Shown here: positions 1 to 28,487 of the stretch, piece after piece
Layout of the letters: every line of letters starts with the position of its first letter
Position numbering within the stretch: position 1 is the first letter of the stretch
From: Alphaproteobacteria bacterium
Lineage (GTDB): Bacteria > Pseudomonadota > Alphaproteobacteria > ATCC43930 > CGMCC-115725
Direction: 5' to 3'
Assembly: GCA_019241915.1 (NCBI GenBank)
Contig: JAFAWI010000074.1
Coordinates: 1 to 28,487, forward strand
DNA length: 28,487 bases
Notes under the pieces: model-generated
What the model saw: the letters and a program-made list of their open reading frames with translations, nothing else
Told to the model about the DNA's origin: nothing
Database searches by the model: none
Position numbers and translations under genes: made by a program

Positions 1-792
1 ACGCAAAACGGGCTGGGCTCGGTGGCGCAAGGCTACCTCGAAGGCTCGCAGACGAAGATGGATGTGATCGCGAACAACCTCGCGAACATCAACACCAGCG
101 GGTTCAAGCGGATGCGGCCGGTGTTCAACGACCTGCTGTACCAGAGCCCGACCCAGGTCGGCGGCTTCACCTCGCAGGCGACCAATTATCCCTCGGGGTT
201 GCAGCAGGGCACCGGCGCCAATGTCGTGGCGACCGAGCCGATCGTCACGCAAGGCAGCCTCGAACAGACCGGCAATGCGCTCGACCTGGCGATCAACGGC
301 CAGGGTTACTTCCAGGTTCTGATGCCGTCGGGACAGATTGCCTACACCCGCGACGGCAGCTTTCAGATCAGCGCGCAGGGGCAGGTCGTCACCGCAAAGG
401 GCAACCCGCTGCAGCCGCCGATCACAATCCCGCGCGGCGCCACCAGCGTCACTGTCGGCAGTGACGGGACGGTCAGCGTGCAGCTTCAGGGCCAGGCCAA
501 CCCGTCGCAAGCGGGGCTGATCCAGCTCGCCAATTTCATCGACCCCGCCGGGTTGCAGAACGTCGGCGGCAATCTGGCTCTGCAGACCCAGGCCTCCGGG
601 GCGCCGATCACGGGTCAGCCGAGCCAGAACGGACTCGGCTCGATCGCTCAGGGCTATCTCGAAGGCTCGAACGTCTCGGTGGTGGACGAGATGATCGACA
701 TGATCGCGACCCAGCGCGCCTACGAGCTTAATACCGAAGCGGCCAAGGGCGTCGACCAGATGCTCAACTACCTGACCCAGGCGACCGCGTGA
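1..792 (+). CDS. flgG: Flagellar distal rod protein FlgG (frame open from base 1; true start not visible, N-terminus anomalous)
   Basis: MDVIANNLANINTSGFKR, DLLYQ, TGNALDLAINGQGYFQV, YTRDGSF and C-terminal QGYLEGSNVSVVDEMIDMIATQRAYELN motifs; lies directly upstream of flgH. Confidence 0.93.
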   Translation, partial: TQNGLGSVAQGYLEGSQTKMDVIANNLANINTSGFKRMRPVFNDLLYQSPTQVGGFTSQATNYPSGLQQGTGANVVATEPIVTQGSLEQTGNALDLAINGQGYFQVLMPSGQIAYTRDGSFQISAQGQVVTAKGNPLQPPITIPRGATSVTVGSDGTVSVQLQGQANPSQAGLIQLANFIDPAGLQNVGGNLALQTQASGAPITGQPSQNGLGSIAQGYLEGSNVSVVDEMIDMIATQRAYELNTEAAKGVDQMLNYLTQATA

Positions 793-1526
793 CGCTGCGC
801 CCGCGGGCTTCGCCGGCGGCGGTGCTGCTCATTCTTGGCGGCGGTGTCGGCGGCTGCACCGCGGTGCCGCCCAGCGAATCGAAAATGCTGGCCGATCTGG
901 CGCATTTGCCGGGCGATCAGGCCACCGAGACGCCGGTCACCAACGGCGCGATCTACCAGGGGAACGTGCAGGGCGCGGGGCTCGAGCTGTTCCGCGACCA
1001 TCGCGTTTGGCAGGTCGGCGACATCGTCACCGTGCACATTGTGCAGGCCGCAACGGCAACCAAGAACGTCAGCCAGAACCTTGGCCGCAACGACAGCGTC
1101 AGCAGCAGCCTCAACAATCTGGTCGGCCTGCCTACGACTTTCGGGAAATCGAGCAAATCGACCAAGTTCAACCCCAACGTCAGCTATACCAGCGCCAACA
1201 GTCTGCAAGGCAGCGGCGCCACCGCCCAAAGCGACAGTTTCGCCACCACCGTATCGACGATGGTCCAACGCATCCGACCGAACGGCGACTTGGTCATCGC
1301 CGGCAACGACGAGGTGAAGCTGGTCGGCGGCAAGGAGTACATCCGTATCGCGGGCGTGGTGCGCCCGGAGGATCTTTCGGGGAACATCGTCGAATCGACG
1401 CAGATGGCCGAGGCCCATATCGAGTTCAGCGGCGATGGCGAAACCTACCTGGCGCCGAAGATGGGCTTTGTGCAGCGCCTCTTTCTGACGGTGAGTTCGG
1501 CATGGCCCGGCGATTGGTTCAACTAA
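789..1526 (+). CDS. flgH: Flagellar L-ring lipoprotein FlgH
   Basis: Signal peptide ending VGGC (lipobox Cys); LFRDHRVWQVGDIVTV, RPNGDLVIAG, IRIAGVVRPEDL, STQMAEAHIEFSGDG motifs; GTGA overlap with the flgG stop. Confidence 0.93.
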   Translation: MTLRPRASPAAVLLILGGGVGGCTAVPPSESKMLADLAHLPGDQATETPVTNGAIYQGNVQGAGLELFRDHRVWQVGDIVTVHIVQAATATKNVSQNLGRNDSVSSSLNNLVGLPTTFGKSSKSTKFNPNVSYTSANSLQGSGATAQSDSFATTVSTMVQRIRPNGDLVIAGNDEVKLVGGKEYIRIAGVVRPEDLSGNIVESTQMAEAHIEFSGDGETYLAPKMGFVQRLFLTVSSAWPGDWFN

Positions 1527-2638
1527 GCCGCTATGCGCCGGTGGCCCTGTGGCTGGCGGCGGCCGGACTTGCTTTGGGCGTTGCGGCCGGCGCCGCATGC
1601 GCCGACCGGCTTAAGGAGATGGTGCAGGTCGAAGGCGCACGTGACAACCAGCTGATCGGCTACGGCCTGGTCGGCGGTTTGCCCGGCACCGGGGATCAGA
1701 CGACGCAGGTGCCGTACACCGTACAGGCGATCCAGAACATGATGCGGCAGATGGGGTTGACGCTCTCTCCGCAGGCCTTTCTGCAGCCGACTGCGGTGGC
1801 GGCGGTGATGGTGACCGTCGATCTGCCCGCCTTTATGCAAATCGGCCAACGCATCAACGTCACGGTCTCGGCGATGGGCAACGCCAAGAGCCTGCGCGGC
1901 GGCGTGCTGCTGATGACCGAGCTGCGCGGGGCAGACGGTCAGGTTTATGCGATCGCGCAGGGTTCGCTGCTGGTGAGCGGGTTTGAGGCCAGCGGCCAGG
2001 CCGCCTCGACCACGGTCAACATTCCGACCGTCGCGCAGATTCCGGGCGGCGCGACGATCGAACGCACCGCCAAGTCGAGCTACGCGACCGGTGAATCGAT
2101 CCTGCTCGATCTCGACCAGCGCTCGTTCGGCAACGCGGCGCGTATCACCGACGCGATCAACGCGCGTATGGGGCCCATTGCCCAGGCAGTGGGGCCGGCG
2201 CAGATCGCGGTGCACGCACCGCTCGCGCCGGCCGGGCGGGTCGGCTTTATCGCCCAGCTGCTGGATATCGAGGTGGCGCCCGACCGGCCGCCCGCCGAAG
2301 TAGTCATCGATGCGCAAAGCGGCACCGTGGTGCTGGGTCAAGACGTTCAGATCGGTCCCGCGGCCGTCGCCTATGGCAGCCTCGCGGTCACCGTGAACGA
2401 AACGCCTCAGGTGTCTCAGCCCGAGCCTTTCAGCAATGGCCGGACCCGAACGGTGCCGCGGACCCAGGCCAAGGCCGAAGAGAAGACGGCCAAGATCATC
2501 GAGCTGCGGAACGCCCCGCGCGTTTCCGACATCGTCCGCAATCTCAATGCGATCGGCGCCACGTCGTCCGATTTGATCGCGATTTTGCAGGCCCTGAAGG
2601 AGTCGGGATCGCTGCACGCGCGGATCAAGGTGATCTAG
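1502..2638 (+). CDS. flgI: Flagellar P-ring protein FlgI (start ATG 1502 or GTG 1541, not 1007)
   Basis: Signal peptide, then RLKEMVQVEGARDNQLIGYGLVGGLPGTGD, AVMVTVDLP, SAMGNAKSLRGGVLLMTEL, and C-terminal LIAILQALKESGSLHA. Confidence 0.95.
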   Translation: MARRLVQLSRYAPVALWLAAAGLALGVAAGAACADRLKEMVQVEGARDNQLIGYGLVGGLPGTGDQTTQVPYTVQAIQNMMRQMGLTLSPQAFLQPTAVAAVMVTVDLPAFMQIGQRINVTVSAMGNAKSLRGGVLLMTELRGADGQVYAIAQGSLLVSGFEASGQAASTTVNIPTVAQIPGGATIERTAKSSYATGESILLDLDQRSFGNAARITDAINARMGPIAQAVGPAQIAVHAPLAPAGRVGFIAQLLDIEVAPDRPPAEVVIDAQSGTVVLGQDVQIGPAAVAYGSLAVTVNETPQVSQPEPFSNGRTRTVPRTQAKAEEKTAKIIELRNAPRVSDIVRNLNAIGATSSDLIAILQALKESGSLHARIKVI

Positions 2639-3748
2639 GTGGACCTCGGCGCGGCACAGACTTTGGCGGCGGCAACCGGCGGCGACGACCTCGCGAAGCT
2701 AAGGCAGGCCGCCGGCAACCCACTTGCGGCCCGCAAGACCGCGCAGCAGTTCGGCGCGCTGCTGATGCAAAATCTGATGCGGCAAAGCGATGGCACGGCG
2801 CTGCCGATGGTCGCCGGCGCCGGCAGCGATGCGGTCAATCAGATGTTCGCGAGCACGATCAGCCGCGCGGTGATGAGCCATGAAAAAACCGGGCTGACCG
2901 ACCTGATTCTGCACTCGATCGCAAAAAAGCAGCAGCAGGCGGGGGACAATGCAGCGGCGGACACACCCGCCGATGCAAAGCAGCCGCGCCCGAGCGCCGA
3001 CCGTGGACTGTCGCTGGCCTCCTATTGGCAAGGCAATGGCATGCGTCCTCTTGCGGCGGCGGCCGCCAAAGGCGCCGCGATGCCCGGGGGCGGCGCGCCG
3101 CTGGCGCTGATGACGCAGATAAACCCAAAGCTGGCGACCATGTTCGGGGCGGGCGCCAACGGCTCGGCCGCGCCCGGCGAGGCGCCGCCGACGGGTTCGC
3201 CGCGCGTGTCGGGCGCCGCCTCGTCGGACGAGATCGCGGCTTTCACGCAGAAACTGATGCCGCTGCTCCAGCGGGCGGGCGCACAGCTCGGCATTGCGCC
3301 CAAAATCCTGCTGGCGCAGGCAGCGATCGAGACCGGCTGGGGCCGCTCGGTGGTGGGCAACAATTTGTTCGGCATCAAAGCCGGGTCGTCCTGGATGGGG
3401 GACAAGGTCGAGGCGGCGACGCACGAATACCAGAACGGCGAACTGATCGGCATCACCGACGCGTTCCGCGCCTATCCGGATTACGCGGCGTCGGTGCAGG
3501 ATTTTGTGGCCTTGGTCGCCAACAACCCGCGCTATCAAGGCGCGCTTAACGCCGGCGACGATGTCGTCGCTTATGCGCAAAACCTGATCGCCGGCGGCTG
3601 GGCGACCGACATCAACTATGTCCGCAAGCTGCAGGCGGTTGCCGCGAGCCCAGCGCTCAATGCGGCAACTTCGGTCGCGCCGCCGTCGAGTGCGGTTGGC
3701 CGGCCGGTGCCGCTGCTGCCGGTAAGCTTCTCGCTGGCGGGACAATAG
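2639..3748 (+). CDS. flgJ: Bifunctional FlgJ (rod-capping domain plus GH73-type peptidoglycan hydrolase)
   Basis: N-terminal [22 protein letters not shown]; C-terminal [11 protein letters not shown] (catalytic Glu), [22 protein letters not shown]; follows flgI. Confidence 0.9.
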
Positions 3749-3755
3749 GGGCGCG

Positions 3756-4127
3756 ATGGGCGACGACCATCCCAGCCTCATTCGCCGCGAAATCCACGCA
3801 GCACGGCGGCTCGCACGTCTTTTCGGGCTCGAGCGCGGTGGCCGTGTGCGGCGCTGGCCGCCGGCTGCGGCGCAGCGGCTCGCGGAACGACGTGGCCGGC
3901 TGATCGATGAGCTGATCGAGCTGGAGGCGCGGCGCCGCTCGTTCGAGCCATGGACGCCGACCGAGCTCGATCTGGCGATGGGACGCTTGCGCCGAGAAAT
4001 CGAGCGCAGCGAACAGACCTGCCGCGCGCTGCTGGCGGAACTGGGGGCTGAACTCGCTGGCCGCGGTGAAGCGCCGCCAAGCGGGGTGCGCGGCGACGCC
4101 GCCGGTCGGCTGCTGGGACGCGGCTAA
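3756..4127 (+). CDS. Probable FlgN-like flagellar export chaperone (123 aa, helical)
   Basis: Fills the flgJ-flgK gap and is coupled to flgK by a TAATG overlap; size and helical pattern (AERRGRLIDELIELE) fit FlgN; no diagnostic motif recognised, so the call is positional. Confidence 0.5.
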   Translation: MGDDHPSLIRREIHAARRLARLFGLERGGRVRRWPPAAAQRLAERRGRLIDELIELEARRRSFEPWTPTELDLAMGRLRREIERSEQTCRALLAELGAELAGRGEAPPSGVRGDAAGRLLGRG

Positions 4128-6076
4128 TGACGGGGCTGACCCAACTTGTCAACACCGGGCTCAGCGGGCTCGATGCCGCGGGCCAGGCGCTCGCGACGGT
4201 GTCGAACAATACCGCCAACGTCAACACACCGGGTTACGACGTCGAAGGCGTCCGGCAGGCCGCAATACCTGGCGCGCCGGGCAGCGTCGGCGGCGGGACA
4301 CAGGTCACCTCGATCCAGCGCGCCTTTGATCAATTTGTGTTTTCGCAAATGGTCGGTGCAACCTCGAGCAACCAGGCGGCACAGGTGGCGCAAAGCAACG
4401 CGCAAAATCTGGCGGCCATCTTTCCGATCGCGTCGGGCGGCGCCAGCGGGCTCGGCGCGGCTATGACCAGCTTTTTCTCGGCGATGAATGGTATCGCCCA
4501 GGATCCGGCAAGCCTGCCCAACCGCGGTGCATTTCTTGCCCAAGCGCAAGCGCTCGCCTCTGACTTCAATTCAGTCGGCAGCCAACTCGCCGGCAGCCTC
4601 ACGATGATCGACGGCCAGATGAGCGCCGCAGTCGGCCAGATCAACGCCCTGACCCGGCAGATCGCGGGCCTCAATCGTCAAATCATGACGCAATCCCCGC
4701 CGGGGGGCGGCGCCGCGCCGAATGCCCTGATGGACAGCCGCGACAATCTCATTCAGCAGCTCGGTCAGGAGCTCGGCGTAAAGGTCATCGCGGGGTCCGG
4801 CAATTCGCTCGATGTCTATACGCTCGGTGGTGCCGTACTGGTTGACGGCGGCACGTCCGCCAATCTCGTCGTTTCGTCCGGCAGTTACGGCGGCAACGCG
4901 ATGTCGATCGCCTATCAGCCGAACGGACAGGACATCACCGCGACTCTCAGCGGCGGTACGATCGGCGGCCTCGTCAGCTCGCAAGCGCAGGCCGTCGCCG
5001 CGCAGAATTCTGTCGGCGGCTTGGCTGCGGCGCTGGCCGCCGGCGTCAATGCGCGCCAATCGCTTGGCCTCGACCTCAATGGCGCGCTTGGCCGGAGCCT
5101 GTTCTCCATCGGCGGTCCGAACGTGCTGGCCGCCGCGTCCAATACCGGCGGTGGCAGCTTGGTAGCCTCGATCACCGACAGCACCGCGTTTGTTTCCGGT
5201 AACTTTGTTGTCACCAAGACCTCCGGCGGGTACGAGGCCAGCGATACGGCGACCGGCAATGTCACCGTATTGGGCAGCGGGCCGAGCCTCAGCTTCGACG
5301 GGATGACGCTGGCCGTCTCGGGCACGATCAATACCGGCGATTCCTTTCTGGTGGCACCGACCGCGACCGCCGCGCAGACTTTGAGCGTGACCACGAGCGA
5401 TCCGCGCGCGGTCGCCGCGGGAGCGGCTTATGTCGCCACGCCCGGCAACAACCGCGGCGGCGTGGCCGTCAGCGCCTCGACCCCGGCGGCCAGCGGTTCG
5501 CTCGCCGCCGGCGCCGCGATCGTTCCGGCGGCGGATTTTGGGCAAAGCCTGACGGTCAAGTTTACCTCCGCCACGAGCTTCGATGTGCTCAGCGCCAGCA
5601 ACGCCGTTGTCGCTTCAGGCACCTTCAGCGCCGCGAATGGCGGGCAAGTGGCAATCGCTTATCCGGCGCCGACTCCCGCCGGTCAGGTTGCCGTGCTGAA
5701 ATTGTCGCCAGGCACAGCGGCGGCCGGCGATACATTCTCGCTCACACCGGATGGCCCGAGCAGCGGCGGGAATATTGTCGGCATGACCGATCTGGCGAAC
5801 CAGAGCCTGCTGTCGGGACAAACGCTGAACGGAAGCTACGCCGCGCTTGTGGCGCAGGTTGGCAGCGCCGGGCAAGCGGCGAGCTTGGCGGCACAGGCGG
5901 CACAGGGCGTGCTCGCTCAGGTACAGGCGGTGCAGCAATCGATCTCGGGCGTCAACCTCGATGAACAGGCGGCCGATCTCGTCAGCTATCAGCAGGCGTA
6001 TCAGGCCTCAGCCCAGATCATCGCCAGCGCCCAGGTCTTGTTTCAGGGGCTGATCGCTGCGGTTCAGGCGGGCTAG
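4127..6076 (+). CDS. flgK: Hook-associated protein 1 FlgK
   Basis: GLSGLDAAGQALATVSNNTANVNTPGY, LMDSRDNLIQQL, C-terminal QSISGVNLDEQAADLVSYQQAYQASAQII. Confidence 0.95.
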   Translation: MTGLTQLVNTGLSGLDAAGQALATVSNNTANVNTPGYDVEGVRQAAIPGAPGSVGGGTQVTSIQRAFDQFVFSQMVGATSSNQAAQVAQSNAQNLAAIFPIASGGASGLGAAMTSFFSAMNGIAQDPASLPNRGAFLAQAQALASDFNSVGSQLAGSLTMIDGQMSAAVGQINALTRQIAGLNRQIMTQSPPGGGAAPNALMDSRDNLIQQLGQELGVKVIAGSGNSLDVYTLGGAVLVDGGTSANLVVSSGSYGGNAMSIAYQPNGQDITATLSGGTIGGLVSSQAQAVAAQNSVGGLAAALAAGVNARQSLGLDLNGALGRSLFSIGGPNVLAAASNTGGGSLVASITDSTAFVSGNFVVTKTSGGYEASDTATGNVTVLGSGPSLSFDGMTLAVSGTINTGDSFLVAPTATAAQTLSVTTSDPRAVAAGAAYVATPGNNRGGVAVSASTPAASGSLAAGAAIVPAADFGQSLTVKFTSATSFDVLSASNAVVASGTFSAANGGQVAIAYPAPTPAGQVAVLKLSPGTAAAGDTFSLTPDGPSSGGNIVGMTDLANQSLLSGQTLNGSYAALVAQVGSAGQAASLAAQAAQGVLAQVQAVQQSISGVNLDEQAADLVSYQQAYQASAQIIASAQVLFQGLIAAVQAG

Positions 6077-6083
6077 GGCGGCG

Positions 6084-7343
6084 ATGCGCATCAGCACCAA
6101 TGAGTTTCTCCTCGGCTCGCTCAACGAGCTGTTGGCGCAACAGCAGAACGTCAACAAGCTCAATCGCGAGATCGCAACCGGCCAGACGCTGCTTAGCCCC
6201 GCCGACGACCCCAGCGCGGCGGGTCAGGTGGTCGGCCTGGCCGACCGCATCGGTCAGTTCGGCTACGAGGCCGCAAATGGCCAGGCGGCATCGCAGACCC
6301 TGCAAAACGGCATCGGCACGTTGCAGCAAGTGACGACGCTGCTGGCGCAGCTGCGGCAAACCGCGGTCACGGTGGCCAATGGCAGCGCCACACCAAGCGA
6401 CCGGCAGGCTGCGGCCGTGAGCGCTCAGACCCTGCTGCAGCAGCTGGTCCAGTTGGCGAACACGCAGGACGGCAACGGCAACTATCTGTTCGCTGGGTCG
6501 CGGTCCAACGCACCGGCTTTCTCAACGCTGCCGAATGGCCAAGTGGTTTTTGATGGTGACGCTTCGGTCAGCCAGGTGCAAATCGCGCCGTCGCTCAGCG
6601 TTCTGTCGACGATCTCGGGTCAAAACATCTTTATGAATGTTCCGGCCGGATCGCAGGGGCTTGCGGTATCGGCCAACGCGGGCAACATCGGGGGTGCCTA
6701 TGCGGTGGCCGACGGCGTGACCAATCTGGCGCAGGTCAGTGCGGCAGGCCGCGCCGGAACGCAATACGACATCACCTTCTCCGGCAACACCTCGGGTCTG
6801 GCCTATACCGTGACCAGCGGCACCGGACCGCCCGGCAGCGCCGGCTACAACGCAACGTCAGGCGTCGTCGCTTCCGGAAGCTATGCCGCGGGCGCCGATC
6901 TCACCTTTGCCGGAATCGACGTCTCGATCCACGGCAATCCAGCCGCCGGCGACAGCTTTGCCGTGCAGCCGGGCGCGACGACGACCGTCTTCCAGAGCGC
7001 ACAAGACCTGATCGCCGCGCTGCAGATGCCGCAGGGGAGCGGCGCGCAGGCGGCCCAGGCGCAACAGGCCTTCCAGAACGTACTGGCGAACCTTAGCGGC
7101 GTGCAGACGAGCATCTTGTCGGGACAAGCCGTGCTGGGTACCAGCCTCTCAGAGATCCGCTCGGCTCAGACGCAAACCTCGGCGTTGAGCGCCAATGCCG
7201 CCGGCACGATGTCCGATCTCCAGTCCGCCAACCTGCCGCAGGTGATCGCGAACTACAGCGAGAGCCTGACCGCACTACAAGCGGCGCAGCTGGCTTTTGC
7301 CAAGGTGCAGAACCTGACGCTGTTCGCGGCTATCGCGCGATGA
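6084..7343 (+). CDS. flgL: Hook-associated protein 3 FlgL
   Basis: MRISTN start, IATGQTLLSPADDPSAA, LANTQDGNGNYLFAG, flagellin-like C-terminus; follows flgK. Confidence 0.95.
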   Translation: MRISTNEFLLGSLNELLAQQQNVNKLNREIATGQTLLSPADDPSAAGQVVGLADRIGQFGYEAANGQAASQTLQNGIGTLQQVTTLLAQLRQTAVTVANGSATPSDRQAAAVSAQTLLQQLVQLANTQDGNGNYLFAGSRSNAPAFSTLPNGQVVFDGDASVSQVQIAPSLSVLSTISGQNIFMNVPAGSQGLAVSANAGNIGGAYAVADGVTNLAQVSAAGRAGTQYDITFSGNTSGLAYTVTSGTGPPGSAGYNATSGVVASGSYAAGADLTFAGIDVSIHGNPAAGDSFAVQPGATTTVFQSAQDLIAALQMPQGSGAQAAQAQQAFQNVLANLSGVQTSILSGQAVLGTSLSEIRSAQTQTSALSANAAGTMSDLQSANLPQVIANYSESLTALQAAQLAFAKVQNLTLFAAIAR

Positions 7344-7363
7344 TTGCACCGCGGTGGTTTAGC

Positions 7364-7392
7364 ATGACGAATTTCGGGAATTCCCATACACT
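7364..7392 (+). promoter_or_regulatory. Candidate sigma70 promoter giving a leaderless transcript of the glycosyltransferase gene
   Basis: ATGACG (7364-7369)-N17-TACACT (7387-7392); the predicted +1 falls on the A of ATG 7399; no Shine-Dalgarno sequence present. Confidence 0.5.
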
Positions 7393-7398
7393 GCCGCC

Positions 7399-10300
7399 AT
7401 GAACGACATCGCCCGGGCGGCGGACAAAGTGCCTCTGGCGGCCTGTGACGCCGGCGCTCTCGCCGGCTCGACGGCGCTCATTGTCCTCGGCATGCACCGC
7501 AGCGGCACGTCGGCGCTGGCTGGGATGCTGCATCATCTCGGCGTTGCGCTGGGCGAGCGGCTCATGCCGGCCACGCCGGACAATCCCCGCGGGTATTGGG
7601 AGCACAGCGATATCGTCGCGATCAACCATCGGCTGATGGCGACGCTGGGTCACGGCTGGGACGATCTGCGCCCGATGCCGGCCGGTTTCTTGCGCGAGCG
7701 CGCAGCGGCCGAGGCGAAGGACGCGCTCGCGAATGTGTTGCGCCGCGACTTCGCCGGCGCCGCCCTGTGGGCGGTCAAGGACCCTCGGCTATGCCCGCTG
7801 ATGCCGCTGTGGGGTCGTCTGATGGCACAGGAGCGGGTCGGGACGCGCTATCTGCTGGCGATCCGCCATCCGCTTGACGTTCTGGCCTCGCTGCGGACGC
7901 GCGACGGGCTGAGTGCGGAGCGTGCGGCTTTGTTGTGGCTGCGGCATGTGCTCGATGCGGAGCGGGCCACGCGCGGCGCGCGGCGCGTCATCGTCCATTA
8001 CGAAGAGCTCGTCCGCGATGCTGGTTGGCGCGGCGCGGCAACGCGCATCGCCAACGAGCTGGGCATCTCATGGCCGCGATCGCTTGATGCGGCAGCCCCC
8101 GCCATGAATGCGTTTCTGACGCCGGCGCTGCGCCGTCACCGCGCCAGCGACGCCGTCAAAGACGAGCCGCTGCCGCGCTGGCTGCGCGAAGCGTATCGAG
8201 CCTTCCGCGCCGGCGAGCTGCCTCTGAACGAGATCTGCGACGGGCTGAGCGGACAGCTCGCGGCGGCGGGCGACCTCTATCTGCCGATCCTCGAAGAGAC
8301 CGGGCGGGCGCTGGTCGAAGCGGGGCAACGGGAAGCCCGCGCCCAGCACGAGGCGGCGGAGCTGCGCGAGCGGATACGCCGCCTGGCCGACGACAGCGCC
8401 GTGCTGAAGCAGGCAGCGTCCGCGGTATCGCTTGGCGGCGCGGGCCCGCCGCCGCCGCTTTCGGCTGACGAGGCGTTTCCGCGGTGGATGATGGCGCGCG
8501 CCTCGACGGCCGTGGCACGCCAGGAATGGGTCGCCGAGCGAATGGCCTTGTGGCCGTTTGTGCCGGTGAGCGCGCTGGGGATGATCCTGGTGCCGGGCAG
8601 CGAGCCGTTGCTCGACCTGACGCTTCGCGCGCTCGAATCGCAAATCGCCGGCGACTGGCGCCTGCATGTGGTGTGCGAGACGGCGCGGCCGCCGGCGCTC
8701 GCAGCACCGGATCGCATCGTGTGGCACGAGGTTGCCGGGCGCCCGGCAGCCGAGCTTACCCGGCAACTGGCGGCGTCGGGGGCGCACTGGGTCGCGCTGA
8801 TTGACGCTGGCGACCAGTTGGCGCCGCACGCGTTGTTCGCGGTGGGCGACGCGTTCTTCCGGCACCCCGAGTGGCAGGCGCTCTATACCGACGAGGCCCG
8901 CATCGGCCCCGATGGCGGCTTGTCGGGGCCGCACTTCAAGCCCGACCTCAACCTCGAGCTGTTGCGCGGCTTACCCTATGTCGGCGCGCTCCTGGCCGTA
9001 CGCCGCGAAATCTTTGCCGAGCTGGGCGGCTTTGATCCGGCGTGGGACGGCACCGAGGAATACGATTTGGCGCTGCGGCTTGCGGAGAAAGCGGGCGAGG
9101 GCGGCTTCGGGCACGTCGCCGACATCCTTTACCATCGGCTGACAATCTCCGGGCGCTCGCGGCGGCCGGCGGCCGAGATTTGTGCCGACATGCCGAAGAT
9201 CGTCCAGGCGCATCTCGACAGGGTAGGAATCGCGGCGAGCGCCGAGCAGGGCGTACCGGCACACACCTGCCGCGTACGGTATCGGCATGACGGCGCGGAG
9301 CCGCTGGTCTCGATTATTGTGCCGACCAAGAACCAGGTGGCGCTGCTCAAGCGCTGCGTCGAGTCGGTGCTGAGGCTGACCGAATACGAAACTTACGAAG
9401 TCATCGTCGTCGACAACGGCAGCGACGATCCCGACGCCGCAGCTTACCTGCAAGCAATCGAAGACAAGCACGCCGAGATCGGCAGTCGCCTGAGGGTATT
9501 CCGCGACCCCGGCCCGTTCAACTTCGCGGCCCTCAACAACCGCGCCGTGCGGGAGGCCGCGCAGGGCGATTACATCTGCCTGCTGAACAACGACGCGGCG
9601 CCGCTCGATCGAGTTTGGCTCGGCGAGATGATGGCGCTGGCGCGGCGGCCCGATGTCGGCGCGGTCGGCGCCAAACTGACCTACCCAGACGGGCGTATCC
9701 AGCACGCCGGGGTTATCCTCGGGGTCGGCTGGGGCGCCCCGGCCGACCATCCCTATATCGGCGAGCCTGGGACCGCGATCGGTTATTGGGGACGGCTGCT
9801 GGTTGCGCAGGAGCTATCGGCGGTCACGGCCGCCTGTCTGGTGACGCGGCGTTCGGTATGGGATGCGGTGGGCGGGCTCGACGGGGAAAACTTCGCGGTC
9901 GCCTACAATGACGTCGACTATTGCCTGCGGGTGCGCGAGGCGGGCTATCGGGTCGTATGGACTCCGCAGGCCCGGCTGCTGCACGAAGGCAGCGCCAGCC
10001 AGCGTGCGGCAGCCGCAACAGGCAGTGTCGCCGACGGCAATGCGCGGTTTGTCCGCGAGCGCTTGGCGATGTACCGCAAATGGCTGCCGCGCATCGCCTT
10101 CGACCCGGCCTATAACCGCAACCTGTCCTCGCTGGGTCCCGGCTTTGCGGTTGAGATCGAAGGCGCGCCGACATGGGACCCGGAGTTTCGGCCGCGCGAG
10201 CGGGTGCTGGTCTACCCGGCGGACCGCGAGGGCTGCGGCGAGTACCGCATCATCGCGCCGAGCCGGGCGCTGGCAAAGTCGGGCACGGTACATGCTTATG

Positions 10301-11169
10301 AGACGATGCGCCTGCTGACACCGCCGGAAATCGCGCGCATGCAGCCGGACAGTATTGTCTTTCAGCGCCAGCTGGAACCCGGCCAGATCGAGGTCATCGA
10401 GTGGGTAAAGCACACCAGCAAGGCGCTGTGTGTCTTCGAGCTCGATGACCTGATCACCAACTTGCCGCCCAAGAGCGCGCATCGGCCGATGATTGCGGCG
10501 GACATCTCGCAGCGCCTCAAGCGCGCCCTCGCGCTGTGCGACCGCCTGGTGGTCAGCACCGAGGCGATGGCGCGCGCGTACGGCCGGATGTGCGGCGAGG
10601 TCACGGTCGTGCCGAACCGGCTGGAAAGCGCGCGCTGGCTCGGTCTGGCGCCGCGGCGGCGCGACGGGAAGCCGCGGGTCGGGTGGGCCGGGGCGATCGG
10701 CCATAGCGGGGATCTCGCGATCATTGCTTCCGTGGTCGAGGCGACGGCGAAAGAGGTCGAGTGGGTGTTCTTCGGCATGTGTCCGGACGTGCTGCTGCCG
10801 CATGTCGCCGAATTTCATCCGTGGGTGCCCGTGCACGATTACGCCGCCAAGCTCGCCTCGCTCGATCTCGACCTCGCCGTGGCGCCGCTCGAGCGGCACC
10901 CGTTCAACGAAGCGAAAAGCAATCTGCGCCTGCTCGAATATGGCGTGCTCGGTTATCCGGTGGTCTGCACCGACATTCTGCCCTATCAGGGCGCATTGCC
11001 GGTGACGCGCGTGGCAAACCGCCACCGGGACTGGGTCCGCGCGATCCGTGAGGCAATCGCCGACCGCACGGCGGCGCGGGCGGCGGGCGAAACGCTGCGC
11101 GCGGCGGTGGTCGCAGACTGGATGCTTGAGGATCATCTTGCCGAATGGCGGCGGGCTTGGCTGCCTTGA
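7399..11169 (+). CDS. Multidomain enzyme: sulfotransferase-like domain, two GT2 domains and a C-terminal GT-B/GT4-like domain; probable flagellin glycosyltransferase (FgtA/Fgt1-like)
   Basis: LGMHRSGTS..NPRGYWEH..KDPRL..RHPLDVLAS; LYTDE..PHFKPD..EYDLALRL; VSIIVPTKN..VDNGSDD..LLNND..QHAGVILG..AVTAACL..NDVDYCLR; YPADREGCGEYRIIAP..RVGWAG..PFNEAKSNLRLLEYG; located between flgL and fliC. Confidence 0.85.
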   Translation: MNDIARAADKVPLAACDAGALAGSTALIVLGMHRSGTSALAGMLHHLGVALGERLMPATPDNPRGYWEHSDIVAINHRLMATLGHGWDDLRPMPAGFLRERAAAEAKDALANVLRRDFAGAALWAVKDPRLCPLMPLWGRLMAQERVGTRYLLAIRHPLDVLASLRTRDGLSAERAALLWLRHVLDAERATRGARRVIVHYEELVRDAGWRGAATRIANELGISWPRSLDAAAPAMNAFLTPALRRHRASDAVKDEPLPRWLREAYRAFRAGELPLNEICDGLSGQLAAAGDLYLPILEETGRALVEAGQREARAQHEAAELRERIRRLADDSAVLKQAASAVSLGGAGPPPPLSADEAFPRWMMARASTAVARQEWVAERMALWPFVPVSALGMILVPGSEPLLDLTLRALESQIAGDWRLHVVCETARPPALAAPDRIVWHEVAGRPAAELTRQLAASGAHWVALIDAGDQLAPHALFAVGDAFFRHPEWQALYTDEARIGPDGGLSGPHFKPDLNLELLRGLPYVGALLAVRREIFAELGGFDPAWDGTEEYDLALRLAEKAGEGGFGHVADILYHRLTISGRSRRPAAEICADMPKIVQAHLDRVGIAASAEQGVPAHTCRVRYRHDGAEPLVSIIVPTKNQVALLKRCVESVLRLTEYETYEVIVVDNGSDDPDAAAYLQAIEDKHAEIGSRLRVFRDPGPFNFAALNNRAVREAAQGDYICLLNNDAAPLDRVWLGEMMALARRPDVGAVGAKLTYPDGRIQHAGVILGVGWGAPADHPYIGEPGTAIGYWGRLLVAQELSAVTAACLVTRRSVWDAVGGLDGENFAVAYNDVDYCLRVREAGYRVVWTPQARLLHEGSASQRAAAATGSVADGNARFVRERLAMYRKWLPRIAFDPAYNRNLSSLGPGFAVEIEGAPTWDPEFRPRERVLVYPADREGCGEYRIIAPSRALAKSGTVHAYETMRLLTPPEIARMQPDSIVFQRQLEPGQIEVIEWVKHTSKALCVFELDDLITNLPPKSAHRPMIAADISQRLKRALALCDRLVVSTEAMARAYGRMCGEVTVVPNRLESARWLGLAPRRRDGKPRVGWAGAIGHSGDLAIIASVVEATAKEVEWVFFGMCPDVLLPHVAEFHPWVPVHDYAAKLASLDLDLAVAPLERHPFNEAKSNLRLLEYGVLGYPVVCTDILPYQGALPVTRVANRHRDWVRAIREAIADRTAARAAGETLRAAVVADWMLEDHLAEWRRAWLP

Positions 11170-11211
11170 GCCGTTGTCCGCACCCCGACGGTCGCCCGTC
11201 GCCGGCGCGTG

Positions 11212-11227
11212 TTTACCGAAAACTAAC
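11212..11227 (+). promoter_or_regulatory. Degenerate CtrA-like box upstream of fliC
   Basis: TTTA-CCGAAAA-CTAAC versus consensus TTAA-N7-TTAAC (2 mismatches). Confidence 0.25.
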
Positions 11228-11423
11228 CCTGAATTGCCGGAATGCCGCGATTCTCCCGGCAAAAAACCACCCAACCGTTGCAACAAATTATCCGAACGTC
11301 CGTCTCCTTACGGGTGAGCGGTCCGCTTCCGACGCCGTGTCCAATCGGCTCGGCCGCCGGCTGCGTCGTCACTCTCATCCGTGCCGTTCCCGGTTCGGGG
11401 GCCTCGGCAGTAGGAGAACAGAC

Positions 11424-12899
11424 ATGCTCTCGGGCGTCATCAACACCAACGTCAATGCGCTCTATGCGTTGAATTCGCTGAACAACACGACCAACGCGAC
11501 CAACCGGCTGGAGCAGGAGCTTTCCTCGGGCCTGGCGATCAACAGCCCGGCCGACAACCCGGCCGGCTACATCGCCGCGCAAGGGTTCACGGCGCAGCTC
11601 AGCGGCACCAACCAGGCCGCCGCCAACGCCAACCAGGCGATCTCGCTGGTGCAGACCGCCGACGGGGCGATCACCCAGCAGGTCAACATCCTGCAGAACA
11701 TTCTGAGCATCGCCTCGCAGGCGGCCAACGGCGGCCAGACTTCGCAGCAGCTGGCATCGTTGCAGCAGGTCGTCTCGCAGCTGCAGACCGAGGTCTCCTC
11801 GATCGCCACTCAGACGAACTTCAACGGCGTCGCGCTGATCAACGGCACGTTCCAGAACATCAATTTCCAGGTCGGCGCGCAGGCCGGACAAACCATCGGC
11901 CTGACCATCGGCAGCACCGCCGCCAACCAGATCGGCGCCTATCAGTCCGGTGCGGCGGCCGGCGGCATTTACGTGGCGACGGGCGCGGGCACCGGCGGCG
12001 TCGGCGACAACACCGGCAACTCGTTTACGATCAGCGCCGCCGGTGCGTTCACCGCCGGCAACGTCGGCGTCTCGGGTTCCTCGGGTAACGCCAACGTCGC
12101 CGTCACGCAGGCCGAATCGGCACTGAATTTCGCGGCCGGGGTGAACAGCGTCACCTCCAAGACAAATGTCACCGCCACTGCCGACACCAGCGTCGCCTTT
12201 ACCGTGACCGCCGGCACCGTGTCGTTCACGCTCGGCAACGGCACCGGCGCGGCACAAACCAACCCGGTCAACATCTCGGGGACGATTTCGAGCGTCACGG
12301 CGGCGGGTCTCGCGAACATCGTCAGCCAGATAAACCAGGCGACCGGCCAGACCGGCATCGTCGCCGCCGTTGATGCGAACAATCATTTGGTGCTGACGCA
12401 GTCGCAGGGCGACAACATCTCGATCCACGGCTTTGCCGGCACCGGGACCTTGGCCGCGGGCGGCACGACCTTGGCGGGTGGCGGCACGACCGCGGCCACC
12501 ATTCAGGGCCTGACGACGCTGCAGTCGACGCAGAGCTTCGGCCTGTCCAACACCGATGCCGGGCTTGCCGTCACGTCATCGCTGTCGGCGCTGTCCGCGG
12601 TCAATGTCAGCACCCAGGCAGGCGCGACCGCTGCGCTCAACGTGGTCAATTTCGCGCTGCAGCAGCTCGAGAACGTCGGCGGTCAGCTCGGCGCGATCCA
12701 GCAGGAACTGCAAGCGACCGTGTCGAACCTTCAGTCGACCGCCACCAACATCACCGCGGCCAAGGGCGTGGTCGAGGACGCCAACATTCCGCAGGTGACG
12801 ACGGAACTGACGCAGCAGCAGATCCTGCAGCAAGCCGGCGTCTCGGCGCTGGCGCAATCCAGCGCCTTGCAGCAGTCGTTCTTGAAGCTGCTGCAGTAG
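11424..12899 (+). CDS. fliC: Flagellin, 491 aa (start ATG 11424, not 11145)
   Basis: AGGAG at 11412-11416; INTNVNAL, LSSGLAINSPADNPAG, SLVQTADGA, FQVGAQAGQTI, C-terminal EDANIP..QQILQQAGVSALAQ. Confidence 0.96.
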   Translation: MLSGVINTNVNALYALNSLNNTTNATNRLEQELSSGLAINSPADNPAGYIAAQGFTAQLSGTNQAAANANQAISLVQTADGAITQQVNILQNILSIASQAANGGQTSQQLASLQQVVSQLQTEVSSIATQTNFNGVALINGTFQNINFQVGAQAGQTIGLTIGSTAANQIGAYQSGAAAGGIYVATGAGTGGVGDNTGNSFTISAAGAFTAGNVGVSGSSGNANVAVTQAESALNFAAGVNSVTSKTNVTATADTSVAFTVTAGTVSFTLGNGTGAAQTNPVNISGTISSVTAAGLANIVSQINQATGQTGIVAAVDANNHLVLTQSQGDNISIHGFAGTGTLAAGGTTLAGGGTTAATIQGLTTLQSTQSFGLSNTDAGLAVTSSLSALSAVNVSTQAGATAALNVVNFALQQLENVGGQLGAIQQELQATVSNLQSTATNITAAKGVVEDANIPQVTTELTQQQILQQAGVSALAQSSALQQSFLKLLQ

Positions 12900-12920
12900 T
12901 CGGACGGTCGGCGTCAGCTG

Positions 12921-12968
12921 GCGGTGGCGACCGTTCCCGGGCGAGGGGCCGGGAACGGGGCCGCCGCA
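12921..12968 (+). terminator. Strong GC hairpin between fliC and fliD without a U-tract (attenuator or mRNA-stabilising stem)
   Basis: CCGTTCCCGG (12931-12940) / CCGGGAACGG (12949-12958) form a perfect 10-bp stem, extendable by GCGGTGGC/GCCGCCGC. Confidence 0.55.
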
Positions 12969-12986
12969 AGGAGTCGAACTTAGGCT

Positions 12987-14582
12987 ATGGCCACCGTCAC
13001 CAACCTACTCAGCTCGAGCCAGATCACGTCGCTGATCCAGCAGGCGAGCGCGGCCTTTCAGCTGCCGGCCGCAACCCTGCAGGCCCAGGAAGTGCCGATG
13101 AAGGCGCAGATTTCGGCGCTGGGCAAGGTGCAGGGGGCTTTGTCGAGCCTGCAATCGGCGATGGCCGGGCTCGCCGATGTCAATTCCCTGGCGCAGCGCA
13201 CGGTCGCGGTGACGCCGAGCGGGATTGTCGAGGCGACCGTCACCAATGCCGCGGTTGTTGGCAGCTTTGCGCTGACCAACATCCGCCTCGCCCATCCGGA
13301 GACCCTTGTTTCCTCCGGCTCGTCGAGCTCCAGCGGCGGCCTTGGCTCGGGTTCCATCGCCATCAAGATCGGAAGCGGCAGCGCAGTGACGGTCAACATC
13401 GCCAGCGGGTCGTCCAGCCTTTCCGGCATTGCCGCAGCGATCGACCAAGCCAATCTCGGCGTCACCGCCAGCGTCGTGTTCGACGGCGCCCGCTACCATC
13501 TGGTGCTGACCGGCGCGAGCGGCGCGGCAAATGCGTTTACCGTCAGCGGCACCGGCGCGCTCGCGGCCCTCAGCTACAATTCGGGCGCGTCGGGAGCGCC
13601 GAACCTGGCGCTGACCCAGGCGGCAAGCAATGCCTCGTTTTCGTATAACGGGCTTACCGTCAGCAGCGGGTCGAACCGGATCGCCGGTGTGATCCCGGGC
13701 GTTTCGCTGACCCTCGCCGGCAGCGGGTCGGCGACCGTCACCGTCGGCCAAAGCATTGCAGCGCTTGACGGCGCGGCGCAAAACCTGGTCCAGGCGCTCA
13801 ATGCGGCGCTGACGACAATCAATCAGCAGACCGCTTTTTCGTCGGCGGGGTCCGGCGCCAGCGGCAACGGGGCGCTGCTCGGGAATGTCGCGCTCGAGCT
13901 GTTGCGCAGCAATCTGCTCAATGCGGTCAGCGCGTTCAACGCCTCCGGCGGGCAGTACAACTCGCTCAGCTCGGTCGGTTTCGGCGTTACCAGCGGCGGC
14001 ACCGTGACATTGAACGACGCCACCTTCCAGACCGCGGCGCAAAACAATTACAGCGCGGTCGCGGGACTGCTCGCGGCCGGCGCCAGCGCAACCAATGGCA
14101 ACGTCTCGGTTGACAGCACTGCTGGTGTCCCGCCCGGCGCCTACGCCGTCAACGTCACCGCCAATGCCAACGGAACCGTCGTCGGCACGATCAACGGGTT
14201 GAGCGCGAGCGGCACCGGTGGCGCGCTCGCGGTTAACGTCCCGGGCTCGGCGCTTGCGGGACTCGTCCTGCGGATAGCGCCGGGCGTGACCGGAGACCTC
14301 GGCACCGTCACCGTCAGCCAAGGTCTATTTGGCCGGCTGTCGAGCCTTGTCAGCGCCGCGTTGGCCAGCGGCAGCGGCAGCATCACCGGGCAGATCGGCA
14401 GTCTCAACACCTCGATCCGCGCGATCAACAAGCAGATCGCGACCCTGCAACAGGAGGCCAGTCAGCAGACGCAGGCGCTGACGGCGCAATTTACCGCCGC
14501 TCAGGCGACGCTGCAGCAGCTGACAACCGTCAGCAGTTTCTTGAGCACGTATTTCAATCAGGCGTCGGGAAGCGGAGGCTGA
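12987..14582 (+). CDS. fliD: Flagellar filament cap protein FliD
   Basis: N-terminal ITSLIQQ..KAQISALGKVQGALSSLQ, SLSGIAAAIDQANLGVTASVVFDG, SNRIAGVIPGVSLTL, LSSVGF, C-terminal coiled coil; follows fliC. Confidence 0.93.
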   Translation: MATVTNLLSSSQITSLIQQASAAFQLPAATLQAQEVPMKAQISALGKVQGALSSLQSAMAGLADVNSLAQRTVAVTPSGIVEATVTNAAVVGSFALTNIRLAHPETLVSSGSSSSSGGLGSGSIAIKIGSGSAVTVNIASGSSSLSGIAAAIDQANLGVTASVVFDGARYHLVLTGASGAANAFTVSGTGALAALSYNSGASGAPNLALTQAASNASFSYNGLTVSSGSNRIAGVIPGVSLTLAGSGSATVTVGQSIAALDGAAQNLVQALNAALTTINQQTAFSSAGSGASGNGALLGNVALELLRSNLLNAVSAFNASGGQYNSLSSVGFGVTSGGTVTLNDATFQTAAQNNYSAVAGLLAAGASATNGNVSVDSTAGVPPGAYAVNVTANANGTVVGTINGLSASGTGGALAVNVPGSALAGLVLRIAPGVTGDLGTVTVSQGLFGRLSSLVSAALASGSGSITGQIGSLNTSIRAINKQIATLQQEASQQTQALTAQFTAAQATLQQLTTVSSFLSTYFNQASGSGG

Positions 14583-14584
14583 CG

Positions 14585-15016
14585 GTGCGAACGTCCAGTG
14601 ACGATGCGGCCGGCGCCTATCGCGCCGTCGAGGGAACCGGCGCGACGCCCGAAGGCTTTATGAAGATGGCGCTCGATGCGACGCGCAATCTATTGCTGCG
14701 CGCCGAGATGGCGATCGAAGCGGGCGATCGCGCGGCGAAGGCGCAGGCGCTGGGTTCGGCCGGGAAGGTCGTCGAGTTTATGCTGGGCCTGTCGGGGGCG
14801 GCGCCGGGCGACCTCAGCGAGTGTCTCGCCAGCGTCTACCAGTACGTCCTCGCGGCGATTCTTAAAGGCAATGCCGGCGACGACAAGGAAGCGGTTGGCG
14901 CAGCGCGGGTCGCGCTCGACGAACTCGCTGCGACGTGGCGGAAGATTTTCCCCGATGTGCTAGCTTCGGACGATTCTGAACCCGAACTATCGAGTGGGAG
15001 GCGAGATCATGCCTGA
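14585..15016 (+). CDS. fliS: Flagellin chaperone FliS
   Basis: AYRAV..ATPEGFMKMALD, KAQALGSAGKVVEFM, LASVYQYV, LAATWRKI; follows fliD. Confidence 0.85.
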   Translation: MRTSSDDAAGAYRAVEGTGATPEGFMKMALDATRNLLLRAEMAIEAGDRAAKAQALGSAGKVVEFMLGLSGAAPGDLSECLASVYQYVLAAILKGNAGDDKEAVGAARVALDELAATWRKIFPDVLASDDSEPELSSGRRDHA

Positions 15017-15332
15017 TCCGATCGGCGGCATGAGCGGCACCAGCCCGGTCGCACCGGCAACCTCAACCGAGCAGGCGGCGGTGCCGGCGAGCGCCGCCGG
15101 AACGGCCGCCTCACCGGCGGCTGGGCTCGACCTTGCCGATGTCGGACACACCGAAGCGCTGTTGCAGTCCATCTTGCAGGCGGCGAATGCAACCGGCGGG
15201 ATCGATCAGAGCAAGGTCGCGCAATTGCAGCAAGCGATCGCCTCGGGTGCTTATCAAGTCAATGCTCAATCGATCGCTCAAAAAATCGCCGAGCTGGAAG
15301 CCCTGCTCGGCACTGCGGGGGCGGTTCGATGA
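15009..15332 (+). CDS. flgM: Anti-sigma28 factor FlgM
   Basis: Disordered N-terminus, then IDQSKVAQLQQAIASGAYQVNAQSIAQKI (FlgM signature); GGGAGG SD-like sequence upstream of ATG 15009. Confidence 0.88.
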   Translation: MPDPIGGMSGTSPVAPATSTEQAAVPASAAGTAASPAAGLDLADVGHTEALLQSILQAANATGGIDQSKVAQLQQAIASGAYQVNAQSIAQKIAELEALLGTAGAVR

Positions 15333-15346
15333 CGCTCTGGACCGCC

Positions 15347-15523
15347 TCAGGAAGCGCAGCTCAGAACTTCGAAGATCGGATCGGACGCCGCTTGCTCCGC
15401 CTCGCGGCTGATCCAATCCTGAACCTCCGCCAGACGCGCGGCCGCCTGATGGATATCGTCGCGCTCTGCGATGTCGGCGATGGCCGCAATCAACTGCTCG
15501 ATGCACTGGCACGCGGTACGCAC
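15347..15523 (-). CDS. Possible small helical hypothetical protein (start uncertain; GTG 15523 assumed)
   Basis: CIEQLIAAIADIAERDDIHQAAARLAEVQDWISREAEQ is amphipathic and rich in G-starting codons; competes with the antisense ORF 15329..15643 in the same codon register. Confidence 0.3.
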   Translation of the reverse strand: MRTACQCIEQLIAAIADIAERDDIHQAAARLAEVQDWISREAEQAASDPIFEVLSCAS

Positions 15524-15758
15524 CGATGGACTGGCCGTTCGGCTTGGGCAGCGCGCGCCACGCGCGATGAAAGGCAATATCGCAGTGCGTTCCACCCGGT
15601 GGCTTCGCCTCGCGCTGTTCCCGCTATGGCCGGCTCGATCTGAACCGCCGCGAGCAATTTCTGCGCAGCGATCCTTTGCAAGATGCGGTACCAAAAAATG
15701 CTCTACGGCATGAGCTTGACGATAACCGGGATAAATTCAACCGCACGCCGGGAGTCGT

Positions 15759-16826
15759 GTGATGCGGCTTAAACAGGAGATTGTTTTTCCAAACAATATC
15801 AAGGAGCTGCGGGTAAAGCGGCGGATGACGCAGGCAGAGGTCGGGCGCTTGATGGACCCGCCGGTCGGCGAATCGACCGTGTCGAAGATGGAAAGCGGCG
15901 AGCGCCGCCTGACCAATTTGCAACTTGCCAACCTGGCTGCAATCCTGCGCTGTCCGCCGGAGGACATACCCGTCGTCAGCGGACGCGACTCCGTTGACGG
16001 CGTCCGCCGCTGGAAGAAGGCGCAGCAGGAGGTCGTCGGGCAGAGCATTGCGAGCGGTGCCGCCGCGGCGGCATACGTTCTGGCTCAGCTGCGCAAGAAG
16101 CACGGCAAGACGATGCAGCAAGTGGCTAACGCCATCGGCATGACCCTGTCTGTCTATCACCGCATGGAGATGGCGAGCCGCATGATCCAAGCGGACGAGA
16201 TCGACAAGGTCGCGACGCTTTATGGGTTGAGTGCCAAGGCCCTGGTCGCGCTGTTCGAGCGCCGCACGGCGGATAATCTGGAGCGGCTGAAGTCCGGCAT
16301 CCCGGTCGAGCAGCTCTTGCCGCGCGTGCCGCGGTCGCTGCTCAAGGACGGCGGCAAATGGGGCCGCCTCGGAGCACTCGAACGGTACGCGCTGCAACGG
16401 AGTATCAGGTACAGCCCGGCGGCTCCGGCCGAGGCCGACGCCGCACTGCCGGTTCACGGCGAGTTGAAGCCGGCCGGCCGCGGCACCCGGCGCTTCACAA
16501 TAGACCGCGACGCGGCGGTGGACAGCATCGCGGTTGGCGACTTGCTGAAGCCGGGCAGGGAGGGCTTTATCGTACGCAATTATTCGCAGCGGCTCGGCGT
16601 GCTGCTGCGTCCGAATGCGCTTGCCTATGTGGACCCCGCAGTGCCGGCGGCGATGGGCGACATCGTCTTCCTCGTCCGCAAGGACGGCAGTGCCGATGCT
16701 GCGATGGTGATCGGCGACGGCATCGGTGCGCTGATGCTCAAGATGTACAACCCCGAGGAACAGATTCCGATCAGCGATCCCGCCATCCTCTCGGTGTTCA
16801 AGGTCGGTATGCTCATGCTGCCTTAA
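15759..16826 (+). CDS. Transcriptional regulator with two XRE-type HTH domains and a degenerate S24 (LexA/CI-like) C-terminal domain
   Basis: HTH1 IKELRVKRRMTQAEVGRL..ESTVSKMESGERR; HTH2 LAQLRKKHGKTMQQVANAIGMTLSVYHRME; C-terminal LPVHG..FIVRNYS..AYVDP..GDIV..LKMYNP. Confidence 0.8.
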   Translation: MMRLKQEIVFPNNIKELRVKRRMTQAEVGRLMDPPVGESTVSKMESGERRLTNLQLANLAAILRCPPEDIPVVSGRDSVDGVRRWKKAQQEVVGQSIASGAAAAAYVLAQLRKKHGKTMQQVANAIGMTLSVYHRMEMASRMIQADEIDKVATLYGLSAKALVALFERRTADNLERLKSGIPVEQLLPRVPRSLLKDGGKWGRLGALERYALQRSIRYSPAAPAEADAALPVHGELKPAGRGTRRFTIDRDAAVDSIAVGDLLKPGREGFIVRNYSQRLGVLLRPNALAYVDPAVPAAMGDIVFLVRKDGSADAAMVIGDGIGALMLKMYNPEEQIPISDPAILSVFKVGMLMLP

Positions 16827-17003
16827 GCACGTCGCTGGCGAAACCCGCACTCCCGGCGCCGCCCAACGAACCTCCCGCTCGCGCGATTCGCGCACGCCGT
16901 GGGCTGCTTCCGGGCGGTGCGTCGCGATTCGTCCCGCGGCGATCCGCGGAAGTGAGGCGAGCGCCGGGTTCTGCCGCCGTGTTCGGCACGCCGTCGCAGC
17001 GAA

Positions 17004-19466
17004 ATGCAACGCGACCGCGCTTTTTATAAACTCAAACCCGTGCCGACCCGCCAGCCGCTTCGGGGCCCGTTGCCTGTCGCTTTCGCGATCGGCCTCGCCG
17101 CCGCGTTGCCGCCGGCCGGGCTGGTCGCGCTGCCGGGCGGATTGGCGATCCTCGGCACGCCGCAGACCGCCGTTGTGCTGCTCGCGGCGCTGCTGTTCGT
17201 GCCGGCGCTGGTTGCCGTAACGGTCGCGCTGCAAGGCTTCGAGGCGGTTGTCGGGCGGTTCCGGCGACTGACCGACCACGAGGCTTTCCAGATCGTGGCA
17301 CGGGTTCTGCTGAACGGGCTCGCATTTGCGTACCTGATCGGGGCGACCGTGCTGTCGCCGACGGTAGCGGGCGCGGCGCGGGCCGTGCCGGTCGCGGCGT
17401 TGAACCTTGCTTCGGGATGGCTTTTTCTGCTTGGCGCTATTCTGGACCCGCGCGCCTCGGCGCTGCGCCGCTGGGTCGCCTCGGTGTCGGATGCGGCCCT
17501 GCTGTCGATCCTGCTTGCCGCTGGCGACCTTCCGGCCGCGCCGCTGGCGCTGCTCTATCCCTATATCGCCATCAGCAACGGCCGGGTAGGAGACTGGCGG
17601 CGGCTGACGGCGGTCGTGGCGCTCGGGGCTTGCGGCTTTGCTCTGGTCGTCTCGGCGGCGCCGTTTTGGCAGGCGAACCCGCTGATGGCCGCCGGCATCC
17701 TGATCGCGATGACGGCGCTGCCGGCCTATGTCGGAATGCTGCTGCGGCGTTTTGCCGGTGCGGCGCGCGAAGCGGAGAGGGCGAATACGGCAAAGAACCG
17801 GTTTTTGGCGGCGCTCGGCGAGGATTTGCGGACACCGCTGCGCAGCCTCGCCCGGCTTGGGGCGACGGGTGAGCCGGGTCCCTCGGAGGCGGCGCGTATC
17901 CGGGTCTTGGCGCGCGCCATGCTGCTTCAGCTCGACGACGTCCTCAATTACGTCAAGATCGACTCCGGCACGTTTGCCCCCGAGGCGCGCTCCTTCGACG
18001 TTTATCGGTTGGTCAACGGGCTGGTCGCTTCGCTTCGGCCTACGGCCGGCGAGCGGGGCATCGCACTCGCTCTGCGGATCGACCCGCTGCTGCCATTCCT
18101 GCTGCGCGGCTGGCCCAATGAAGTGAGGCAGATTTTCAGCTGCCTGGTCACCAACACGATCTGCCACGCCTCAGCCGGAAGCAAAGTCCACATCGAGCTC
18201 GATGCGGCGGCGGCCGAGGCGGAACGGGTTACAGTCGGTTTCAAGGTGACGACCAGCGAACTCGACAACCGTCTGGACAATGAAGACGATCCGCCAGAGG
18301 TCGCGATCGGTCGACATTTGGCGCTGTCGGTCGCAGAGCGGATGGCGGGTCTGATGGGCGGCTGCGTCGAAATGCAAGCCGGCGCGGGCGGCCTGGTGCT
18401 GCGCGCCGAGTTGCCGTTCGCGATCGATCAAACGGCGGCACGGCCGCCGCTCGATCTTGCACAACTGCCGGTGTTGATTGTTACCGGGGACGCCGATCTT
18501 GTCGGCGAGCTGTTCGAACCGTTCGAAGCGTGGCGCGCCTCGCCGCGGTGGATCGGCGCCGCCGCGGCGGCGCACGATTACCTTGCGGCGATGCCGCCGC
18601 CGGCGCGACGTCCGGTGATCGTACTCGACGGGCGCGGAGACATATTGCCTGCCCTCAACTGGGCCCACCGCGCGCTGTCGCTGACCCCGGCATCGCGGCC
18701 TCAGATACTGTTTGTCGTCGACGAAGCTCGGATCGACAGCGTTGTCGGTTTGGCCGCGGACGAGATCGACGGCATTCTGCCGGCACCGTTCAACCTGGAT
18801 GGGCTGCGTGGCGCGCTGCATGCGCTGTGGCTCGAACCCGAAGACTGGTTTCTCGCCTCCGCAGCCGATGAGGAGTCTCAGCCGCCTGCGGTCGCGGCGC
18901 GGGCCCGACCGCCGGCCGAGATCGAAGATATGGCTGCTCCGCCGCTGCCGGCAGGCGCGTTCGCAGCCGGACCGGGGCCTGCGGGGACGGCCCCGCGGCG
19001 GCGCGAGGTTCTGGTTGCGACGGGAAATACCGCCAATCGCAAGCTGATGGCGTCGTTGCTTGAGCGCGCCGGCCACTCGGTGCATCTGGCCGACAGCACC
19101 GCAGCGAGCCTGCGCATTGTCTCGACGCAGGAGATCGACCTGTTGCTGCTGGACCTGACGAGTTCGTCAGAAGCCGACTGGGAGGCCGCGCGCCGCTGCC
19201 GGCGGACCCGCCCGCGCACATCGATCGTTGCGTTGTCGAACGACCCGCCCGCGACGGCACGACGGCTCGCGCGCGACATTGGCATCGACGCAATACTGAC
19301 CAAGCCGGTCGAACCGAAGCGCCTGCTGGCGGCTATCGATGCGGTGTTCGGCGGCGGTGCGGCGGTGACGCAGCTTGCGGCGCATCGGCGCCGCGGTGCG
19401 GGCAGTCCGGCGAAGCGGTCCGAACCGGCCGAGCTTCCATCGGTCGATCAGGATCAAGGGGTCTAA
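17004..19466 (+). CDS. RpfC-like multi-TM hybrid sensor pseudokinase (TM sensor-HisKA*-HATPase*-REC*-REC); start uncertain
   Basis: Multiple TM helices with PRASALRR..SD, IAISNGR, PFWQANPL; EAERANTAKNRFLAALGEDLRTPL (H-box His replaced by Glu); N-box LVTN retained, G boxes degenerate; two receiver folds (VIVLDG..LPAPF and LLLLDL..VALS..LTKPV). Confidence 0.78.
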   Translation: MQRDRAFYKLKPVPTRQPLRGPLPVAFAIGLAAALPPAGLVALPGGLAILGTPQTAVVLLAALLFVPALVAVTVALQGFEAVVGRFRRLTDHEAFQIVARVLLNGLAFAYLIGATVLSPTVAGAARAVPVAALNLASGWLFLLGAILDPRASALRRWVASVSDAALLSILLAAGDLPAAPLALLYPYIAISNGRVGDWRRLTAVVALGACGFALVVSAAPFWQANPLMAAGILIAMTALPAYVGMLLRRFAGAAREAERANTAKNRFLAALGEDLRTPLRSLARLGATGEPGPSEAARIRVLARAMLLQLDDVLNYVKIDSGTFAPEARSFDVYRLVNGLVASLRPTAGERGIALALRIDPLLPFLLRGWPNEVRQIFSCLVTNTICHASAGSKVHIELDAAAAEAERVTVGFKVTTSELDNRLDNEDDPPEVAIGRHLALSVAERMAGLMGGCVEMQAGAGGLVLRAELPFAIDQTAARPPLDLAQLPVLIVTGDADLVGELFEPFEAWRASPRWIGAAAAAHDYLAAMPPPARRPVIVLDGRGDILPALNWAHRALSLTPASRPQILFVVDEARIDSVVGLAADEIDGILPAPFNLDGLRGALHALWLEPEDWFLASAADEESQPPAVAARARPPAEIEDMAAPPLPAGAFAAGPGPAGTAPRRREVLVATGNTANRKLMASLLERAGHSVHLADSTAASLRIVSTQEIDLLLLDLTSSSEADWEAARRCRRTRPRTSIVALSNDPPATARRLARDIGIDAILTKPVEPKRLLAAIDAVFGGGAAVTQLAAHRRRGAGSPAKRSEPAELPSVDQDQGV

Positions 19467-19500
19467 CGACCTCCGCGGCCGCGTAGGCGGCTCTGTCGGG

Positions 19501-20745
19501 TTAAAGGATCGCGGCTGCCCGCAGCCTGGGCCGCGACGCTGCGCGCCGTTCCGCCAGCACGCCCAGCGCCCGCTCACGATTTTCCCAGCAGCGCCCGAGG
19601 TAGTAAAGCGTGCCGGTGCGCATGAAGACAGCGGTCGCATCGTTGAACGACCCGAGCGCCGCTTCGAGCCGGGATGTGCCGGTCTCTCCCTCGCCCAGCC
19701 GCAGCAGGGCGCCGCCCAAATTGTTGCGGACGATCGCCCATTGCAGCGGCGCCCGCGCATGCGGGCACTCGCCCAGCGCCTCGCGATAGCATTCCGCGGC
19801 GTCGATCATCCCGTCGCCGTGGACCTCCTGCTCGTTCAGCCGCGCCAACGCATTGCCAAGATTGTTGTGCAACATTGCCCAGTCGAGCCGCGCTGTCGCG
19901 CGCGACACCTCGCGCAAGGCCTGCCGGTAAGCCGCCACGGCTTCGCGCAGCGGTCGCGGATCGTGTTCGAGTTCGCCGAGGCTCGACAGCACGTTGCCAA
20001 GACCGCCGAGCCCGCGTGCCCATTCCAGCGGATTGCGCTCCCGCCGATATTCGCTGAGCGCCTCACGATAGGCGGCGGACGCCTCTCGCAGGATGCGCCC
20101 ATCGCCAGCGCGCTCGCCCAGCGTCGCGAGCGCATGACCCAAGGTGGCTTGGGTCAACGCCCACTCCAGCGGGGTGCGGGCCCGGGTCCGTACGCGCAGG
20201 GCCTGCCGGTGCACGGTCACGGCCTCTTCGAAGGCTTTCGTGTCGGCCTCGCGCTCCCCGAGACTGCACAGCGCGGCGCCGAGGTTGTGCAGCGTCATCG
20301 CCCAATCGAGCGGCATCCGTTCCGGGCGGTACTCCTGAAGCGCCTCGCGATAGGCGGCCACCGCCTCGTGCAGGCGTGCGGCCCCAGGCTCCCGCTCGCC
20401 GAGCAGCCGCAGCGCGGCGCCGAGGTTGTTCTGCGTCATCGCCCATTCAAGCGGCAAGCGCGGCCGCGTGTAGACGCTCAGCGCTTCGCGATAGGCGGCA
20501 ACGGCCTCGGCAACACGGTCCGTTCCGGTCTCCCGCTCGCCCAATCGCCGCAAAGCATTTCCGAGGTTGTTTTGCAACATCGCCCATTCGAGCGGCGATG
20601 ATTCGCGGCGGTGACGGCGCTGCAAGCCGCGCAGCATAGAGACTGCCTCGGCAAGCCGTGCAACGGTCAGCTGCCGACCCTCGCCGAGCGCAGCGCCTTC
20701 CAGGATGGGGCTGGCAGAAAAACGAGCCGGAGCGGTTATGGCCAT
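19501..20745 (-). CDS. Stand-alone TPR-like repeat protein (start ATG 20745 or GTG/alternative 20781)
   Basis: Seven 47-aa repeats, consensus PLxWAxxxNNLGxALxxLGERExxxxRLxEAVAAYRxAL. Confidence 0.85.
   Translation of the reverse strand: MAITAPARFSASPILEGAALGEGRQLTVARLAEAVSMLRGLQRRHRRESSPLEWAMLQNNLGNALRRLGERETGTDRVAEAVAAYREALSVYTRPRLPLEWAMTQNNLGAALRLLGEREPGAARLHEAVAAYREALQEYRPERMPLDWAMTLHNLGAALCSLGEREADTKAFEEAVTVHRQALRVRTRARTPLEWALTQATLGHALATLGERAGDGRILREASAAYREALSEYRRERNPLEWARGLGGLGNVLSSLGELEHDPRPLREAVAAYRQALREVSRATARLDWAMLHNNLGNALARLNEQEVHGDGMIDAAECYREALGECPHARAPLQWAIVRNNLGGALLRLGEGETGTSRLEAALGSFNDATAVFMRTGTLYYLGRCWENRERALGVLAERRAASRPRLRAAAIL
19612..20598 (-). repeat. Seven degenerate tandem 141-bp (47-aa) coding repeats
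   Basis: Units begin SPLEW, LPLEW, MPLDW, TPLEW, NPLEW, ARLDW and APLQW at 47-residue spacing. Confidence 0.85.
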
Positions 20746-21054
20746 CGTCCGTACGATCGAGGTTTCTCTTCGGGCTGACAATGTGGCTGACGTTTGTCGG
20801 TGTTCCGGGCTGGGTTGCTCGCCGGCCGAGGCGGGGTCGCGGTAGCGCGGCTGCCGCGCGATTCCCGCGCGCCGATTGCGGCCGCTGCCGGGGAAGGCGC
20901 CGATGCCGCAGCCGCAGGCGGCACAGCCGTTTCCAGGGCGGGAAAAAAATTTAGGACTTTTTCAAGAAGCTCCAACTTATACGGGGGGCGAAATAAACAC
21001 CGGGAGGGGCACTCTCGGCCCGGCAGAACGGCTATCAACGTCAGCGGAGGTCTC

Positions 21055-22032
21055 GTGTTCGAGAGGATCGTCAACGAGGCCAATGACGCGGTCATGGTCG
21101 CCGAAATCAATCCGGAGACCGGTCCGGGTTTCCGAATCATCTACACCAACGCTGCCTTTAGCCGCATTTTCGGCTACGCCGCAGATGAAGTCGTCGGCCG
21201 GTCGCCGCGGTTGCTGCAAGGACCGGAGACCTGCGCCGACACGATCCGCGAAATCAGTGCCGTGGTGCACGGGGGCAGCTCGATCCGTCGACGCATCCTC
21301 AATTACAACAAGGCCGGACGGCCGGTCTGGGTCGATGTCAACATCGTGCCTCTCCCCGGCTTTGACGGCGAGATCCGCCGGTTTGCTGCGATCGAGCGGG
21401 ATGTCACAAACGAGGTGCGGCACGAGGCGCAGCTCGAGCAGCTCGCCTATGTCGATCCGCTGACAAAGCTGGCCAACCGTCGCTATTTCGAGCAAACGCT
21501 GCAACGCGAGTTGTCGCGTGCGCAGCGGCTGCACTTGCCGCTGTCGCTGGCGATCCTTGACATCGACCATTTCAAGCAGGTCAACGACCGTTGGGGCCAT
21601 CCGATCGGCGACCGGGTGATCCATGGGGTGGCGCAGTCGCTGTTAAAATCGGTGCGCGCCTATGACTGCATCGCCCGGATCGGTGGTGAGGAATTCACGG
21701 TCCTGCTGCCCGGCGCCGACCTCGACGCGGGCAAACGCGTCATCGACCGGGTCTGCGCGGACGTCCGGACCACCGTGAAGGTCGAGCTCAGTGAGACGAC
21801 TGTCACCGTCACCTGCAGTGCCGGCTTGACCGCTCGGTGCGGGGCAGCGGACGCGGGTGATAAGATGATTCTGCGCGCCGATCGCGCCCTGTACATGGCG
21901 AAGAATGCCGGTCGGAACCGCGTGGCTGTCTTCGATTCTGCCGAGGACGACGCGGGCGACTCCGGACCTGGCCCAGCCTGGATGGCCAACGCCAGCGCGA
22001 CCGCGCAGGATATACCGGTGAAGGTCGATTGA
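21055..22032 (+). CDS. PAS-GGDEF diguanylate cyclase (start GTG 21055, not 20794)
   Basis: GGAGG SD at 21046-21050; PAS IIYTNAAFSRIFGY..SPRLLQGPET; DPLTKLANRR, DIDHFKQVNDRWGHPIGD, RAYD-x5-GGEEF (active site and I-site both intact). Confidence 0.92.
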   Translation: MFERIVNEANDAVMVAEINPETGPGFRIIYTNAAFSRIFGYAADEVVGRSPRLLQGPETCADTIREISAVVHGGSSIRRRILNYNKAGRPVWVDVNIVPLPGFDGEIRRFAAIERDVTNEVRHEAQLEQLAYVDPLTKLANRRYFEQTLQRELSRAQRLHLPLSLAILDIDHFKQVNDRWGHPIGDRVIHGVAQSLLKSVRAYDCIARIGGEEFTVLLPGADLDAGKRVIDRVCADVRTTVKVELSETTVTVTCSAGLTARCGAADAGDKMILRADRALYMAKNAGRNRVAVFDSAEDDAGDSGPGPAWMANASATAQDIPVKVD

Positions 22033-22059
22033 TCGCCGCGCCCGCGCCAACTTTACCTA

Positions 22060-23130
22060 TCAAATTCGGCGCGGCAGCAGTCGTGTGACGTGACCCATTT
22101 TGCGGCCGGGCCGGATGGTGCGCTTGCCGTACAGGTGCAGCCGCGCCGTGGGGTCGGCGAGCGCCTGAGGCCATAGCCGGACATCCTCGCCGATCAGGTT
22201 TTTCATCACCGCATCGCTGTGCCGTTCGGTAGAGCCGAGCGGCAATCCGCAAATCGCCCGCACCAACTGCTCGAATTGGCTCGTGGCGCAGGCGTCGATT
22301 GTCCAATGGCCGGAATTGTGCGGCCGCGGCGCCAACTCATTGACAAGAATATCGCCGCTGCGGGTGACGAACATCTCAACCGCCAGCACGCCGACCAGAT
22401 CGAGCCGAGTCGCGATTTCGCGAGCGATCGCCTCGGCGGCGCGGGCGGTTTCCGGCGATAGCCGCGCCGGTGCGACCGTCGTATCGAGGATGTGGTTGAC
22501 GTGGCGGTTTTCGACCGGTGGGTAGAAGACCGTGTCGCCGTCTGCGCTACGCGCGACGATGACCGAAACCTCGCAGCGAAAGTCGACAAACGCTTCGAGG
22601 ATGCCGTGCGAGGCGCCCATCGCCGCCCATGCTTGTGCCGCATCGGTGCCGGGATCGATGGCGACTTGCCCCTTGCCGTCGTAGCCCATGCGCACGCTCT
22701 TCAACACGGCCCGGCGCTTGAGTGATCCGACGGCTCGCGCCAGCGCCGCCACGTCGGCAACGTCTTGGAAGTCGGTGGTCGCGACGCCAATGCTGCGCAG
22801 AAAGTTCTTTTCGTTGAGGCGGTGCTGGCTGATCTCGAGAATCTCCGGCCGCGGCAGGACGGGCGTGAGCGATGCCACCCGCCGCACCGCATTGGCTGGA
22901 ATGTTTTCGAACTCGAAGGTCGCGACGTCGACGCTTTCGGCAAAGGCGTCGAGTTTCGCGCCATCGCCATAGCCGCCGACCGTGGCCTCCGCAGCGACCT
23001 GCGCTGCCGGACTGTCCGCTTCGGTGGCATAGACATGGATCCGGTAGCCGAGCCGGGTGGCGGCCATCGCCGTCATCCGGCCGAGCTGGCCGCCGCCGAG
23101 AATCCCGATCGAGGCGCCGGGCGTCAGCAT
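22060..23130 (-). CDS. purK: N5-carboxyaminoimidazole ribonucleotide synthase
   Basis: IGILGGGQLGRM, TFEFENIP, GYDGKGQ, NELAPRPHNSGHWT, LYGK..RPGRKMGH; downstream of purE. Confidence 0.97.
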   Translation of the reverse strand: MLTPGASIGILGGGQLGRMTAMAATRLGYRIHVYATEADSPAAQVAAEATVGGYGDGAKLDAFAESVDVATFEFENIPANAVRRVASLTPVLPRPEILEISQHRLNEKNFLRSIGVATTDFQDVADVAALARAVGSLKRRAVLKSVRMGYDGKGQVAIDPGTDAAQAWAAMGASHGILEAFVDFRCEVSVIVARSADGDTVFYPPVENRHVNHILDTTVAPARLSPETARAAEAIAREIATRLDLVGVLAVEMFVTRSGDILVNELAPRPHNSGHWTIDACATSQFEQLVRAICGLPLGSTERHSDAVMKNLIGEDVRLWPQALADPTARLHLYGKRTIRPGRKMGHVTRLLPRRI

Positions 23131-23157
23131 GGGATCGTGACCAGGAGGTACAAGGGG

Positions 23158-23661
23158 TCAGACCGGTCTGTCTGCCACCGCGTCGGTCTGGTTCTGGCGC
23201 CAGCGCTCAAGCGCGGCGGCAATCTGCGGGTTGTCCGCCGCCAGCATCGCAGCAGCGAACAAAGCGGCGTTTATCGCGCCGCTCTGCCCGATCGCAAATG
23301 TGGCAACCGGCACTCCGGGCGGCATCTGCACGATCGACAGCAGGCTGTCGAGGCCGTGCAGCGCCCGGCTCTGCACCGGCACGCCGAGTACCGGCAGCGA
23401 TGTGAGAGCCGCCGCCATGCCCGGCAAATGCGCCGCGCCACCGGCGCCGGCGATGATCAGCCTCAAGCCCCGTTCGCGGGCCGCGGTGGCGTAGTCGTAA
23501 AGTCGCTTTGGCGTCCGGTGCGCCGAGACGATCCGTGTCTCGTAAGCGACCCCGAGCTTGTCGAGCGTCTGCCCGGCGTGCTGCATGGTGTCCCAATCGG
23601 ATTGGCTGCCCATGATGATGCCGACGGGGACTATGCCGGCCGCGCCACCGGATTCGGCCAT
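23158..23661 (-). CDS. purE: N5-carboxyaminoimidazole ribonucleotide mutase
   Basis: [43 protein letters not shown]. Confidence 0.97.
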
Positions 23662-23696
23662 ACCGCCGTCTCTGACAGTCGTTGCGAGAGTTGCGC

Positions 23697-23724
23697 ATTA
23701 TAGGATCGCGCCCTCGGCGCACAA
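23697..23724 (-). promoter_or_regulatory. Probable sigma70 promoter of purEK
   Basis: Minus strand TTGTGC-N16-TATAAT (perfect -10 at 23697-23702), 35 nt upstream of the purE start. Confidence 0.6.
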
Positions 23725-23773
23725 GCCGCGCCGGGCCCTGTCGCCCGTCAGTTCAAAGGCAAAAACTAGCATG

Positions 23774-23801
23774 TTGCGCCGCGCCGCTGCTGGTTTATAG
23801 A
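23774..23801 (+). promoter_or_regulatory. Possible sigma70 promoter of the divergent GGDEF gene
   Basis: TTGCGC (23774-23779)-N16-TATAGA (23796-23801). Confidence 0.35.
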
Positions 23802-23839
23802 CAACGGGAGATTTCGGTGCGCCGGACGGGGAACAGCGA

Positions 23840-24550
23840 GTGGCGACGGGTCGGCTAAAGGCGGTTACGGCTGGCGCCCCTCGGGGGCGGCGGGTGGCCG
23901 ACCGCGTCTCGGGGTCGCCGCGCGGTAAAAATGCGCCGCACCTCGCGGGGGTAGATCTCAGCGCGCTGTCCCCGGAGCTGCACGCCGCCTTGCTCGGTTT
24001 GCAGGCGGAAAACGCGGCGCTGCGCCAAGAACTGGCCGAGGCGCGCACGCGGATCGCTCAATTGGAGCGCTTGGCGGACGAAGATTCGCTGGCACCCATC
24101 GCGAATCGCCGTGCTTTTGTGCGCGAACTGTCGCGGATGATCGCGTTCACCCGGCGCTATGGACCGCCATCGAGCGTGATCTACTTCGATGTCAATGGCA
24201 TGAAGCAGATCAATGACACGCACGGTCATCCGGCTGGCGATGCGGCCTTGCGCCATATCGCCGCCATCCTGCGCGATAATGTGCGTTCCAGCGACATCGT
24301 CGGCCGTCTCGGCGGCGACGAGTTCGGCGTTATCCTGGCTCAGACCACCCAGGAGCAAGCGGCCTCGAAGGCGGTCGCACTGGCCGAAGCGATCGGTTCA
24401 GCCCCGCTGCGCTGGGGGCAGCTCGACATTCCGGTCAGCGCCGCCTACGGCGTCTACTCGTTTAGCGGCAGCGACGATGCGCAAATCGCCATCGAAGCTG
24501 CGGACAAGGCGATGTACAGCCAGAAGCGCCGCGTCGCGCGCGCCGGCTGA
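23840..24550 (+). CDS. Coiled-coil plus GGDEF diguanylate cyclase
   Basis: LQAENAALRQELAEARTRIAQLERLA coil; DSLAPIANRR, DVNGMKQINDTHGHPAGD, RSSD-x5-GGDEF. Confidence 0.92.
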   Translation: MATGRLKAVTAGAPRGRRVADRVSGSPRGKNAPHLAGVDLSALSPELHAALLGLQAENAALRQELAEARTRIAQLERLADEDSLAPIANRRAFVRELSRMIAFTRRYGPPSSVIYFDVNGMKQINDTHGHPAGDAALRHIAAILRDNVRSSDIVGRLGGDEFGVILAQTTQEQAASKAVALAEAIGSAPLRWGQLDIPVSAAYGVYSFSGSDDAQIAIEAADKAMYSQKRRVARAG

Positions 24551-24563
24551 GCCGCCCTTTAGC

Positions 24564-24767
24564 TCAGGCGATGATATCGGGCAGCAGCTCGCTTTCGATT
24601 TTGGAGATCTGGTCCTTCAGTGCCAGTTTGCGTTTTTTCAGGCGCTGGAGCTGCAGCTGATCGAACGGCGCATTCTCGGCGATTCGTGCGATTACGTCAT
24701 CGAGATCGCGGTGTTCGAGCGTCAAGGCGGCCAATTTCGCCTTCAAGGCTTCGACATCGAGATCCAT
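24564..24767 (-). CDS. DUF465/YdcH-family small protein (67 aa)
   Basis: LAALTLEHRDLDDVI..LQRLKKRKLALKDQI..LLPDIIA; ATG at 24767 (the longer ORF to 25103 is a spurious extension). Confidence 0.9.
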   Translation of the reverse strand: MDLDVEALKAKLAALTLEHRDLDDVIARIAENAPFDQLQLQRLKKRKLALKDQISKIESELLPDIIA

Positions 24768-24833
24768 CGGGGTCGGCGCCAGAGATTCGGTTTGGTTGCC
24801 TGAGCGCTCGCGACGGGGCGCTCGAGCGGGCTC

Positions 24834-24861
24834 ATTATAGCACAGCGGACGTGTGCTGTGC
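24834..24861 (-). promoter_or_regulatory. -10 element plus adjacent inverted repeat in the divergent DUF465/TIGR02444 spacer
   Basis: Minus-strand TATAAT at 24834-24839; GCACAGC-N8-GCTGTGC at 24840-24861. Confidence 0.45.
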
Positions 24862-24887
24862 CCCGGCTTTCCTTTTCGGGTAGACGG

Positions 24888-25367
24888 ATGGCCAAAGAAG
24901 AGATGGCGGAGGCATTCTGGCGGTTCTCGCTGATGGCCTACGCCCGGGAAGGCGTCGCCCAGGCGCTGATCGGCTTGCAGGACCGCCGCGGTCACAACGT
25001 CAACCTGGTGCTGTTCGCGCTTTGGCACGCACTCTGCCGCCGGCAGCGGCTCGATCCCCGGGCGATGGGCCGCGCCCGCAGCGCCGTCGCCGGCTTCGAA
25101 CACGATCTTGTCGGTCCGGTGCGGCGCCTGCGGCGGGCCTTAAAGGACCACTCGGACCCCGATGTGCAGGCTATCCGGCGGCGCCTGCAGTCACTGGAGG
25201 TTGCTGCGGAGCGGCGCGCGCAAGCGCGGCTGGCGGCAGTCGCCCAAGACGGACCGTCCGATGCCGGTGCGGCGGTCGCGGCGCTGGTCGAGGACAACCT
25301 CCGTCTGGTCCTGGGGGGTGATGTTGCTGCGCCGGAAACCCGCGCGATTGTGGCGAGCCTTTTTTAG
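24888..25367 (+). CDS. TIGR02444-family protein
   Basis: FWRFSLMAYAREGVAQALIGLQDRRGHNVNLVLFALW..VRRLRRALK..LEVAAERRAQ. Confidence 0.8.
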   Translation: MAKEEMAEAFWRFSLMAYAREGVAQALIGLQDRRGHNVNLVLFALWHALCRRQRLDPRAMGRARSAVAGFEHDLVGPVRRLRRALKDHSDPDVQAIRRRLQSLEVAAERRAQARLAAVAQDGPSDAGAAVAALVEDNLRLVLGGDVAAPETRAIVASLF

Positions 25368-25954
25368 CTCCGTTGGCCCGATTCGCCCCATCGACACACG
25401 GTGCCGCTATCCAAACCAAACAGATCGAGGAGGCGGCCCAACGTGTGGTCGACCATCTGGTCAATTGTCGCCGGCTTGGCGTAGAACGCCGGTACCGGCG
25501 GCGCGATTACCGCGCCCATGTCGGATAGCGCCGCCATGGTGCGGAGGTGCCCGCTGTGCAGCGGCGTCTCGCGCACCGCCAGCACCAGCCGCCGGCGCTC
25601 CTTGAGCACGACATCGGCGGCGCGGGTGAGCAGCGTGGTGGTCACACCGGAGGCGATCTCGCTCATGCTGCGGATCGAGCACGGTACGACGATCATGCCC
25701 AGCGTTTGAAACGAGCCCGAGGCGATCGGCGCCGCCATATCGCCGATCGCATAGACCGCCGCGGCCCGGCTTCGCAAGTCGGCTGGCTTCAAATCGGTTT
25801 CGAGCGCCAGCGTCATTTCGGCCGAGCGACTGACCACAAGATGGGTCTCGACCGGAAGCTGTTGCAGCAATGTCAACAGCCGGGCGCCATAGATCGCGCC
25901 CGAGGCGCCGCTGATCCCGACGACGAGGCGCGCTGGGTGTTTGCCTTGTCGCAT
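25364..25954 (-). CDS. ubiX: Flavin prenyltransferase UbiX
   Basis: VVGISGASGAIYG, APIASGSF, PCSIRS, LLTRAADVVLKERRRLVLAVRETP, IAPPVPAFY. Confidence 0.95.
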   Translation of the reverse strand: MRQGKHPARLVVGISGASGAIYGARLLTLLQQLPVETHLVVSRSAEMTLALETDLKPADLRSRAAAVYAIGDMAAPIASGSFQTLGMIVVPCSIRSMSEIASGVTTTLLTRAADVVLKERRRLVLAVRETPLHSGHLRTMAALSDMGAVIAPPVPAFYAKPATIDQMVDHTLGRLLDLFGLDSGTVCRWGESGQRS

Positions 25955-26088
25955 TACGGCCCCTTCAACACGATCCGCTCGACATCACATAACTTGGCGA
26001 AGCAGCTGTCGGCGACGGTCGAAACCGCTGTTCCAAAGATCGGCCCGACGCTACCATCGGCCTTGGGAGTGTCACAGGAGGATACTGC

Positions 26089-26259
26089 ATGTCGCAGCAC
26101 GATCGCATCGAGGCACTCAAAGAAAAGCACGCATCGCTCGAACGCGCTCTCGATGAAGAAATCCACCGGCCGCTTCCCGATCAGGCGGCGATTTACGATC
26201 TGAAGCGCCAAAAACTCCGCATCAAGGACGAAATCGTACAGCTCGAGCGGACCAATTAA
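26089..26259 (+). CDS. Second DUF465/YdcH-family small protein (56 aa; absent from the ORF track)
   Basis: AGGAGG SD; MSQHDRIEALKEKHASLERALDEEIHRPLPDQAAIYDLKRQKLRIKDEIVQLERTN. Confidence 0.88.
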   Translation: MSQHDRIEALKEKHASLERALDEEIHRPLPDQAAIYDLKRQKLRIKDEIVQLERTN

Positions 26260-26274
26260 GTTGTAAACAGGCTT

Positions 26275-26309
26275 GGCAGCGAATACGGGTTCAGGCCGCC
26301 TTCGCTGCC
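26275..26309 (+). terminator. Inverted repeat just after the second DUF465 stop
   Basis: GGCAGCGAA / TTCGCTGCC 9-bp stem with a 17-nt loop; no U-tract. Confidence 0.3.
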
Positions 26310-26887
26310 GCAGCGACCGCGCTGTTGCCGTCGGCCGTGGCGGCGCGCCGCAAGGCGCCAACCAACCCGGCATGCTCGCCGCCGCGGTATGGCTGTAGCT
26401 GCGGATCGTCTCAAACGCAGAAGGGCCGTGCAGCAGAGCTGGGTTCCCGGCTTCATCACCGGCTGCAACGCGAACAAATAAACGACGAGCCAGAGGTCTC
26501 CGGTCCGGCGAAAACCGGCCATTCGAATTGATCGACTGCTCCAATGCCGCGCATCCGCTGGCCTTCTCGGCGCGGCTTCGGCCGGGCTGCTCGATTCGCT
26601 GCGCAGCCGCGGCGAGGGACGTTGATCCCACACGCGTCCGCCGGATTTATTGGAGCCTTATTTTCGGCACGGCTTGCTATTCCTGGACGCGCTCGCGCAA
26701 GTGCGTCCACGCGGCACGTCGACGGGCAGGTCGGTCAGATGCCGGCAGCAGCCCCTGCCGTCCGCTCCGCCAGGCGGCTCCCCATGGCATGACGATGGGA
26801 ATTTGACCTGAGCGTGCGTCAGAAGCGGCGATACGGGCGCATGTCGGTTAAGCTGTGCGACCCGCGAACGCGGCAGAGGGGGAGCCA

Positions 26888-28487
26888 ATGACCGATGTCG
26901 CGCAAGTCGAAAAACCTAAGCCGGCGTCATCGATCGAGCATCCGGTCACCGCCGCTGCGGCGCTCGCCGCGCTGGGTATCGTCTACGGCGACCTTGGCAC
27001 AAGCCCGCTCTACACGATGCCAGCAATCATCGAGAGCATCGGCGGCAAATTTTCCCCGGAAATAGGGCTTGGCATCCTGTCGCTGATCTTCTGGGCGCTG
27101 CTGATTACCGTGTCGGTCAAGTACTGCCTCTTCGTGATGCGGGCCGACAACCACGGTGAGGGCGGCATCCTGGCACTGATGTCGCTGGTCGCCGGCCGCG
27201 GCTATGGGCGGGCGCCGGCGCTTGTCATGATGGGCCTGTTCGGCGCCGCGCTCATCTACGGCGATGGCATCATCACCCCGGCGATCTCGGTGCTCAGCGC
27301 CATCGAAGGGGTCAATGTCGCCAGCGATGCCCTGAAGCCCTACGTCATGCCGATTTCGGTAGCGATCCTGGTCGCGCTCTTCATGGTCCAGCACCGCGGA
27401 ACCGCGGCGCTTGGGGCTGTACTGGGTCCGGTCATGCTCGTGTGGTTCGTGGTGATTGCGGCGCTCGGCATTGGCGGGATCGTGCGTCACCCGGCGGTCA
27501 TCGCAGCGGTCAATCCGCTTCACGGCATCCACTTTCTTGCCACCGACGGGTGGCGCGGCTTCACGATCCTCGGCGGCGTGTTTCTCGCCATCACCGGCGG
27601 CGAGGCCCTGTACGCCGACATGGGCCATGTCGGCCGCAACCCGGTGCGCATCACCTGGTATGTCGTCGTCTTGCCCGCGCTGCTGCTCAATTATGCCGGG
27701 CAGACGGCGCTGATGATCGCCGAACCCGGCGAGGGCAGTCCGTTCTTCAGGCTGGCGCCGGACTGGGCGCTTTATCCTCTGGTCTTGCTGGCGACGGCGG
27801 CGACGATCATCGCCAGTCAGGCGATCATCACCGGTTCGTTCTCGCTCACCCGCCAGGCGATGCAGCTGGGGTGGTTTCCGGGTCTGGTGATCCGCCAGAC
27901 CTCGGATACCGAGTACGGCCAGATCTACGTGCCCGTCGTCAACTGGGCCATGATGCTGCTCACGGTGTTGTTGACCATCGGGTTCGGCAGCTCCGAAAGG
28001 CTGGCCGGCGCCTACGGCACCGCCGTTTCGACCACCATGATGCTGACGACCGCGCTGCTCTACACGCTGATGCGCGAGCAGTGGAGATGGGCGATGCCGT
28101 TGGCGGCGGGGGTCGCCGGGACGTTCCTGTTGGTCGACCTGGTGTTCTTTGCGGCAAACCTGCTGAAGATCGCAGACGGCGGCTGGGTTCCGCTGACCTT
28201 TGGCGCCATCGTCTTTGTGGTGATGACGACCTGGCACGCTGGGGTCGATGCCGCGCACCAAAAGCAGGTCTCGCAGGCGATGACGCCGGGCCGGTTTCGC
28301 GCTTGGCTGCGCCGCCGCAAGGTCTTGCGGGTCCCCGGCACCGCGATCTTTCTCACCAGGATGAGCGAGCTCGTGCCGCCGCAGGTGATCGAGCACGCCC
28401 AGCAATTCGGCTCGCTGCCCGAGACCATCATCGCGCTCACCTTGGCGTTCGAGAGCGTGCCGCGCGTCCCGCCCGACAAGCGGCTCG
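26888..28487 (+). CDS. kup: KUP/HAK/KT potassium transporter, truncated by the window end (absent from the ORF track)
   Basis: GGGGAG SD; LGIVYGDLGTSPLY, MRADNHGEGGILAL, YGDGIITPAISVLSAIEG, GGEALYADMGH, IASQAIITGSFS, GQIYVP, LAGAYG, KIADGGW. Confidence 0.96.
   Translation, partial: MTDVAQVEKPKPASSIEHPVTAAAALAALGIVYGDLGTSPLYTMPAIIESIGGKFSPEIGLGILSLIFWALLITVSVKYCLFVMRADNHGEGGILALMSLVAGRGYGRAPALVMMGLFGAALIYGDGIITPAISVLSAIEGVNVASDALKPYVMPISVAILVALFMVQHRGTAALGAVLGPVMLVWFVVIAALGIGGIVRHPAVIAAVNPLHGIHFLATDGWRGFTILGGVFLAITGGEALYADMGHVGRNPVRITWYVVVLPALLLNYAGQTALMIAEPGEGSPFFRLAPDWALYPLVLLATAATIIASQAIITGSFSLTRQAMQLGWFPGLVIRQTSDTEYGQIYVPVVNWAMMLLTVLLTIGFGSSERLAGAYGTAVSTTMMLTTALLYTLMREQWRWAMPLAAGVAGTFLLVDLVFFAANLLKIADGGWVPLTFGAIVFVVMTTWHAGVDAAHQKQVSQAMTPGRFRAWLRRRKVLRVPGTAIFLTRMSELVPPQVIEHAQQFGSLPETIIALTLAFESVPRVPPDKRL

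Follow-up and report, generated by a model that had tools for sequence, protein, structure and literature searches.

Here we report, as read from the genome of a soil bacterium, that the filament of its flagellum probably bears a coat of sulfated sugars, because a well-preserved sulfotransferase is joined to the sugar-adding domains of a flagellin glycosylation island in a single gene between flgL and fliC. The gene lies in a window of 28,487 nucleotides (the whole stretch of DNA that was analysed) from a host known solely as a metagenome-assembled genome (MAG; 87% complete, 727 contigs). We hypothesize, with a probability of about 0.6, that its 1256-aa product works in the cytoplasm as an assembly-line enzyme, attaching an O-linked glycan to flagellin and sulfating this glycan with PAPS as donor. 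According to this hypothesis, the core of the protein, formed by a divergent GT2 domain, a canonical GT2 domain and a GT4-like GT-B domain, would place a short O-linked glycan on Ser and Thr residues of flagellin before export, and the fused N-terminal domain would be an active PAPS-dependent sulfotransferase that O-sulfates a sugar of this glycan. Sulfate would then make the otherwise almost uncharged surface of the filament negative, with PAPS supplied by the CysD/CysNC route of the genome. The flagellin-directed step is probably performed by the GT-B domain, since this domain was found only at flagellar loci. We infer flagellin as the acceptor, the glycan as the site of sulfation, the sugars used and the order of the steps, and the enzyme may build and cap an anionic glycan, as the original prediction proposed. 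In the literature we found no description of sulfated flagellar sugars, or of such a fusion, in any bacterium; if our reading is true, sulfate joins methyl groups and extra sugars as a plug-in decoration of bacterial flagellin glycans.

Table 1. Features of the 1256-aa gene and its flagellar neighbours, with nucleotide positions in the window
Feature	Position	Strand	Basis
flgL (hook-filament junction protein), upstream neighbour	6084..7343	+	Pfam Flagellin_N, 63.9 bits
Four-domain ORF of 1256 aa (sulfotransferase, helix, GT2, GT2, GT-B)	7399..11169	+	uninterrupted open frame
Sulfotransferase domain, residues about 24-270	7468..8208	+	Pfam PF13469, AF2 fold, Foldseek, profile search
5'-phosphosulfate-binding loop, H33-R-S-G-T-S38	7495..7512	+	motif, model placement, conservation
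E68-H69, candidate catalytic base	7600..7605	+	conservation; analogy with Glu-base sulfotransferases
3'-phosphate-binding motif, R156-H-P-L-D-V-L-A-S164	7864..7890	+	HMMER alignment, model, conservation
Long linker helix, residues 274-344	8218..8430	+	AF2, pLDDT 65-91
First GT2-like domain, residues about 385-625, divergent	8551..9273	+	sub-threshold Pfam GT2; conservation
Second GT2 domain, residues about 632-880, canonical	9292..10038	+	Pfam
C-terminal GT-B domain, residues about 930-1256	10186..11166	+	AF2, Foldseek
fliC, presumed substrate	11424..12899	+	Pfam Flagellin_N, Flagellin_C, Flagellin_IN

The ORF and neighbour calls agree with the original prediction that the gene stands alone between flgL and fliC, as the interval between these two genes contains no other gene (Table 1). 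It follows flgL after a gap of 55 nt, in which a scan found no terminator-like site, and the surroundings are flagellar on both sides, with FlgG, FlgI, FlgJ and FlgK encoded 5' of flgL and FliD, FliS and FlgM 3' of fliC. An alternative, longer fliC ORF starting at 11145 merely adds a non-flagellin leader. The flagellin is indeed Ser/Thr-rich and nearly uncharged, its 491 residues including 46 Ser and 59 Thr (105 together, 21%), 4 Tyr and 20 charged residues. The start of the 1256-aa protein (MND...) is common to its orthologues, and at least 120 full-length homologues with 55-76% identity were recovered, the named ones belonging to Stellaceae MAGs. Its highest 19-residue hydropathy mean is 1.65, and because the most hydrophobic stretches hold predicted or inferred beta-strands we consider the protein, on its sequence, to be soluble and without a convincing membrane segment.

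The presence of the core follows that of flagella across genomes. We scored the core as present where a match extended into the GT-B tail. Among 81 genomes from the order to which the window belongs, this was the case in 16 of the 17 in which flagellin was matched and in none of the 64 others, which bears out the expected co-occurrence of this architecture with fliC; in one flagellated relative the GT-B tail went unmatched. Wherever the tailed core and fliC share a contig in this order they adjoin each other, and loci of the GT-B domain on sufficiently long contigs carry flagellar genes. Distant taxa have the tailed architecture in the flgL-fliC interval as well, six distant loci being adjacent to flgL and/or fliC. 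Of 151 Pseudomonas genomes, 102 have a match to residues 880-1256 (mostly at 43-53% identity), the matched ORFs being mostly about 1170-1260 aa long and, in the loci fetched, located between flgL and fliC, where Pseudomonas flagellin glycosylation genes had been anticipated. The Pseudomonas, beta-proteobacterial and MAG loci that were examined are colinear with the window's protein over all three core domains. By position and ORF size, we tentatively equate the matched Pseudomonas ORFs with the Fgt1/Fgt2/FgtA type.

Examination of the N-terminal domain pointed to a well-preserved sulfotransferase as judged by Pfam score, modelled fold and motif placement, in agreement with the sulfotransferase-like character first ascribed to this region. 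Pfam Sulfotransfer_3 (PF13469) matches residues 27-226 from end to end (profile positions 2-215 of 216) with 31.5 bits, which exceeds the cut-off of 27 by 4.5 bits, and the same profile reached 37.3 bits on the genome. The AlphaFold2 (AF2) model of residues 1-345 (pLDDT 87, pTM 0.80) retrieved sulfotransferases in all of the top 21 Foldseek matches in the PDB, CurM ST, OLS ST, TPST2, Stf9, Stf1 and Stf0 among them, and in 28 of 30 Swiss-Prot matches, including TPSTs, NoeE, Stf3 and CHSTs, the remaining two being uncharacterised. The probability was 1.00 for the sulfotransferase matches of both databases, while TM-scores against solved sulfotransferases were modest (0.37-0.53). A profile search of the PDB with the domain returned sulfotransferases only (24 of 24), and at the sequence level no match to a solved structure fell below E 0.002. 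The domain is hence predicted to have the same fold as solved Sulfotransfer_3-type enzymes (CurM/OLS 4gbm, 4gox; TPST1/2 3ap3, 5wrj; Stf0/Stf1/Stf9 1tex, 2zq5, 2z6v) and as NoeE of Sinorhizobium fredii NGR234, although identity to all of these is 14-24% and none of them is fused to a glycosyltransferase or linked to the flagellum.

The two motifs originally read as PAPS-binding patterns, HRSGTS (residues 33-38) and RHPLDVLAS (residues 156-164), stand in the model where such a function would place them. The former sits at the junction of strand 25-31 with helix 34-46, and the latter at that of strand 148-155 with helix 158-169. Solved sulfotransferases likewise have the 5'-phosphosulfate loop behind their first strand, its pattern K/R-x-G-T/S-T/S being represented here by R34-S-G-T-S38, and their R...S motif for the 3'-phosphate, R-x7-S at a strand-helix junction, is placed alike. 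In the HMMER profile alignment, R156...S164 is set against RNPKDTAVS or RNPKDVAVS of solved cytosolic sulfotransferases (SULTs). Residues G31-S38 are invariant among 25 orthologues and also in homologues of 38-40% identity, and a set of 36 diverse family members shows no change in the R, G, T and S of the 5' loop. None of the three alignments varies at R156, S164 or E68, the last of which we propose by analogy as the candidate catalytic base, and H69 is nearly invariant. On the whole, G31-S38, E68, K127-R130, R156 and S164 do not vary from 79% down to 38% identity, and the two distant fusions conserve their sulfotransferase domain better (46-48% identity) than their two GT2 domains (31-34%).

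A single continuous predicted helix (residues 274-344) connects this domain to the core and is the least conserved segment of the protein (19-55% identity); it corresponds to what the original prediction described as a short coiled coil. The original prediction of two GT2 domains, the first of them degenerate, was right as to their number and the canonical nature of the second, but its wording for the first is too strong: with Pfam GT2 matches below threshold only, this domain is nonetheless conserved family-wide, Pseudomonas included (27-53% identity to Pseudomonas and beta-proteobacterial cores), with G471, D472, Y496 and D498 (G471-D472 and Y496-x-D498) invariant across the family, and on its sequence is better called divergent. 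The second GT2 domain matches Pfam Glycos_transf_2 (E 8.5e-21) and Glyco_tranf_2_3 (E 1.7e-18), shows PDB sequence matches to chondroitin synthase and GalT1, and has a weak match to the rhamnosyltransferase family TIGR01556. The GT-B domain foreseen at the C-terminus was modelled with confidence (pLDDT 89, pTM 0.88), and its best Foldseek matches are GT4-type GT-B enzymes (7qsg, GlgM, PglA, SPS, BshA, MshA, PimA), the 50 best fold matches comprising GT4-type glycosyltransferases and SenB. A TagF/CD0244-like phosphotransferase was also considered for this domain and rejected, as no TagF-like entry appears among those 50; Pfam gave no Glyphos_transf match in the 1256-aa protein at E up to 1.

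Comparison with characterized flagellin glycosylation systems places the core in known company. The genes fgt1 and fgt2 are both situated upstream of fliC, and flagellin glycosylation requires fgt1 (PMC3402453); in P. aeruginosa PAO1 it requires PA1091 (PMC11833859). The protein of the window shares the flgL-fliC slot of P. syringae Fgt1/Fgt2 (PMC3402453, PMC3927599), and the Pseudomonas ORFs of that slot, which are of similar length (about 1170-1270 aa), are in the fetched loci 27-34% identical to its first GT2, 35-55% to its second GT2 and 36-53% to its GT-B domain. The sampled Pseudomonas ORFs differ at the N-terminus, which consists of another GT2, an RgpF-like domain or a region without assignment, and none of them contains a sulfotransferase domain; the P. 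syringae flagellin glycan is a modified viosamine-Rha-Rha without sulfate (PMC3927599). FgtA (PA1091) of PAO1 joins a GT2 flagellin glycosyltransferase to a CD0244/FtaD-like phosphotransferase, the decoration being phospho-N,N-dimethylthreonine with a proposed CDP-linked donor (PMC11833859; bioRxiv 10.64898/2026.02.12.704994). The fusion of a flagellin glycosyltransferase with an activity that modifies the glycan has in this protein a published precedent and, like PA1091, the window's protein would unite next to fliC, in one polypeptide, a flagellin glycosyltransferase and an enzyme adding an anionic group to the attached sugar, whereas its module would be a PAPS-type sulfotransferase instead of a phosphotransferase. 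No genes like PA1088-PA1090 are present in the window. The FgtA/Fgt1-type layout of GT2 plus GT-B that had been proposed hence stands with one correction: the GT2-GT2-GT-B core is shared with the Pseudomonas ORFs, but PA1091 has a CD0244-like phosphotransferase as its second activity (PMC11833859), while the GT-B domain here looks GT4-like. A more distant parallel, likened by function, is offered by haloarchaea, where a motility-filament or surface glycoprotein bears sulfated sugars from dedicated sulfotransferases, Halobacterium salinarum having sulfated N-glycans and two such enzymes; that system belongs, unlike ours, to another domain of life, with an N-linked glycan and the N-glycosylation pathway (PMC11980604).

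Elsewhere, the N-terminal slot of the core is occupied by SAM methyltransferases, FkbM, RgpF, GT2, GT4, GT9, GT61 or TPR domains, a sulfotransferase being found there in the window's protein and in a gammaproteobacterial clade, so the slot is modular and, as sequence comparison indicates, houses tailoring or elongating modules. The sulfotransferase subfamily is also fused to GT2 pairs without the GT-B tail at non-flagellar loci, and a genome of the same order has a gene row cysD-cysNC-sulfotransferase-glycosyltransferase in which the sulfotransferase is a stand-alone homologue (40% identical); because of these fusions and this gene row, we consider on genomic context that the work of the subfamily involves both glycans and PAPS. 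Its flagellar association recurs independently in the cultured Alicyclobacillus mengziensis, with the order fliC-fliD-GT2/TPR-GT4-sulfotransferase-fliS and the sulfotransferase again a stand-alone homologue. We lean, by a small measure, towards a general model in which bacterial filaments can carry sulfated O-glycans and the sulfotransferase is one swappable N-terminal cassette (methyl, extra sugars, sulfate) on a conserved Fgt-type core, acquired by flagellar loci in three or more settings, namely Stellaceae, the gammaproteobacterial clade and Alicyclobacillus (as a separate gene).

Whether the N-terminal domain transfers sulfate at all depends on its assignment by fold and motifs, with a small Pfam margin and sequence matches to solved structures as faint as those given above. 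A sulfotransferase fold that uses another 3'-phosphorylated nucleotide donor to transfer a different small group, or that acts as a non-catalytic nucleotide-binding or scaffolding domain, would fit these data, but we regard it as unlikely: invariance of both phosphate-binding motifs and of the candidate base over wide divergence argues against a dead scaffold, and the homologue located directly 3' of the PAPS-making cysD-cysNC genes argues against a non-sulfate activity, as does the finding that every named match by fold or profile is a genuine PAPS enzyme. Somewhat less probable still is that flagellin itself is sulfated on Tyr, Ser or Thr, making the enzyme a protein O-glycosyltransferase plus a protein sulfotransferase. 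TPSTs take ranks 1-12 among the Swiss-Prot fold matches, TPST2 (3ap3) has a TM-score of up to 0.53, and the enzyme would be built to dock on flagellin, a protein at hand. Nevertheless, the carbohydrate sulfotransferases NoeE, CHST1/3/4/7 and Stf0 are likewise among the fold matches, the scarcity of Tyr in this flagellin leaves few such acceptors, and both the other occupants of the N-terminal slot, which are sugar-tailoring modules, and the non-flagellar GT2-pair fusions and the cysDNC-glycosyltransferase gene row point to a sugar as acceptor.

Those same tail-less homologues at non-flagellar loci, some of them named 'O-antigen biosynthesis protein' by their sources, would suit an enzyme that builds or tailors sulfated LPS or EPS, its place in a flagellar cluster being incidental. 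We hold this to be very improbable given the distribution of the GT-B-tailed architecture, restricted to genomes with a flagellin match in the order sampled, adjoining fliC on shared contigs and recurring between flgL and fliC in distant taxa. The protein also has no apparent membrane segment, the window genes near it include no export or polymerase gene, and mutants of fgt1 and PA1091, equated by position with its Pseudomonas counterparts, lose flagellin glycosylation (PMC3402453, PMC11833859). Sulfation of a flagellin glycan is thus the reading that we prefer.

Concerning the supply of PAPS, the search for cysDNC suggested by the original prediction found an APS kinase with CysN, and the CysD/CysNC route is present in the genome as predicted from its genes, but the sole APS-kinase gene of the assembly is split by a frameshift. 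An extra G in the contigs of two other runs restores the frame, the probable source run having no contig there. The genome also contains candidate CysQ-family phosphatases and RmlC.

The N-terminal domain of the 1256-residue protein encoded between flgL and fliC is, by profile matches and a predicted structure, a sulfotransferase. The Pfam Sulfotransfer_3 profile is covered in full by residues 27-226 (31.5 bits, the cut-off being 27), and the AlphaFold2 model of residues 1-345, built from 25 orthologues with a mean pLDDT of 87, had 21 matches in the PDB at E up to 0.001, all of them sulfotransferases, among them the CurM and OLS sulfotransferase domains, TPST1/2, Stf9, Stf1, Stf0 and one cytosolic SULT. 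Matches among the Swiss-Prot models were TPSTs, the Nod-factor sulfotransferase NoeE, Stf3 and carbohydrate sulfotransferases. The two sulfotransferase motifs on which the original prediction was built, HRSGTS and RHPLDVLAS, stand where they are expected in the modelled fold: H33-R-S-G-T-S38 at the junction of the first strand (25-31) and helix 34-46, and R156...S164 across the passage from strand 148-155 into helix 158-169. A whole-protein search of PDB sequences returned GT2 enzymes only, and a first profile of the region, which took in the long helix, matched nothing in the PDB but spurious helical entries; it was superseded by a trimmed and more diverse profile of 36 members, for which all 24 PDB sequences returned were sulfotransferases and which aligned the R...S motif to RNPKDTAVS and RNPKDVAVS of solved cytosolic enzymes. 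Residues G31-S38, E68, K127-R130, R156 and S164 are invariant in orthologues 38-65% identical over the region and in fusions 38-40% identical overall. Identity in the distant fusions is higher for the sulfotransferase domain (46-48%) than for either GT2 domain (31-34%), and from these comparisons the sulfotransferase does not look like a decaying domain; its nearest DNA relatives stand at 71-79% at the protein level, too diverged for reliable dS.

The rest of the protein appears to be an Fgt-type flagellin glycosyltransferase core. After a long helix (residues 274-344) come two GT2-type domains, the first divergent and the second canonical (Pfam E = 8.5e-21); the model of the C-terminal domain that follows them (pLDDT 89) has a GT-B fold nearest to GT4-type enzymes. 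A TagF/CD0244-like phosphotransferase, as in PA1091, was considered for this last domain and ruled out, given the absence of a Pfam match and the GT4-type fold matches; none of its 50 best fold matches was a TagF-like phosphotransferase. Of 151 Pseudomonas genomes, 102 have a match to residues 880-1256, in most cases at 43-53% identity and mostly in ORFs of about 1170-1260 residues. In the fetched Pseudomonas loci all three core domains are present in the same order, in line with the FgtA/Fgt1-like layout of GT2 and GT-B domains proposed earlier, and several of these ORFs lie between flgL and fliC or directly adjoin fliC. The same position is occupied by fgt1, which is needed for flagellin glycosylation, and fgt2 (PMC3402453), and by PA1091 of PAO1 (PMC11833859); it is by position that we equate the matched Pseudomonas ORFs with these genes.

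In the window the gene belongs to a row on the forward strand that reads flgG, flgI, flgJ, a small ORF, flgK, flgL, the long ORF, fliC, fliD, fliS and an ORF with a FlgM domain. The gap to flgL is 55 nucleotides and holds no terminator-like site that we could find, and a promoter and terminator scan around the gene gave nothing exceeding chance; co-transcription with flgKL is possible. The product can be read from its sequence as a soluble cytoplasmic protein, because its highest 19-residue hydropathy mean (1.65) falls within stretches holding predicted or inferred beta-strands. Of the 491 residues of the flagellin, 105 are Ser or Thr and no more than 20 carry a charge (1 Arg, 3 Lys, 8 Asp, 8 Glu), a composition in agreement with the nearly uncharged, Ser/Thr-rich protein described previously; Asn and Gln are abundant as well. 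The longest ORF across fliC begins 93 codons upstream of the conserved flagellin start; this leader (window 11145-11423), which shares sequence with the 3' end of the glycosyltransferase gene, shows no similarity to flagellin and probably remains untranslated. An ORF of 123 residues without a Pfam match lies in the interval between flgJ and flgK (window 3756-4127).

Position of the long ORF and its flagellar neighbours in the window
Feature	Coordinates	Strand	Remarks
flgL	6084-7343	+	directly upstream of the long ORF
long ORF, 1256 residues	7399-11169	+	MND... start common to orthologues
fliC	11424-12899	+	conserved flagellin N-terminus MLSGVINTN...

The association with flagella is strict. 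The family's motifs recovered 80 genome loci. Flagellar genes are present wherever the match includes the GT-B tail (residues about 930-1256) and the contig is long enough, and the loci limited to the sulfotransferase and GT2 part are without them, Alicyclobacillus being the sole exception. Co-occurrence of the architecture with fliC, named in the original prediction as a check, was followed through 81 genomes of the window's order: a match reaching the GT-B tail is present in 16 of the 17 that have a flagellin match and absent from all 64 that have none, counts that are descriptive and carry no test statistic, since related genomes are not independent. A contig end cuts the gene, or a change of frame splits it, in three of the 16, and in two genomes of the order (G161 and G158) its N-terminal piece is on a separate contig. 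The lone flagellin-bearing relative without a GT-B-tail match to the query used, G231 of the window's family (flagellin at C6:429821-431335), may have another glycosylation system or none.

With regard to PAPS supply, for which cysDNC had been named earlier as a point to be checked, the genome holds one APS-kinase domain, carried by a cysN-cysC gene that is split in the assembly by a one-base frameshift (L001:1100-1150; contig C446, about 10006-10056). The probable cause of this frameshift is an error of assembly where depth is low. In most of 20 relatives searched cysNC is a single open frame of about 630-700 residues, and two other metagenome runs supplied contigs, one of them nearly identical, with an extra G behind L001:1129 which restores the frame, reading QFAAHIVWMK; both observations weaken the view that the gene is a true pseudogene, which would undercut PAPS supply. 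The probable source run yielded no contig spanning the site, where depth is about 3-4. Candidate CysQ-family phosphatases and RmlC are also encoded in the genome. A second Sulfotransfer_3 gene, a much stronger match to the profile (165.8 bits) with an open frame of 503 residues, lies on another contig (C345:413-967, locus L103).

Flagellin is glycosylated in the cytoplasm ahead of its export, so that a soluble enzyme reaching both nucleotide sugars and PAPS fits. The GT-B domain, to which we assign this part because it is the only module confined to flagellar loci, would target the enzyme to flagellin or prime its Ser/Thr residues, and the GT2 domains would extend the glycan, for which rhamnose is a guess prompted by a weak rhamnosyltransferase signal and the presence of RmlC. 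The sulfotransferase would then O-sulfate one sugar of this glycan; the priming domain, the sugars and the site of the sulfate are identified here by inference. On a flagellin of this composition most of the charge at the surface would come from sulfate, and sulfation could explain how an almost charge-free, Ser/Thr-rich filament acquires one. Much work has dealt with how flagellin glycosylation affects motility, surface charge, phage adsorption and immune recognition, and a sulfated bacterial filament, if true, would be a strongly anionic addition to the known modifications.

Alternative readings concern the target and the chemistry of the enzyme. The sulfotransferase domain alone, used as a query, returned 21,181 clusters at an E-value of 0.001 or lower, in which it stands alone or forms part of a wide range of fusions, many of them with GT2 domains in non-flagellar loci, and the source annotation of some homologues is 'O-antigen biosynthesis protein'. 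A target other than flagellin would suit such relatives; given the confinement of GT-B-tail matches to flagellin-bearing genomes, we regard it as very improbable. Use of a different donor, or a non-catalytic role, is unlikely: a complete genome of the window's order (G168), in which no flagellin match was found, has in a row on the reverse strand (L107:11240-14972) cysD, cysNC and, directly downstream, a stand-alone sulfotransferase that is 40% identical to residues 27-237 of the window protein and keeps all motifs, followed by GT-D-like and GT2+GT1 genes, and such comparisons suggest that glycans and PAPS are what the subfamily works with. Sulfation of flagellin side chains directly, for which the TPSTs among the fold matches would be a model, seems decidedly unlikely beside these glycosyltransferase partners. 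Sulfation of a flagellin glycan, the reading we prefer, would have a counterpart in the cultured Firmicute Alicyclobacillus mengziensis S30H14 (NZ_CP071182.1), where a homologue of the same subfamily (445 residues, 38% identity) lies between fliD and fliS in a row that reads fliC, fliD, a GT2-TPR gene, a GT4 gene, the homologue and fliS (L067:3648-11713). The subfamily is thus associated with flagella independently in a second phylum, with different glycosyltransferases, and in this cultured organism the prediction is open to a mass-spectrometric check.

In the literature searched, mostly outside subscription journals, sulfated filament glycans were found in archaea only, and no bacterial flagellin sulfotransferase was found; new here are the Fgt-type partner, the modular rule for the N-terminal slot ahead of the core, the strict joint occurrence of gene and flagellin within one order and the link to a cysDNC operon. 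In other Fgt cores the slot is filled by SAM methyltransferases together with an RgpF or GT9 domain (Thiomonas delicata, Tibeticola sediminis and related MAGs), by FkbM methyltransferases, by additional domains of the GT2, GT4 or GT61 type, or by TPR repeats, and one gammaproteobacterial ORF has a GT2, a methyltransferase and the sulfotransferase serially before the core. The slot's other occupants elongate or tailor glycans, and the sulfotransferase therefore sits in place of such modules; by this rule the tailoring chemistry of a flagellar glycan would be readable from genomes in the slot domain. A precedent is PA1091, a flagellin glycosyltransferase fused to a phosphotransferase that decorates its sugar (PMC11833859; bioRxiv 10.64898/2026.02.12.704994). 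Restriction of the fusion to Stellaceae was ruled out, as it is also present in gammaproteobacterial MAGs and two metagenome contigs without a taxon. In a tree built on the core, proteins with the sulfotransferase fall into two clades, both with good support, one of Stellaceae and the other of one gammaproteobacterial MAG and the two metagenome contigs; on this tree the fusion may have arisen once or twice. A further locus (L002:12127-16701) has a 2831-residue gene with GT2, Sulfotransfer_3 and TPR domains that runs past the locus edge; its flagellar island also encodes a sulfotransferase-Fgt fusion and thus holds two sulfotransferase domains.

Follow-up and report, generated by a model that had tools for sequence, protein, structure and literature searches.

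A hybrid kinase-like protein without its phospho-accepting histidine, with an RpfC-type input domain, encoded beside flagellar genes

The locus and its conserved neighborhood

The window, by which we mean the whole stretch of 28,487 nucleotides that was analyzed, carries a gene for a hybrid kinase-like protein, hereafter the pseudokinase, that is composed of an RpfC-type membrane input domain, a DHp domain, a catalytic domain, a REC1-like domain, and REC2 (Table 1). As an earlier note on this DNA had stated, the 820-codon frame is intact, and its translation aligns with those of its relatives from end to end; the public gene call starts 22 codons downstream and gives a protein of 798 aa. The predicted structure of the full-length protein (AF2) has a pLDDT of 77.7. 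In Pfam, REC2 was the only domain to score above the cut-off, with HisKA (16 bits) and HATPase_c (17 bits; cut-off, 26 bits) both below it. Automatic annotation labels such proteins "sensor histidine kinase RpfC," which is misleading for members without the histidine and calls for caution with automatic labels.

Table 1. Positions of the pseudokinase, its parts, and its constant neighbors in the window
Feature	Position	Strand	Basis or remark
Tandem-HTH (XRE-type) regulator	15759..16826	+	Always directly upstream of the pseudokinase
His-less hybrid kinase-like gene, RpfC-type input domain	17004..19466	+	820 aa
Two extra N-terminal TM helices, aa 23-77	17070..17234	+	AF2 helices 23-42, 53-77
Decayed DSF docking motif FRRLTDHEAFQ, aa 84-96	17253..17291	+	
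RpfC-type membrane core, aa 86-250; motifs DPRxSxLRR, ISNG, PFWQ	17259..17753	+	Profile
Dead DHp domain, aa 251-325	17754..17978	+	Alignment; dN/dS 0.10-0.14
Glu273 at phospho-His position	17820-17822	+	Alignment with canonical kinases
Degenerate catalytic (ATP-binding) domain, aa 326-478	17979..18437	+	Alignment; fold match
REC1-like central domain, aa 484-612	18453..18839	+	DSSP; pLDDT 80-94 in full model
Pro/Ala-rich linker, poorly conserved, predicted disordered, aa 613-664	18840..18995	+	
REC2, aa 666-782	18999..19349	+	Pfam 46 bits; fold match
Short C-terminal tail (VTQLAAHRRR...) and stop codon	19350..19466	+	
Convergent TPR-repeat protein, 426 aa	19501..20781	-	Full-length ortholog always beside the pseudokinase

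The window shows the gene order fliC-fliD-fliS-flgM-x-HTH-pseudokinase-TPR, as does each public locus whose length suffices to reveal it, seven in all, and across the family the tandem-HTH regulator is tied to flagellar clusters of this kind. Orthologs of the pseudokinase and of the TPR protein occur in the same 6 of 81 family genomes, all of which carry the flagellar cluster. The full-length TPR ortholog is restricted to genomes with the pseudokinase, and three congeners that lack FliD have neither the pseudokinase nor a TPR ortholog. Since the six genomes belong to one genus, this co-occurrence may reflect only physical linkage and shared descent. In four other genera with the flagellar cluster, pseudokinase and TPR genes are absent after the HTH regulator; thus, the pseudokinase-TPR pair is an accessory rather than part of core control. 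A PAS-GGDEF gene close to the pseudokinase in the window was rejected as a part of the module, being replaced at other loci by DAO or TIR genes. A promoter and terminator scan and a search for the sigma-28 consensus yielded nothing convincing near the gene starts.

Loss of phosphorelay residues in a family under purifying selection

In an alignment with canonical relatives, which read FLAxMSHELRTPL at the H-box, the window protein reads FLAALGEDLRTPL, and the phospho-accepting His is absent, with Glu273 in its place. Among the features of the N, G1, F, and G2 boxes, only Asn384 of the N box is kept; the G1 DxGxG motif and the F box have disappeared with the deletion of some 10 residues, and the G2 sequence is GRHLALSV where canonical kinases have GGTGLGLAI. 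The substitution by Glu273, the missing G1 box, and the altered G2 had all been claimed in the earlier note and are confirmed here, and the F box can be added to the losses. In a fold search, the catalytic domain matched that of ETR1 with a Z score of 21.5 and GacS and RetS with 20.3, and the kinase core was grouped with GacS, RetS, and DivL. We infer that the 820-aa protein cannot be phosphorylated; the acidic residue (Glu or Asp) that is conserved in place of the His might imitate phosphorylation.

The REC1-like domain consists of five predicted strand-helix units, as assigned by DSSP on the full model, and is the most conserved cytoplasmic part of the protein (mean column identity, 83%). 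It had been described earlier by its losses, and the conserved Lys is indeed gone, with ILPAPF at its expected place; however, an invariant Asp, D542 (VDGRGD), is retained at the end of strand 3. A REC1-like domain is present in the canonical kinase P0122 as well. Assignment of REC1 as a receiver by sequence was rejected, as it has no significant match to receivers. REC2 matched many receivers in the fold search (Z scores of 18 to 20) and, in agreement with what had been read before, retains D717, S745, and K767-P768 but has V-A-T-G-N for the usual ILVVDDN, so that T673-G674 replaces the acidic pair. Because the Asp, Ser, and Lys are retained, REC2 could conceivably still be phosphorylated by a foreign kinase. 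The reported absence of an HPt also held: none is encoded in the window protein, and no remnant was detected anywhere in the window. Most relatives possess a dead C-terminal HPt-like domain of about 110 to 140 aa that is already without its His, and this domain is missing in the window copy and three other members.

Among 43 aligned relatives (45 to 60% identity, mostly Stellaceae MAGs), the phospho-His is absent from every one, with Glu or Asp in 42 and Gly in the remaining one. The dN/dS ratios, which were taken from three ortholog pairs and are a measure of the family rather than of the window lineage itself, were 0.05 to 0.28 in every folded domain, 0.10 to 0.14 in DHp, and 0.10 to 0.25 in DHp and the catalytic domain. 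These data indicate that orthologs share the His loss under purifying selection, as the earlier note had proposed to check: fold matches, residue counts, and dN/dS together describe a histidine-kinase fold that lacks a phosphorylatable His and is under selection. In the tree, 30 of 34 His-less rows grouped into a single clade with a support of 99, which was nested within canonical kinases; RpfC proper fell on the superfamily's other main branch. The earlier description of a sensor "converted into a pseudokinase" thus stands as far as the dead kinase is concerned, but the conversion was neither recent nor confined to one gene, being clade-wide and old. G071, which has the same E-value as the window gene, was rejected as a longer copy of it, because the two are only 46% identical and the match in E-value is coincidental.

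The nearest relatives with a His are canonical RpfC-type kinases, e.g., P0122, P0121, and P0125, and the nearest canonical kinases, in sister genera, read MSHELRTPL and have an RpfF-like synthase about 3 kb away. These canonical kinases share with the window protein the same extended membrane domain and the order TM, DHp, CA, REC1-like, REC, and HPt. Unlike the window protein, they have an intact MSHELRTPLN, full HATPase_c, REC, and HPt scores, and the docking motif R-x-D-S-E-H-x-Q, and they adjoin an RpfF-like synthase and a REC-PAS kinase rather than flagellar genes.

The membrane input domain and the rpf partners

RpfC of Xanthomonas is the DSF quorum-sensing hybrid histidine kinase. A search of the membrane-domain profile A2 against 1.8 billion proteins returned 1774 hits, and the profile matches a bona fide RpfC, P0170, with an E-value of 2.2e-24. 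A cluster look-up yielded hardly any names. P0170 lies inside an rpfG-rpfC-rpfF-rpfB cluster, where its neighbor matches Xcc RpfF at 1.9e-104. The proposed homology of the TM region to RpfC is therefore upheld, and so is the proposal of about two extra N-terminal TM helices, given that the RpfC match is confined to profile positions 44 to 212 and that AF2 predicts the helices. The two extra helices (mean column identity, 86%) are not in RpfC proper, but the canonical kinases that are nearest to the window protein within its bacterial family have them too. A MASE-type input (MASE2, PilS, or another MASE), to which an atlas feature search had pointed, was discarded after a MASE6 profile comparison came back empty.

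The likeness to RpfC extends to the motifs of the homologous membrane domain (D-x-E-x-x-Q, S-x-x-RR, GNG-like, and PFWQ), to a juxtamembrane link that is short and leads directly into the DHp helix, and to a hybrid architecture with a receiver domain. In contrast to RpfC, the window protein has the two additional helices, an incomplete DSF docking motif, and an extra REC1-like domain, and it lacks the phospho-His, G1, the F box, the receiver acidic pair, and the HPt. The DSF docking residues of RpfC are R15, D17, S18, E19, and Q22 (PMC5391125), and at S18 only Ser or Thr permits DSF sensing (Cai et al., PMC5391125). Three of these five have retained equivalents in the window motif LTDHEAFQ, namely, D17, E19, and Q22, and those of R15 and S18 are Leu and His; in most members of the flagellar-linked subfamily, Gly takes the place of S18, and the full R-x-D-S/T-E-H-x-Q motif is retained in all canonical kinases. 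The ancestor of the window protein was a DSF-type receptor, but the decay of the docking motif makes fatty-acid sensing by the present-day protein doubtful.

The genome to which the window belongs is 87% complete, and in it two queries for RpfF found generic crotonases only and no HD-GYP (PF13487) protein was found; no rpfF, rpfG, or rpfB is near the window gene or was found in this genome. RpfF was found in none of 9 genomes of the genus, in which all RpfC-type proteins read are His-less, and RpfF-like synthases are carried by sister genera of the same family. The search for rpfF and rpfG that the earlier note had called for thus came out negative. Given the missing RpfF in genome and genus and the loss of the R15 and S18 residues, neither DSF-type fatty-acid sensing today nor RpfF sequestration, which had been offered as a model of the output, is supported, and sequestration is unlikely.

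A proposed phosphorylation-independent output and its alternatives

The loss of the phosphate-passing residues in a gene that is selected beside flagellar genes suggests that the protein probably signals via partner proteins. We favor, with moderate confidence, a phosphorylation-independent pseudo-hybrid kinase in which a membrane signal is passed by conformation and partner binding and tunes flagellar expression or motility. The protein descends from DSF-type receptor kinases, which in sister genera are still functional and adjoin RpfF-like synthases; the genus of the window presumably lacks such a synthase. Its DHp, catalytic, REC1-like, and REC2 domains keep their folds, but the phospho-His, the boxes for ATP binding, and the acidic pair that binds Mg are gone. 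A membrane-derived signal would be relayed without phosphotransfer, through conformational change and the binding of partners, of which the dedicated TPR neighbor would be one and the tandem-HTH regulator with which the flagellar late-gene cluster ends probably another, and flagellar gene expression or motility would be adjusted as a result. We infer both the output through protein binding and the identity of the bound proteins, and flagella are presumably the object of this output. A broader scenario, possible but tentative, is that, within a single genus of a Stellaceae-like family, an entire DSF receptor lineage turned into phosphorylation-dead membrane scaffolds after loss of the synthase and that one paralog and its dedicated TPR protein were wired onto the XRE-type regulator of the flagellar late genes.

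The pseudokinase could instead be a modulator of the RetS or DivL kind, its dead DHp or REC domains binding an active histidine kinase and tuning its activity; the target might be, e.g., the soluble REC-PAS-HisKA-HATPase kinase beside the paralog, with the flagellar neighbors as its downstream target or incidental. By structure and by sequence, RetS, GacS, and DivL rank among the best matches of the kinase core; DHp is strongly conserved; and a REC-PAS-HK gene directly precedes both the paralog in this genome (contig C214) and L020, the nearest canonical kinase. However, an active kinase gene adjoins the window gene in none of 8 loci, the constant partners being the TPR protein and the HTH regulator, and we consider this explanation rather unlikely. 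RetS of Pseudomonas aeruginosa is likewise of the hybrid kinase-like type, has two receiver domains, and acts by binding another protein, GacS, with no phosphorelay output of its own, but it has a periplasmic carbohydrate-binding domain and another type of 7TM domain and retains the His. DivL of Caulobacter resembles the window protein in its kinase fold without a phospho-His (Z score, 17.8) and in the protein binding through which the window protein presumably signals (PMC4211667). It differs in that Tyr replaces the His, the input domains are PAS domains, the ATP-binding domain is intact, and receiver domains are lacking; moreover, its target is CckA instead of a regulator of a flagellar locus.

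An orphan receptor that eavesdrops on DSF-family fatty acids of neighboring bacteria and reports them by conformational change would account for the RpfC-type input domain, the RpfF-like synthases of sister genera, and the retained D17, E19, and Q22 equivalents. It is improbable in view of the His at S18 here, the Gly in most flagellar-linked members where Ser or Thr is required (PMC5391125), and the loss of R15 from a motif that all canonical kinases keep in full. Less probable still is that the main signal enters not at the membrane domain but at REC1, through a small molecule such as c-di-GMP, as in ShkA of Caulobacter. ShkA has the same order of DHp, CA, pseudo-receiver, flexible linker, and REC2 (6qrj; PMC6969517), the alignment to 6qrj covering model residues 303 to 783 but with an rmsd of 15; REC1 is highly conserved with invariant Arg, Trp, and Asp residues; and the PAS-GGDEF gene is near. 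But that gene is not conserved at other loci, and REC1 has no significant sequence similarity to ShkA REC1 or any receiver. Unlike the window protein, ShkA is soluble and catalytically active, and the residues by which it binds c-di-GMP, located on the alpha4-beta5-alpha5 face of its REC1, could not be matched in the window protein, whose REC1 folded alone has a pLDDT of 52, too poor for structural comparison. That the window copy is a decaying relic without function, as its lost C-terminal domain, long branch (0.55 versus 0.18 for P0003), and deviation at 55 of 339 conserved columns (16%) could suggest, is very improbable, because the frame is intact and aligns throughout, the deviations are mostly conservative, the C-terminal domain is missing from three other members as well, and the family is under purifying selection.

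To our knowledge, only a few pseudo-histidine kinases are known, e.g., DivL and RetS-like proteins. Here, all phosphorelay sites of a four- or five-domain hybrid kinase are dead, and the folded domains are still under purifying selection. With living catalytic relatives in sister genera that are still paired with a signal synthase, the family offers a natural before-and-after series, useful for asking how a two-component receptor gets repurposed to protein-binding signaling. The pseudokinase is a candidate for a new accessory factor in the control of flagellar genes and, if this is true, would link an RpfC-type membrane input to the control of motility without any phosphorelay.

Sequence state and conservation of the pseudokinase

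Translation gave an intact frame of 820 residues, in which Pfam placed only the C-terminal receiver (aa 669-778, 46 bits) above cut-off; HisKA and HATPase_c, at 16 and 17 bits, both fell below it. In alignments with canonical relatives, the H-box reads FLAALGEDLRTPL instead of FLAxMSHELRTPL, which puts Glu273 where the phospho-His should be. The N-box retains its Asn (N384), a deletion of ~10 residues takes out the G1 and F boxes, and G2 reads GRHLALSV rather than GGTGLGLAI. The central domain, REC1 (aa 484-612), has ILPAPF at the expected receiver Lys, and REC2 carries V-A-T-G-N in place of the hybrid-kinase VVDDN but retains D717, S745, and K767-P768. The protein ends 38 residues past REC2, and no HPt remnant was found in the window. 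Alignments and Pfam thus bear out every sequence item of the earlier note, from Glu273, the missing G1 and the altered G2, REC1, and REC2 pocket to the missing HPt and the intact frame.

A search of 5.8 billion proteins returned ~50 homologs at 45 to 60% identity, those named coming mostly from metagenome-assembled genomes of Stellaceae (Allostellaceae, Rhodospirillales, in current NCBI naming). Among 43 homologs that were aligned, 42 have E or D at the His position and one has G; both G1 and the REC2 acidic pair are missing throughout. Most of these members carry an extra C-terminal domain of ~110 residues, HPt-like with weak Pfam Hpt or CATASP matches, whose sequence AVQAMxACTxVFG indicates that the HPt His is also lost; the domain is wholly absent from the window protein and from three other members. 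Between REC2 and this dead HPt, relatives have a near-invariant V-T-E-L-A-S-H-P-R-F with a conserved His, which reads VTQLAAHRRR in the window protein.

For three ortholog pairs, dN/dS (Nei-Gojobori) was 0.16 to 0.22 over the whole protein and 0.05 to 0.28 per folded domain (DHp, 0.10 to 0.14; CA, 0.20 to 0.25; REC1, 0.06 to 0.19; REC2, 0.05 to 0.18), with only the linker above that range, at up to 0.37. Orthologs thus conserve the His loss under purifying selection. The AlphaFold2 (AF2) model (pLDDT 77.7) retained every fold: its catalytic domain matched that of ETR1 at Z 21.5, its DHp-CA core matched GacS and RetS (Z 20.3) as well as DivL (Z 17.8), and its REC2 matched many receivers at Z 18 to 20. 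As judged from the low dN/dS and the folds kept in the model, the window protein is a pseudo-hybrid-kinase that is folded and under selection. The earlier description of a "converted" kinase holds in that the His is lost and is refined in that the change is clade-wide: from the alignment, the family is conserved with the His loss common to it, which is not a lesion of the window gene. We found no published description of His-less RpfC-type proteins in the literature.

Membrane domain and ancestry

The membrane region had been likened to RpfC, the Xanthomonas sensor kinase for the fatty-acid quorum signal DSF. A profile of this region, searched against 1.84 billion representative proteins, matched 1774, of which 920 had E 1e-10 or better; among the best 150 of the 1774, ~100 run directly into a canonical KxxFLAxMSHELRTPL. 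One match, P0170 (711 aa, E 2.2e-24), is encoded between rpfG (REC plus HD-GYP) and rpfF, in the order recJ, prfB, lysS, rpfG, P0170, rpfF, rpfB, and its adjoining crotonase matches Xanthomonas RpfF, the DSF synthase, at E 1.9e-104; for another, P0184, comparison of its receiver with the crystallised one of RpfC gave E 1e-45. Since aligned motifs are also common to the window family and the RpfC membrane region, the resemblance reflects real homology. Whereas RpfC begins ~20 residues ahead of its D-S-E-H-x-Q motif, the window family adds two helices at its N-terminus (positions 1-43 of the profile; residues 23-42 and 53-77 in the AF2 model), so that the additional N-terminal helices noticed earlier appear in both alignment and model.

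A FastTree was built from 131 segments, each covering the membrane region and kinase core. Of its 34 His-less rows, 30 grouped in one clade of 31 (support 99), which includes the window subfamily, a paralog subfamily carrying Q in place of the His, and several others in which R, N, G, or T stands there. This clade is nested within a set of canonical kinases 910 to 950 aa long (P0121, P0122, and P0125; order TM, HisKA, HATPase_c, REC1-like domain, REC, HPt), and RpfC proper occupies the other main branch. The His was likely lost once, in an ancient event, though a quick, unrooted tree falls short of proving this. At the P0122 locus, a REC-PAS-HisKA-HATPase gene precedes the kinase gene, whose convergent neighbour is a crotonase matching RpfF at 3e-51 versus 1e-14 for ordinary hydratases.

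Cai et al. reported that DSF sensing by RpfC requires R15, D17, S18 (Ser or Thr only), E19, and Q22 (PMC5391125). All canonical kinases examined, including those of the same bacterial family, keep R-x-D-S/T-E-H-x-Q. The docking motif reads L-T-D-H-E-A-F-Q in the window protein and G-G-E-Y-R-Q in most of its subfamily, an alteration that makes RpfC-style DSF sensing doubtful; of the proposed fatty-acid-signal sensor, the ancestral link stands. Selection on the membrane domain (dN/dS, 0.19 to 0.28; column identity, 75 to 86%) argues that some membrane-linked input probably remains.

A flagellar-locus module and its proposed output

The window reads fliC, fliD, fliS, flgM, a small open reading frame (ORF), a tandem-HTH XRE-type protein (the HTH regulator), the pseudokinase, and a convergent TPR protein, and seven public loci, one from a different 50%-identity cluster, share this order as far as each contig extends. 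The pseudokinase belongs to a flagellar-locus module.

Features of the window and of related loci
Feature	Position	Strand	Description
Sulfotransferase-like/GT2 protein	7399-11169	+	1256 aa; sulfotransferase-like N-terminus, GT2 glycosyltransferase domains
ORF after flgM	15329-15643	+	104 aa; no Pfam match
HTH regulator	15759-16826	+	~352 aa; ~190-aa conserved C-terminal domain
Pseudokinase	17004-19466	+	His-less hybrid kinase-like
Glu273 codon	17820-17822	+	phospho-His position
VTQLAAHRRR	19365-19394	+	aa 788-797
TPR protein	19501-20781	-	426 aa; ~nine TPR-like repeats
PAS-GGDEF gene	20794-22032	+	diguanylate cyclase
RpfF-like DSF synthase	L020:9783-10757	-	adjoins RpfC-type kinase
His-less paralog	L017:2270-4550	-	contig C214
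REC-PAS-HisKA-HATPase kinase	L017:4696-6303	-	apparently active

The C-terminal domain of the HTH regulator had no Pfam match. Both the regulator (69% identity to locus L019) and the TPR protein (63% to locus L001) are better conserved than the pseudokinase. Among 81 genomes of the window's family, the regulator occurred in 14 of the 15 with the window's FliD type, the exception having FliD at a contig edge, and this co-occurrence makes it a candidate for a regulator devoted to the flagellar locus. The TPR repeats are roughly 40 aa each (PLEWAMTQNNLGNAL...LGERE...AVAAYREAL), and one alone reaches Pfam TPR_10. The 3' end of the TPR gene overlaps the pseudokinase by ~18 nt in most relatives and lies 34 nt from it in the window. 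Full-length TPR and pseudokinase orthologs were found side by side in the identical six of the 81 genomes, all six with the flagellar cluster; three congeners without FliD had neither, and in four other genera no pseudokinase or TPR gene followed the regulator. This distribution identifies the pair as an accessory unit on a flagellar-locus-specific regulator.

The PAS-GGDEF gene adjoining the TPR gene was rejected as a module member because unrelated genes occupy that place in other loci. The ORF after flgM is positionally conserved in most related loci (108 to 115 aa), its position suggesting a FlgN-like chaperone. The place of the 1256-aa protein, between flgL and fliC, is likewise conserved in related loci.

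The core of the earlier interpretation is supported. A conformational or protein-protein output had been proposed there; on this reading, the pseudokinase would transmit a membrane signal through conformation and may bind the TPR protein, the signal reaching the HTH regulator directly or via the TPR protein. We infer these partners, since linkage and shared descent could yield the same co-occurrence. RpfF sequestration, as by the RpfC receiver, is unlikely, with no RpfF partner found in this genome. A RetS- or DivL-like role as modulator of an active kinase is plausible, if rather unlikely, because the paralog and canonical relatives pair with a REC-PAS kinase. Less probable still is that REC1 forms a ligand site: its column identity (83%) is the highest of any cytoplasmic part, and the cytoplasmic domains are arranged as in ShkA, in which a pseudo-receiver binds c-di-GMP (PMC6969517); however, no receiver matched REC1 in sequence, and a model of REC1 folded alone was unusable for comparison. 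Decay of the window copy is very improbable, since its frame is intact and its deviations, at 55 of 339 conserved columns, are mostly conservative, despite the loss of the dead HPt and a long FastTree branch.

DSF-type genes in the bacterial family

An RpfF-like synthase was found in 33 of about 80 family genomes, spanning seven genera. Where both were mapped, it lay ~3 kb from an RpfC-type gene, which was canonical (MSHELRTPLN) in five or six genera read; one such synthase is at L020. In the window's genus, RpfF was found in none of nine genomes, the majority of them at least 94% complete, and every RpfC-type protein read there was His-less. The rpfF, rpfG, and canonical rpfC raised in the earlier note did not emerge from the window's own genome (87% complete): no RpfF or HD-GYP protein was found, and the membrane domain recurs in just one further protein, a His-less paralog. 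In this paralog, Q replaces the His, REC2 is missing, the HPt is dead, and the docking motif, RGDREHEQ, is nearly intact. It lies directly downstream of the REC-PAS kinase, an arrangement common to it and canonical P0122.

Likely, this lineage lost the synthase of a DSF-type system, and the receptors of that system turned non-catalytic. More broadly, synthases adjoining RpfC-type kinases, mostly read as canonical, in seven genera suggest widespread DSF-type quorum sensing in this alphaproteobacterial family, beyond Xanthomonadales and Burkholderia.
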